A DNA stretch of 64,000 nt, from assembly GCF_000009045.1 (NCBI RefSeq), contig NC_000964.3, forward strand, positions 3,534,001 through 3,598,000, in the 5' to 3' direction. The DNA comes from Bacillus subtilis subsp. subtilis str. 168 (GTDB lineage Bacteria > Bacillota > Bacilli > Bacillales > Bacillaceae). The notes under the pieces were generated by a model. It had not been told where the DNA came from. It did no database searches and saw only the letters and a list, made by a program, of their open reading frames with translations. A program made the translations under genes and the position numbers. Of the stretch, positions 1-64,000 are shown piece by piece (position 1 is the first letter of the stretch; each line of letters begins with the position of its first letter).

Positions 1-102
1 AATATCGTTTGAAGCCCCATACAGCTTCTGACAGTAATCAATCACCTTATCAATAAACGGCGAGGTCGATTTCGGCCCCATTCCGGCTAATATTCCGATC
101 AT
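1..102 (-). CDS. racX: Broad-specificity amino-acid racemase, N-terminal part (truncated by window edge)
   Basis: Minus strand from ATG at 102 reads MIGILAGMGPKSTSPFIDKVIDYCQKLYGASNDI, an Asp/Glu racemase N-terminal motif; lies directly downstream of pbpE. Confidence 0.9.
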   Translation of the reverse strand, partial: MIGILAGMGPKSTSPFIDKVIDYCQKLYGASNDI

Positions 103-117
103 CAAATTCATTCCTTT

Positions 118-1473
118 CTACTTCGTACGGACCGCTTCTTCCTCTGAGCCATCCTCATAGAGGATAAAGCTTTTCGCAGCATCCTCACCTAATGTAAACT
201 CGACTTCAACAGACAATGCTCGCAGAAAGAAACGGGTTTCCGAGGAAGGAAATAACTCCAGTCTCAGCTGTCCGGCGATCTCCAAATAAAGCCGTTCATT
301 CTCGGTTGTCACCTGTGCAGCCGTCCCATCCTGCAACAGGTAGCTGCCAACATAGCGGCTGTATATCGCCGTATCAATTGCTTTTTTCTTTTTATCAGCA
401 GGACGTTCCGGGACATCATATGGCTGGCCAAATAGAATATGTTCCGCCGCCTTCAGAATCGCTTGTTCATATTCAGTATCCTCTTCCTTATTACTCAAAT
501 AGATCAGCGTTTTACGATGATCGATATATCGGATCATCATCGTCGAATAGCCGGGCCATCCTCCGCTGTGGCTGACAATCCGCCCTTTTTCAGGACTGTT
601 TTGCAGCACCCAGCCAAAGCCATAATCAATTGTTTCTCCATTGTTGAGGCGCACTGGAGAAAACGCAGATTCCTTAGAAGCCTTGCTGATGAAATCGTCC
701 TGATATAAAGCCTGATCAAATCGAAACAAATCGCTTGTGACAGAGTTAACCGTCCCATCTCCCTGTATGCCATCGAGATACACAACATAGTTCGTTTCCT
801 CCAGCTCATCAGGGAGGACGTATGTTTCGGAATGTACATCATACACATATCCATATGCATAATGATCAATTCGCTCAGGCGAAAGCCTCCTGTTATACAC
901 TCTTGTTTCATTCATGCCTGCCGGTAAAAAAATACTTGTTTTTATAAAATCCGCATAGCTCATGCCAGATGCTTTTTCAATGATAACCGCCAGCAGCACA
1001 TACCCCGTATTGCTGTACATCCAGCCTTCATTCGGTTCAAAATAACCAGATAGCCCCTCATTCATCAGCATATCGACAATATCCTGATTCACCGCAATCT
1101 TGTGTGAATCCCAATTGGCAAAAAACCATCCCATATAATCAGGAAGCCCTGACGTATGGTTCAATAAATGCCGAATCGTTACGCCCTGATACGGAAAACC
1201 GGGCAGCCAGCGATCCACTTTATCCTCATAGCCAAGAATCCCCTTCTCCTCCAGCAAGATGATTCCCAATGCTGTAAAAGGCTTTGACAAAGACGCTAAC
1301 TCAAACAAAGAGTTGGTTTTCAACGGGCGTTTTTCCGTCATTTCCGCATAGCCAAAAGAGTGGTGATATAAAATATCGCCACCCTCCGCAGCCAGAACCG
1401 TCCCGTTAAACTGATGTTTTTCGCCTAATGTCTCAAATAACGTCTGAAGATGCTTTCTTTTATTCTGCTTCAT
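118..1473 (-). CDS. pbpE: Penicillin-binding protein 4* (class C beta-lactamase-like endopeptidase)
   Basis: SLSK (SxxK), YSN and HSG motifs; start set at MKQNK after SD GGAGG; 451 aa. Confidence 0.95.
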   Translation of the reverse strand: MKQNKRKHLQTLFETLGEKHQFNGTVLAAEGGDILYHHSFGYAEMTEKRPLKTNSLFELASLSKPFTALGIILLEEKGILGYEDKVDRWLPGFPYQGVTIRHLLNHTSGLPDYMGWFFANWDSHKIAVNQDIVDMLMNEGLSGYFEPNEGWMYSNTGYVLLAVIIEKASGMSYADFIKTSIFLPAGMNETRVYNRRLSPERIDHYAYGYVYDVHSETYVLPDELEETNYVVYLDGIQGDGTVNSVTSDLFRFDQALYQDDFISKASKESAFSPVRLNNGETIDYGFGWVLQNSPEKGRIVSHSGGWPGYSTMMIRYIDHRKTLIYLSNKEEDTEYEQAILKAAEHILFGQPYDVPERPADKKKKAIDTAIYSRYVGSYLLQDGTAAQVTTENERLYLEIAGQLRLELFPSSETRFFLRALSVEVEFTLGEDAAKSFILYEDGSEEEAVRTK

Positions 1474-1495
1474 TCCTCCACCTCCCATATCTCTG

Positions 1496-1521
1496 TACGT
1501 TACTAACCTACTAACGTTTCA
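1496..1521 (-). promoter_or_regulatory. SigW promoter of pbpE-racX
   Basis: TGAAAC-N16-CGTA on the minus strand, an exact SigW consensus. Confidence 0.9.
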
Positions 1522-1777
1522 AATATTTTGAAAAATCCTTCAGTTAGAGATCCTTTTTAACCCATCACATATACCTGCCGTTCACTATTATTTAGTGAAA
1601 TGAGATATTATGATATTTTCTGAATTGTGATTAAAAAGGCAACTTTATGCCCATGCAACAGAAACTATAAAAAATACAGAGAATGAAAAGAAACAGATAG
1701 ATTTTTTAGTTCTTTAGGCCCGTAGTCTGCAAATCCTTTTATGATTTTCTATCAAACAAAAGAGGAAAATAGACCAG

Positions 1778-1806
1778 TTGCAATCCAAACGAGAGTCTAA
1801 TAGAAT
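1778..1806 (+). promoter_or_regulatory. SigA promoter of sacB
   Basis: TTGCAA-N17-TAGAAT upstream of the RAT leader. Confidence 0.8.
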
Positions 1807-1829
1807 GAGGTCGAAAAGTAAATCGCGCG

Positions 1830-1858
1830 GGTTTGTTACTGATAAAGCAGGCAAGACC
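1830..1858 (+). promoter_or_regulatory. RAT (ribonucleic antiterminator) for SacY/SacT (BglG family)
   Basis: GGTTTGTTACTGATAAAGCAGGCAAGACC matches the RAT consensus and overlaps the 5' arm of the leader terminator. Confidence 0.92.
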
Positions 1859-1923
1859 TAAAATGTGTAAAGGGCAAAGTGTATACTTTGGCGTCACCCC
1901 TTACATATTTTAGGTCTTTTTTT
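1853..1923 (+). terminator. sacB leader attenuator terminator (sacR)
   Basis: AAGACCTAAAATGTGTAA...TTACATATTTTAGGTCTT stem followed by a T run. Confidence 0.92.
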
Positions 1924-2011
1924 ATTGTGCGTAACTAACTTGCCATCTTCAAACAGGAGGGCTGGAAGAAGCAGACCGCTAACACAGTACATAAAAAAGG
2001 AGACATGAACG

Positions 2012-3433
2012 ATGAACATCAAAAAGTTTGCAAAACAAGCAACAGTATTAACCTTTACTACCGCACTGCTGGCAGGAGGCGCAACTCAAGCGTTTGCGAA
2101 AGAAACGAACCAAAAGCCATATAAGGAAACATACGGCATTTCCCATATTACACGCCATGATATGCTGCAAATCCCTGAACAGCAAAAAAATGAAAAATAT
2201 CAAGTTCCTGAATTCGATTCGTCCACAATTAAAAATATCTCTTCTGCAAAAGGCCTGGACGTTTGGGACAGCTGGCCATTACAAAACGCTGACGGCACTG
2301 TCGCAAACTATCACGGCTACCACATCGTCTTTGCATTAGCCGGAGATCCTAAAAATGCGGATGACACATCGATTTACATGTTCTATCAAAAAGTCGGCGA
2401 AACTTCTATTGACAGCTGGAAAAACGCTGGCCGCGTCTTTAAAGACAGCGACAAATTCGATGCAAATGATTCTATCCTAAAAGACCAAACACAAGAATGG
2501 TCAGGTTCAGCCACATTTACATCTGACGGAAAAATCCGTTTATTCTACACTGATTTCTCCGGTAAACATTACGGCAAACAAACACTGACAACTGCACAAG
2601 TTAACGTATCAGCATCAGACAGCTCTTTGAACATCAACGGTGTAGAGGATTATAAATCAATCTTTGACGGTGACGGAAAAACGTATCAAAATGTACAGCA
2701 GTTCATCGATGAAGGCAACTACAGCTCAGGCGACAACCATACGCTGAGAGATCCTCACTACGTAGAAGATAAAGGCCACAAATACTTAGTATTTGAAGCA
2801 AACACTGGAACTGAAGATGGCTACCAAGGCGAAGAATCTTTATTTAACAAAGCATACTATGGCAAAAGCACATCATTCTTCCGTCAAGAAAGTCAAAAAC
2901 TTCTGCAAAGCGATAAAAAACGCACGGCTGAGTTAGCAAACGGCGCTCTCGGTATGATTGAGCTAAACGATGATTACACACTGAAAAAAGTGATGAAACC
3001 GCTGATTGCATCTAACACAGTAACAGATGAAATTGAACGCGCGAACGTCTTTAAAATGAACGGCAAATGGTACCTGTTCACTGACTCCCGCGGATCAAAA
3101 ATGACGATTGACGGCATTACGTCTAACGATATTTACATGCTTGGTTATGTTTCTAATTCTTTAACTGGCCCATACAAGCCGCTGAACAAAACTGGCCTTG
3201 TGTTAAAAATGGATCTTGATCCTAACGATGTAACCTTTACTTACTCACACTTCGCTGTACCTCAAGCGAAAGGAAACAATGTCGTGATTACAAGCTATAT
3301 GACAAACAGAGGATTCTACGCAGACAAACAATCAACGTTTGCGCCAAGCTTCCTGCTGAACATCAAAGGCAAGAAAACATCTGTTGTCAAAGACAGCATC
3401 CTTGAACAAGGACAATTAACAGTTAACAAATAA
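2012..3433 (+). CDS. sacB: Levansucrase (GH68)
   Basis: Signal peptide MNIKKFAKQ; VWDSW, RDP and EIER catalytic motifs; 473 aa. Confidence 0.99.
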   Translation: MNIKKFAKQATVLTFTTALLAGGATQAFAKETNQKPYKETYGISHITRHDMLQIPEQQKNEKYQVPEFDSSTIKNISSAKGLDVWDSWPLQNADGTVANYHGYHIVFALAGDPKNADDTSIYMFYQKVGETSIDSWKNAGRVFKDSDKFDANDSILKDQTQEWSGSATFTSDGKIRLFYTDFSGKHYGKQTLTTAQVNVSASDSSLNINGVEDYKSIFDGDGKTYQNVQQFIDEGNYSSGDNHTLRDPHYVEDKGHKYLVFEANTGTEDGYQGEESLFNKAYYGKSTSFFRQESQKLLQSDKKRTAELANGALGMIELNDDYTLKKVMKPLIASNTVTDEIERANVFKMNGKWYLFTDSRGSKMTIDGITSNDIYMLGYVSNSLTGPYKPLNKTGLVLKMDLDPNDVTFTYSHFAVPQAKGNNVVITSYMTNRGFYADKQSTFAPSFLLNIKGKKTSVVKDSILEQGQLTVNK

Positions 3434-3439
3434 AAACGC

Positions 3440-3476
3440 AAAAGAAAATGCCGATATCCTATTGGCATTTTCTTTT
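3440..3476 (+). terminator. sacB-levB intercistronic stem-loop (partial terminator or mRNA stabiliser)
   Basis: AAAAGAAAATGCCGATA-TCC-TATTGGCATTTTCTTTT. Confidence 0.75.
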
Positions 3477-3506
3477 ATTTCTTATCAACATAAAGGTGAA
3501 TCCCAT

Positions 3507-5057
3507 ATGAACTATATAAAAGCAGGCAAATGGCTAACCGTATTCCTAACCTTTTTAGGAATATTGCTGTTTATCGACTTATTTCCAAAAGAAGAACATG
3601 ACCAAAAAACAAAATCAAAACAGAAGCCGGACTACCGGGCGGCATATCATTTTACGACGCCGGATAAATGGAAAAATGACCCTCAAAAACCGATCTATTT
3701 TGATGGCAAGTATCATTATTTCTATCTATATAACCGGGATTACCCAAAAGGCAACGGCACAGAATGGCGCCATGCCGTCTCAGAGGATTTGGTGCACTGG
3801 ACCGATGAAGGCGTGGCGATTCCGAAATATACAAACCCGGACGGTGATATTTGGACCGGTTCCGTCGTGGTGGATAAAGAGAACACAGCCGGCTTCGGGA
3901 AAAATGCGCTTGTCGCGATTGTGACACAGCCCTCAGCCAAAGACAAAAAACAGGAACAATATTTGTGGTACAGCACAGATAAGGGAAAATCATTCAAATT
4001 CTACAGTGGCAACCCCGTTATGCCTAATCCGGGCACAGACGATTTCAGAGATCCGAAAGTCATATGGGATGACCAAGATAACAAATGGGTCATGGTCATG
4101 GCTGAAGGATCAAAAATCGGCTTTTATGAATCCGATAATCTTAAGGACTGGCATTACACAAGCGGATTCTTCCCAGAACAGGCGGGAATGGTGGAATGTC
4201 CCGACCTCTACATGATGCGGGCAAGCGACGGAACGAATAAGTGGGTTCTCGGTGCCAGCGCGAATGGCAAACCGTGGGGCAAACCAAATACGTACGCCTA
4301 CTGGACCGGAAGCTTCGACGGAAAAGAATTCAAAGCGGATCAGACTGAAGCCCAATGGCTTGACTATGGCTTCGACTGGTATGGCGGTGTGACGTTCGAA
4401 GACAGCAAAAGCACAGATCCATTAGAAAAGCGGTATGCGCTTGCCTGGATGAACAATTGGGATTATGCCAACAACACCCCGACAATGAAGAACGGCTTTA
4501 ACGGCACAGATTCTGTCATACGCGAACTCCGGCTGAAGGAGCAGGATGGAACATACAGCCTCGTCTCACAGCCGATTGAAGCTTTGGAGCAGCTGACTGT
4601 TTCAACTGACGAAATAGAGGATCAGGATGTGAACGGATCAAAAACATTGTCGATAACAGGTGATACGTACCAGCTTGATACGGATCTTTCTTGGTCAGAG
4701 CTAAAGAATGCAGGCGTCAGGCTCAGAGAATCAGAAGACCAAAAACGCCATATTGATGTCGGCATTTTCGCTGAAGGCGGCTATGCTTATGTCAATAGAG
4801 CAGCCACAAATCAGCCTGACAAAAGCAATACCTATGTCGAAAGCAAAGCTCCTTATGATGTAAACAAACGTAAGGTGCATTTGAAAATACTTGTCGATAA
4901 AACAACGATAGAAGTATTTGTTGGCGACGGGAAAACCGTTTTTTCAAATGAAGTCTTCCCAAAGCCTGAAGATAAAGGAATTACCCTTTATTCTGACGGC
5001 GGCACAGCCTCCTTCAAAAATATAACAGTGAAACACTTTGATTCGATTCATGAATAA
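3507..5057 (+). CDS. levB: Endolevanase (GH32), membrane-anchored
   Basis: WKNDPQ, FRDPK and ECP GH32 motifs; start MNYIK after SD AAAGGTG; 516 aa. Confidence 0.95.
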   Translation: MNYIKAGKWLTVFLTFLGILLFIDLFPKEEHDQKTKSKQKPDYRAAYHFTTPDKWKNDPQKPIYFDGKYHYFYLYNRDYPKGNGTEWRHAVSEDLVHWTDEGVAIPKYTNPDGDIWTGSVVVDKENTAGFGKNALVAIVTQPSAKDKKQEQYLWYSTDKGKSFKFYSGNPVMPNPGTDDFRDPKVIWDDQDNKWVMVMAEGSKIGFYESDNLKDWHYTSGFFPEQAGMVECPDLYMMRASDGTNKWVLGASANGKPWGKPNTYAYWTGSFDGKEFKADQTEAQWLDYGFDWYGGVTFEDSKSTDPLEKRYALAWMNNWDYANNTPTMKNGFNGTDSVIRELRLKEQDGTYSLVSQPIEALEQLTVSTDEIEDQDVNGSKTLSITGDTYQLDTDLSWSELKNAGVRLRESEDQKRHIDVGIFAEGGYAYVNRAATNQPDKSNTYVESKAPYDVNKRKVHLKILVDKTTIEVFVGDGKTVFSNEVFPKPEDKGITLYSDGGTASFKNITVKHFDSIHE

Positions 5058-5091
5058 AAACAGGGGCGGCGCAGGCTGCCCCTGTTTTTTT
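5056..5091 (+). terminator. Intrinsic terminator after levB
   Basis: AAAAACAGGGGCGGC-GCAG-GCTGCCCCTGTTTTTT. Confidence 0.85.
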
Positions 5092-5164
5092 ATTAGGAGC
5101 GGTATTCTCTGTTACATATTGGGCATTGTAAGGAATATAAGGCTGGTTTCAAAGGAGGAAGCGA

Positions 5165-6727
5165 ATGTCTAAACAAGGAAATTTTCAAAAATCAATGTCG
5201 CTGTTTGATCTGATTTTGATTGGGATGGGAGCCATCTTTGGATCAGCGTGGCTGTTCGCTGTCAGTAATGTCGCTTCAAAAGCAGGGCCCTCCGGCGCTT
5301 TTTCCTGGATCCTCGGAGGAGCCATTATTTTGTTAATCGGGCTTGTATATGCGGAGCTCGGAGCCGCTCTGCCCCGTACCGGAGGCATCATTCGATACCC
5401 CGTTTATTCACATGGCCACCTTGTCGGCTACTTAATTTCGTTTGTCACGATTGTCGCTTATACAAGCTTGATTTCAATTGAAGTGACAGCTGTGCGCCAG
5501 TATGTGGCCTATTGGTTTCCCGGCCTGACCATTAAAGGGTCTGATTCGCCTACCATTTCCGGCTGGATCTTGCAGTTTGCCCTATTATGCTTGTTTTTCC
5601 TGCTGAATTATTGGAGCGTCAAAACCTTCGCTAAGGCGAATTTCATCATATCGATTTTTAAATATATTGTGCCGATTACCATCATTATTGTGCTGATCTT
5701 TCATTTTCAGCCGGAGAATTTATCCGTTCAAGGATTTGCACCGTTTGGATTTACAGGTATTCAGGCTGCCATCTCGACAGGCGGCGTCATGTTTGCGTAT
5801 CTCGGCCTGCATCCGATTGTATCTGTAGCAGGTGAAGTCCAAAATCCAAAACGCAATATCCCGATCGCTTTAATCATTTGCATCATCGTTTCAACCATCA
5901 TTTATACTGTTTTGCAGGTCACCTTTATTGGTGCAATCCCGACAGAAACACTGAAACATGGCTGGCCGGCAATTGGCCGGGAGTTCTCATTGCCGTTTAA
6001 GGATATTGCGGTCATGCTCGGGTTAGGCTGGCTTGCAACGCTTGTCATTTTAGACGCCATTCTGTCTCCCGGAGGAAACGGGAATATCTTTATGAATACG
6101 ACATCCCGCCTTGTTTACGCCTGGGCGCGTAACGGCACATTATTTGGCATATTCTCAAAGGTCAATAAAGATACGGGGACACCCCGCGCTTCGCTTTGGC
6201 TTTCGTTTGCCCTGTCCATTTTCTGGACACTTCCCTTTCCTTCGTGGAACGCGCTCGTCAATGTCTGTTCAGTCGCGCTCATTCTTTCATATGCGATTGC
6301 ACCCATTTCTTCAGCTGCGCTGAGGGTCAACGCGAAGGACTTAAACAGGCCGTTTTATTTAAAGGGAATGAGCATTATCGGGCCGCTTTCCTTTATATTT
6401 ACAGCGTTTATCGTGTACTGGTCAGGATGGAAAACAGTCTCCTGGCTGCTCGGTTCACAACTCGTGATGTTTTTGATCTATCTCTGTTTCAGCAAATATA
6501 CGCCTAAAGAAGATGTCAGCCTTGCTCAGCAGCTGAAATCAGCCTGGTGGCTTATCGGGTTTTATATTATGATGCTGATCTTTTCCTACATCGGTTCTTT
6601 CGGACATGGTTTAGGGATTATCAGCAATCCCGTCGACCTCATTTTAGTCGCGATCGGCTCACTTGCGATTTATTACTGGGCAAAGTATACCGGGCTCCCA
6701 AAAGCCGCCATTGATTATGATAAATAA
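5165..6727 (+). CDS. yveA: APC-family amino-acid (aspartate/glutamate) permease
   Basis: Polytopic membrane protein with GAIFGSAW and ELGAALPRTGG APC motifs; 520 aa. Confidence 0.9.
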   Translation: MSKQGNFQKSMSLFDLILIGMGAIFGSAWLFAVSNVASKAGPSGAFSWILGGAIILLIGLVYAELGAALPRTGGIIRYPVYSHGHLVGYLISFVTIVAYTSLISIEVTAVRQYVAYWFPGLTIKGSDSPTISGWILQFALLCLFFLLNYWSVKTFAKANFIISIFKYIVPITIIIVLIFHFQPENLSVQGFAPFGFTGIQAAISTGGVMFAYLGLHPIVSVAGEVQNPKRNIPIALIICIIVSTIIYTVLQVTFIGAIPTETLKHGWPAIGREFSLPFKDIAVMLGLGWLATLVILDAILSPGGNGNIFMNTTSRLVYAWARNGTLFGIFSKVNKDTGTPRASLWLSFALSIFWTLPFPSWNALVNVCSVALILSYAIAPISSAALRVNAKDLNRPFYLKGMSIIGPLSFIFTAFIVYWSGWKTVSWLLGSQLVMFLIYLCFSKYTPKEDVSLAQQLKSAWWLIGFYIMMLIFSYIGSFGHGLGIISNPVDLILVAIGSLAIYYWAKYTGLPKAAIDYDK

Positions 6728-6756
6728 AGAAGCAAGAGGTTTTCTTGCTTCTTTAT
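6725..6756 (+). terminator. Terminator after yveA
   Basis: AAAGAAGCAAGA-GGTTT-TCTTGCTTCTTT. Confidence 0.8.
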
Positions 6757-6758
6757 TC

Positions 6759-6787
6759 TTTACAAACAAACATACACGCGATAAAAT
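6759..6787 (+). promoter_or_regulatory. SigA promoter of yvdT
   Basis: TTTACA-N17-TAAAAT. Confidence 0.65.
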
Positions 6788-6805
6788 GAATGAGAGTCAG
6801 TCATT
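6786..6805. promoter_or_regulatory. Putative YvdT operator 1
   Basis: ATGAATGAGAGTCAGTCATT overlaps the -10/+1 region; its reverse complement matches 7448-7467 at 18/20 positions. Confidence 0.65.
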
Positions 6806-6821
6806 ACTGGAGGTGTTCCTC

Positions 6822-7406
6822 ATGCCAAAACAAACATCGGGTAAATACGAAAAAATATTGCAGGCGGCCATAGAAGTCATTTCTGAAAAAGGCCTCGACA
6901 AAGCTTCTATTTCTGATATTGTCAAAAAGGCCGGCACTGCCCAAGGAACATTCTATTTGTATTTTTCATCTAAAAATGCCCTCATACCGGCCATTGCAGA
7001 AAATCTCCTCACCCATACACTTGATCAAATCAAAGGTAGGCTCCATGGGGACGAGGATTTTTGGACCGTTTTAGATATATTAATTGATGAGACATTTCTC
7101 ATTACAGAACGCCATAAGGATATTATTGTCCTCTGTTATTCCGGGCTTGCGATCGACCACTCCATGGAAAAATGGGAGACGATCTATCAGCCTTATTATT
7201 CCTGGCTTGAAAAAATCATCAACAAGGCCATTGCAAACCATGAGGTAACGGAAGGAATCAATTCAAAATGGACGGCCAGAACGATTATCAACTTGGTCGA
7301 GAATACTGCGGAACGATTCTATATCGGATTTGAACAAGATGAAAATGTTGAAGTGTATAAAAAGGAAATTTTCACTTTCTTAAAACGGAGCTTAGGTACT
7401 GCTTAA
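6822..7406 (+). CDS. yvdT: TetR-family transcriptional regulator
   Basis: HTH ASISDIVKKAGTAQGTFYLYFSSK; start MPKQ after GGAGG; 194 aa. Confidence 0.92.
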   Translation: MPKQTSGKYEKILQAAIEVISEKGLDKASISDIVKKAGTAQGTFYLYFSSKNALIPAIAENLLTHTLDQIKGRLHGDEDFWTVLDILIDETFLITERHKDIIVLCYSGLAIDHSMEKWETIYQPYYSWLEKIINKAIANHEVTEGINSKWTARTIINLVENTAERFYIGFEQDENVEVYKKEIFTFLKRSLGTA

Positions 7407-7447
7407 AAAATGACTGGGTAACACCGCTCATTTTTTAATGCCCTAAA

Positions 7448-7467
7448 AATGACTGACGTTCATTCAT
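7448..7467. promoter_or_regulatory. Putative YvdT operator 2
   Basis: AATGACTGACGTTCATTCAT directly upstream of the yvdS SD. Confidence 0.6.
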
Positions 7468-7487
7468 AAAATAGAGAGGTGTTTCAT

Positions 7488-7823
7488 TTGAATTGGGTTC
7501 TTGTTTTTATTGCAGGGCTTTTAGAGGTTGTTTGGGCCTCTTCCCTCAAACATGCCGATTCGCTTTTGGATTGGATCATCATTTTTATCTTAATCGCGGT
7601 CAGCTTTATCCTGTTGATCCGCTCTTATCAAAAAATCCCGATGGCCGCGGCGTACACTGTGTTTGTGGGAATCGGAACCGTCGGAACATATCTGACTGGA
7701 ATTGTTCTGGGCGAATCCTTCTCAGCAGCCCAAATGTTCTTTTTAGCTTTATTGCTGGCTGGCATTTTAGGAATGAAATTATTTACGAAAGAAAGCAAAT
7801 CTCAGCCGGGAGGTGAAAAATAA
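7488..7823 (+). CDS. yvdS: SMR-family transporter subunit
   Basis: WVLVFIAGLLEVVW (conserved TM1 Glu); AYTVFVGIG; TTG start after SD GAGAGGT; 111 aa. Confidence 0.88.
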   Translation: MNWVLVFIAGLLEVVWASSLKHADSLLDWIIIFILIAVSFILLIRSYQKIPMAAAYTVFVGIGTVGTYLTGIVLGESFSAAQMFFLALLLAGILGMKLFTKESKSQPGGEK

Positions 7824-8143
7824 TGGCATGGTTTTTATTAGTGATTGCCGGCATAGAAGAAATTATAGCTGCCATTGCCATGAAATATATAGACGGAACA
7901 AGAAAAAAATGGCCGATCATTGTGATGACTGTTGGATTCGGCTTATCCTTTTACTGCCTGTCCCAAGCGATGATCGTCCTGCCTGCCGGAGTCGCATATG
8001 CCGTCTGGACTGGCATTGGAAGCATTGGTGTTTCGGCGGTCGGGCTCATCTGGTTTAAGGAGCGGTTTCAGCTTTCACAGGTGATTTCACTTTGCCTTAT
8101 CCTAGCCGGCGTCATCGGCCTGCGTCTTACGTCATCTTCATAA
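7823..8143 (+). CDS. yvdR: SMR-family transporter subunit (paired with YvdS)
   Basis: AGIEE and AYAVWTGIG SMR motifs; TAATG overlap with yvdS. Confidence 0.9.
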   Translation: MAWFLLVIAGIEEIIAAIAMKYIDGTRKKWPIIVMTVGFGLSFYCLSQAMIVLPAGVAYAVWTGIGSIGVSAVGLIWFKERFQLSQVISLCLILAGVIGLRLTSSS

Positions 8144-8147
8144 AATC

Positions 8148-8173
8148 AAGGCATATACAGCTGTATATGCCTT
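8148..8173. terminator. Perfect 26-bp palindrome between convergent yvdR and yvdQ, likely a bidirectional terminator
   Basis: AAGGCATATACAGCTGTATATGCCTT. Confidence 0.75.
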
Positions 8174-8178
8174 TGCCA

Positions 8179-8691
8179 TTAAGCTTCGTGATGTTTTTGA
8201 AGATGAAGCGGCGGCGGGATGAGCCAGCCTTTGTTTTTTAGCAGCCTTAAGTATTTTGCGCCGGTTGCCGCTTTCGACATATGAAATTGCCCAAACATCA
8301 TGGCAATATCCTCACGAATCGATTGCCCCATCATTTTGCTGCATGTCACAAGACCTGCAGCATTTTCTGCTGCCGCGGAAGCCGCCACATCCGGATCGAG
8401 AAACCGTGCACCAGGCGGAATATCGTTAAGATCTGCTGTCGGCGGTTCAGGAGAAGCCGGCGGCAGCGCCACCCCGTTTTCTTTCAGGATCGTGCTGACC
8501 TGTTTGATTTCATCTTGGCATTTCTCAATAGACTCACGAAGCAGCTTCTTCAGGTCGTCATCACCGACATGATTCAATAGCATTTGGTAATTGCCGACCA
8601 TTTTATTGCCCGCCATCACATAACTCCACAAGCCGAATACCTCACCGTAATGCATCGGTTCATCCTGCGGATTTCCGCTTAAAATACCCAT
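8179..8691 (-). CDS. yvdQ: DUF3231-type helical protein of unknown function
   Basis: Start MGILSGNPQ after SD GGGAGGAG; 170 aa; family assigned from memory. Confidence 0.8.
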   Translation of the reverse strand: MGILSGNPQDEPMHYGEVFGLWSYVMAGNKMVGNYQMLLNHVGDDDLKKLLRESIEKCQDEIKQVSTILKENGVALPPASPEPPTADLNDIPPGARFLDPDVAASAAAENAAGLVTCSKMMGQSIREDIAMMFGQFHMSKAATGAKYLRLLKNKGWLIPPPLHLQKHHEA

Positions 8692-8790
8692 GCTCATTCT
8701 CCTCCCATATTCAATATTGCACATTTCATAACGTGCCCAAGCGGAGGAACATTTATGTTTCAGCGGAAAAGATTTATGAAATGAAACAAA

Positions 8791-8895
8791 ACAAAAAAGA
8801 CAAGAGTGGCAAGTTGCCAAACCATTGTCTTTCCTGTTGTTTGATTGGACGCACTGAAGGGATTCGCACCCCGACAGACAAGATACCGGAAACCA
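8791..8895 (-). repeat. Degenerate copy of the tRNA-Arg 3' half (anticodon loop to 3' end) plus terminator; att-like direct repeat
   Basis: Aligns with 11829-11936 at about 85% identity by hand (~12 mismatches, 3 gaps). Confidence 0.9.
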
Positions 8896-8942
8896 TTCAA
8901 GTGCTTTTTAGTATGAGTCATTGATTCTGTCTTTAATAAACT

Positions 8943-10286
8943 TTAACGAGATGGCGGGATGCTTTGCGGAAAACGAAATACATTTTCGGGGTCATATTTC
9001 GCCTTTATTTCTCGAAGCCGCGCAAAGTTTGCGCCATAATATTCTTTTCCGAAGTTTTCAATGTTTTGATCTGGAACATTAACATATGAACCTGCTACAT
9101 ATGGTTGCATCAGCTGACGCACTCTTTCAACTGATGCAAGATTTGAATCTTCTTGTGATTTATTTTTCCAACTAGCCGTCCATTCCGTATAAAATAATGG
9201 ATGGCGCCAAAAAAAGGCAGTTTCGTCTTTAGGGACTCTGCTTATAGCACCACCCCAATTGATAAAAAAGAAATTGGCTTCTGTTCCAGTAGCATCTTCC
9301 AAAAATTTTCTCATGATTGAAATGGGTTCGTCAGACCAAAAATCATGACCCCATGCCGAGGAGAATTTAACACTCTGATCATTTCTGCCAGGGATGGGTT
9401 CGTCAGGGTCTAAGAAATCTATAGCATCTGGATAGTATAATGTTTTGATATCTGCTTCTGTTGGAGTTCCCGCATGTAATAAAGGTTTTAATAATCGAAT
9501 CAATTCAGTTTTCGAACCGAGGAAAATTCCTTCTGCATGACACAAACCATTTATTTTGCTGTAAATTTCAAGGTAGCATCCTAATCGTTCATCTACAAAC
9601 GGAGCCCATTTCTGCCAAGCTTTAAATACCGTTTCTAATTGTTCCCACGGCCAGATAATATTGAAGACGGTTGCAGTTTTAGGGGCACGATGAACTTTGA
9701 ATGTATATTGGGTATTATATCCAAAGTTACCTCCTCCTCCGCCTCTAGAAGCCCATAGCAAATCCTCATTGTGAGATTGATCTGCGTGAATAATCCTTCC
9801 TTTTGCATCTACCGTTTTCAGCGCGAGAAGGTTATCACTTATAAGGCCAATCGATCGTGAGAGTACACCAAATCCGCCGCCCATCGTAATTCCCCCGATT
9901 CCAACTGTTGGGCTATCTCCAAACGGAGCCATAAAACCGTCTCGAGCTAATCCCTTTACAAGCGGGCCAACGGGAATACCAGTTTGAACGGTTGCAATAG
10001 CGTTTTCTTCATCTAAGAAAACTTTATTCATGTCACTCACATCAATAACAATTCCTCCACTTACTACTGAAAGGTTCTTATCTAAAGCATGGCGACCGCT
10101 TCTGACACGTAAGGGCACTTTATTCTCACGAGCCCATTTAATGGCATTACTTACATCGTATGAATTTTGCGCAAAAACAAAGACAAGAGGATAGACATCC
10201 ACATAAGGGTTCCAATTCTTAATAGCCTCTGTATAGCCGGGGTCTCCTTTGAAGATTACACGCCCTGTCAACTGTGTTGATCCCAT
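8943..10286 (-). CDS. cotQ: FAD-linked oxidoreductase (BBE/VAO family), spore coat protein
   Basis: RSGRH flavinylation motif, GIGGITMGGG, and C-terminal BBE YVN...KYDPENVF; 447 aa (yvdP). Confidence 0.9.
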   Translation of the reverse strand: MGSTQLTGRVIFKGDPGYTEAIKNWNPYVDVYPLVFVFAQNSYDVSNAIKWARENKVPLRVRSGRHALDKNLSVVSGGIVIDVSDMNKVFLDEENAIATVQTGIPVGPLVKGLARDGFMAPFGDSPTVGIGGITMGGGFGVLSRSIGLISDNLLALKTVDAKGRIIHADQSHNEDLLWASRGGGGGNFGYNTQYTFKVHRAPKTATVFNIIWPWEQLETVFKAWQKWAPFVDERLGCYLEIYSKINGLCHAEGIFLGSKTELIRLLKPLLHAGTPTEADIKTLYYPDAIDFLDPDEPIPGRNDQSVKFSSAWGHDFWSDEPISIMRKFLEDATGTEANFFFINWGGAISRVPKDETAFFWRHPLFYTEWTASWKNKSQEDSNLASVERVRQLMQPYVAGSYVNVPDQNIENFGKEYYGANFARLREIKAKYDPENVFRFPQSIPPSR

Positions 10287-10586
10287 ATATTATTTCACTC
10301 CCAAAGAAATTCGATTCAGATACTAAAATATGCAGGAGCTGGATAATCGCATAGACAAATGATCTACGAACTATAAATATAATACGCTAAGGCCTTTTTC
10401 GTCGGTGAGGTCTGCTGAGAAACATTTTTCAAACAATTTTGAGCAAACTTCCTGTCCAATCCTCCAACAAGCGTTTTTTCTTATCGTTTTTAGGAGCAGT
10501 GTCCAGTTTTTTTCGGAGTGAATATTCGTTTAGGCCAAAAGAAAAGAGAGATGAAGAAGTGTTTAGTACCAGAGGTATACATCCAT

Positions 10587-10614
10587 ACAACAGACTCTAG
10601 ATCATCATATACTG
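10587..10614 (+). promoter_or_regulatory. SigK-type promoter of cotR
   Basis: AC-N17-CATATACTG. Confidence 0.6.
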
Positions 10615-10641
10615 AATGTATGTAGAAAGGAGACATCAGCT

Positions 10642-11604
10642 TTGGCAAAATATCGGATTATGACCTTTGACGGCGGCGGTACCTTAGGTGCTTTAAGTTT
10701 ACAACTATTAAACAGATTGGCTAGGCAAAACCCGAAGTTAATTAGTCGAACCCATGTATTTTCGGGAAATTCAATCGGTTCATTTACTGCCCTTGCATTA
10801 GCAAGCGGAAGATCTCCGAGGGAAACACTTCAGTATTTTGAGGATGAAATCCTACCCGCATTCAGCATTTCCCGGCCAGGCGGACCTGTTTTCAACCAAC
10901 AATTACCCTATTCCGGTTTTATTAAAGCGGTAAGAAATTTTTTCCCAGCAGATCTTCAACTTATAGATTTAAGAAAACGAATTGTTGTCCCATCATTCAA
11001 ATTATACTCTCAAAAACTGGACCGTTGGACTCCTGTCTTATTTCACAATTTTCCCGGCTCTCCCTATTTAAATGAAAAAGTGAGTGATGTCATACTGCGG
11101 AGCAGCGGTGCTCCCGCGACGCAACGCGCCTATCAAAACTATGTGGACGGATATGTAGTAGCAACGAATCCCAGTACAGCCAGTATCGCGTTTGCAGTTG
11201 GTAAAGCCAACGTGCCATTGGATCAAATTGCGGTATTGTCCATCGGAACAGGTGAAGCCCCGACTCGGTTAAGAAGAGATACGAGGGGATGGGGAATGGT
11301 AAGTGCAGATAACATACGTCCCGAAAATCTGAAGAACCTTCCTCCAAATTGGGGAGTCCTTTTGGACAGGTCGCCTAATGAACCTTTACTGCCATTTCTT
11401 CAGATGATTGCTGGCGGTAATGGGTACTATGAATCCATGGTCAGTGCGAATCTTCTGGGAGATCGTTTTTTCCGGTTAGATCCGCGGATTCCGAACTTCT
11501 CCAAAACGGACCCTGCCGTCGTTCCCGCTGTCATTGAAATTGCGAACAAAACAAACTTACAGCCTGCGAATCAATTTATAGAGAAGAACTGGGGGAGCAA
11601 ATAA
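10642..11604 (+). CDS. cotR: Patatin-like phospholipase, spore coat protein
   Basis: DGGG, GNSIG (GxSxG) and DGY motifs; TTG start after AAAGGAG; 320 aa (yvdO). Confidence 0.88.
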   Translation: MAKYRIMTFDGGGTLGALSLQLLNRLARQNPKLISRTHVFSGNSIGSFTALALASGRSPRETLQYFEDEILPAFSISRPGGPVFNQQLPYSGFIKAVRNFFPADLQLIDLRKRIVVPSFKLYSQKLDRWTPVLFHNFPGSPYLNEKVSDVILRSSGAPATQRAYQNYVDGYVVATNPSTASIAFAVGKANVPLDQIAVLSIGTGEAPTRLRRDTRGWGMVSADNIRPENLKNLPPNWGVLLDRSPNEPLLPFLQMIAGGNGYYESMVSANLLGDRFFRLDPRIPNFSKTDPAVVPAVIEIANKTNLQPANQFIEKNWGSK

Positions 11605-11830
11605 TTATTTATTTTAAATCAATTCTCGCTTATACAATTTTGTCCGAGAGAAGATTCTCAAAATAAATACAGGCAATGGGTAGAACCGGATTTTTTTAAA
11701 GGTTTGTTAATCACAAGCTAATAAGATGAATGAAAAAATCAATTCATACTTCTTCTTTTGAAAGTGAGGGTTCAAACTAAAGAATGTAATTGAAATGTTA
11801 CTCTAAGGTATGCAATTCCCTTTTTCACAC

Positions 11831-11873
11831 AAAAAAAGACAAGAGCGGCAAATCGCCAAACCCTTGTCTTTCC
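11831..11873 (-). terminator. tRNA-Arg terminator
   Basis: AAAGACAAGGG...CTCTTGTCTTTTTTT on the minus strand. Confidence 0.8.
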
Positions 11874-11888
11874 TGTTGTTCTATTGGA

Positions 11889-11964
11889 CGCGCTCGGAGG
11901 GATTCGAACCCCCGACAGACGTGGTACCGGAAACCACCGCTCTATCCAACTGAGCTACGAGCGC
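11889..11964 (-). tRNA. trnQ-Arg: tRNA-Arg (anticodon CCG)
   Basis: Cloverleaf: acceptor GCGCTCG/CGAGCGC, D-arm GCTC/GAGC, anticodon loop TTCCGGT, T-loop TTCGAAT; 76 nt to the discriminator; CCA not encoded in register. Confidence 0.96.
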
Positions 11965-11999
11965 ATATAGACTGCGTTATGAGAACGTCAGCACAACTA

Positions 12000-12028
12000 A
12001 TTATACGATAATTCCTTTCAAATAACAA
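12000..12028 (-). promoter_or_regulatory. SigA promoter of the tRNA gene
   Basis: TTGTTA-N17-TATAAT. Confidence 0.7.
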
Positions 12029-12095
12029 CCCTCTATTTCGAGAGGCCGTTTTTTAAATAGACAAAGCATCTTAATTGGCAATCTGACATACGATG

Positions 12096-12122
12096 GTTTG
12101 AACCCCTGTATTTTTGGGGAAA
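12096..12122 (+). promoter_or_regulatory. SigB promoter of clpP
   Basis: GTTTGA-N14/15-GGGGAA/GGGAAA. Confidence 0.75.
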
Positions 12123-12164
12123 ATGGGAAAAAGAGACGACTTTGCATATCAGGCCAGCTTTTTG

Positions 12165-12194
12165 TTTGACCTTTATTGACCAAAAATGTATCAT
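12165..12194 (+). promoter_or_regulatory. SigA promoter of clpP overlapped by a CtsR box
   Basis: TTGACC-N17-TATCAT; minus-strand GGTCAAT-AAA-GGTCAAA heptad repeat at 12165-12181. Confidence 0.88.
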
Positions 12195-12233
12195 GTAACT
12201 ACATACTTACCTAAAAGGTGAAGGAGGAGCATT

Positions 12234-12827
12234 ATGAATTTAATACCTACAGTCATTGAACAAACGAACCGCGGGGAAAGAGCGTATGACATTTATTCTC
12301 GTCTATTAAAGGATCGTATCATCATGCTTGGATCTGCGATTGATGACAACGTTGCGAACTCCATCGTGTCACAGCTTTTATTCTTAGCAGCAGAAGACCC
12401 TGAAAAAGAAATTTCTCTTTACATCAACAGCCCGGGCGGCTCTATTACAGCCGGTATGGCGATCTATGATACCATGCAGTTTATTAAGCCGAAGGTATCT
12501 ACAATTTGTATCGGTATGGCTGCGTCAATGGGCGCGTTCCTGCTTGCAGCCGGCGAAAAAGGCAAACGCTATGCGCTTCCAAACAGTGAAGTCATGATTC
12601 ACCAGCCTCTTGGCGGTGCGCAAGGTCAAGCGACAGAAATTGAAATTGCTGCGAAACGCATTCTCTTGCTTCGCGACAAATTAAACAAAGTCCTAGCTGA
12701 ACGTACTGGCCAGCCGCTTGAAGTGATCGAACGCGACACAGACCGTGATAACTTCAAGTCTGCTGAAGAAGCGCTTGAATACGGCCTGATTGACAAAATT
12801 TTGACTCACACAGAAGACAAAAAGTAA
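12234..12827 (+). CDS. clpP: ATP-dependent Clp protease proteolytic subunit
   Basis: YINSPGG, AASMG and MIHQP motifs; 197 aa. Confidence 0.99.
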
Positions 12828-12833
12828 TAACAC

Positions 12834-12868
12834 AACCTGCAAGAGCTGCGTCTCTTGCAGGTTTTTTT
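12834..12868 (+). terminator. Terminator between clpP and pgcM
   Basis: AACCTGCAAGAG-CTGCGT-CTCTTGCAGGTTTTTTT. Confidence 0.88.
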
Positions 12869-12872
12869 CATT

Positions 12873-17478
<4,606 letters not shown>

Positions 17479-17501
<23 letters not shown>

Positions 17502-18363
17502 CATTTCCTCCCGAATGTAAGTTTCCATTATCACGGCGGGTTTTGGTCAAATATCTAAATGCAAAAGAGATCATCAAAGTAACGCCACACGAATGGATCA
17601 TCAATACAGTAATCAAATCAAAATGAACCATGCCGATAGCAGCTGCCGCAAATGCCGGCAGTGCTGATGCGCAAATCGCTATAGAGGCCGCTTCCTTGAA
17701 TGATGCAATAGAGACCATGTTTGATATTTTTGTGATCCAGAGGCCACCTGCAAGAACAAACGTTAACAAAAGCTGGATCATAGAAACCACCGTATATGCC
17801 AGCATCATGATCATCGGCTTATACTGTGCCAACCACAATGTATCGATCAAGACCTCTACATCATGGACGTTTGGTTTCTCGAGCTTAACGTCCATTTTCG
17901 CATAGCCAACAGAAAACCCCGTTTCGTTTTGATCGGTGATCACCAGTTGATCAGGTTGAAATATGATGGCGTTTTCAAATCCAGTTACTTTCAATCGCCC
18001 ATTTTCACCGCTTGTCTCATATTCATGCTTCATATCGACTGCCATCACATTCTGCCCATCTTCAATCCTCTCAGAGCTCTTCCCGCCTGTTAGTTTTCCG
18101 TTCCTGATTTGAAAACCCTGCAATTGATCAGCAAATTGATCATTAACTCCTTGAATCGCTGACGGCATGAAAGATGAAACGCTGAAGCGATCCATTTTCA
18201 CAAACGAAACCGCTAACGGCGCCATTAAGCAGGCCGTTAAAAACAGAAAGAGAAAAGAGAGCTGCAGCCAGCTGAAGGTATTCCCATAGCGGCAAACACC
18301 TGATGGGGATGCAGCCGCCTTCAGGCAGCGGATGATAAAGCTTTTATTCTCCAGATTCTTCAT
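17479..18363 (-). CDS. yvdJ: Maltodextrin utilisation membrane protein (MalA-like)
   Basis: One N-terminal TM segment, a soluble loop and several C-terminal TM segments; located in the mdx operon. Confidence 0.8.
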
Positions 18364-18368
18364 TGGCA

Positions 18369-19205
18369 TTACCCCTTTGTTCCGCCGGCTGTCAAACCGG
18401 ACACAAAGTTCTTTTGGAGAAAAAAGAATAGAACGCATATCGGCAGTGCGGCTAGTATGGCACCGGCTGCAAATAGAGCTACTTTTTGCTGCTGCGGATT
18501 AGAAATAAAGGATTGTAATCCTACAGCGATGGTCAGCCTTTCCGGTGAGCGAAGCAGAAATTTCGTCAGCAAATAGTCGCCAAACGGTGCCATAAACGCC
18601 CAAAGCGCTTGTACCGCGAGCATTGGCTTAACAAGCGGTAGAACAATTGAAGCGAAAATCCTCAGATGTCCCGCTCCGTCAATTCGCGCGGCTTCATCAA
18701 TTTCTCTCGGCACAGTATCAAAATAACCTTTCATCAGCCACGTGTTCATCGGAATTCCGCCGCCGATATAGATCGCTGTTAAAAACCAGTATTGATCGAG
18801 TGCGCCTATTAGCATCGCCAAGACATAAAAAGCAGTCAGCGCCGCCATTGTCGGCACCATTTGAATGATTAAAAAGAATATCAGGCTCTTTTTTCTGCCT
18901 GCAAACCGATAGCGGCTGTACGAGTACCCGGCAAGTGTCACAATCGTAACCTGCAAAACCATGACCGATAGCGCGATGACAAGTGTATTGCTGTACCAAT
19001 TGAGATAAAGCGTTTCGTCAAATAGCCGCTTAAAATGATCCAATGTCCAAGAACCCGAAAAATCGAGCTGAAAAGCCGCCGAATTCCCCACACGGAAGGC
19101 TGATGATGCCGTAATCAGCAACGGATATATAATGACAATACTTAAAAGCGTCAAAAATAAATACGTACAGATTTTATTAAGCATTCTGGCAGTGCTCGCG
19201 TTCAC
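18369..19205 (-). CDS. mdxG: Maltodextrin ABC permease (MalG-like)
   Basis: EAA motif [11 protein letters not shown]. Confidence 0.92.
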
Positions 19206-20513
19206 CTACATAACCTCCTCATTGCCAAAAGCATTCGATTTTTTGAAAGCAATCAGTGAAATTCCAATGACAATGAAAGAAATTAACAGTGTCACAGCCG
19301 CCGCAACGGAATATTGGGGTGATGTGCCTGTTGTCAGTTTATAAATCCACGAAATTAAGATATCGGTCGATCCGGCCCCGGCTCCCGCACTGCCTGGCCC
19401 TCCCTCATTAAATAAATAGATGATCGAGAAATTATTGAAATTAAACGTATACTGAGTAATCATCACGGGTGCTGTGGCAAATAAAATCATCGGGAATGTA
19501 ATATGCCGAAAACGCTGAATAAAAGTGGCCCCGTCAATCTTTGCCGCTTCATACAATTCACCTGGAATCGCCTGAAGCACTCCCGTTACCATGACATATA
19601 TATATGGAAAGCCGAGCCACGTTTGAATCATAATGAGGGCTGTCTTTGTCCAGAAAGGATCGGTCTTCCACGCGATCGCAGGCAGCTCGACAAACGGCAG
19701 GTGATTGAATAATGGTATCACCTGTGCATTCACCGCTCCTATGCTGTCGTTAAACATGTTGGAAAAACTCATGATTGTAATAAACGCCGGAACAGCCCAT
19801 GGAAATAAGAAAATCATTCGAAATATCCGCTTGCCTTTTATAAAATCCTGATTGACGAAAAGTGCCGTCACAATACCTAAAATGATTTGCAGCGTTGTTG
19901 CACAGATTGTCCAGATAACCGTCCAGCCCAGTACATTCACAAATGTTTCACGATAGGAGCCAAGGAAAAAAATATTTAAGAAATTTTTAAACCCGACCCA
20001 GTCAATCAGACGATTAGGCGGAATATGATAAAAATCATAGTTTGTTAATGCAACAAACAGAGTCACCAAAACCGGAAAAATAATCACAAACACCATCATG
20101 ATATATGCCGGCAGTGTAAATAGATACGGAAAACCTTTATCGCCCGCATGACAGATCATATCCTTGGCTGTTGTATTGACTTCCAAACCCGCCGCTTTCA
20201 TAGCGGCGGTCTTACGTGAATCATGAATATTAAAGATATAGAACATGAGGAAAATCATTGTCACGATCAATTGCAGCGTGCCTTCAATCAGCATAAACAG
20301 CGAGTGATCTTCACCGGGAACACTTCCCAATGTCATCAATCCGGTTAGCGCCTGTATACCGAAAACGCATAATTCAAAAGCAAACAAGCCTGTGATGGCA
20401 AGAAATAAGAGCCCCTTTGACAACTGCTGATTCGCAATCTGCCCAAGTCCTGGAATGATCGATAAAAGCCCTGCCTTTCGTTTTTGCTTTGTAAGTGTGT
20501 GATGTTTATTCAT
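19206..20513 (-). CDS. mdxF: Maltodextrin ABC permease (MalF-like)
   Basis: EAA motif LYEAAKIDGA. Confidence 0.92.
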   Translation of the reverse strand: MNKHHTLTKQKRKAGLLSIIPGLGQIANQQLSKGLLFLAITGLFAFELCVFGIQALTGLMTLGSVPGEDHSLFMLIEGTLQLIVTMIFLMFYIFNIHDSRKTAAMKAAGLEVNTTAKDMICHAGDKGFPYLFTLPAYIMMVFVIIFPVLVTLFVALTNYDFYHIPPNRLIDWVGFKNFLNIFFLGSYRETFVNVLGWTVIWTICATTLQIILGIVTALFVNQDFIKGKRIFRMIFLFPWAVPAFITIMSFSNMFNDSIGAVNAQVIPLFNHLPFVELPAIAWKTDPFWTKTALIMIQTWLGFPYIYVMVTGVLQAIPGELYEAAKIDGATFIQRFRHITFPMILFATAPVMITQYTFNFNNFSIIYLFNEGGPGSAGAGAGSTDILISWIYKLTTGTSPQYSVAAAVTLLISFIVIGISLIAFKKSNAFGNEEVM

Positions 20514-20552
20514 TTTTCCGCCCTCTATTCTTCCGGACGCTATCCCGCCGTT

Positions 20553-21806
20553 TTATTTCACATACTTTTCTTTAATATTTTCCTTTATGACGTTTACAGC
20601 ATCATTCGCTGATGTTTGTGTCGATTTTTTTCCTGAAGCTGCATCAAAAATTAAACTTTCCGCTCCTGTCCATACTTCAGCCATTTCCGGAATATTTGGA
20701 GTCGGCGTTGCTGTTTCATATTGTTTAATCACAGCTGACGTCAGTTCATTCTTTTGCTCATCGGCTTTCTTCCTTGCAGCCGTGTTGGCCGGAACTTCGT
20801 TTGTATCCTCATAAAAAGCGTAAGCATTGGCATCATTTGCAGCATACTCAAGCCATTTTTCAGCCAGCTCGGGCTCTTTTGTATATTTCGAGGCAACCCA
20901 GCCCTTCCCGCCAGCAAAAGGGGCGTATTCTTCTCCATTTGGCAATGTCGGAATGGGAGCCGCTCCGTAGTTCAATTTAGCCTCTTTATAGTTGGCAGCT
21001 GACCAAGGACCGCCAATGATCGCAGCCGCTTTGCCTTCTAAAAACATCTGCTGAATAAAGTCGTCTGCGCTTGAATTGTCTTGCATTCCTTTCGGCCAAT
21101 ATGTCTCAAACCATTTCTCCGCATATTTCACCGCTTCTACAGCCCCTTTATTGTTCAGGCCGATGTCCCCGGAATCTGTGCCGTTTTTTCCAAACACATA
21201 TCCGCCGTATCCAGCCAATAAGCCGTACGACATATAAAAGTCAGTCCATTTTGCTAAAAATCCGGTTGATTTTCCTTTTTCCGAAGCAAACGCGAATCGA
21301 GGATCTTCCGTTAACTTTTCAAGGTCTTTAAATGTTTTTGGCGCTGTTTTTAAAAGATCTTTGTTGTAATACAAAATAAGTGTCTCAATGACTAGCGGCA
21401 TTCCGTACACTTTGCCGTCAACTGTCACCTGCTGCATTTCTTTATCACCAAAGCTTTTTGTGTTAGATGGCTTAATATCAAGTAAATGTCCTTGTTGTCC
21501 CAAACCGCCGATCCGGTCATATGCAGCAAGCATAACATCAGGCGCATTACCCGCCGGGCCATCAAGAGGAAGCGCTTCTAACTGTTCGAACATTTGCTTT
21601 TCAACAATTTTTACTGTGACATCATTTTCTTTTTCGAACTTTGTTTTTATGCTTTCAATGTATTCTTTATACGTTTCTTCGACAGACACAGTCAGCACCT
21701 TTTTGCCATCAGAGCTTGCTGGATTTTTTGAACTTGAGCAGGCGGCAAGGCCGATTGCCAGGAATGATGCCGCCAATATGGCGAACCCCTTTTTTAAAAG
21801 AACCAT
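20553..21806 (-). CDS. mdxE: Maltodextrin-binding lipoprotein
   Basis: Lipobox LAAC; MalE-like PDV, YYNKDL and PNIPEMAEVW. Confidence 0.93.
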   Translation of the reverse strand: MVLLKKGFAILAASFLAIGLAACSSSKNPASSDGKKVLTVSVEETYKEYIESIKTKFEKENDVTVKIVEKQMFEQLEALPLDGPAGNAPDVMLAAYDRIGGLGQQGHLLDIKPSNTKSFGDKEMQQVTVDGKVYGMPLVIETLILYYNKDLLKTAPKTFKDLEKLTEDPRFAFASEKGKSTGFLAKWTDFYMSYGLLAGYGGYVFGKNGTDSGDIGLNNKGAVEAVKYAEKWFETYWPKGMQDNSSADDFIQQMFLEGKAAAIIGGPWSAANYKEAKLNYGAAPIPTLPNGEEYAPFAGGKGWVASKYTKEPELAEKWLEYAANDANAYAFYEDTNEVPANTAARKKADEQKNELTSAVIKQYETATPTPNIPEMAEVWTGAESLIFDAASGKKSTQTSANDAVNVIKENIKEKYVK

Positions 21807-21855
21807 CTCTTTTCCTCCTTCTATTTACGAAACTATAACAATTGTATTGTCCTAT

Positions 21856-21869
21856 AGAAAGCGGTTACA
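21856..21869 (-). promoter_or_regulatory. cre site (CcpA) upstream of mdxE
   Basis: TGTAACCGCTTTCT. Confidence 0.75.
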
Positions 21870-21882
21870 ACAACTTTCGATT

Positions 21883-21900
21883 TGTTACCGATAACAGAAT
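21883..21900. promoter_or_regulatory. Putative MdxR operator upstream of mdxE
   Basis: TGTTACCGATAACAGAAT, a LacI-type pseudo-palindrome identical to 23759-23776. Confidence 0.78.
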
Positions 21901-21901
21901 G

Positions 21902-23671
21902 TTATACAGGGGCGGCAGCACTCAAAATCAAAAATTCTCCCGGCTGAACGGCAATGACATCGTGATGCTGTAGCGGCTGCTCTGTCCATGCATCACAGAT
22001 TTTCTTATTCCTATCAATATTCAACTCTCGTAAACTGACGTGTTGAACCACATTCCCTTGATTAAAGAAATAAATCAGTATTTTTTCATCAAGAGTCCGC
22101 GAAAAGCTAATGAAATCATTTTTGTCGTCCAGCAGATTCCACTCAAGATGTCCTTCAGTCAATAAAGTGTTTTCCTGCTTGCGTAAAGCAATTAACCGTT
22201 TCATAAATTGCAGCATGTCTTGGTTTTGCTTCTCTTTTTCCCAAACCATACATTTCCGGCATAATGGATCATTTTCGCCGTTCAGCCCGATTTCCGTTCC
22301 GTAATAAATGCATGGTGAGCCTGTCTGGGCAAACATAAAGGCCAGCAACGCGCGTGCTTTCTTCTCATCATTGCGGCATCTGGTCAAAAGGCGCTTTGTA
22401 TCATGGCTATCCAGTAAATTAAACATCACCTCATTGGCCTGCTTCATTCCATTCATCAAATGTGCATTGACACGGTGAGCCATACGTGAAGCTGAGATCG
22501 TCTGGTCAGCAAAGTATTCAATCATAGGCTCTGTAAAAGGGTAATTCATCGCCGCATGAAATTCATCCCCTCTAAGCCAGGGTTCGGCAGAATGCCAGAT
22601 CTCACCTAAAATATAAACATCAGGCTTTTCAGTAGATACAGCCTGCCTAAATGTCTTCCAAAAAACGTGATCCACTTCATTTGCGACATCCAAACGCCAG
22701 CCGTCAATGTCAAATTCGCGAATCCAGTACAAAGCAATATCAAGCAAATATTTCTGCACCTCGGGATTAGCCGTGTTTAGCTTCGGCATATCAGCTGTAA
22801 AAGCAAATCTGTCATAATTGTCGTCTGTGACGGGAAAAGAGTGAATATGGAACCAGTCCTTATAGCGGGATTGATCTCCGTTTTTGACGACATCCTGCCA
22901 TTGCGGAGACGCGCTTCCTATATGGTTAAAAACCGCATCAAGCATAATTCTCATCCCCCGCTGATGCAGCTGGCTGACCAATGTACGAAAAAGCTCAGGA
23001 TCCCCGAAATGCGGATCAATAGAAAAGTAATCCAGCGTGTCGTATTTATGATTAGAAGGCGCGGAAAAGATCGGTGTCAGATAAATGCCGTTCACCCCTA
23101 AATCCTCTAAATAATCAAGCTTGTCAACAATTCCTTGTAAATCCCCTCCAAAAAAATCATTGACGTCCGGGTCCTTGCTCCCCCACGGCAATGCATTCTT
23201 CGGTGACAAGTCTTCTCTTCCATTTGCAAAACGCTCCGGAAAAATTTGATACCAAACCGTTGACTTGACCCATTCAGGCGCTTGAAATGTATCAGCCTCG
23301 TGAACAAACGGAAATTTAAAGTAATAATGAATCGTTTCCAGTGTTTTTTCGTTATAAGGGCATACACCCGAACTTCCGAAAAAGATGTCTTCATGATCGT
23401 CTGTTACAACAAACGCATATTGTAAACGCCTAAATGGCGGCACCACTTCAGCAAACCAATAGTCATGCATTTCTGTAGCAGCAATTTTCCTCATCGGCTG
23501 CTCGTTTGCCGACCATTTGCCGTCGTTGTACTCATAGGGATCACCCCAAATGAATCGAATGTGATCTGCATCACCTTTTTTCGTCCGAATCTTGATATGC
23601 ACAGTCCGCCCATCATAAGAATAAGCATCTGTGCTGAATGGCTGGTGATGAATCGCTGCATATTCCATCAT
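21902..23671 (-). CDS. mdxD: Maltogenic amylase/neopullulanase (GH13)
   Basis: WYQIFPERF, DAVFNH, GWRLDVANE and LLDSHD (yvdF). Confidence 0.93.
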   Translation of the reverse strand: MMEYAAIHHQPFSTDAYSYDGRTVHIKIRTKKGDADHIRFIWGDPYEYNDGKWSANEQPMRKIAATEMHDYWFAEVVPPFRRLQYAFVVTDDHEDIFFGSSGVCPYNEKTLETIHYYFKFPFVHEADTFQAPEWVKSTVWYQIFPERFANGREDLSPKNALPWGSKDPDVNDFFGGDLQGIVDKLDYLEDLGVNGIYLTPIFSAPSNHKYDTLDYFSIDPHFGDPELFRTLVSQLHQRGMRIMLDAVFNHIGSASPQWQDVVKNGDQSRYKDWFHIHSFPVTDDNYDRFAFTADMPKLNTANPEVQKYLLDIALYWIREFDIDGWRLDVANEVDHVFWKTFRQAVSTEKPDVYILGEIWHSAEPWLRGDEFHAAMNYPFTEPMIEYFADQTISASRMAHRVNAHLMNGMKQANEVMFNLLDSHDTKRLLTRCRNDEKKARALLAFMFAQTGSPCIYYGTEIGLNGENDPLCRKCMVWEKEKQNQDMLQFMKRLIALRKQENTLLTEGHLEWNLLDDKNDFISFSRTLDEKILIYFFNQGNVVQHVSLRELNIDRNKKICDAWTEQPLQHHDVIAVQPGEFLILSAAAPV

Positions 23672-23758
23672 GTTTCCCCCTTTGATTTCCGTTTTATTGA
23701 AGCCGGCTCATAGTTTGAAAGTATCATGATGAAATTGTGGGAACAATCCTTTTCACCC

Positions 23759-23776
23759 TGTTACCGATAACAGAAT
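23759..23776. promoter_or_regulatory. Putative MdxR operator upstream of mdxD
   Basis: TGTTACCGATAACAGAAT. Confidence 0.78.
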
Positions 23777-23783
23777 AAGGCGC

Positions 23784-24734
23784 TTACAGCGTTGATTCTC
23801 GTACAATTAACTCTGGTTCAAAAAATAGACTTCCTTGTGCAGCGCCGTCTTCATTCATTTTTTTCAGCAACATTTTCGCACAGGCTTCCCCCATTTCAAC
23901 AACAGGCTGTCTGACCGTAGTCAAGCGCGGCGAGGAGATGCGATCAAGAAACACACCGTCATTCCCGGTAACCGCAACGTCTTCTGGAATTCGCTTTCCA
24001 AGGGATTGCGCCGCACGAATGACGCCGAGCGCGATTCGATCAGATGCGCAGACAAATGCGGCCTGATTGTCCATGGATTTCAGCAGTTCTCTTGCAAGGC
24101 ATTCACTTTTCTTAGAACTGTTGTCGATCCGAAACATATTCGATTTTTTAAAGCTTTTATTCATCGCCCGTATATACCCCTGTTCTCTTGCACGTTCGAA
24201 AGGCTCATCTAAATCAATGCCAAAAAAGACAACTTCCCGCTCCCCCAGCCCCATAACATGGCGGGTTGCCATAAAAGTGCCTTTCTCGTTATTCACATCG
24301 ATAAAGTCATAGCCCATTTCATTTTGTCCAAATACGACGAGCGGCTTCTCAAAAGCTTTTATTACACCTTCAAAATCGTTCTTTCTCAAGCCGGTGGCAA
24401 TAATGCCGTCACATTGGCCAATATTAAGAGAATTTCTTGTCACAAGCTGGAGAGCATAGTGATTGCGATCCAGCTCCCTGCTGATTCCTGTCAGCAGGTT
24501 CATGTAATATGGTTCTGTCGTATCCATTTCCTCAAGTATCAATAGTTTCACAACCTGTGTTCTGTTTTGCACGAGCGCTCTCGCCGCATAATTAGGGATG
24601 TAATTCAGCTCTTTCATCGCAGAATGAACAAGCTTTTTCAATTCATCCGTCACCGTCTCAGGGTGATTGATCACTCGTGATACCGTCATTTTCGAAACAT
24701 TTGCTTTTTTCGCCACATCTGACAATGTTGCCAT
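23784..24734 (-). CDS. mdxR: LacI-family regulator of the maltodextrin operon
   Basis: TLSDVAKKANVSKMTVSRVIN HTH; start at the second Met from SD spacing (yvdE). Confidence 0.92.
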   Translation of the reverse strand: MATLSDVAKKANVSKMTVSRVINHPETVTDELKKLVHSAMKELNYIPNYAARALVQNRTQVVKLLILEEMDTTEPYYMNLLTGISRELDRNHYALQLVTRNSLNIGQCDGIIATGLRKNDFEGVIKAFEKPLVVFGQNEMGYDFIDVNNEKGTFMATRHVMGLGEREVVFFGIDLDEPFERAREQGYIRAMNKSFKKSNMFRIDNSSKKSECLARELLKSMDNQAAFVCASDRIALGVIRAAQSLGKRIPEDVAVTGNDGVFLDRISSPRLTTVRQPVVEMGEACAKMLLKKMNEDGAAQGSLFFEPELIVRESTL

Positions 24735-24824
24735 TTTCATCCCCTCCTTATCTGTGCTTATTATCCAAACTAGTGATAAAGTCCTCTATTACTGCTAAAT
24801 ATACGATGCAGGCCAAAGAGAAAT

Positions 24825-24853
24825 AAAAAAGAGATTTCCCTTAAGGAAACCTC
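24825..24853 (-). terminator. Terminator after yvdD
   Basis: GAGGTTTCC-TTAA-GGGAAATCTC-TTTTTT on the minus strand. Confidence 0.75.
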
Positions 24854-24939
24854 ACTTTGTTAAAAACACTCGATTTTTCATGGATTCATACGCTAGGTGG
24901 CAGACTCATTCTCTCCACTTCCATCAGAAAATCTCTTTT

Positions 24940-25515
24940 TTAAATTTCTGTCCACTTTTTTTCTAAAATCGGATAAGAATAATTTTGCATTTGCTCAATT
25001 AACTCATCCGGCCGTGACGAGCTGTGAATCAGTTTTAGGTGCGATTCGTTAGAAAACCCTTCTTGAATGCTGTATTTCACCATTTTCATCATTGGTTCAA
25101 AATATCCGTTTACATTGTACAGTCCAATTGGCTTTTGGTGGATGCCGATCTGTGCCCAGCACAGCACTTCAAATAATTCTTCATATGTACCGAAGCCGCC
25201 CGGCATCGAGATAAAGCCGTCCGCCAGCTCGCTCATTTTAGCCTTTCGTTCATGCATCCCGTTTACTTCAATCAGCTCAGTCAGATTCTGATGGACAACC
25301 TCCCCGCTGAACAAACCGCTCGGCATGACCCCGATTGCAGTTCCGCCGTTTTCCATAATCGCGTCAGCAATCGTGCCCATCAAGCCTACGCGGGAGCCCC
25401 CATAGACAAGGCCGATTCCCTGCTCAGCCATATACACGCCAAGCTCTGCCGCTTTTCTTTTATACGCTTCATTTCCCCCAGGGTTTGATCCCGCAAATAC
25501 ACAAATGGTTTTCAT
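24940..25515 (-). CDS. yvdD: LOG-family nucleotide monophosphate phosphoribohydrolase
   Basis: LVYGG, MHERK and PGGFGTYEE (PGGxGTxxE) motifs; 191 aa. Confidence 0.9.
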
Positions 25516-25631
25516 CTTGTCATCTCCGCATCTATATATCGTGTTAAACATTCAAAAACACACTATATATTGTCCCATCTTCATGTGATAATATCAATAT
25601 GAAATACATAAAGAATGCAGGAGTGATGAGG

Positions 25632-25952
25632 TTGCAGCTGGCTGATGCAGAAAAATGGATGAAAGAGTTTTACGAAAAAAGAGGCTGGACAGAATACGGA
25701 CCTTTTATTCGCGTCGGCTTTTTAATGGAGGAAGCCGGAGAACTGGCCCGGGCTGTCAGGGCGTATGAAATCGGCAGAGACCGGCCGGATGAGAAAGAAT
25801 CGTCACGCGCTGAGCAAAAACAAGAATTGATTGAAGAAATGGGAGATGTCATCGGAAATATCGCCATTCTTGCTGATATGTATGGTGTCTCTTTAGAAGA
25901 CGTCATGAAGGCCCACCAAGAAAAACTGACAAAACGATTTGAGCATGCATAA
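25632..25952 (+). CDS. yvdC: MazG-like nucleotide pyrophosphohydrolase
   Basis: LMEEAGELARA and EEMGDV motifs; start uncertain (TTG 25632 or ATG 25626). Confidence 0.85.
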   Translation: MQLADAEKWMKEFYEKRGWTEYGPFIRVGFLMEEAGELARAVRAYEIGRDRPDEKESSRAEQKQELIEEMGDVIGNIAILADMYGVSLEDVMKAHQEKLTKRFEHA

Positions 25953-25980
25953 AAAAGCGGCCGCGATGGCCGCTTTTTTT
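25951..25980. terminator. Bidirectional terminator yvdC/yvdB
   Basis: AAAAAAGCGGCC-GCGAT-GGCCGCTTTTTTT. Confidence 0.88.
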
Positions 25981-27571
25981 AACCTGTGATTTCATCATGG
26001 TGATCAAAGAAATGCTGCTTTCCTATTTTGTGAAAAAGGCCTGTTTTATGCAGTAGCTCCTTCGGCTGCGATTGCAATCCTACAATCATCAGCTTTCCAT
26101 TGTGGCGTTTAATTCGATTCATAATGTTCCCAAGCACCGCTTCAGCTGACGTATCCATATAGTGCACCTTATTCATGAGCAGAATAAGGGTTTTCGGTTT
26201 TTTCTGTACATGCTCCAGCAATGACGATTCAAGGGAATCAATTGATCCGAAAAACAGCGGCCCTTCTATGGCATACATGCTGACAGATGGATCTTCTCTC
26301 TTCGCCAGAACAGGATGCGTTTCCTGATTGTGGATGCGGGTCGCTTCGCTCATTCTTCTGATAAAGAACACGAATGCAAGCAGCAATCCGGTTGCCACAC
26401 CGATGATTAAGTCAAACAGAACCGTAAGGGCGAAGGTCGCCGCCAAAATAAAGGAATCAGCATTTTTCAGTCTCAGCATGTTTGCGACTTCCTTGCGCTC
26501 ACTCATATTCCATGCGACCACCATGAGAATCGGTGCCATACTGGCGAGCGGCACATGGGACGCATAAGGCGCAAATACAAGCAGGACAAGGAGAACGACT
26601 ACGCCGTGAACGACGCCGGAAACTGGGGAAACCGCTCCGTTTTTTATATTGGTCGCCGTTCTCGCAATCGCTCCTGTAGCCGGGATTCCGCCAAACAGGG
26701 GCGCTGCCATATTCGCAATCCCCTGGCCGACAAGCTCCTTGTTGCTGTCATGCTTTGAGCCCTTCATGTTATCAGCGACCATTGCGGACAAAATCGACTC
26801 AAGTCCTCCAAGAAGCGCGATGACAAGCGCAGCCGGAAACAGCATAACCATTTTATCCAAAGTAAGCTCAGGAAACTGAAATTCCGGCAAATGGCGGGGG
26901 ATTTCTCCATAAGTTGACCCGATCGTTGCCATGCGGTCAGGGAAAAAGACAACCGCGACCACTGTGGAAATAAGAAGCGCCAACAAAGCGCCCGGCACTT
27001 TAGGCATCACCTTGGCGGATACAAGCAAAATGACGAGCCCGATCACAGCTGTCAAAATGGCATACACGTTAAAGGTGCCGAGCTGCTGCACAATTTCAAA
27101 CATGTTGTGATGAAAGTTCTCATGTTTTTCAACATTTCTCAATCCGAGAAAATTAGCGATTTGTTCCGTAAAGATCAGCACGGCAATTCCGGCTGTAAAA
27201 CCGACGATAACGGGTTTGGGCACGAATTTCATTATTTTTCCGAGCTTAAACAGCCCAAACAGTACCAGCATCACTCCTGCCATAAACCCCGCAATCAGCA
27301 GATTTTCCAAGCCGTACTGCATGATAATGCCGAATAAAATCGGGACAAAGGCGCCCGTCGGACCGCCAATCTGATATTTTGATCCTCCAAACAAAGAAAT
27401 ACAAATCCCTGCTATAACAACAGTGTATAGCCCATATTCAGGCTCGACTCCCGAGGCAATGGCAAACGCCATTCCTAAAGGAATTGCCACGACACCTACT
27501 ACGATACCTGCAATCAAGTCTTTCTGAAATTTCTGCAAATTGTATCCCTTGAATCTCCCTGAGAATCGCAT
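25979..27571 (-). CDS. yvdB: SulP/SLC26 anion transporter with STAS domain
   Basis: DLIAGIVVGVVAIPLGMAFA, GLYT, GGPTG, and C-terminal EGPLFFG/YMDTS STAS. Confidence 0.92.
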   Translation of the reverse strand: MRFSGRFKGYNLQKFQKDLIAGIVVGVVAIPLGMAFAIASGVEPEYGLYTVVIAGICISLFGGSKYQIGGPTGAFVPILFGIIMQYGLENLLIAGFMAGVMLVLFGLFKLGKIMKFVPKPVIVGFTAGIAVLIFTEQIANFLGLRNVEKHENFHHNMFEIVQQLGTFNVYAILTAVIGLVILLVSAKVMPKVPGALLALLISTVVAVVFFPDRMATIGSTYGEIPRHLPEFQFPELTLDKMVMLFPAALVIALLGGLESILSAMVADNMKGSKHDSNKELVGQGIANMAAPLFGGIPATGAIARTATNIKNGAVSPVSGVVHGVVVLLVLLVFAPYASHVPLASMAPILMVVAWNMSERKEVANMLRLKNADSFILAATFALTVLFDLIIGVATGLLLAFVFFIRRMSEATRIHNQETHPVLAKREDPSVSMYAIEGPLFFGSIDSLESSLLEHVQKKPKTLILLMNKVHYMDTSAEAVLGNIMNRIKRHNGKLMIVGLQSQPKELLHKTGLFHKIGKQHFFDHHDEITG

Positions 27572-27589
27572 ATTTTGTTATAACCTCCC

Positions 27590-28183
27590 TTATGAGTGAT
27601 TGTTTATAAGCTCAGTTTCATAACCGTTAATGACCACATCAAGTTTTCCTGTTTCAGGGTGAATGACAAGCCCGTGAACCGGCACTTTTTTCGGAAGCAG
27701 CGGATGGTTCTTAATCATGTTCACACTGTGGGAAACGCTTTCTTCCACGCTGTGAAAACCAGTCAGCCACGTTTTCAAATCGAGTCCGGCACTCGTCAGC
27801 AAATTCAGGCAGCTATCCTCCACCCCGCGTTCCTTTGCTTTCTCAAGAATCGAGGACGCATTCAGCCCTGACATTCCGCATTCATGATGGCCGACAATGC
27901 ATACCTCTTCAGCCTGCAATTCATAAATCGCGACCAGTATGCTTCGCATCACGCTTCCAAATGGGTGAGAAACGATGGCTCCCGCGTTTTTTACAATTTT
28001 AGCATCACCGTTTTTAAGCCCCATTGCTTGCGGAAGAAGTTCTGTAAGCCTTGTATCCATACAGGTGACAATGACGAGCTTTTTCGAAGGAAACTTTGTC
28101 GTTTTGTACGGTTCATACTTCTTCTCACTGACAAACCGCTGATTGTGTTCCAAAATTGATGTTAAAGAAACCATTTGATTCAT
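27590..28183 (-). CDS. yvdA: Beta-class carbonic anhydrase
   Basis: CMDTR and GHHECG zinc-ligand motifs. Confidence 0.9.
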   Translation of the reverse strand: MNQMVSLTSILEHNQRFVSEKKYEPYKTTKFPSKKLVIVTCMDTRLTELLPQAMGLKNGDAKIVKNAGAIVSHPFGSVMRSILVAIYELQAEEVCIVGHHECGMSGLNASSILEKAKERGVEDSCLNLLTSAGLDLKTWLTGFHSVEESVSHSVNMIKNHPLLPKKVPVHGLVIHPETGKLDVVINGYETELINNHS

Positions 28184-28490
28184 CTCCCATCCATATGATT
28201 TTGCAAGCCTTCTTACCCAGCTTACAGTAAGGAATTATAGCATAGGAATAAGCCAAGAAAAGGTTTTCAAAAAAAGACACTATAATTGGACTGTAGAATC
28301 AAAACATAAACATTTATATCTTTCAAAGATAATAAAATTTATATTTAATGCATCCTATAATCCGGCTGCAGTTCGTATATCGATGATTTGTCTGACAAAA
28401 AATATGGGTGAATTCTGATAATTAAAAAACTTTTTTAAGCAGATTTAGCTGTTCGATCTTCATTTTAAGTTCAAAAGAACCAGAAATTAA

Positions 28491-29543
<1,053 letters not shown>

Positions 29544-29547
29544 ATCA

Positions 29548-29576
29548 AAAATCCGGTCTGATAACAGACCGGATTT
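29548..29576. terminator. Terminator yvcT/psdB
   Basis: AAATCCGGTCTG-ATAA-CAGACCGGATTT. Confidence 0.85.
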
Positions 29577-29580
29577 CATA

Positions 29581-31521
29581 TTACATACGCTGAAGAACAG
29601 CACGCTTATAAATATGACGGGTGACGATATAATAAAGAGCCTGGAATACAAAATAAATGAAGATGACAATTACGGCCTCAAGAAATAAATTGGAATTCAG
29701 CATATTACTTAACGCTGCATACGCAAAGCCCGCGTGAATCGTACCTGCGATAAATGGGATGAAGAATAAAAATCCTATTTGCTTTCCAAGGATCGAGTGA
29801 ATCTCTTTGTCCGTAACCCCTATCCTCTTTAACGCTAACACCTGCACTCCCGTATCTTCTATTTCCGTAAACATCCGCAAATACAGCATGCTTCCTTGCA
29901 CGATAAAAAACAGCACGCTGACAAACAGACCAATAAACAGCATTAATGCAACTCCCTGCTTCACAATTTGATAACTAGGAGCACGTGTTTGAAAATCAGA
30001 TGTATGTTCTTTCGGCACCATGTTTTCAAGCTTTTCAGAGACATCCACCGTCTCCTGCCAATGCTCAAGCTCATAACCTACCATTCTCATCTGTTCCTTC
30101 AGCGGCACATCCTGTGACAGACTGTCAAAGCTCTTTTCGCTGACAACCAATAAACGGCTGACTCCATCGACAGACATCAATATCCCTTTGTTTTGCTGCT
30201 TTTTCATGACATAGGAAAGGGTTTTTCCTGACTTCATATGAAATGCTGCTGTTTCCCCTTCTCCAAATGTGTCTTTCACCATCATTTGAAAAGAAACATT
30301 AATAAATGCTTCATTTTCTTGTAAATGAATAACTGGGAACCCTTTTTCCTTTGCGACTTGATTATAGACTTTTTCTGAAATCAGCAAAGCTTCAGCTTCC
30401 ATCTTCTTATTTCCATACGGCAAGTCTGACTGAAAAGTGACAGGAATCCCTGTGGCATCCACCTTATACGTGATAACAGCATGAGCTTTTTTCAATGTAT
30501 TCTCAGCCGTCTCAGGCTTCATGACCTGAAAGCGGGAAGCATCCTTTTCCACCCAGGAAACAGACTGAGGAATGCTTTGCTCCTCCTGCCTTTGTAAATC
30601 GGAATAAAACATATAGATGACACCTGTAGCTGTTAGTATGACCGCTGTAATGACAGAGGTTAAAAACAGCATGCGTGCATGATCCTTCAGCCTGAATATC
30701 ATGTTGGAACGCACAATGATATTTGTGCCTTTGTAGAAGCTGTGTTTCTTTCGGTACAGCATGCGGAAAAATGCCACACTGCTTTGGGTAAAAAAGAAAT
30801 ACGTGCCAATTAACACTAAAATCAAAATTGGAAAAACCCGAAACATCATGTCAATTGCATTGGCTGTTGCAGATAGATAATAACCGCTGCCAAGACATAG
30901 CAAAGACAATACAGTGAGCCATTTCGAATAAACTGGCAAACTTTTCGGCTTTTTGGCTGATTTAATCAGTTCAATGATTTCCAGCTTCCGAATCCGTCCC
31001 AGTGATAAAATGAGCAGCGTCTGAAACAGGATGAGAAAGCCGGCAATTGTCATCACAAACGCTTTCGGCACAATGGCAAACGAAATCGGCACCTTCACGC
31101 TGAGCATCCATGTCATGATCATAAAAAACAGTTTTGAAAATAACAGGCCTGCTCCAATGCCGGCCGCAATCGCCGCAAGAGAAATAAGTGACTGCTCATA
31201 ATAAATCATCTTGCGAAGCTGCTGCTTTGATGTGCCAAACAGTGTCAGCAGCCCAAACTCTTTCTTTCTTGCCTGCAAAAACGCTGAATTGGAATATGTG
31301 ATGAAAAATATACAAAACACAATGATGACGACAAGAGCTGCGCTCAAGCATGTTTTGACAAGGCTTCCTCCATATATATTGTCTTCATTGACATCAGGAT
31401 GAAAAATAAATGATGTGAAGACAAAAAACACCGAAACGGCAAACACACAGCTTAAAAAGTAGGCCACATACCGTTGCAGATTCCCAAGAATGTTTTTACG
31501 GGCGATAGTTCTCAAATTCAT
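29581..31521 (-). CDS. psdB: BceB-type ABC permease (lantibiotic resistance)
   Basis: FtsX-like RKKEFGLL, large extracellular loop, LKRIG; 646 aa (yvcS). Confidence 0.92.
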   Translation of the reverse strand: MNLRTIARKNILGNLQRYVAYFLSCVFAVSVFFVFTSFIFHPDVNEDNIYGGSLVKTCLSAALVVIIVFCIFFITYSNSAFLQARKKEFGLLTLFGTSKQQLRKMIYYEQSLISLAAIAAGIGAGLLFSKLFFMIMTWMLSVKVPISFAIVPKAFVMTIAGFLILFQTLLILSLGRIRKLEIIELIKSAKKPKSLPVYSKWLTVLSLLCLGSGYYLSATANAIDMMFRVFPILILVLIGTYFFFTQSSVAFFRMLYRKKHSFYKGTNIIVRSNMIFRLKDHARMLFLTSVITAVILTATGVIYMFYSDLQRQEEQSIPQSVSWVEKDASRFQVMKPETAENTLKKAHAVITYKVDATGIPVTFQSDLPYGNKKMEAEALLISEKVYNQVAKEKGFPVIHLQENEAFINVSFQMMVKDTFGEGETAAFHMKSGKTLSYVMKKQQNKGILMSVDGVSRLLVVSEKSFDSLSQDVPLKEQMRMVGYELEHWQETVDVSEKLENMVPKEHTSDFQTRAPSYQIVKQGVALMLFIGLFVSVLFFIVQGSMLYLRMFTEIEDTGVQVLALKRIGVTDKEIHSILGKQIGFLFFIPFIAGTIHAGFAYAALSNMLNSNLFLEAVIVIFIYFVFQALYYIVTRHIYKRAVLQRM

Positions 31522-32275
31522 GAAAATCGCCTCCCAACACACTCAAGGTATCCAATATACTTTGATAAAACACCTGCCTGTTTGTTCCTCTGTGAATCTC
31601 TGAAAAGAAACGTCCGTCTTTAATAAAAACAATCCGTTTACAGAAACTTGCTGCTGTGGCATCATGCGTAACCAACAAAATCGTCGCTTCCTTTTCCTCA
31701 TTCAGCTGAGCCAGTGTGTTCATCACTTGCTTTGCCGATTTTGAGTCGAGGTTTCCTGTCGGTTCATCGGCAAGAATGAGCGCCGGATTGTGAATAATCG
31801 CTCTGGCACAAGCTGCCCGCTGCTGCTGTCCGCCCGACACCTCATATGTGCGGTGATCGAGAATATGCTTTATTTGCAGCGTATCCGCCAGTTCATCCAA
31901 TCGAGCTTCCATTTCTCTCAGCTTTACCTTATCCAATGCGAGCGGCAAGAGAATATTTTCACGAATCGTCAGCGTATCAAGCAGATTAAAATCCTGAAAG
32001 ACGAAGCCGAGTTCTCTTCTGCGAAACAAAGCCAGCTCTTGGTCCTTTAACGTTTTCGGCTGAATGCCGTTGATCATCATCTCGCCCTGGGTCGGCTTAT
32101 CAATGGTAGCCAGCAAATTCAAAAGCGTGGTTTTTCCGCTTCCCGACGGCCCCATAATCCCGACAAATTCTCCTTTTGACACACTGAGATCAAAGGCGCT
32201 GAGCGCTTGGTATGATATTGTTCCTTTATTTGAATAGTATGTTTTCGATAGGTTCGTTGTTTGCAACACGTTCAT
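31496..32275 (-). CDS. psdA: BceA-type ABC ATPase
   Basis: GPSGSGKT, VSGGQQQR and ADEPTGNLD (yvcR). Confidence 0.93.
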   Translation of the reverse strand: MNVLQTTNLSKTYYSNKGTISYQALSAFDLSVSKGEFVGIMGPSGSGKTTLLNLLATIDKPTQGEMMINGIQPKTLKDQELALFRRRELGFVFQDFNLLDTLTIRENILLPLALDKVKLREMEARLDELADTLQIKHILDHRTYEVSGGQQQRAACARAIIHNPALILADEPTGNLDSKSAKQVMNTLAQLNEEKEATILLVTHDATAASFCKRIVFIKDGRFFSEIHRGTNRQVFYQSILDTLSVLGGDFHEFENYRP

Positions 32276-32354
32276 GTTCTGCTCCTCCTTTTTCTTTATT
32301 ATAAAAAGGAAGTCAGCATCCTCCCATCGAACTTTCTTGCAATTCCGCTCCCCA

Positions 32355-32374
32355 ATCTTACAATGCTGTCACAT
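32355..32374. promoter_or_regulatory. BceR-family (PsdR) binding site upstream of psdA
   Basis: ATGTGACA-GCAT-TGTAAGAT imperfect inverted repeat; downstream TATAAT at 32298-32303. Confidence 0.72.
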
Positions 32375-33428
32375 TCACGAGGGTGTCACTTGAAAACACG
32401 ATGGTCATCACAGTGCCAGCCCCTTCTTTTGATTCCGCATACAGCTTATGGCCGAGACGGCTGCACACCTGTTTTGCTAAATAAAGGCCCATTCCAGTTG
32501 CCTCTTTCATGGTTCGTCCGTTTTCTCCGGTAAAAAACGCGTCAAAAATCCGCGGCAGATCCTGCGGCGGTATGCCGATTCCTTCGTCGGCAACCGACAA
32601 GCGCGTCTCATGTCCCTGTGTTTCAATCCGGATTGTAATAGGGTCTCCCACACCTTGCTTTGAATATTTTAAGGCGTTGAAAAGGATTTGCTCAACAACA
32701 AAGGAAAGCCACTTTTGATCACTGGAAATCTGAACGGCATTTGGCGGCACATGTAATGTTGGAAAAAGGCGCCGCTTGATAAACTGACGTTTTTCCTGAT
32801 TGATCAGTGAACGAACCATTTCTGCCAAATCAAAGGTTTGCGGCTTTACATCAAATGCAAATTCCTCCAGCCGGGCCGTTTGCAGCATCATATCAAGACC
32901 GTGGCGAAATCTCTCATTCTCATCCTCCAGCTCCTCTAAAAACGTCGGAAAAGAGGATGAGGTTCCGTTTTTTCCTTCCTGAATCATTAAGGATATGACA
33001 GATACCGGTGTTTTCATATGGTGGACCCATTGGTTGGTGAAGGTGTAATGCTGTTTTTGCTGATTGATATATTGTGAGAGCCTGCTTTCGTATTGCTGCC
33101 CGAGTGCGTTGATCATCTTCGTCCAAAGCGCTTGCTCTCCTGTTCTTGGCTTTCTGGCTTTCAAAGACTGTCCGATGTCATTCGAAGAAGAGGCTTGTTC
33201 TGCAAGCTTTTTAACATATGTGAGAAAGGAAAATTGCCGAACATAATCAGCAGCAAAACCTGCGGCTAAAAGAGTACCGGGCAAAATCCATATGTACATC
33301 ATATTTTCTTTGGAAGGTTCTGCGCCGCTCTCTACAATGCTTAAATACGCAATCAGCATGGCGGACCCTATCCCTAATAATGAAAATAGAATAATGGCTA
33401 AGCGGTCGATGAGATAAGTCTTTAACAT
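32358..33428 (-). CDS. psdS: BceS-type intramembrane-sensing histidine kinase
   Basis: Two N-terminal TM segments, WVHHMKTP H-box, NALKY, DEGIG and GMGLYL (yvcQ). Confidence 0.92.
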
Positions 33429-34135
33429 TCCGCTTCATCCTTCCGATTGACTTGAAATTGATAACCTTGTCCTCTGATTGTGGAAATGCAATCTGTCAGT
33501 CCTGCATTCTCCAGTTTTCTCCGCAGCCGATTGACATTGACCGTTAACGTATTGTCATCGACAAAATCAACGTCATCCCATAACGCCTCCAATAGTTCAT
33601 CACGAGAGACAATTTTTTTATGCTCCCTCACAAAAATCGAGAGAAGCTGGAATTCTTTTTGGGAAAACAAAATCCGGACGCTGTTCCATTCGGCCTCATT
33701 CTGATCAGGATAAATCGTCAGCCCGCCAAGCTCCACTATTCTAGATTCCTGCGGCAAAGAGGGCGAATATTCACCATATGTGCGGCGCAGGACGCTTTTG
33801 ATTTTGGCCATCACTACCTCTAGATGGAACGGCTTTGTGATATAATCATCGCCGCCATTTTCAATCGCCATTACCTGATTCAGCTCATCGGTCCGTGCCG
33901 ATATAAAGATAATCGGCGCATTGGAAATGGTACGGATTTGCCTGCACCAATAAAACCCGTCAAAAAAAGGCAGGTTGATATCAAGCAGCACAAGATCAGG
34001 CTTCATTTCTGCAAATTCCAATTTTATATCATTCAGCTGTTCAGCAATTTTCACTTCATATCCGTATTTTTGAAGATGACCGCCCAGCAAAGAAGCAATC
34101 CGCTCATCATCTTCCACAAGCAAAATCCGATACAC
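33422..34135 (-). CDS. psdR: OmpR-family response regulator
   Basis: LVEDD, LLDINLP, KPF and TIRGQGY (yvcP). Confidence 0.93.
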
Positions 34136-34281
34136 GTTGATCCCCCTTATATGTACATCACGATGATTTTTCTAGAAGATTCCAAAATTATTATAGCATG
34201 TGCGGAATAGTAAATCGGTCTTTTTCTTTTTGTTATGATAGAATGATAAAGGTAAAATTTTCATAATAGGCAGGTGTCGTG

Positions 34282-34491
34282 ATGAAGAAAATCATGCTGT
34301 TTCTGGCAATGACGTCAATTCTTTCAGCATGTCAGCCCAACTATACCGGGAAATACATAGAAATTGGGGATACACTAACTGACTATACCAAAGAGTGCTT
34401 TAAAGAGAATGAAATTCCTTATAAATACGAAAAGGGAAAACTGTATATCCCAGAAGACGCATTTGATACAGCAATCTACACTTGTTCATAA
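34282..34491 (+). CDS. yvzJ: Small lipoprotein of unknown function
   Basis: MKK + hydrophobic core + LSAC lipobox; own terminator; 69 aa. Confidence 0.78.
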   Translation: MKKIMLFLAMTSILSACQPNYTGKYIEIGDTLTDYTKECFKENEIPYKYEKGKLYIPEDAFDTAIYTCS

Positions 34492-34493
34492 GA

Positions 34494-34522
34494 AAAAGCT
34501 TGCAGATAACCTGCAAGCTTTT
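34494..34522. terminator. Bidirectional terminator yvzJ/yvcN
   Basis: AAAAGCTTGCAG-ATAAC-CTGCAAGCTTTT. Confidence 0.85.
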
Positions 34523-34526
34523 CACG

Positions 34527-35291
34527 TTACAAAAAATGAGTATTTAATTTCTCTTCAAATCCTGAAGGGCCGATGTCGCTTTTTTGAATGTTACCGCCGT
34601 TTTCATAAATCGTAAAATGGCGCTCTGACATGACCATCCTTCCGCTCGGCGTCAGCTTTGAGGCAAGCAGGGATTTGTTAAAAGGAGATTTTTCATGAGA
34701 GTGAATGATGTCCTTCATGTTATCTAAATCACCGAGATCACTCTCTTCAAGGGTAAAGGCGTACCCAATTTGCCAGCCTTCTCCTTTGTCCATCAGCAGA
34801 ACATAGCTGCCCTTTTCTGTCTCTTCCTTTTTGATTCGGAATGACCCGACTGGTGACTGTACCGTTTCTCCGGAAAGCGGTATCGGCTGGAGCGCCAGGT
34901 TGATGCCGAAGCCGATATCAACGAGGTAATCGCCGTTTTCCGCAGACAGCCATACAGCAGCATGCGTCCCTTCTAGTGCCCATCCCTCTTGATCGCCTGC
35001 ATAAACCGTTCCTCGAATGAGCTTCACATGAAACCCGGCCTCACGCAAGACAAAATAAAGGAAACCATTTAGATCGTAGCATAGGCCGCCGTGCTGATCT
35101 TTGAGCAGACGTCGCCATAGCTCTTCTTTTGTGATCTTATAATTCTCTTTTGCAAGTACGGCACGGTTTTCGAATGGAAAACGGTATGCCATTGCTTTAA
35201 GAAAAAGGGGAAGATCGCCGAAGCTGACATGGTCTTTCTCCCAGCCGATTTTCTGAAAGCAGTCTTTTAGAAAGTCACTCATTTTTATCAC
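34527..35291 (-). CDS. yvcN: Arylamine N-acetyltransferase family protein
   Basis: PFEN, GGLCY, GTH and VDIGFG (Cys-His-Asp triad). Confidence 0.9.
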   Translation of the reverse strand: MIKMSDFLKDCFQKIGWEKDHVSFGDLPLFLKAMAYRFPFENRAVLAKENYKITKEELWRRLLKDQHGGLCYDLNGFLYFVLREAGFHVKLIRGTVYAGDQEGWALEGTHAAVWLSAENGDYLVDIGFGINLALQPIPLSGETVQSPVGSFRIKKEETEKGSYVLLMDKGEGWQIGYAFTLEESDLGDLDNMKDIIHSHEKSPFNKSLLASKLTPSGRMVMSERHFTIYENGGNIQKSDIGPSGFEEKLNTHFL

Positions 35292-35549
35292 CTAAACTTC
35301 TTCTTGAACGTAAGCAGCCAGCTTCTCCAGCGCCTCTTGTTCATCTTCTCCCTGGGCAATCAAGGTAACCTCAGTGCCTGTGCTTACCGCAAGGCTCATC
35401 AGCCCCATGATGCTTTTGGCGTTTACTTTTTTCCCATCCTTCTCAAGAAACACATCTGACGTAAACCGGTTTGCTTCTTGTACAAACAAAGCAGCAGGAC
35501 GTGCTTGCAGTCCTGTCTTTAATCGAACTTCCACTTTCTGTTGAACCAT
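35292..35549 (-). CDS. crh: HPr-like protein Crh
   Basis: GLQARPA (Gln in place of His15) and NAKSIMGLM (Ser46); 85 aa. Confidence 0.97.
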   Translation of the reverse strand: MVQQKVEVRLKTGLQARPAALFVQEANRFTSDVFLEKDGKKVNAKSIMGLMSLAVSTGTEVTLIAQGEDEQEALEKLAAYVQEEV

Positions 35550-35572
35550 AAGATCTCCCCTTTTCTTTACGG

Positions 35573-36523
35573 TTATTTTAAAGTGACGGTTTGCCCTGTC
35601 CGCAGCTGTTCTGCGATTTCGTCAAGTTTTCTCAGCCTGTGATTGATCCCTGATTTGCTGATTTTCCCGCTTGCTACCATTTCCCCTAGCTCTTTCAGCG
35701 TCACTTCCTGATAATCAATCCGCAGCTGCGCAATTTCCCGAAGTTTTTCAGGCAGCGCCTCCAGGCCGATTCTTTCATCGATGTATTTAATATTTTCCAC
35801 CTGTCTCAGCGATGCGCCGATCGTTTTGTTTAAGTTGGCTGTTTCACAATTGACGAGGCGGTTGACCGAATTTCTCATGTCCCGAACGATTCTGACATCC
35901 TCAAATCGCAGAAGCGAATTGTGAGCGCCAATTACGTTCAGAAACTCTGTAATCTTTTCAGCCTCTTTTAAATAGGTAATATAGCCTTTTTTCCGTTCAA
36001 GCGTTTTGCTGTTTAACTGAAACTCATTTAACAGGTCACATAATGAATCGTTATGCTCCTTATAAAGAGAGAAGATTTCTAAATGATACGAGGAGGTTTC
36101 CGGGTTATTGACCGAACCTCCTGCCAAAAATGCTCCTCTCATATAAGAACGCTTGCAGCATCTCTTTTTGACCAGCTCTTTCGAAATACTTCGTTCAAAC
36201 ACAAAATTCTCCCCGAGTATTTTTAAATCCTCTAAGATCGCTTTTGCATTTTCTGAAAAACGCACAATATAGACGTTATTCTTTTTCAGCCGCATTTTCT
36301 TTCTGACCAGCAGCTCGACCGACACATCATATTGTTTTTTCAGCAATGTATAGATGCGGCGGGCAATCGCCGCGTTTTCGGTTTGAACATCGAGTACGAG
36401 ATGGCGGTTTGTAAATGATAAAGCTCCATTCATCCGAATGAGTGCAGACAGCTCGGCATTAATGCAGCAGTCCTTCACTTCCAGATTCGTTAATTCTTTT
36501 TTTGTTTCTGATGCAAATGACAT
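35573..36523 (-). CDS. whiA: WhiA-family DNA-binding protein
   Basis: [27 protein letters not shown] and [11 protein letters not shown] (yvcL). Confidence 0.95.
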
Positions 36524-36545
36524 ATAGCCACCTCATTTCAAGGCT

Positions 36546-37499
36546 TCATTCTTTCAGTAAATCAACAAGAAGAGAGGCCACTTTATGTGTATCGTGACGT
36601 ATTACGTCATTTTTATACGTTACAATTTGATCTCTGATGACTTCAAGCCCCATCGCTTTCAGCTCTTCGATATCAAAATCAACAGGACGCGCCGATTCCA
36701 TTTCGTACTTACGTTTTATTTCGTCGGGAATGTCTTCACTGTTCACTAATATCGTATCAATAAAACCACAGCCCATATGCTGATTGAGCGCTTTCACATG
36801 ATCAGCAGCGGTGTAATGGAGCGTTTCGCCGGGCTGAGTCATCACGTTGCAAATGTATACTTTTTTCGCCGGCGCCTTTATCACTTCTTCCCCGATTTTT
36901 GGGACGAGCAAATTGGGAAGAATGCTGGTATAGAGGCTTCCCGGGCCGATAATAATCAAATCCGCTTCCCTGATTACGTCTATTGTTTCCGGCAGCGGAT
37001 CAATCTGTTCAGGCGTGAGAAAAACACGCTTAATGCGCTGTCCGTATTCTGGGATCGTTGACTCGCCTGAGACCACGCGGCCATCTTCCATCTCAGCATG
37101 CAAAACGACACTGGCATTGGCAGCCGGCAAAACCTTTCCTCTTACATTCAGCACCTTGCTCATTTCTGTGACAGCGTGAAAAAAATCACCGGTTATATTT
37201 GTCATCGCTGCCAAAATCAAATTCCCGAGAGAATGGCCTGTTAAGTCATTCCCTTTATTGAAGCGGTGCTGAAAAAGATCTTCAACAAGCGGCTCCACAT
37301 CGGATAAAGCGGCAAGCACATTTCTGATGTCTCCGGGAGGCGGAATTTTCAGTTCATTCCGCAGACGGCCAGAGCTCCCCCCATCATCGGCAACTGTTAC
37401 AATGGCCGTGATGTCAACGGGTTTATGCTTTAGGCCCCGAAGCAATACAGAAAGACCTGTACCGCCGCCAAAGATTGCGATTTTCGGCTTTTGTCCCAT
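36546..37499 (-). CDS. yvcK: Gluconeogenesis/cell-wall factor (CofD-related UPF0052; GlmR/MgfK)
   Basis: GGGTGL, DDGGSSG, PPGDIRN and GPGSLYTS; 317 aa. Confidence 0.94.
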   Translation of the reverse strand: MGQKPKIAIFGGGTGLSVLLRGLKHKPVDITAIVTVADDGGSSGRLRNELKIPPPGDIRNVLAALSDVEPLVEDLFQHRFNKGNDLTGHSLGNLILAAMTNITGDFFHAVTEMSKVLNVRGKVLPAANASVVLHAEMEDGRVVSGESTIPEYGQRIKRVFLTPEQIDPLPETIDVIREADLIIIGPGSLYTSILPNLLVPKIGEEVIKAPAKKVYICNVMTQPGETLHYTAADHVKALNQHMGCGFIDTILVNSEDIPDEIKRKYEMESARPVDFDIEELKAMGLEVIRDQIVTYKNDVIRHDTHKVASLLVDLLKE

Positions 37500-37500
37500 C

Positions 37501-38388
37501 TTATTTCCGGCTTCTCTTTTCAATGTCCCGGTGAGTAACATGAGTATAGTAATCCTTTTTGAAATAATCAGCTAAATTCTCGGCTAATGTCACAGAGCGG
37601 TGCTGGCCCCCTGTGCAGCCGATCGCAATGACAACCTGGCTTTTTCCTTCTCTTTTGTAAGATGGAAGCATAAAGCTCAGCAGATCAATTAATTTCTCAT
37701 TGAACTTTTGCGTTTCATTCCACTTCATGACGTAAGAGGAAACCTCTTTATCCTTGCCAGTCAGCGGCCGCATGCTTTCGATATAGTACGGATTCGGCAA
37801 AAATCTGACATCAAAGACGAGATCTGCATCAATTGGAATACCGTATTTAAAACCAAATGACATCACATTTACGGTAAATGTCTCTCCTTGGTTTGTCGCA
37901 AAGTGCTTCACGATTTTTTCACGCAAATCACGCGGCTTCATGTCAGACGTATCGTAAATGATTTGAGAGCGGCCTTTTAATTCCTCAAGCAGCTCTCGTT
38001 CTAGCGCGATGCCTTCAAGCGGCAGGCCAGTCGCTGCCAGCGGATGCGAGCGTCTCGTTTCTTTATATCTTGTGACGAGAATGGAATCCTTCGCGTCCAG
38101 GAATAAAATTCGCGGTGTGATCCACGGATTTTCGGCCATTTCATCCAGCGCTTCAATCAGCCGGTCAAAAAATTCGCGGCCGCGCAAATCCATCACGAGC
38201 GCAACTTTGCTCATTTTCGAATTTGATTCCTTCATCAGCTCTAAAAACTTCGGAAGCAATGAAGGCGGAAGATTATCGACGCAGAAATAGCCGAGATCTT
38301 CAAAGCTTTGGATCGCGACAGTTTTCCCCGCTCCCGACATTCCAGTTATAATGACAAGCTGAATATCATGTGATTCACTAACACTCAT
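37501..38388 (-). CDS. yvcJ: RapZ-like P-loop nucleotide-binding protein
   Basis: [21 protein letters not shown] and [10 protein letters not shown]. Confidence 0.94.
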
Positions 38389-38412
38389 CTTTCTCCCCCC
38401 TGACTTGTCTTT

Positions 38413-38889
38413 CTATTTGATGTGCTGCGGGTCTAAACGATAACTGAGCAGCTCAAATTCCGGTGTATACGTAAATGTGCCGTGCAGCAGCCCTTGTCCC
38501 TTCATCATAAAATCAAGGATATGGCCGTCTCCAGGGGCCATAGGCAGGTTCTGAATGTCATTGACATCGTGCCACTGCAGTTTGCCTTCCTCTGATTCTG
38601 ATACATTTTGTCCTGTATATGAATCAGCGACAAACGTAAACATCATCCACTCGGAGACAATGTGGTCACCGTCTTTAATAATAAAGGTAAAAACGCCTTT
38701 TAATTGAGGATTTATGATATAGATACCAGTCTCTTCTCTGTACTCTCTGATGACGGAGTCTCTGACTGATTCTCCGCTCTCCATCTTGCCTCCCGGCGCG
38801 ACCCACCATCCGCGTCTCGGCTTTTGAAGCAGAAGAACTTTGTCATCCGTCTGAAGCACACAATTTGTCACTCTTTGCAAGTACGTCAC
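38413..38889 (-). CDS. yvcI: Nudix hydrolase
   Basis: Nudix box PGGKMESGESVRDSVIREYREETG. Confidence 0.92.
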   Translation of the reverse strand: MTYLQRVTNCVLQTDDKVLLLQKPRRGWWVAPGGKMESGESVRDSVIREYREETGIYIINPQLKGVFTFIIKDGDHIVSEWMMFTFVADSYTGQNVSESEEGKLQWHDVNDIQNLPMAPGDGHILDFMMKGQGLLHGTFTYTPEFELLSYRLDPQHIK

Positions 38890-38917
38890 CTAACCTTCGT
38901 CCTGTCATCGTCTCTTT

Positions 38918-38946
38918 ATTATACCGCTTCAAGATGCCTCCCACAA
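38918..38946 (-). promoter_or_regulatory. SigA promoter of the yvcI operon
   Basis: TTGTGG-N17-TATAAT. Confidence 0.65.
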
Positions 38947-39044
38947 TGAAGAGACATTGACAATCTTTTCTTCTATTTTACAGCATATTCATTCCTTAAT
39001 TCAGATGATTTTGCTGTAACTGGAATTCTCTTTTATTTATGGAC

Positions 39045-39085
39045 AAAAAAAGGACACGGATAACTGGAGAATCCGTGCCAAAAAA
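39045..39085 (-). terminator. Terminator downstream of trxB
   Basis: GGCACGGAT...ATCCGTGTCC-TTTTTTT on the minus strand. Confidence 0.75.
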
Positions 39086-39206
39086 GTGTATTCATTATAA
39101 AAAGGGGGTCAATTACTTTATTAATCATAACCGAAAAGCATTACACATGTGTTACAGCGGAATTAAAACCCAGTAACGTAATGTGAAACTCGTATGACAG
39201 CCCTTT

Positions 39207-40169
<963 letters not shown>

Positions 40170-40241
40170 TTAAACCATCTTTTCAAGTTTGGGCTCTTTC
40201 TTATAAGATAAGAATCCCCATCAAACGTATTCCTTACCCAT

Positions 40242-40280
40242 ATCCTATAAAATCTCATGGTGATACGCTATTTTTTTGCT
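40242..40280 (-). promoter_or_regulatory. Spx-activated SigA promoter of trxB
   Basis: AGCA element followed by TAGCGT-N17-TAGGAT. Confidence 0.72.
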
Positions 40281-40324
40281 CAACACGATTAAATGTATTC
40301 GAAAAGGGTATATGTTAATAAAGA

Positions 40325-40352
40325 AAGAGCCTTCTGTTTATAGAAGGCCCTT
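40325..40352 (-). terminator. Terminator after cwlO
   Basis: AAGGGCCTTCT-ATAAAC-AGAAGGCTCTT-TCTT. Confidence 0.7.
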
Positions 40353-40362
40353 GTCATATTTA

Positions 40363-41784
40363 TTATTGAACAACACGTCTTACAACACCTTTAAATGCTG
40401 CTTTCCAGTAAGGATTGCTCATAGAGTCAACAGATACGCCATGAGATGTATTGTCGTTTAGGAAAGTACCGTTTCCTAAGTAGATTCCTACGTGTCCATT
40501 TGTTTTGTAAGTGTCAAAGAACACAAGGTCTCCGCGTTTCATTTCAGACGCGCTGACAGCTTGTCCTCTGCCAACTAACGTATCAGTTGTTGTTCCGCCT
40601 ACAGGTCCAAGGTTAACACCTGCAGAAGCGTATGCCCAGCGTACGAATGATGAGCAGTCAAAAATACGGTTGTTGATATCAGACTGAGTGCGTCCGCCGC
40701 CAAACTTGTACGGAGATTGTCCTACAATGCTTGAACCAACGCTGATCGCGCCTTCAATTCCGCCAGAGTTGCTGATAACAGTGCCGCCTGAATTGCTGTT
40801 TGAGCCGCTGCTCTTCTTAGAAGATGAGCCGTTTGACGAACTGTTTGATGAACCGTTAGAAGAATTGTCTGAAGAATTGTCTGAAGAATCATCAGATGAG
40901 CTTGCTTTTGATGATTCAGTTGTCGCCGTTTGACTGTCATCTGTTTGTGTTTCATCAGATGCTTTTTGTGCTTCTTCCTGCTTTTTGATCAAAGCAGCCG
41001 CTGCTTCTTGTTCTTTTTTGATGCGTGCTTGTTCAGCTTCAGTATTTGCTTTTTGATTTGCAAGTTCAGACGCCTCTGATTTTAATTCAGAAATCGCTTT
41101 AGCCGTTTTCTTTTGGCTTGCTTTTGCTTCGTCGAAAAGCTTGTCTTTTTCATTAAGCTGTTTATCAAGGTCTTTTTGCATTGTTTCTAATTTAGCCAAG
41201 GCAGCTTGAACTTCTTTCAGCTTGTCATTCAAATCCGCTTCAGAATCTTCGAGCTTCGCTTTATCCTGCTCTTGCTGTTTGATTAAATCTTTGTCTGCGT
41301 CCACAATAGATGAAACCGCAGTCGCACGAGAGATAAAGTCACCAAAGCTTGTTGATCCTAAAAGAACATCTATGTATCCTTGAGATCCGCCGCTTTCCTG
41401 TAAAGAACGAACGCGTTTTTTCAGGATTTCATTGCGTTTTTCGATGCGTGCTTCAGTTTCTTTAATCTCTTTTTTCAGTTTTTTGATTTCTTCTTTTGTT
41501 TTATCGTTTTCTTCTTTTTTATCTTCAATCTTGTTGCTTGTATCAAGCGCCTTATCGTTAATGTCTTTCAGTTCTTTTTCAATCTTTGATTGATTTTCCT
41601 GAAGCTCGGTTAATTCTTTTTCCTTCGCTTCAATGCTGGAAGCAACCTCAGATTGCTTGCTTTCGATTTTTTGTTTCTTTTCATCTAATGTTTCCGCCGA
41701 TGCAGTTTTACTTGTAAATGGGATCAAAAAACTGCTTGTCCCGATGACGGAAGCCAAACCAAGTGTAATTAAACTCTTTCTCAC
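40363..41784 (-). CDS. cwlO: D,L-endopeptidase autolysin (coiled coil + NlpC/P60)
   Basis: Signal peptide, long coiled coil, Ser-rich linker, FDCSSF and GHVGIY. Confidence 0.96.
40859..40889 (+). repeat. Short 12-bp tandem repeat encoding the Ser/Asp/Asn linker of CwlO
   Basis: (GAAGAATTGTCT)x2 plus a partial third copy. Confidence 0.7.
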
Positions 41785-41978
41785 TTTTTATATCCTCCCT
41801 TTTACTGTGAACCTGTCCTCATTTGGAATCGTATTTTGAACATCAAGTTTCGTTCCTCATACTCTACGAGGAATGATGGTTGTTTATGGTTAATTATTCT
41901 GTGCATCTCTTATTCTGGTTGTATAGCGTTTATTTCACATCATATGTAAAAAACACTAATTCCTTATGTACGAGAATC

Positions 41979-42034
41979 ATTATACCATCAAGTTTCGACA
42001 AATTAGCGATAAATTTTATTACATTTATGTTTCA
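41979..42034 (-). promoter_or_regulatory. WalR box plus extended -10 promoter of cwlO (long ~190-nt leader)
   Basis: TGAAAC-ATAAA-TGTAAT at 42018-42034; TGgTATAAT at 41979-41987. Confidence 0.8.
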
Positions 42035-42123
42035 AACAGATGTCAAGTCACACATCATTTGTCATTTTTCTTAAGCGTGTAAAAAAACTGTCGATATTAT
42101 TTTCTTAATATAATCTATCTAAC

Positions 42124-42156
42124 AAAAAAAGAGTCGATTAAATAAATCAACTCTTT
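42124..42156 (-). terminator. Terminator after yvcD
   Basis: AAAGAGTTGATT-TATTT-AATCGACTCTTTTTTT. Confidence 0.82.
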
Positions 42157-42164
42157 AAAATTTA

Positions 42165-43619
42165 CTATTCTAGAATATCATCAATATATTTCATATATTT
42201 CGTCAAAGTTGCCGGAGAGATGCCGAATCGGGCCGCTGTGTCTTTTTTCGTGTCTTGCTTGCCATGGGCTTCTTTCCAAATATAACAGATGGCTGCTGCC
42301 CAGCCTTTCTCATTCTTCAACGGAGCAGCTGCACGAATTTGCTGGATGACATGAAAAACCCAGCAGCTCATGACTTCTGTTTTCATCTCTTCTTTTTCAG
42401 CTTGCTCTAATAGTTTGACCGTTTGATAAGCGAAAAGTGCATCCTCTGAAACGTCAGCAGCCGCAGAATCTCCATTCAGAAGCAGCTTTACAAAATGAGT
42501 TTCAAAAGGAGCGGTAATTCTCTTTGAGCGTATCACCGCTTCAAGATGCTCTGTTTCTCCCTTTGTGCTGCTGATATAATAGGCTGCGAGTCGCTGCTCC
42601 ACAGATGAAGGAAGAGCTTCCCTCCGCTCAATCCAAGGCGCCGGGCGGTCTTCGCCGGGATATTGCGACTCGACTTTTCTCCAGATCGTCTCGGCAAAGT
42701 CGGTATGTCCCGTAAAATAAGCAGAGCAGGAAAGCCAGTAAAAGAAGGTGTCGTCACCCTCAAAGCCGGTTTTATATAATGATTTGAGCCATTTATATCC
42801 GATCTCGTAGCGGCCGACAAGCGCCAAAGTAGCACCCAATTTATAACGCTGCTCCAATAGCATCGGATAGACATTGGAGAGCTGATCACTCAATTCCGCC
42901 ACTTTTTCGTCTTCTCTTTCATAATAGTAGAAAACGAGAAGATTGCATAAGGCGTGAAGATTTCCTTCATTATGAGAAAGCACTTCATAAGCGGTTTGCT
43001 TCGCTTTTACAACGTTTCCTGAATAGAAATAGGCAAGCGCGAGATTGTTGTATGCTGACCAAAGCTCCGGATATTCAGTTGTGATTTCCTCAAGCGCCGC
43101 AACCGCTTCAGCAAGCTGGCCGCTTTCCAGCAATGACTTTGCCCGATCCTGTTTCACCAGCAGTTCATCCTGATCATACAACGAATCCTCAATGCCGTCG
43201 TCTCCTAAATCGAGCAAATCAAGCAGACTATCGTTTTCTTCGGCGAATTCACCATCCGGGTCCGCATCAGAATAAGCGGCCGCTTCTTTATAAGCTTCCT
43301 GGAAGAGCCCCAGATGGGCAAAGTTATTCGCTTTAAAGTAATGGCACTCCGGCATTTCGGCCTCCAGATTTGCCATGATATAGTCAAGAAGATCGTTCGA
43401 CTCTTGATACTGGCCCATTTCCGAATAAATGACCGCAAGCTGTGAAAGCATCTCTGAATCCTCCGGCTCCAAATGAACCGCGCGCTGAATCAGTTTGCTT
43501 GCCCGTTTTAGATTGCGCTCTTTATACGCTTTCAAGCCTTTATGAAAAAAATATTGTCCATCTTGAAGCAGCTGGACAATTTGTGCGTGATTTTTATGTT
43601 CAGAAGTGTGTTTTCCCAC
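42165..43619 (-). CDS. yvcD: TPR-repeat protein
   Basis: Repeated TPR helices (e.g. WSAYNNLALAYFYSGN); GTG start after GGAGG. Confidence 0.88.
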   Translation of the reverse strand: MGKHTSEHKNHAQIVQLLQDGQYFFHKGLKAYKERNLKRASKLIQRAVHLEPEDSEMLSQLAVIYSEMGQYQESNDLLDYIMANLEAEMPECHYFKANNFAHLGLFQEAYKEAAAYSDADPDGEFAEENDSLLDLLDLGDDGIEDSLYDQDELLVKQDRAKSLLESGQLAEAVAALEEITTEYPELWSAYNNLALAYFYSGNVVKAKQTAYEVLSHNEGNLHALCNLLVFYYYEREDEKVAELSDQLSNVYPMLLEQRYKLGATLALVGRYEIGYKWLKSLYKTGFEGDDTFFYWLSCSAYFTGHTDFAETIWRKVESQYPGEDRPAPWIERREALPSSVEQRLAAYYISSTKGETEHLEAVIRSKRITAPFETHFVKLLLNGDSAAADVSEDALFAYQTVKLLEQAEKEEMKTEVMSCWVFHVIQQIRAAAPLKNEKGWAAAICYIWKEAHGKQDTKKDTAARFGISPATLTKYMKYIDDILE

Positions 43620-43744
43620 AACTACCCTCCGTTTTATACAATATTACCGTCAGTAGTATACCATAAATCGTAAGCCCCTCAATAGTTCAAAAGGAAGGAT
43701 TGGGAAAATCCCTCCTCTTTTTTATTGGCTGATTCGACCAAAAT

Positions 43745-45514
43745 TTACCCGGCTTTGTTTTCTAAGTCCGCATTCATTTTCAGCTGCTGTTCAGCAAAAT
43801 CCCGGTAAAGGCCATGGGAAGCCATTAACTCATGGTGTGTTCCACGACCGGTAATTTCCCCTTTTTCAACAAACAAAAGCTGGTCCGCATCTACAACGGT
43901 AGATAGGCGGTGAGCGATAACAATCGTTGTGCGGCCCTCCATCAGCACCTCCAGCGCCTGCTGAACTGATTTTTCAGATTGGCTGTCGAGACTTGAGGTA
44001 GCTTCATCGAGCATAAGAATGCTTGGGTTACGGAGAAGCGCTCTCGCAATCGCGATTCTTTGCCTTTGTCCGCCTGACAGCATAATGCCGCGTTCGCCCA
44101 CTTCTGTATCAAACTGATTCGGCAGCTCCTTTATAAAATTGAGCGCATATGCCATCTCCGCGGCTTTTTCGATCTCAGCATCCGTCACATCTCGTTCTAA
44201 CCCGTAGCAAATATTTTCTCTGATTGTCCCGGACATTAACGGGCTTTCCTGTGATACATACCCGATATGCTCCCTCCACGATTCAAGCGAGTAAGTATCG
44301 ACCGGCTCGTCCCCCAGCCGAATGGTCCCTGCAGTCGGAGAATAAAAGCGTTCAAGCAGCTTAAACAGCGTCGTTTTTCCCCCGCCGCTCGGACCGACGA
44401 TCGCTGTCACTTTCCCTGCTTCAATGACGGCGCTGACCTCTTTTAAGATCAGCTGATCAGGCTTATATCCAAAAGACACGCGATCAAGCTGGATAGGCAG
44501 ATGTGCATTTTCAATTTGTTTTCCTGTCACTGTATCTTCCTCTTCCTCTGCCAAAATCTCAATCATTCGTTCTGTTGCACCGATTGATTTTTGCAGCTGT
44601 GTGAAAAACGTTGTAATCTGGCCCATCGGCATAATAATTTGAAACAAATATAAAATAAAAGCCACGAGCGCTCCGGCTGTGAGCTCGCCTGATGAGACCT
44701 GCATGCCGCCATATCCGATCACTGCGACAAGCGCTGCCATTAACACGAGTGAAATAAGCGGGCCGACAAGCGATTGAACCTTGGCTTCACGAACGCCAAG
44801 CTTAAATAATGAGGAAATCCCCATCTTCCCGCGCCCATATTCGACATCCTCCGCATTTGAAGCCTTAACAAGTCTGATTTCCGGGAGAATTTGATTAAGC
44901 AGGCCTGTAAAACGAGCCGTTTCATCTTGCGTTTCCCGTGAAATGGAGAACATTTTCCGTCCAATCGGCACCAAAATAAGAGCGGCCAGCGGAACGACCA
45001 CTAACACAAGCAGTGTCAGCTTCCAGTTCATAATAAACAAGATTGTCAATGATCCAATGACAGAAATGATGCCTGTAATAAATCCGCTGATATGGGTTGT
45101 AATCAATTCTTTGACCACCATCGTATCGTTCGTTACACGGCTGACTGTTTCTCCGGAAGCATTTGTATCGAAATAAGAGACAGGCAGCTTAATTAATTTC
45201 TTCCATAATAACTCCCGCAGCCCGGAAATGATTTTTTGTCCATTATAGTTAAGCGCATAGGTGGCATAAGCGCTTAAACCCGCCTGAACGAAAAACACCA
45301 GCGCGATCAAACCGATTTGCGTGCCTGACAGATTTGACATAGAAAAACCATCGACAAGCTGCTTCGTTAATAATGGAATGAGCAGGCTGACCAGCGTGGT
45401 TACTACACTGAGGGCAAGCGCAAAGGCGAGCTTTCCATAAGAAGGATTGGTCCGTCTTACTAAGGCAAAAAAGGGTTTCAATTTACTTTTAGATTTTTGT
45501 TTCTTGGTTGGCAT
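43745..45514 (-). CDS. bmrA: Multidrug ABC exporter
   Basis: TMD plus NBD with [16 protein letters not shown] and LDEATSSLD; 589 aa (yvcC). Confidence 0.97.
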
Positions 45515-45638
45515 ATATTTTCCTCCTGTTTCAGCGTTCAGAAAGGTGAAAAGTCATAGCAAAAGGATGATTTTTACTCTTTCTCAATCATATCAATGGA
45601 GAAAGACTTTTTCAGTATATTTTTGCCGTGATCAAAAT

Positions 45639-45675
45639 AAAAATCTCCCACTCATTGTTTGAATAGGAGATTTTT
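45639..45675 (-). terminator. Terminator after yvzA
   Basis: AAAAATCTCCTA...TGGGAGATTTTT-ATTTT. Confidence 0.75.
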
Positions 45676-45678
45676 GTG

Positions 45679-46038
45679 TTAGACATCTTTCACTGGCTTC
45701 TTTTTTCTGTAAGTCAATGTTACATCCTGCTGTCGCAGGTCTTCTATTATCATTTTGTACCGATCAACTTTTGCGGTATGTTCTTCTTTTATCATCTGAA
45801 GGGCAGCTTTTCGTTTTTCGCTATTAGACTCAAGCTCTTTTTTTATTTTTTTTACAATCAACCCTTTTTGCCCTTTGATTTCCTCTTTTAATGAAGACTC
45901 AAATTTCTTTGTCAGGCTGAGAAAGTCGTTGATCGGTTGATTGAGGGTGCCCGCTTTCCCCTTCATTTCATCTTGGGTAAGAAACATATAGGTCGTTGAT
46001 ACAATTTCTGTTTCACTTTCTGAAAATAAGGAAGTCAC
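45679..46038 (-). CDS. yvzA: Small helical protein; candidate WXG100-like secretion partner
   Basis: 119 aa, Lys/Glu-rich heptads around a central GQKG; GTG start 10 nt after GGAGG. Confidence 0.75.
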   Translation of the reverse strand: MTSLFSESETEIVSTTYMFLTQDEMKGKAGTLNQPINDFLSLTKKFESSLKEEIKGQKGLIVKKIKKELESNSEKRKAALQMIKEEHTAKVDRYKMIIEDLRQQDVTLTYRKKKPVKDV

Positions 46039-46052
46039 TCTTCATATTCCTC

Positions 46053-47963
46053 CTAAGACTGAAAATCAAATAACTGAGAAATCATTTCTTCTTTTTCAAA
46101 CAGCTTTTCAATACTCTCGCGGATATTTTTGATAAAATCTCTTTTTTCTGTTGTCTGTTTTTTTAATTCAGCAACAATTCCATCATTTGCAGGAAGCGCA
46201 CCTGTGTGGAATGATTCATGAACTGAGATTTTCTCCAATTTATCGAATGTGTGGCTGAAACCAGCTGCAAGCCGGAATTGAAGATCGAAGGCATAATGCG
46301 AAGGGTTTTCTTCCATATGATGAATAGCCGTGATGATCGCCTGCTTTTTGTCTATGAAGTCTTCATCGATTTCCTGACTGTAAACCTTCTGGTACTTAGA
46401 AATCGCATCTTCCATATCTTCAACGATTTTCATACCGTTTTGATAGATTCTGACAGCGGATGAGAGATTGACTTGAATCGTTTCTCCCGAGCCACTCTTC
46501 CCTGTAAAATAAATATCGGAGCCTTTATAGCTGAAGCCTTTTTCCTTTGACAAGGCGTTGAGCATTTGAACGATGCTGTGGCCGTCGACGATAAGTTTTA
46601 GTGCGTCTTTTGTTTCTGTGTCGAGTGTTTTCAATGAGGACAGAATTGATTTTACATAGTCCACTATTTCACCAACGTCTTTTAAAGCTTGCATAAATTG
46701 GCCATGTTTTAGATGGTCTATGAAATGTTCGTACCGTGACTCTATGCCTCGCATACTCGCATTAATATTCGTTAATTCTTTTTTGATGACTTTCTTTTGC
46801 GTTTCATCAATATAACCATTTTCAGCTAACTGATCTACGACCGGTCCGCTGTTTCTCAACAAGGTATGAAGAAAACCTAAAAACGACGGCAGTTCCTCTT
46901 TTATTCGGCCATACATTTGCTTAACATCATCAAAATGCTCATATAGGACACTTACTTTCTTTAAAGCGCCGTCTGTGTTTTTCACTTTTTCAATCAGGTC
47001 TATGTCTATCCCGCTGGCTGCCTTTATAAAACCGTTCAAGCCGTCTTTTTCATAGTCATCCTTATATTTTTGAAGGAATTTTTGAATTGACCTCACATCT
47101 TCGTCAGGAACCCCATCCATAATGTTTCGGATGCCTTTTACACTTGTATTTGTATCTGCCATCTTCACATCACCGAATGTAATAAAATCGGCCTTGCCGC
47201 TGACTCCATACAGCGGGTCATCTTTTGAGATGCGCTGAGTGATGTTTGTTGTTACGCCTTTGTCTTCATAATATTTTTGGATTTCTTTTTTTAACTTTTC
47301 TGGCGGGATGGAATCTATATCTTCATATTTATAACTAAATTTCCTAATAACATATCTATATAAACTTTCATCAGTTTCAAGTAATTGATCAATATTGACT
47401 TGAGCTCCATTTACCCCATAAACTTCATCATATTCTCCATCAATCAATTGCACCATAACTTGGTTATTATTTGCAAGTGAATGTCCTAAGGCGAATGTTT
47501 TTAAATCCTCAGAGTTACCTGCTGCTTTCTTTGCTTTGTTAGTAAACTCCTTTGTAGCCTCATACTGACTATGATCAATTCCTAAAAAAAGACCAAAAAA
47601 GTTATATGACCAATCCTTATTATCGGCACTACCTTCTGAAATAATCTGAAGCTGATCAATATGTTTTTTCTCATCTATTATATGGATTGCCGTTCCATCG
47701 TAACCTGATTCTCTGGTCGAACTTTGTATACTTGTATTCTGATTTACAAGTTCATTGGAGGTGTAAATTTCAATTTTCATATTCTCAGGAAGATCGTGGT
47801 GGGTTTCCTCTTTATAAATTCTGCGTATATCTGCTTCGAAATCCTTCTTAGCTTTCTTAACTTCACTCGCAATAGTTGAGGCAAACTTTTGTTTATAGTC
47901 ATATTCTAAATCAATTAACCTTAACTTTACGTTCTCATTCTCAAATACATTTTTATTTCCCAT
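46053..47963 (-). CDS. yvcB: Alpha/beta-hydrolase (lipase-like) N-terminus plus helical C-terminus; candidate secreted toxin
   Basis: EGS..DW, GHSLA (Ser162), NGA and DDPL motifs; no signal peptide; 636 aa. Confidence 0.8.
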   Translation of the reverse strand: MGNKNVFENENVKLRLIDLEYDYKQKFASTIASEVKKAKKDFEADIRRIYKEETHHDLPENMKIEIYTSNELVNQNTSIQSSTRESGYDGTAIHIIDEKKHIDQLQIISEGSADNKDWSYNFFGLFLGIDHSQYEATKEFTNKAKKAAGNSEDLKTFALGHSLANNNQVMVQLIDGEYDEVYGVNGAQVNIDQLLETDESLYRYVIRKFSYKYEDIDSIPPEKLKKEIQKYYEDKGVTTNITQRISKDDPLYGVSGKADFITFGDVKMADTNTSVKGIRNIMDGVPDEDVRSIQKFLQKYKDDYEKDGLNGFIKAASGIDIDLIEKVKNTDGALKKVSVLYEHFDDVKQMYGRIKEELPSFLGFLHTLLRNSGPVVDQLAENGYIDETQKKVIKKELTNINASMRGIESRYEHFIDHLKHGQFMQALKDVGEIVDYVKSILSSLKTLDTETKDALKLIVDGHSIVQMLNALSKEKGFSYKGSDIYFTGKSGSGETIQVNLSSAVRIYQNGMKIVEDMEDAISKYQKVYSQEIDEDFIDKKQAIITAIHHMEENPSHYAFDLQFRLAAGFSHTFDKLEKISVHESFHTGALPANDGIVAELKKQTTEKRDFIKNIRESIEKLFEKEEMISQLFDFQS

Positions 47964-47964
47964 C

Positions 47965-48690
47965 TTATTTCTCCTTTTTATCTATTAAAAAGGTGATAGA
48001 ATTAATTAATTTCTCAACTTTATTTTTAGCCTTTTCTTCATCTAAGGAGCATGGTTGATTTTCATTTTTGCATCCAAGGGTAAAGGCGTATTCTACTCCT
48101 AGGTTATCTTCCTCTGTAGACTTAACATATCCAAAATAACTGTATGAATAATTATATTTTCTATCAATATCGTCAAAGATGTCTTTTTTCTTGGCAGTGT
48201 AAATATCCGTTTTCTTTTTGCTGCTTTTTTTGTATTCGCCTTTATAATCATTTTTTCCACTAACAATATCTAGCATTGTCTTAGGTTCATTCGCAAAACT
48301 TTCTTCTTTGTAATATGTTACATGGCCATCAAACATTACATTGGTGTCTTTATCATAACTATTAAATCCAATACTTTCTTTGTTTTTCCCGGTTAACGAT
48401 GATCTTCTTGATAGATACTTTCCATCCTCCGGAAACAACATCCTAAACCCTTTCAGCTTAGATTCCAGCAAATAATATCCTGGTTCCTCTTCTTTTGTTG
48501 ACACCATGTACTCTCTCGTTTTCTCGTCCTGAAACGCAGGTACTTGAGGCAGATCCTTGGGATCCATGTCTTTTGGTTTTACCGCTTCTGTTTTATTGTC
48601 ATTTGTGCTGTTTTTATCATTGTCATTCATACTGCATCCTCCTGTCAGGGCAAGTAATAAGCTGAAGCAAATAAAGATGATCTTTTTCAT
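47965..48690 (-). CDS. yvcA: Lipoprotein; candidate immunity protein
   Basis: MKK + hydrophobic core + LTGGC; stop lies 1 nt before the yvcB ATG; 241 aa. Confidence 0.85.
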   Translation of the reverse strand: MKKIIFICFSLLLALTGGCSMNDNDKNSTNDNKTEAVKPKDMDPKDLPQVPAFQDEKTREYMVSTKEEEPGYYLLESKLKGFRMLFPEDGKYLSRRSSLTGKNKESIGFNSYDKDTNVMFDGHVTYYKEESFANEPKTMLDIVSGKNDYKGEYKKSSKKKTDIYTAKKKDIFDDIDRKYNYSYSYFGYVKSTEEDNLGVEYAFTLGCKNENQPCSLDEEKAKNKVEKLINSITFLIDKKEK

Positions 48691-48905
48691 TACGAACCTC
48701 CACGGGTTTTGTGAGAATAGTATTCTATTTTTATATCAAAAATAATTCTATTGACCTGGTTAAGAGATGATTATTTCATCCTTTTTCATGTTACATCATG
48801 GCGGAATTTGGATAAATAGGAAATGAGACTCGGTTTTGATCTCCTTTTATTAACTAATCATATATAACACCCAATATAAATCTAAATACCTATTACTTTT
48901 TTCAC

Positions 48906-48937
48906 AAAACAAAAAGAGCCGTATCATCCGGCTCTTT
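48906..48937 (-). terminator. his operon terminator
   Basis: AAAGAGCCG-GATGATA-CGGCTCTTTTT-GTTTT. Confidence 0.82.
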
Positions 48938-49565
48938 ACTCTTCAATCTCAGAATGGCGTTTTTTCAATACGTCAAGCACATCATCCAGCGGCAGGGATT
49001 GTTCTCTGAGCAGGACAAGCAGGTGATACAGCAGGTCTGCCGCTTCCCATTTGAGTTCCTCATGATCCCGGTTTTTCGCGGCGATGATGACTTCGGATGC
49101 TTCTTCTCCGACTTTTTTCAAAATCTTATCGACGCCTTCACGGAAGAGGTACGTGGTGTAAGCTCCTTCAGGCATTTCCGCTTGGCGTTCCGCGATCACC
49201 CGCTCCAGTTCGTTCATGATGCCGAATCGGTCCGCGGCCTGTTCTTCTGTTTGTTCCTTTGTAAAACAGCTGTAGCTGCCAGTGTGGCATGCCGGGCCTG
49301 ACGGTTCTACGAGTACGAGCAGCGCGTCTTGATCGCAGTCATACCGGATACCTTTGACGGCTTGCGTGTTCCCTGAGGTTTCTCCTTTATGCCATAACGC
49401 TTGGCGTGAGCGGCTGTAAAACCATGTTTCCTTCGTTTCCAGCGTTTTTTCGTACGATTCCTTGTTCATATACGCAAGTGTCAGCACTTCTTTGCTTGCC
49501 GCATCCTGCACGATAGCAGGAATTAATCCGTCCTCGTTAAAACGCAGTTCATCTGCCTGTTTCAT
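48936..49565 (-). CDS. hisIE: Bifunctional phosphoribosyl-AMP cyclohydrolase / phosphoribosyl-ATP pyrophosphatase
   Basis: KGETSGN, DCDQD, ACHTG, KKVGEE and EAADLLYH. Confidence 0.97.
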
Positions 49566-50320
49566 CTCACATTCACCCCGTACTCTTTCAAGTATGATTT
49601 CACTTCTTTAATCGATGTTTCTTTATAATGAAAAATTGAGGCGGCCAGCGCGGCGTCGGCTTCTCCTTTTGTAAAAGCCTCAAGCATATGCTGTGCGTTT
49701 CCCGCGCCTCCCGAAGCGATAACAGGGACGGGGACAGCTTCGGAAACAAGCTTTGTCAGCGTGTGGTCGAAACCTTTTTTCTCACCGTCGGAGTCCATGC
49801 TTGTCAGCAATATTTCTCCTGCCCCGCGTTTGACGCCTTCTTTTGCCCACGCGGTGACCTCCCAATCTGTTTTCTTTCTGCCGCCGTGCGTGTAGACCTT
49901 ATATGTGTCAGATTCTTTGTCATACTTGGCATCAATGGCAAGTACGATGCATTGAGAACCGAAAAACTCGGCTCCTTCTGTAATCAGCTCAGGGCGGAGA
50001 ACAGCTGCCGTGTTCACCGACACTTTGTCCGCTCCGGCACGCAGTATCGTTTTCATATCGCTGAGCTGATTGATGCCGCCGCCGACTGTAAACGGAATGG
50101 CAAGCTTCGCGGCAACCTGCTCCACAACGTCAACCATCGTCTTTCGTCCTTCGTGCGAGGCGGAGATATCAAGAAAAACAAGTTCATCCGCACCTTCCCG
50201 GTCGTACACTTCGGCGAGTTCAACTGGGTCACCGGCATCCTTCAATTCGAGAAATTGAATTCCTTTGACAACGCGTCCTTCTTTGACATCAAGGCATGGG
50301 ATAATCCGTTTTGTGATCAT
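49562..50320 (-). CDS. hisF: Imidazole glycerol phosphate synthase cyclase subunit
   Basis: [18 protein letters not shown] and IASGGAG. Confidence 0.98.
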
Positions 50321-51054
50321 TTGCGCTTCACCCTTTCAAGCGCCTCACTCAGCGTAAACTGATTGGTATACAGCGCTTTTCCGATGATCGCTCCAGAGAC
50401 GCCGTCCGCCTCATTGCGGGCGAGAGCTTCGAGATCCGCGACGGAGCTGACTCCGCCGGAAGCGATCACCGATTTCCCCGTTTCCTTAGCAAGCTCGACC
50501 GTGCTTTTAACATTGGGGCCTGACAGCATTCCATCTGTCGCGATGTCAGTAAAAATAAAGACTTCCGCACCTTCATTGGCTAGCTCTTTGCCCAGTTCAG
50601 TTGCCTTAAGGGTTGATGTTTCAAGCCATCCCTCTGTTGAAACAAAACCGTTTCTCGCATCCAGTCCGATTGCAATTTTCTCGCCATATTGTTTCAGCAT
50701 TTTTTTGACAAACGGAGGGTTAGAAACTGCTGAGCTTCCCAGGATCACCCGCTCGACTCCTGCTGATAAATATTCATAGACGTCATTTTCAGAACGGATC
50801 CCACCGCCGATTTCGACTTTCAGGTTCAGCTTTTGCGCAATCTCAATCACATGGCGGTCATTCACTCTTTTCCCTTCTTTGGCCCCGTCGAGATCAACGA
50901 GATGGATCCATTCGGCACCCTCTTTCTCAAATAACTCAGCCATGTCGTACGGTGAATCGCCATATATCGTTTCCTTATTATAATCCCCTTGAACAAGGCG
51001 AACACATTTGCCGTTTCTCATATCAATTGCCGGATATAATGTAAAAGCACTCAT
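50317..51054 (-). CDS. hisA: ProFAR isomerase
   Basis: [22 protein letters not shown] and TDIATDG. Confidence 0.97.
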
Positions 51055-51689
51055 TTTTTCACCTTCTGTTCTGCTGCCATTTTCGTAAATTGGGTTAAAA
51101 TAGACATTCCGACCGTGCTGCTTTTTTCCGGATGAAATTGGGCGCCGAAGACGTTTCTTTTTCCGACTACAGCAGGCACTCGTACACCATAATCGGCGCT
51201 TGCCAGAAGCGCGTTCTCCTCCATCCCGTCAATGTAATAGGAATGAACGAAGTAAGCGTAGCCTTGTTCTGTTTTAGTCAGCAGCGGAGATTCATTATGA
51301 AAAGAAAGACGATTCCAGCCCATATGCGGAACCTTCAGCTTGTTTCCTTTTTCATCTTCTGCTTTCAGCCTGACTGCTTTTCCTTTTAACAGCCCGAGTC
51401 CTGAAGCGGTGCCGTTTTCTTCGCTTTCTTCAAATAAAAGCTGCATGCCGAGGCAGATCCCGAGAAGCAGCCTTCCCTCTGAGACCATATCGTGAATCAA
51501 TTGATCAAGCTTCGTGTAGCCCAAATTGTCCATCGCGTCTCCAAATGAACCGACTCCCGGCAAAATGAAAGCATCAGCTTCTTTCAGCTCCTCCGGCTTT
51601 TCAGAAACAAAATACGGCACGCCGACACGTTCAAGCGCCTTTGAGACACTGTATAAATTCCCCATTCCGTAATCTATCACGCCGATCAT
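51051..51689 (-). CDS. hisH: IGP synthase glutaminase subunit
   Basis: DYGMGN, GICLGMQ and QFHPEKS. Confidence 0.97.
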
Positions 51690-52274
51690 TTACAGCATCC
51701 CTTTCGTTGACGGTATTCCTTTAACTCGCGGATCGATCGTTGTCGCTTCATCAAGCGCACGTCCCAGTGCTTTAAAAACGGCTTCAATCATGTGGTGGGT
51801 ATTTGTTCCATAATGAACGATGACGTGCAGGTTCATTCGAGCTTCGAGCGCCAGCTTCCACAAAAATTCATGTACAAGCTCCGTATCGAAAGTTCCGACT
51901 TTAGCAGCCGGGAAATCAGCGCGCATTTCTAAGTGCGGCCGGTTGCTTAAATCAATCACAACTTGAGCAAGTGCCTCATCCATCGGCACAAACGCCGATC
52001 CGTAGCGTTTGATTCCTTTTTTATCGCCCAACGCTTCGAGCAGCGCCTGCCCTAAGCAGATGCCGATATCTTCAGTCGTGTGGTGATCATCTATATCAAC
52101 ATCGCCTTTTGCGTTAATGGAAAGATCAAATTGGCCGTGTTTCGTGAATAAATCCAACATATGTGTCATAAACGGCACATCTGTTTTAATATCCGCTTGT
52201 CCTCCGCCGTCTATTGTAAATGCCAGCTCAATATCTGTTTCGTTTGTTTTCCTGACGCGTTCCGCTTTTCTCAT
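51690..52274 (-). CDS. hisB: Imidazoleglycerol-phosphate dehydratase
   Basis: DDHHTTED and [10 protein letters not shown]. Confidence 0.98.
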
Positions 52275-53554
52275 TTAGAAATCCTCCGTTCTCTCGCTTC
52301 AATTGATCTGGCATGGGCTTCTAACCCTTCCAGTCTGGCAAAAGCCGCGATGCTTTCGGCATGTTCTTCAAAGGCTGATTGACTGTAAGAAATAATGCTC
52401 GATTTCTTTTGAAAATCAGTTACGTTTAATGGACTTGAAAATCTGGCTGTTCCGTTTGTCGGAAGCACATGGTTCGGTCCGGCAAAATAATCACCGACAG
52501 GCTCAGGGCTGTATCTGCCTAAGAAAATTGCACCCGCATGTTTGATACTGCCAAGCAAAGCTTCCGGAGACTGTGTTATGATTTCTAAATGCTCTGGCGC
52601 GAGTGTATTGACAGTCTCAATCGCTTCTACCATTGTTTCCGCCACATATATACAACCGTAATCTCTCACTGAAGCTTCCGCTATTTCTCTTCGCGGCAAG
52701 GTTTCCAGCTGCTTATTCACCTCGGCTGAAACCGTCTCGGCCAGCGCCATGGAATCTGTGACAAACACACATGAGCTAAGCTTATCGTGTTCCGCCTGTG
52801 ACAGCAGATCGGCTGCAATTTCGCTCGGAATCGCTGTTTCATCAGCCAGCACGACGATTTCACTCGGTCCGGCAATCATATCGATATCGACATCGCCGAA
52901 CACTTCTCGTTTGGCAAGCGCGACATAAATGTTGCCCGGACCCGTGATTTTATCCACCGGCTCAATGGTTTCTGTTCCGTATGCTAACGCCGCAATCGCC
53001 TGAGCGCCGCCCATTTTGTAAATGTCTTTTATGCCCAGCTCGGCTGCAGCAACCAAAACTCCAGGAGACAGCAGACCGTCTTTTCCCGGAGGCGTGACGA
53101 GAACGATTCTTTCAACGCCCGCTACGAGCGCCGGAATCACATTCATCAAAACAGATGAAGGATATGCGGCCGTTCCCCCCGGCACATATACACCGGCGGA
53201 ATCCAGCGCCGTCACTTTCTGCCCCAGCATTGTGCCGTCCTTTCTGTGATAAAACCAGGAGGATTGCAGCTGTCTTTCGTGATATTCCCTAATATTTTCG
53301 ATTGCCTGCCTAATCACCTGAAGAAGACGTGAATCCAGTGAGGTGTATGCCTCCTCAAATTCTTCTTTTGTGACCAGCGGGCTGTCTATTTCGATGCAGT
53401 CAAATTTCGCCGTGTAGCTGCGAACCGCCTGATCACCGTTTGCTTTAACATCTTCAATAATGGACCGGACCGTCTTTCTTTGCTCTTCCGTTCCGGCATC
53501 GATGGAACGCTTGAGAGAAAGCCGTTCCGCTCCGCTGATGGTTTTGATCTTCAT
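52271..53554 (-). CDS. hisD: Histidinol dehydrogenase
   Basis: YVPGG, GPGN, AGPSE, QAEHD and GPNHVLPT. Confidence 0.98.
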
Positions 53555-54192
53555 TTTGCCGTCTCTCCTTCCACAACGAGAGATAGGCGGGATGCCATTT
53601 CGTCAATCACATCGTCTTTCATGCGATAGCTTACCGGGTTGACAATAAAGCGAGAGGTAATGTCACAAATGTGCTCCGTTTCAACAAGCCCATTTTCTTT
53701 CAGCGTCTGTCCTGTGGAAACAATGTCCACTATCCGATCTGCAAGCCCAATGAGCGGAGCCAGTTCAATTGAACCGTTGAGCTTAATAATCTCGACTTGT
53801 TCTCCCTGCTCTCTGAAATAACTGGAAGCCACATTCGGATACTTTGTCGCGATTCTTGGCGCTACTCCGCTCCAGTCTGTATTCGGAAGTCCGGCGACAG
53901 CTAAGTGGCATTTGCTGATGTTTAAATCCAGTACCTCATACACATCGCGTTCCTCCTCCAGCATGACATCCTTGCCCGCAATTCCGACGTCTGCCACGCC
54001 ATGCTCCACATACGTGGTTACGTCCATCGGCTTCGCTAATATAAACCGAAGATTTTCCTCCGGCACATCGATGATCAGTTTTCTCGAATCTTCAAACTCC
54101 TCAGGGAGCCTGTAGCCTGCCTGCCTCAGCAGCCCTGCCGCTTCTTCAAATATCCGGCCCTTTGGCATCGCCATTGTGAGTAACTTACCCAT
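53551..54192 (-). CDS. hisG: ATP phosphoribosyltransferase (short form)
   Basis: AMPKGR, ATKYP and GSIELAP; 213 aa, no C-terminal regulatory domain. Confidence 0.97.
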
Positions 54193-55360
54193 TTTGCTCT
54201 TCCTTTCTGGCACCGATAAAATAAGTGACGTTTGCAAAAGATTTTGTCATCTGGTCGATATTTTCTATTCCCGATAAATCTTGAAGAACCACTTTGTTCC
54301 CTTTCATGCGTTCTTCATTCGCATAAGCGATGGCTTGCGCCCGCTGCTCTTTGCTGAAAATAACAGCGTCTATTTCACAAGGTTCGTCCTTCATATGAAG
54401 GGCTTCAATCAGCCGGTCGATCCGAAGCCCGAAGCCTGTTGCCGGTGCAGGTGAATCAAAATGGCCCAGCAGCTTGTTGTAACGGCCGCCGCTTCCAATG
54501 ACAAAACCGACATTCTCGGCGTACACTTCAAATAAAATCCCTGTGTAATAGCTCATGTGGCTGACCATATTCAGATCCAGGCGGACATTTTCCGTACATC
54601 CGTAATCCTCAAGAATGTCCCACAGCGCCTTCAGCTCATCAACCACGCTTTTTCCTTGCGCAGAATCGACGATTTCCTCGGCACGTCCGCATACTTCTAT
54701 ACCGCCCCGCAGTTCAAGGAGCTCAAGCAGCCTGCTTTTATCAATGGAGGAAAGCGGGAGAGACTTGACATGCTCTCTGTAGCCGACGTAGTTCTTTTCA
54801 TATAAGAACCTCCGCAGCACATCAGCTCGTTCAACGTTTCCGAGCACCTCAACAAACAAAGCATCCGCAATGCCGGCATGGCCAATTGCAATTTTAAAGG
54901 ATGCCAGCCCAGCGTTTTTTAATGCCCCGACGACTAAAGCAATGACCTCCGCATCCGCGCTCGTCGTGCCGTCACCGATTAACTCCACTCCGACCTGCTC
55001 GAACTCAGCCGGACGTCCGCCTTCACGCTCCTGAGCCCTGAATACATTTGCCGCATAGCCGACTCTTAGCGGATGACCGTGTTTCAGAAGCTTCGATGCC
55101 GCCACCCTTGCAATCGGCCCCGTCATATCCGGGCGAAGCACCAATGTCTTGCCGTCCTGATCAAGTAGCTTAAACAGCTGCTGCTCTTCAATTGCTGACT
55201 GGACGCCAACGGTATCGTAAAACTCCAGTGTCGGCGTTTCCATAAATTGATATCCCCATTTATCAATCAAATCGGTTAACGATCGTCTCACCTTTTTTTT
55301 CGTTTCGTATAAACCGGGCAGTGTATCTCTCATGCCGTGCGGTTTTTCAAACATAAACAT
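54185..55360 (-). CDS. hisZ: ATP phosphoribosyltransferase regulatory subunit
   Basis: HisRS-like PHGMRD, LRPDMT, YYTG and GGRY; start uncertain by one codon. Confidence 0.96.
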
Positions 55361-55407
55361 CAACCCGAGCACCTCCGCTGTTATCTTATGAAGGAAAATT
55401 CCGAATC

Positions 55408-55459
55408 CTTTAGTTCGCTAATATGATAATATGTTAGCAGATGAAAGAATGAAAATCAA
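55408..55459 (-). promoter_or_regulatory. his operon SigA promoter with a putative HisR operator
   Basis: TTGATT-N17-(TGc)TAACAT; imperfect palindrome CTTTAGTTCGCTAATA at 55408-55423; no room for a T-box or attenuator. Confidence 0.6.
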
Positions 55460-55610
55460 CGCTTAACTTCAGTAAGGATATTTTTAGTTCAAATATCCTT
55501 CTCCTCATTATGAAAAAATCATGAATAATGTATTAAAGGTACGTAATATCTCAAATTCTTTATGTTTGGCATGCTATAATACAAATCAAATAGAGAACAA
55601 GGAGATAAAG

Positions 55611-56363
55611 ATGAAAACACTGCGAACTCTATGTGTCCTGATGATTCTTTCAGGCGTTATTTTTTTCGGACTTAAAATAGATGCAAAAGATATAGATATT
55701 CCTTTTTTGAACAGCCTTAAAAAAGTGGTTTCTGATAGCGATACAGACTCAGCTGCGAATAGCAAAAAGGAGCTGAAGGGAAGCGCAAAACCGCTGGATG
55801 TCATCCTTTACAATCAAATGGACGCACCCCGGCTCTATAACGGCTGTGAAGTAACAAGCCTTGCGATGGTGCTGAATTATGCGGGATACGACGTGACAAA
55901 AAATACCCTGGCAAATCAGGTTGCCACAGTGCCTTTGACATACAGCAGCGGATTAAAGGGTGATCCGAATGACGGATTTGTCGGGGATATGGCGAATGGC
56001 CCTGGTCTCGGTGTCTACCATCGACCGATCTATCAGCTGGCGAAAACCTATGCGGGAGACAAAGTGTCTGATCTGACTGGAAAAAGTATTTCCGCTGTTT
56101 ATCAGCAGCTTGAAAAAGGCAATCCAGTTTGGGTTATTACGACAGCCAACTTTACGCCAGTTGACAACATGCAGACATGGAAAACGCCAAACGGAACGAT
56201 AGAAATTACGTACAGCGAACACAGCGTCGCCGTTACGGGATATGATGATAAATATGTGTATCTCAATGATCCGTATGGCTATAAAAACAGAAAAACCGAT
56301 AGAACAAGCTTTGAAAAAGCGTGGAAACAAATGGGCAGCCAGGCCGTGGTTATTCAAAAGTAA
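55611..56363 (+). CDS. yvpB: Membrane-anchored or secreted C39-like cysteine peptidase
   Basis: N-terminal hydrophobic segment; YNQ..NGCEVTS, HSVAVTGYD and NDP; 250 aa. Confidence 0.85.
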   Translation: MKTLRTLCVLMILSGVIFFGLKIDAKDIDIPFLNSLKKVVSDSDTDSAANSKKELKGSAKPLDVILYNQMDAPRLYNGCEVTSLAMVLNYAGYDVTKNTLANQVATVPLTYSSGLKGDPNDGFVGDMANGPGLGVYHRPIYQLAKTYAGDKVSDLTGKSISAVYQQLEKGNPVWVITTANFTPVDNMQTWKTPNGTIEITYSEHSVAVTGYDDKYVYLNDPYGYKNRKTDRTSFEKAWKQMGSQAVVIQK

Positions 56364-56471
56364 ACACCTGAAGCCTCACTATGCTCTATTCTGAGCAAAT
56401 ACGACAATATTCATGCTTTTTGTATCAATCGGTAAGATCGATTCATTTTCCATTTTTCACCCAAAATTGTC

Positions 56472-56500
56472 TTTACTTTCAGGCTGTCTGTTTTTATGAT
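56472..56500 (+). promoter_or_regulatory. Probable SigA promoter of pelC
   Basis: TTTACT-N17-TATGAT. Confidence 0.55.
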
Positions 56501-56602
56501 TAAAGCAGATTCAGCCTTGCCCCGATCTATGCGAGAGAAGCCGGTGCAAGTCGCTGACGCTTCTCTTGCAAAAAATGAAAGATATCCGGGGAGGATTTAT
56601 CA

Positions 56603-57268
56603 TTGAAAAAAATCGTGTCTATCCTATTTATGTTCGGTTTGGTTATGGGTTTCAGCCAGTTTCAGCCATCAACCGTTTTTGCAGCTGACAAAGTGGTGCA
56701 CGAAACAATTATCGTACCAAAAAATACAACATATGACGGGAAAGGACAGCGGTTTGTGGCAGGGAAAGAATTAGGTGACGGAAGCCAGTCAGAAAACCAA
56801 GACCCTGTTTTTCGTGTGGAGGATGGAGCAACCCTGAAAAATGTGGTGCTTGGTGCACCTGCAGCTGATGGCGTGCACACTTATGGAAACGTTAACATTC
56901 AGAATGTGAAATGGGAAGATGTTGGTGAGGATGCGTTAACGGTGAAGAAGGAAGGAAAAGTGACGATCGACGGCGGTTCTGCTCAAAAAGCGTCAGATAA
57001 GATATTCCAAATCAATAAAGCCAGTACCTTCACAGTGAAAAATTTCACGGCGGATAATGGCGGGAAGTTCATTAGACAGCTTGGTGGTTCAACCTTCCAC
57101 GTTGATGTGATCATCGACAAGTGCACCATCACAAACATGAAGGAAGCGATATTCCGGACGGACAGCAAAACAAGCACGGTCAGAATGACAAATACACGCT
57201 ACTCTAATGTCGGTCAAAAATGGATTGGTGTTCAGCATATTTACGAAAACAACAACACTCAATTTTAA
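56603..57268 (+). CDS. pelC: Pectate lyase (PL3)
   Basis: Signal peptide; GATLKNV, DGVH, WEDVGEDA and DKIFQ (yvpA). Confidence 0.93.
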   Translation: MKKIVSILFMFGLVMGFSQFQPSTVFAADKVVHETIIVPKNTTYDGKGQRFVAGKELGDGSQSENQDPVFRVEDGATLKNVVLGAPAADGVHTYGNVNIQNVKWEDVGEDALTVKKEGKVTIDGGSAQKASDKIFQINKASTFTVKNFTADNGGKFIRQLGGSTFHVDVIIDKCTITNMKEAIFRTDSKTSTVRMTNTRYSNVGQKWIGVQHIYENNNTQF

Positions 57269-57271
57269 CAA

Positions 57272-57305
57272 AAAAAGTCCGCTGATGTTATTCAGCGGAC
57301 TTTTT
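57272..57305. terminator. Bidirectional terminator pelC/yvoF
   Basis: AAAAAGTCCGCTGA-TGTTAT-TCAGCGGACTTTTT. Confidence 0.9.
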
Positions 57306-57806
57306 CAATCTTTCTTGCATTTCTTCCTTCGTATAGATGATCCTCATCGGATTTCCGCCGACAAATGCCCCGTCAGGCACATCCTTATGGACAAGCGTTC
57401 CGGCGGACACAACTGCGCCATCTCCTATTTTCACCCCGGGCAGAATGGTCGTGTTGGCACCAATCATCACTTCGTCCCCGATCAGAACTTTGCCGATCCG
57501 GTATTCGTGAATCAAATACTCATGGGCCAGAATGGTCGTATTGTACCCGATGATTGTATTTGTTCCGACTGAGATCTTTTCCGGAAACATGATATCTGGC
57601 ATCACCATGAGGGCAAAGGATGTCTGTTTTCCAACCTTCATCCGCAGAAATGTGCGGTACAGCCAGTTTTTCATCCCTATAAACGGCGTATATCTCGCAA
57701 TTTGAATGACAATGAAATTTTTGACGACCTTTAAAAAAGGTACCGTTTGATAGACATGCCACAGTGAGTTGGCCCCCGAGACCGGATGACGATCTGTTTT
57801 TCTCAC
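57288..57806 (-). CDS. yvoF: Hexapeptide-repeat O-acetyltransferase (heptaprenylglyceryl phosphate pathway)
   Basis: Left-handed beta-helix repeats IGDEVMIGANTTILPGVKIGDGAVV. Confidence 0.9.
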   Translation of the reverse strand: MRKTDRHPVSGANSLWHVYQTVPFLKVVKNFIVIQIARYTPFIGMKNWLYRTFLRMKVGKQTSFALMVMPDIMFPEKISVGTNTIIGYNTTILAHEYLIHEYRIGKVLIGDEVMIGANTTILPGVKIGDGAVVSAGTLVHKDVPDGAFVGGNPMRIIYTKEEMQERLKKSAE

Positions 57807-57809
57807 AGA

Positions 57810-58460
57810 TTACTTCACTCCAACGATTTGTAATAGATCACTCATTTTCTCAAGCATAAAATCCGGCTCATGCTTCGCCAGCATTTCCGGCCCTTTAATC
57901 GTCCATGCGACTCCTGCCGTTTTTGTACCGGCGTTTTTCCCTGCCAGCACATCATGGTAATTATCACCGACCATAATGGCTTCCGCCGGCTCGCTTCCTA
58001 GCTGTTTCAGCGCTAACAGCACAGGCTCGGGATCAGGCTTTGCATTCGTCACATCATCAAGGGTGACAACTGTTTCAAAGAATTCGCCGATTCCCGTGAG
58101 CTTGAGGCCCATATTGACAGTATCTCTTAATTTTGTTGTCACAATTCCTAATGTAAAGCCGGCTTTTTTTAATGCATCCAGGGTCTCATATACCGTTTCA
58201 TATTCAGTGACGAGTGAATCATGCATGTCATGATTGTACGCTCTGTACATAGCGATCATATCCTCGCATTTATCAGGGTCCATCGAAGAGAACGTATCAA
58301 AAAGAGACGGCCCGATAAATGCAAGGACATCTTCTCGTTTATACTTGCTCGGATAATAATGCTCCAGTGTATGCAAAAAGGACGCGATAATTAATTCATT
58401 CGTATTAATAAGCGTTCCGTCTAAATCAAACAGAATCGTCGTTACTTGTTTGTCACTCAT
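57810..58460 (-). CDS. ppaX: HAD-family pyrophosphatase
   Basis: DLDGTL, KPDPEP and VGDNYHD; 216 aa (yvoE). Confidence 0.92.
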
Positions 58461-59395
58461 ATTGCTTCCTTTCCAACCGCTGAGGGTTTCCATTTTTTCC
58501 ACGTGTGCGCAATAGCCATTGTCAGCAGAACTGCTGTGGTGACACGAATCAAAAGAAGCGGCCAGACCGGTATGCCAAGCGGAATAAAGACAAGTGTATC
58601 TTCCACGACCGCGTGGCAGGCAACGAGAAATATAAATGCCAATGTCATGTCCCGCTTGCTCACGCCGTCATCCTCGACAGCTTTGATCATGACACCCGCT
58701 CCGTAGGCCAGACCAATCGTCAGTCCCGTCACCATCGTCATAGACGTATTTTTATTCATGCCAAGCAGCTGCGTAAACGGCGACAGCCACCTGGAAAACC
58801 GATAAAGCCAGCCTAAATCTCTTAAAAACTGGATGATAATCATCAGCGGGATCACTATTGCCGCCAGCTGCAAAACACCAAGTCCGGCTTTCGTTAATGC
58901 TTCTGCCAACATTCCTAGCCAGCTGTCTGGCGCCGCGCTCTTCGCAGCGATAAAACCGTACTGCGCCGTTTCCTTTCCGCCATGCCAAATGAGGTTGATG
59001 ACGATGGCTGACACAGCGGCCAAACCGATGCGCACGGCCAATATGACGCCAATTCTGATACCAACCTTTGCGGCAACTGTCGATTCGATAATCAAGTTAT
59101 GACAGAAAGAAAGCATAACAGCTAAAATAAAGACTTCTTTCACAGATAAATCCAATGTTAAAATCCCGGCAATTCCCGCATACAGATTCAGCATATTTCC
59201 CAGTACAAGCGGAATGGCCGCTTCACCAGAAAGCCCGAAGAGACCCATTACCGGTGTGATCAGCCGTACAAGCCAATCCATGACAGGGGTATGCTGGAGC
59301 AAAGTGACCAATAGCGTTACCGGGAAAATCACTTTACCCAGCGTCCATGTTGTTTGAAAACCTGCTGCAAGACCGGCCAGAAAGATCTTCTTCAT
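58457..59395 (-). CDS. yvoD: Membrane protein with nucleoside-recognition (Gate) domains
   Basis: Polytopic protein with two internally similar halves; family assigned from memory. Confidence 0.8.
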
Positions 59396-59418
59396 CCCTC
59401 ATCCCCCTTTGTTGACGT

Positions 59419-60228
59419 CTACTCCGCGTACCGCTCCTTCGAGTATCCCTTGACGCGTCTGAAGATGATGGCTGCCACAGCCAAAACAATCAATACGATT
59501 GAAATCACCTGAGCGATGCGAAGTGAATCAGTCAGCATTAAGCTGTCAGTCCGCATTCCTTCAATAAAGTATCTTCCGATTGAATACCAAATGATATAGA
59601 TCAAGAACATCTCGCCTCTACGCAAATTCGCTCTGCGCAGCAGCAGTAAAACAATGACGCCGACAAAGCTCCATAGTGATTCATATAAAAAAGTAGGATG
59701 ATAATATTGCCCATTGATATACATTTGATTGATGATAAATTCAGGCAGGTGCAGGTTTTCTAAAAAGGCTCTGCTGACAGCCTCGCCGTGCGCTTCCTGA
59801 TTCATGAAGTTCCCCCAGCGGCCGATCGCCTGGCCGAGCAAAATGCTGGGCGCGGCAATATCCGCAAGCTTCCAGAACGAAAGGTTTTTCACTCTCGAAA
59901 ACACATAACCCGTTAAAATGGCGCCGATTAATCCGCCATGAATGGCAATGCCGCCCTTCCAAATCTTAATGATTTCTCCCGGATGTGCCGCATAATAGTC
60001 CCATTCAAAGGCAACATAATAAATTCGTGCGCAAATAATCGCAATTGGAATGGCAAACAGGACAAGATCAATAAACGTATCTTTCTGCAGCCCCCGTTTT
60101 TCACTTTCCCTCATCGCTATCCACAGCCCGAGCAAAGCGCCGAGACCGATAATGATTCCGTACCAGTGGACGGCTAACGGCCCCAGCTGAAATGCTATCG
60201 GATTGAGTGGTTCTATCGCTTCATTCAT
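59419..60228 (-). CDS. lgt: Prolipoprotein diacylglyceryl transferase
   Basis: [22 protein letters not shown] and HPTFLYES. Confidence 0.98.
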
Positions 60229-60241
60229 TTAACGCCAACTC

Positions 60242-61174
60242 CTATTCTTCTTGTTCACCGTCTTCAATGACGTCCGCCAGCTTGTTGGTAAATTGTTCAG
60301 CGGCATTCAGCCCCATCCGCTTCAATCTGAAGTTCATTGCTGCCACTTCGATGATGACTGCAAGATTTCGGCCTGGGCGGACGGGAATCGTCAGTTTTGT
60401 AATTTCTGTATCAATGATTTTCATGGTCTCTTCCTCAAGTCCGAGCCGGTCGTATTGCTTGCCCTGCTCCCAGAGTTCAAGATTCATGACAATCGTGATT
60501 CGTTTATTGCTTCTGACCGCGCCAGCGCCAAATAGCGTCATCACATTGATAATGCCAAGGCCCCTGATCTCAAGAAGGTGCTCAATTAATTCCGGAGCGT
60601 TTCCCACAAGAGTATCCTGATCCTCCTGCCGTATTTCAACGCAATCATCGGCAACAAGGCGATGCCCTCTTTTCACAAGCTCTAGCGCTGTTTCGCTTTT
60701 TCCGACGCCGCTTTTTCCTGTGATCAGCACGCCGACACCATATATATCGACAAGAACGCCATGAATTGCTGTGGTAGGCGCCAGCCTGCTCTCAAGGAAG
60801 TTGGTTAAACGGCTTGACAGTCTTGTCGTTTTCAGCGGCGATCTGAGGACAGGCACCCCATTTTTCTCGGAGGCGTCAATCAGCTCCTGCGGGATGGGCA
60901 TATCTCTAGAAAGAATAATAGCTGGTGTTACATCAGTGCACAGAGAATCCATTCGCTGCTTTTTCTCCTCTTCAGGAAGCTGTTCAAAGAAAGAAAGCTC
61001 TGTTTTTCCGAGAAGCTGCACGCGCTCCCTCGGGTAATATGTAAAATATCCGGCAATTTCAATACCTGGTCTTGATAGGTCACTCATTGTAATCGGGCGG
61101 TTAATTCCTTCTTCTCCGCTGATTAATTCCAAATTGAACTGTTCCATTACGTCTTTTGTGCGAACCTTTGCCAC
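60242..61174 (-). CDS. hprK: HPr kinase/phosphorylase
   Basis: [21 protein letters not shown] and LEIRGLGII. Confidence 0.98.
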
Positions 61175-61285
61175 GATATGTTCCTCCTGTTCCGGGCTGC
61201 CCCGAGCTTGCTCACAATACTTTCATTTTATCACTTTCGGGCTTGAACCTAAAACAGATTTTATAAAAGGGGGGAAAACACCTCA

Positions 61286-61301
61286 GCTGGTCTAGATCAC
61301 T
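61286..61301. promoter_or_regulatory. dre operator for NagR (GntR/HutC family)
   Basis: GCTGGTCTAGATCACT, near-palindromic around TCTAGA. Confidence 0.8.
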
Positions 61302-61355
61302 AGTCTGAAAAAGAGTAAAATAAAGGTATTCAAATTCCAGAAAGGCGGATCATCT

Positions 61356-62546
61356 ATGGCAGAGAGTCTTCTTATCAAAGACATTGCGATCGTGACAGAA
61401 AATGAAGTAATCAAAAACGGCTATGTCGGAATCAATGACGGAAAAATCAGCACAGTTTCAACAGAACGGCCCAAGGAGCCATATTCAAAAGAGATTCAAG
61501 CACCTGCGGATTCCGTTTTGCTTCCCGGCATGATTGACATTCATATCCACGGCGGCTATGGCGCAGATACAATGGATGCTAGCTTTTCCACGCTCGACAT
61601 CATGTCGTCAAGACTGCCCGAAGAAGGCACGACGAGCTTTTTAGCCACAACGATTACCCAAGAGCATGGGAACATTTCTCAAGCTTTGGTGAACGCAAGA
61701 GAGTGGAAAGCGGCTGAAGAGTCCTCTTTATTAGGTGCAGAACTGCTCGGCATTCATTTAGAGGGCCCCTTTGTTTCGCCTAAAAGAGCCGGAGCGCAGC
61801 CAAAGGAGTGGATTAGGCCTTCGGATGTTGAGCTTTTCAAAAAGTGGCAGCAGGAGGCGGGCGGACTGATCAAAATTGTTACACTTGCGCCGGAGGAGGA
61901 TCAGCATTTTGAACTGATCCGCCATTTGAAAGACGAATCGATTATCGCATCCATGGGGCACACGGATGCCGATTCCGCATTGCTGTCGGATGCCGCAAAA
62001 GCAGGGGCGAGCCATATGACTCATCTGTACAACGCGATGAGCCCGTTTCATCACCGAGAGCCCGGAGTGATCGGAACGGCGCTGGCCCATGATGGGTTTG
62101 TGACAGAGCTTATCGCCGATGGCATTCACTCCCATCCTTTAGCTGCAAAGCTTGCTTTTTTGGCGAAAGGCAGCAGCAAGCTCATTTTAATTACCGATTC
62201 CATGAGGGCAAAAGGACTGAAAGACGGCGTATATGAGTTCGGCGGCCAAAGTGTGACGGTAAGAGGACGAACAGCACTTCTTTCAGACGGAACCCTTGCC
62301 GGTTCGATCCTCAAAATGAACGAAGGCGCACGGCATATGCGTGAGTTTACAAATTGCTCTTGGACGGATATAGCTAATATAACTTCTGAAAACGCGGCCA
62401 AACAGCTGGGCATCTTTGACCGAAAAGGCAGTGTGACTGTGGGAAAAGATGCAGATTTGGTGATTGTCAGCAGTGATTGCGAGGTGATTCTCACCATTTG
62501 CCGCGGAAACATTGCATTTATATCCAAGGAGGCTGACCAGATATGA
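61356..62546 (+). CDS. nagA: N-acetylglucosamine-6-phosphate deacetylase
   Basis: PGMIDIHIHG, HLEGPF, THLYNAM and LAGS. Confidence 0.97.
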   Translation: MAESLLIKDIAIVTENEVIKNGYVGINDGKISTVSTERPKEPYSKEIQAPADSVLLPGMIDIHIHGGYGADTMDASFSTLDIMSSRLPEEGTTSFLATTITQEHGNISQALVNAREWKAAEESSLLGAELLGIHLEGPFVSPKRAGAQPKEWIRPSDVELFKKWQQEAGGLIKIVTLAPEEDQHFELIRHLKDESIIASMGHTDADSALLSDAAKAGASHMTHLYNAMSPFHHREPGVIGTALAHDGFVTELIADGIHSHPLAAKLAFLAKGSSKLILITDSMRAKGLKDGVYEFGGQSVTVRGRTALLSDGTLAGSILKMNEGARHMREFTNCSWTDIANITSENAAKQLGIFDRKGSVTVGKDADLVIVSSDCEVILTICRGNIAFISKEADQI

Positions 62547-63271
62547 AAGTAATGGAATGTCAAACGTATGAAGAGCTAAGCCAAATAGCAGCCAGAATAA
62601 CGGCAGATACAATCAAAGAAAAACCTGATGCTGTTCTCGGTTTAGCGACGGGCGGCACACCGGAAGGCACGTATCGCCAGCTGATCCGCCTGCACCAAAC
62701 TGAGAATCTCTCATTTCAAAACATCACTACAGTTAATTTGGATGAGTACGCCGGACTTTCAAGCGATGACCCGAACAGCTATCACTTCTATATGAACGAC
62801 CGTTTTTTTCAGCATATCGACAGCAAGCCTAGCCGGCATTTTATTCCGAATGGAAATGCAGACGATTTGGAGGCCGAATGCAGACGGTATGAACAGCTAG
62901 TCGATTCCCTCGGCGACACTGACATTCAGCTTCTCGGCATCGGCCGAAACGGACACATCGGCTTTAACGAACCGGGAACGTCTTTCAAGTCGCGAACTCA
63001 TGTTGTGACATTAAATGAGCAAACCCGCCAAGCGAATGCCAGATATTTTCCCTCCATAGACAGCGTGCCGAAAAAAGCACTGACAATGGGAATTCAAACG
63101 ATACTCTCAAGCAAGCGCATTCTGCTGCTTATTTCTGGAAAAAGCAAAGCGGAAGCTGTTCGTAAGCTGTTAGAAGGAAACATAAGCGAAGATTTTCCCG
63201 CATCTGCTTTGCACCTGCATTCCGATGTTACGGTTTTGATTGATCGTGAAGCCGCGTCATTAAGACCTTGA
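62543..63271 (+). CDS. nagB: Glucosamine-6-phosphate deaminase
   Basis: GLATGGTP, NLDEY and GIGRNGHIGFNEPG. Confidence 0.97.
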   Translation: MKVMECQTYEELSQIAARITADTIKEKPDAVLGLATGGTPEGTYRQLIRLHQTENLSFQNITTVNLDEYAGLSSDDPNSYHFYMNDRFFQHIDSKPSRHFIPNGNADDLEAECRRYEQLVDSLGDTDIQLLGIGRNGHIGFNEPGTSFKSRTHVVTLNEQTRQANARYFPSIDSVPKKALTMGIQTILSSKRILLLISGKSKAEAVRKLLEGNISEDFPASALHLHSDVTVLIDREAASLRP

Positions 63272-63288
63272 AAGGAACATGCTGACTT

Positions 63289-64000
63289 ATGAATATCAAT
63301 AAACAATCGCCTATTCCGATTTACTATCAGATTATGGAGCAATTAAAAACCCAAATTAAGAACGGAGAGCTGCAGCCGGATATGCCTCTTCCTTCTGAGC
63401 GCGAATATGCCGAACAATTCGGGATCAGCCGGATGACAGTTCGCCAGGCGCTTTCTAATTTAGTTAATGAAGGCTTGCTCTATCGCCTGAAAGGGCGGGG
63501 CACCTTTGTCAGCAAGCCAAAAATGGAACAAGCACTTCAAGGGCTGACAAGCTTTACCGAGGATATGAAAAGCCGCGGGATGACACCGGGCAGCAGGCTC
63601 ATTGATTATCAGCTTATTGATTCAACTGAGGAGCTCGCGGCTATATTAGGCTGCGGGCACCCCTCCTCTATCCATAAAATCACTCGGGTGCGGCTGGCAA
63701 ATGATATTCCGATGGCGATTGAGTCCTCACATATTCCGTTTGAGCTTGCGGGTGAATTGAACGAATCGCATTTTCAGTCGTCGATCTATGATCATATTGA
63801 AAGGTACAACAGCATACCGATTTCCCGTGCAAAACAGGAGCTTGAGCCAAGCGCTGCCACCACGGAAGAAGCGAATATTCTTGGTATTCAAAAGGGAGCG
63901 CCTGTCCTATTAATTAAACGAACAACATATCTGCAGAACGGAACTGCTTTTGAGCATGCAAAATCCGTATACAGAGGCGACCGTTATACATTTGTCCACT
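63289..64000 (+). CDS. nagR: GntR/HutC-family repressor NagR (truncated by window edge; absent from the ORF track)
   Basis: From ATG 63289: MNINKQSPIPIYYQIMEQLK...LPSEREYAEQFGISRMTVRQAL...KGRGTFV (yvoA). Confidence 0.93.
   Translation, partial: MNINKQSPIPIYYQIMEQLKTQIKNGELQPDMPLPSEREYAEQFGISRMTVRQALSNLVNEGLLYRLKGRGTFVSKPKMEQALQGLTSFTEDMKSRGMTPGSRLIDYQLIDSTEELAAILGCGHPSSIHKITRVRLANDIPMAIESSHIPFELAGELNESHFQSSIYDHIERYNSIPISRAKQELEPSAATTEEANILGIQKGAPVLLIKRTTYLQNGTAFEHAKSVYRGDRYTFVH

Follow-up and report, generated by a model that had tools for sequence, protein, structure and literature searches.

Introduction

The yvcA, yvcB and yvzA genes of Bacillus subtilis subsp. subtilis str. 168 raise the question of what a lipoprotein, a hydrolase-like protein and a small third protein do together. 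[quoted passage not shown] The genes were analyzed within a window of 64,000 nucleotides (contig NC_000964.3, positions 3,534,001 to 3,598,000 of the forward strand). The best explanation, with a probability of about two in three, is that they belong to an uncharacterised family (YvcA_Mog1p, DUF6792, YvzA) and form a polymorphic toxin-immunity module whose toxin is probably exported by T7SSb. This reading is supported by comparative sequence analysis.

Gene Organization and Expression

The ORF list of B. subtilis 168 contained yvcA, yvcB and yvzA as three ORFs, all on the minus strand (Table 1). The yvcA/yvcB junction reads AAA AAG GAG AAA TAA g ATG, with a gap of 1 nt between stop and ATG and with the yvcB Shine-Dalgarno sequence AAGGAG located within the final yvcA codons. 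The minus-strand trio and this junction had been described correctly before. The yvzA start codon lies 10 nt past AGGAGG. The module would be a self-contained three-gene operon between two terminators. A sigma-70-like hexamer pair at 48886..48857 in the yvcA leader is a consensus match only. The promoter and leader region is 85-93% identical among close species.

Table 1. Features of the yvcA-yvcB-yvzA module, with positions in the window.
Feature	Position	Strand	Basis or remark
hisI intrinsic terminator, upstream boundary of the module	48913..48937	-	9 pairs, 5 G-C, then T run; terminator-like
yvcA promoter and leader region	48691..48912	-	activation by DegU~P reported (PMC3033389)
yvcA, lipoprotein, proposed extracytoplasmic immunity protein, 241 aa	48690..47965	-	ORF
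YvcA signal peptide and lipobox, residues 1-19, Cys19	48634..48690	-	LALTGGC; hydropathy maximum of the protein
YvcA mature Mog1p/PsbP-like domain, residues ~40-238	47977..48573	-	alignment; pLDDT above 93
yvcB, DUF6792 alpha/beta-hydrolase, proposed exported lipase-type toxin, 636 aa	47963..46053	-	ORF
YvcB hydrolase core, residues 38-252, part of variable block 1	47208..47852	-	Pfam and alignments
YvcB nucleophile elbow GHSLA, Ser162 codon	47478-47480	-	inside hydrolase core
YvcB DDPL, Asp248/249 codons	47217-47222	-	inside hydrolase core
YvcB helical bundle inserted in hydrolase, residues ~285-459, variable block 2	46587..47111	-	AF2, PMC11878206
YvcB constant C-terminal region, residues 447-636, proposed trafficking region	46056..46625	-	identity, AF2 secondary structure
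YvcB catalytic His462 loop, codon	46578-46580	-	within constant C-terminal region
YvcB tail pattern L621-x3-E625-x2-I628-x3-F632	46068..46103	-	H-x3-[D/E]-x2-h-x3-H
yvzA, small constant partner protein, 119 aa, GTG start	46038..45679	-	ORF
yvzA intrinsic terminator, downstream boundary of the module	45639..45675	-	16-pair stem, then T run

DegU activation of both yvcA and the yuk operon had been stated in the preliminary description. [quoted passage not shown] A requirement of yvcA for complex colony architecture is cited in PMC3033389 and PMC8003051. Clean deletion of yvcB gave malformed spores and left growth unchanged (PMC7426031); a pure interbacterial toxin does not predict such spores. 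Cassettes removing the 5' end of yvcA are tolerated in strain 168.

The Lipoprotein YvcA

YvcA begins with a signal peptide, MKKIIFICFSLLLALTGGC, whose lipobox Cys is residue 19. YvcA matched the NCBIfam family lipoprotein YvcA (NF058635) with 464 bits (cut-off 285, E 7.8e-140), and its Pfam family is PF27181 (YvcA_Mog1p). Gly18 and Cys19 are invariant in an alignment of 22 homologues, and the mature domain has invariant Cys207 and Cys214. In the same protein, residues ~40-90 are conserved and ~90-238 are hypervariable. YvcA has been detected by mass spectrometry in the B. subtilis lipoprotein fraction (PMC12055916). The AF2 model had a pLDDT of 84 and a pTM of 0.78. Its top fold matches were Mog1p (1eq6) and DcrB (6e8a), with probabilities of 0.98-0.99 and E values of only 3e-3 to 8e-3. 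A weak match to TplEi (5h7y) was also among the best (probability 0.84, E 0.024, TM 0.3). No DUF576 lipoprotein structure was among the fold matches listed for YvcA.

The Hydrolase YvcB

Residues 38-252 of YvcB matched Pfam DUF6792 (PF20591) with 215.9 bits (cut-off 25, E 5.8e-64), and the whole model was covered. DUF6792 is assigned to the alpha/beta-hydrolase clan, and its catalytic His comes after a helical bundle that is inserted behind strand beta-8 (PMC11878206). The family had 200 representatives among 1.84 billion proteins. Every motif given for YvcB and YvzA in the preliminary description was present. Those of YvcB are EGSADNKDW (109-118), GHSLA (Ser162), NGA (185-187), DDPL (248-251), DGHS (His462) and IQVNL (496-500), and the tail ends in LFEKEEMISQLFDFQS; YvzA carries GQKG and LRQQD. 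Ser162, Asp248/249 and Gly461-His462 are invariant in an alignment of 12 YvcB relatives. Across 31 members at only 25-47% identity Ser and His are invariant and Asp is nearly so. Since the catalytic residues are invariant or nearly so across relatives, the YvcB motifs are not due to chance, and YvcB is probably a serine hydrolase of the alpha/beta-hydrolase clan.

The AF2 model of YvcB was weaker (pLDDT 70.6, pTM 0.43, core loops below 50). Helices at 287-459 (pLDDT 72-93) precede His462; strands at 477-499 are followed by long helices at 500-631, with a pLDDT of 30-72 where an LXG-like fold was sought. The domain layout proposed earlier fits this model, with His462 predicted within the enzyme and long helices from near residue 500. 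A Foldseek search with the model gave no significant match. Because the model is mediocre and has no significant structural match, a lipase-like pocket or an LXG-like fold is not demonstrated by it.

YvcB has zero cysteines. No signal peptide, transmembrane segment or hydrophobic stretch was found in it (maximum Kyte-Doolittle 19-residue mean 0.97; -0.43 at the N-terminus). YvcA is an extracytoplasmic lipoprotein. Such a mismatch of compartments calls for export of YvcB.

Mosaic Variation and Orphan Cassettes

The genes flanking the module are 90-99% identical between close species. DNA identity falls from about 92% to 56-77% at about 48515, within yvcA, and stays at 56-77% through the 3' part of yvcA and the 5' part of yvcB. 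The hydrolase core is 61-76% identical in nucleotides to that of species with 90-99% identical flanks. The middle of yvcB is 51-67% identical in loci L005 and L006 (L005-L007 are B. spizizenii, B. stercoris and B. atrophaeus). At the protein level the inserted bundle is 39-44% identical to those of L005-L007 and 81-96% identical to other B. subtilis-group alleles. Identity rises to 93-98% over the 3' ~500 nt of yvcB (last ~175 codons) and yvzA. Protein identity among close species is likewise 93-98% for the C-terminal region of YvcB, compared with 68-93% for the N-terminal part. Ser162 and Asp248/249 lie in the variable N-terminal core, and His462 follows the inserted bundle in the constant C-terminal region. 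Alleles within B. subtilis were 99, 90, 89, 85 and 71% identical.

Many genomes have, upstream of the module, an array of additional yvcA genes with an N-terminal piece of yvcB behind each, up to four cassettes per locus. All orphan yvcB fragments match hydrolase residues 1 to at most 316 and stand upstream, behind an orphan yvcA. Several distinct YvcA clusters can share a single contig: Bacillus sp. WMMC1349 had five and B. tequilensis four. Geobacillus icigianus has four tandem yvcA-yvcB pairs, with hydrolase C-termini 95-100% and N-termini 53-99% identical; in the four complete comparisons of Geobacillus paralogues the YvcB C-terminal region was 99-100% identical. The closest hydrolase pair coincides with the closest YvcA pair. 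The variable domain of YvcA and the N-terminus of YvcB change together both between species and among these four pairs. Physical linkage alone also predicts co-variation of yvcA with the 5' part of yvcB and contributes to the signal. In 3 of 28 species genomes yvcB was interrupted and yvcA intact.

The module has several features of polymorphic toxins. Between conserved flanks (90-99% identity), a constant C-terminal part of ~175-190 aa (93-100%) is fused to a variable toxin core (53-93%). The neighbouring immunity gene co-varies, to which physical linkage contributes, and there are orphan cassettes, in which all toxin fragments are N-terminal. The C-terminal region of YvcB was found on no unrelated toxin domain, and all 200 representatives had a single architecture. 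The only candidate for such a fusion, P0195, was rejected as a truncated family member. In CDI (cdiA-CT/cdiI) and Rhs loci, displaced toxin fragments, each with an immunity gene, lie beside one full-length gene. Those fragments are C-terminal and downstream, whereas the yvc fragments are N-terminal and upstream, each behind its immunity gene. The toxin and immunity roles proposed for YvcB and YvcA thus gain comparative support from the variable block, the orphan cassettes, the tandem pairs and the interruptions of yvcB in which yvcA was kept.

The same variation bears on a housekeeping or developmental role. YvcB would then be an intracellular or spore esterase and YvcA a structural biofilm lipoprotein, both acting on the cell's own envelope without antagonism. 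The colony and spore phenotypes given above, the latter without a growth defect, and the tolerance of cassettes in yvcA would suit such a role. It is quite improbable, however. A nucleotide identity of 51-77% inside flanks of 90-99% is atypical of housekeeping genes, as are orphan arrays with gene fragments and four divergent tandem pairs in one genome. Moreover, yvcB is interrupted in some species, yvcA is missing from close relatives such as FZB42 (PMC4029887), and co-variation would not be expected between an enzyme of the cytoplasm and a lipoprotein outside it.

The Proposed Partner YvzA

YvzA is 85-95% identical among close species and is as constant as the C-terminus of YvcB. With a B. 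subtilis-type profile, a homologue was detected downstream of the hydrolase gene in 20 of 21 other loci (E 1e-55 to 3e-3). YvzA has predicted terminal strands and matched no family in Pfam or NCBIfam. T7SSb substrates typically come with a small constant partner gene (PMC10730906, PMC13560087). The partner role suggested for YvzA gains comparative support from its position 3' of the hydrolase gene and its constancy.

Linkage to Type VII Secretion

A scan of 28 loci from the B. subtilis group, the B. licheniformis group and other species found no triad near T7SS genes. Among 11 distant genomes, seven had the yvcA-yvcB-yvzA triad directly upstream of esxA (WXG100)-yukD-yukC-essC on the same strand. 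These belong to Geobacillus, Parageobacillus, Anoxybacteroides, Neobacillus, Fictibacillus, Mesobacillus and 'B. massilinigeriensis', and their upstream flanks differ. In an eighth, Aquibacillus, the triad lies 5.4 kb from T7SS genes. The module is thus located beside the T7SSb core in some genomes, but not in the B. subtilis group.

The C-terminal 30 residues of YvcB family members were compared with the consensus H-x3-[D/E]-x2-h-x3-H, which was defined on WXG100 proteins (PMC3935865). It was present in 58 of 60 full-length family representatives, compared with a mean of 11.4 and a maximum of 20 of 60 among shuffled tails. The pattern has helical periodicity and can arise by chance; it is present in 14% of the other 30-residue windows. 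An export-like FxxxE at the C-terminus had been proposed earlier. A WXG100-type tail does exist, but F622-x3-E626 is not its conserved form: the Phe and Glu of that motif are not conserved in B. licheniformis-group YvcB, and the conserved form is L621-x3-E625-x2-I628-x3-F632. Profile-profile alignment (hhalign) of the YvcB C-terminus with neighbouring EsxA (WXG100) proteins placed tail on tail, but with a probability of only 2.2%, not significant. The profile-profile probability of YvzA with WXG100 was 0.2%, not significant. No LXG, WXG100 or Lipase_3 Pfam match was found in YvcB or the 31 members. Together, the synteny in seven of 11 distant genomes, the eighth at 5.4 kb and the 58 of 60 tails lend comparative support to the proposal of type VII export.

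The module could instead be a toxin-immunity system that is not a T7SS substrate, with YvcB leaving by lysis of the cell or mother cell, by a holin-like route or in vesicles. Adjacency to T7SS genes would then reflect a shared competition island and not shared machinery. Polymorphism, orphan arrays and an extracytoplasmic immunity protein are independent of the export route, LXG or WXG100 homology was found in neither YvcB, YvzA nor the 31 members, and all 28 loci of the first scan were unlinked to T7SS genes. The spore phenotype of the yvcB deletion (PMC7426031) may also point to expression in sporulating cells, in which the mother cell lyses. We consider this route unlikely, as in seven genera whose outer flanks differ the triad stands immediately ahead of esxA in the same place and on the same strand, 58 of 60 members have a tail of WXG100 consensus, and the small constant partner gene is of the kind seen with T7SSb substrates.

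Alternatively, YvcB may be an accessory enzyme of the T7SS that remodels lipids or lipoproteins of the producer's envelope for assembly or opening of the apparatus, with YvcA as a membrane-side regulator. In favour of this, the triad stands immediately upstream of esxA in many genomes and its three genes always co-occur. Such an enzyme would be expected to be a conserved, single-copy factor universal to the T7SS, but the module is hypervariable, multiplied and pseudogenised. In addition, it is absent from T7SS-positive relatives: FZB42 is without yvcA, and the title of PMC11942605 states that B. velezensis employs its T7SS for LXG toxins. An accessory function is therefore highly improbable.

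Comparison with Known Systems

The likeness to TslA of Staphylococcus aureus noted earlier holds for the layout, as an analogy; homology was not found, and the two systems have different hydrolase families, immunity folds and partners. In TslA-TilA-TlaA1/TlaA2 (Tsl1, PMC10730906) the order is also lipoprotein immunity gene(s), hydrolase and small partner gene(s). The hydrolase likewise has no signal peptide, an N-terminal enzyme and a helical C-terminal region, the number of upstream lipoprotein genes varies, and in some genomes the genes are T7SS-adjacent. The positions of the nucleophile nearly coincide (Ser164 in TslA, Ser162 in YvcB). The TslA triad is contiguous (Ser164, Asp224, His251), whereas a helical bundle of about 175 residues separates Asp from His462 in YvcB. 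Tsl1 has DUF576 immunity proteins and two Tla partners, and the yvc module has a Mog1p-like PF27181 protein and one partner. No relationship of YvcB to TslA was detected; all named homologue matches were in Bacillus-type genera and none was staphylococcal. No G-x-L/LXG-like turn was demonstrable in the weak C-terminal model of YvcB (pLDDT 30-72). Membership of Tsl1 was rejected, as there was no sequence relationship, no DUF576 and only a single partner gene.

TslM-TilM-TlaM (Tsl2, PMC13560087, August 2026) shares the reverse layout, a single small partner and multiple divergent immunity genes nearby. Homologues are reported in Bacillus, but Bacillus Tsl2 is about 400 aa and the yvc hydrolase is 600-700 aa with an inserted bundle. 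The immunity proteins of Tsl2 are DUF1433 membrane proteins and its partner is WXG100; YvcA is a lipoprotein of another fold and YvzA is not WXG100. No similarity to DUF576 or DUF1433 was found in the yvc module. Membership of Tsl2 was also rejected, with YvcA in PF27181 and the WXG100 probability of YvzA as given above.

The T6SS pair Tle4/TplE and Tli4/TplEi of Pseudomonas aeruginosa resembles the proposed module in that an immunity protein of its own counters a lipase-type effector outside the cytoplasm; the two differ in secretion system, phylum and effector family. The LXG operons of B. subtilis (YxiD, YeeF and others; PMC8321402) are, like yvc, regulated by DegS-DegU, variable within the species and encoded away from the yukE operon. 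LXG toxins have a constant N-terminal trafficking domain, diverse C-terminal toxin domains and cytoplasmic antitoxins (PMC8321402). YvcB is their mirror image, always with a single enzyme type and with an extracytoplasmic partner. PADLOC anti-phage defence models gave one chance-level match only to the module (E 0.0087).

Proposed Function

From the anatomy, residue conservation, mosaic pattern, orphan arrays and T7SS linkage we infer an export route, a substrate, toxicity and the inhibition of YvcB by YvcA. The constant C-terminus of YvcB, with a short beta-meander, a long helical hairpin and a WXG100-type tail, would form a type VIIb targeting signal together with YvzA. In B. subtilis the machinery would be the T7SSb of the yukE operon. 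Exported YvcB may attack an ester-linked envelope lipid of neighbouring cells, and YvcA on the outer membrane face of the producer would bind its cognate YvcB at the variable core and block it. In biofilms, DegU~P would drive expression of the module together with that of the T7SS and the LXG toxins.

The active site would be split, with an exchangeable N-terminal cassette giving Ser, Asp and immunity specificity and a constant C-terminal half giving His and the export signal. Fresh specificities may arise by recombination with the upstream orphan cassettes, each a yvcA copy with a yvcB 5' fragment. As the Ser/Asp cassette is separate from the export half, stored cassettes could be swapped without touching export. 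In our judgment it is evenly balanced whether the module represents a third, evolutionarily independent 'reverse' T7SSb lipase family, widespread in Bacillus-type genera, often located immediately ahead of esxA and having a split active site, with the yvcA colony phenotype caused by loss of immunity. If so, the DegU-dependent yvcA colony phenotype of B. subtilis would be a loss-of-immunity effect.

Organization of the yvcA-yvcB-yvzA Unit

The genes yvcA, yvcB and yvzA are arranged head to tail between hisI and an ABC-transporter gene. Both the neighboring genes and the database matches point to the Bacillus subtilis group. Terminator-like hairpins directly 3' of hisI and directly 3' of yvzA mark the three genes as a discrete unit, with a region of 222 nt upstream of yvcA. 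The yvcA stop is separated from the yvcB start by one nucleotide and the yvcB ribosome-binding site lies within the final yvcA codons. The three genes, the 1-nt junction and every motif quoted in the preliminary description were confirmed, at the residues given there, by ORF and alignment checks. The sole Rfam match in the 64-kb window was a tRNA gene at 11889-11964 on the minus strand.

Features of the yvcA-yvcB-yvzA unit (window positions)
Feature	Position	Strand	Description
yvcA	48690..47965	minus	ORF, 241 aa
yvcB	47963..46053	minus	ORF, 636 aa
yvzA	46038..45679	minus	ORF, 119 aa
Terminator-like hairpin	48937..48913		directly 3' of hisI
Terminator-like hairpin	45675..45639		directly 3' of yvzA

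The YvcB Hydrolase

YvcB residues 38-252 match the Pfam family DUF6792 (E = 5.8e-64). A 2024 survey of alpha/beta-hydrolases put DUF6792 in that clan and described a helical-bundle insertion that separates strand beta-8 from the catalytic histidine; it also reported co-occurrence of DUF6792 and PsbP-like genes, and assigned no function (PMC11878206). The AlphaFold2 model of YvcB is of moderate quality (pLDDT 70.6, pTM 0.43) and its layout agrees with this description. The chain begins with two helices (10-54), which precede a mixed alpha/beta core (60-263). Long helices (287-459) then lead to the Gly461-His462 loop, three short strands (477-499) and further long helices (500-552, 554-566, 593-621, 625-631). 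Across 31 members at 25-47% identity Ser162 and His462 never vary and Asp248/249 almost never, which argues that catalysis is under selection. Hydrophobic segments and cysteines are absent from both YvcB and YvzA.

The full-length YvcB model gave no Foldseek match at E < 0.001, only generic helical bundles being returned, and it is too weak in the hydrolase core to be used for fold assignment. PDB sequence searches with YvcB alone or with a 12-sequence YvcB profile gave nothing meaningful. Pfam matches to LXG, WXG100 or Lipase_3 were absent from YvcB and from 31 diverse relatives, the latter scanned at E up to 1, and the PADLOC defence models returned nothing for the module. The C-terminus had been described as helical, in analogy to the LXG-like region of TslA. 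Its long helices are present in the model, while the lack of model matches and significant structural neighbors and the empty PDB searches leave "LXG-like" unproven and "lipase" dependent on clan membership and context.

The DUF6792 family is small, with 200 members among 1.84 billion representative proteins in a profile search. Nearly all share one 530-720-aa architecture and all named matches belong to Bacillus-type genera. The C-terminal region of YvcB was never found joined to another toxin type among the 200 members. The homologous protein P0195 was considered as a case of this region on a foreign N-terminal domain and was rejected, profile comparison showing it to be a family member whose sequence begins near family position 245. 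An N-terminal helix of YvcB (residues 10-27, window 47883-47936) has Arg15 and Tyr21 invariant and Glu20 nearly invariant across the YvcB family alignment (A3), and orphan hydrolase fragments keep it; it could be part of an export signal or a recombination handle. The DUF6792 protein P0147 of Neobacillus sp. WH10 (locus L035, 10001-12034) is named "flagellar protein FlgN" by NCBI, which looks like a misannotation caused by the helical part.

YvcA and YvzA

The signal peptide of YvcA terminates in a lipobox (Cys19), and the protein matches the NCBIfam model "lipoprotein YvcA" at 7.8e-140. The current Pfam name of its family (PF27181) is YvcA_Mog1p. The structural model is good (pLDDT 84, mature domain > 93). 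Its best structural matches were Mog1p, lipoprotein DcrB and TplEi, none of them strong (E 3e-3 to 2e-2), TplEi being the immunity protein to a phospholipase exported by type VI secretion. A PDB sequence search with a 22-sequence YvcA profile gave nothing meaningful. Two cysteines of the mature domain are invariant in the homologue alignment, which fits a location outside the cytoplasm. Mass spectrometry of a B. subtilis lipoprotein preparation has detected YvcA (PMC12055916).

YvzA has no family assignment in Pfam or NCBIfam. A profile of the B. subtilis-type protein found a homologue in 20 of 21 other loci (E 1e-55 to 3e-3), and by this sequence measure the small gene after distant DUF6792 genes is a true YvzA homologue.

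Sequence Mosaic and Allele Diversity

At the DNA level, the window was compared with the corresponding locus of ten related species. The hisI and ABC-transporter flanks are 90-99% identical across these species. Identity is 56-77% from approximately 48515, one third into yvcA, to approximately 47315, at about codon 215 of yvcB. A second variable block at approximately 47165-46700 corresponds to the inserted helical bundle. It is 51-67% identical in B. spizizenii and B. stercoris yet about 90% identical in the other species, indicating that this block recombines independently. Beyond approximately 46565, and through the whole of yvzA, identity is again 93-98%.

YvcB alleles within B. subtilis are 99, 90, 89, 85 and 71% identical. 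Compared with the homologous proteins P0270-P0281 and P0035, the yvcA and yvcB allele at window positions 46053-48690 is a minority type in B. subtilis, most copies being 71% identical to it in YvcB and 58-70% in YvcA. The window alleles are 92-96% identical to those of B. halotolerans, B. mojavensis and B. rugosus, and the window YvcA is 93-95% identical to B. halotolerans proteins. On sequence, different species appear to share yvcA-yvcB alleles. Three of 28 species genomes have an interrupted yvcB frame and an intact yvcA, and yvcA is absent from the plant-associated relative FZB42 (PMC4029887).

Orphan Cassettes and Tandem Pairs

Many loci have one to four extra yvcA genes upstream. Five distinct YvcA clusters were present on a single contig in Bacillus sp. 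WMMC1349 and four in B. tequilensis. Extra hydrolase pieces are each N-terminal only (residue 1 to at most 316) and each lies upstream of the full gene, after an extra yvcA. This is the arrangement of the orphan cassettes of CDI and Rhs systems, but mirrored, and would be the product expected of a toxin with a variable N-terminus. In the YvcA homologue alignment (A2, columns 240-268) the ORF of protein P0363 from Bacillus sp. WMMC1349 continues into a short stretch matching the hydrolase N-terminus, an apparent scar of recombination at an orphan cassette.

Geobacillus icigianus has four complete yvcA-hydrolase pairs in tandem. Hydrolase identity is 95-100% in the C-terminal ~180 residues but 53-99% in the first 200. 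For YvcA it is 98-100% in the signal peptides and 26-94% in the mature parts. The closest hydrolases are paired with the closest YvcA proteins. Two DDE transposase genes were found a few kilobases upstream of the tandem pairs (locus L029, 1407-3877). A housekeeping enzyme does not fit the variable blocks, orphan arrays, tandem pairs, interrupted yvcB frames and loss of yvcA.

Linkage to Type VII Secretion

The main rival explanation keeps the toxin-immunity module and doubts the T7SS export route. The genome scan covered 28 loci (L001-L028), close relatives included and the B. subtilis species representative left out, and no T7SS genes were present within 6 kb in any of them. Linkage was seen only among more distant members, of which eleven were looked up. 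In seven of these genomes one or more yvcA-like genes, a DUF6792 gene and a 109-112-aa gene lie directly upstream of WXG100-YukD-YukC-EssC on the same strand, one of the seven having a single gene in between. The seven are Geobacillus icigianus, Parageobacillus toebii, Anoxybacteroides tepidamans, Neobacillus sp., Fictibacillus iocasae, Mesobacillus zeae and "Bacillus massilinigeriensis". The module is 5.4 kb upstream of the T7SS genes in Aquibacillus and elsewhere, away from them, in three of the eleven. Outer flanks in the Geobacillus-type genomes are unlike those in the other genera, so the linkage has been kept through changed surroundings.

The tail pattern H-x3-[D/E]-x2-h-x3-H was found in 58 of 60 full-length family members, compared with a mean of 11.4 of 60 for shuffled tails, and 14% of other windows carry it. 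In YvcB its residues are L621, E625, I628 and F632. The pattern was defined at the C-termini of WXG100-superfamily proteins, where it has been suggested to form a surface that the T7SS recognizes (PMC3935865). By hhalign, neither YvzA (probability 0.2%) nor the YvcB C-terminus (2.2%) aligned significantly with the EsxA proteins beside distant modules; the two tails are superposed in the best local alignment of the latter. DegU~P acts on the yvcA promoter (PMC3033389) and likewise on the yukE operon and four LXG toxin operons (PMC8321402), and this shared regulation fits a T7SS link.

Two other neighborhoods were recorded. Ahead of the yvcA arrays, both Mesobacillus zeae and "B. massilinigeriensis" have a gene for a 412-423-aa DUF5068 (PF16781) protein (loci L038, 1188-2426, and L040, 5100-6371), which may be a further conserved neighbor of the T7SS-linked version. 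In B. weihaiensis and Metabacillus litoralis (loci L032, 857-2714, and L037, 12994-18621) the module has no T7SS linkage; its neighbors there are small Hol_Tox (PF16935) ORFs plus a DUF2357/PDDEXK_7 gene, suggestive of a mixed conflict island.

Discussion

Two reverse T7SSb lipase families have been described. Tsl1 consists of TslA, a DUF576 lipoprotein immunity protein and two Tla partners (PMC10730906). Tsl2 consists of TslM, a DUF1433 immunity protein and a WXG100 partner, and was considered by its authors in August 2026 to be only the second such family (PMC13560087). The yvc module resembles both in gene order, lack of a signal peptide, N-terminal enzyme, small partner and T7SS linkage, and in extracytoplasmic immunity proteins, here proposed ones, of variable copy number. 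The likeness to TslA proposed earlier extends to gene order, layout and immunity location but not to family membership. The hydrolase belongs to another family with a split triad, the fold of the proposed immunity protein and the partner also differ, and on every membership test the module falls outside both families. The searched literature contained no report tying DUF6792, YvcB or YvzA to type VII secretion and no earlier claim of a third reverse T7SSb lipase family.

The probability that the yvc module is a third, independent reverse T7SSb hydrolase toxin family, with lipoprotein immunity and a constant export partner, is put at about two-thirds. The same roles had been proposed in the preliminary description, and conservation, mosaic polymorphism, orphan arrays and T7SS gene linkage, all read from sequence, support them. 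The catalytic histidine and the export signal would lie together in the constant half of YvcB.

The yvcA biofilm phenotype reportedly dates from 2007 and has so far been without a mechanism. A clean yvcB deletion is reported to give malformed spores with normal growth (PMC7426031). These spores are not predicted by the toxin model and may reflect a second role or expression late in development. Constructs integrated at hisI-yvcA were discarded as evidence on the need for immunity because they delete the yvcA promoter and 5' end.

The T7SS exports of B. subtilis in the literature consulted are YukE and six LXG toxins. If the toxin reading is true, YvcB, as a seventh substrate, non-LXG and lipid-acting, would broaden this set in the organism that serves as the best genetic model for T7SSb. 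The module would also be only the third reverse substrate family, and the first whose hydrolase, immunity protein and partner each belong to families of their own, and would help to define what the T7SSb machine recognizes at a C-terminus. The mirrored arrays are a clean natural example of specificity exchange when the variable end is the N-terminus. The three families of unknown function, DUF6792, PF27181 and YvzA, would gain a function, and the yvcA biofilm phenotype a concrete mechanism.
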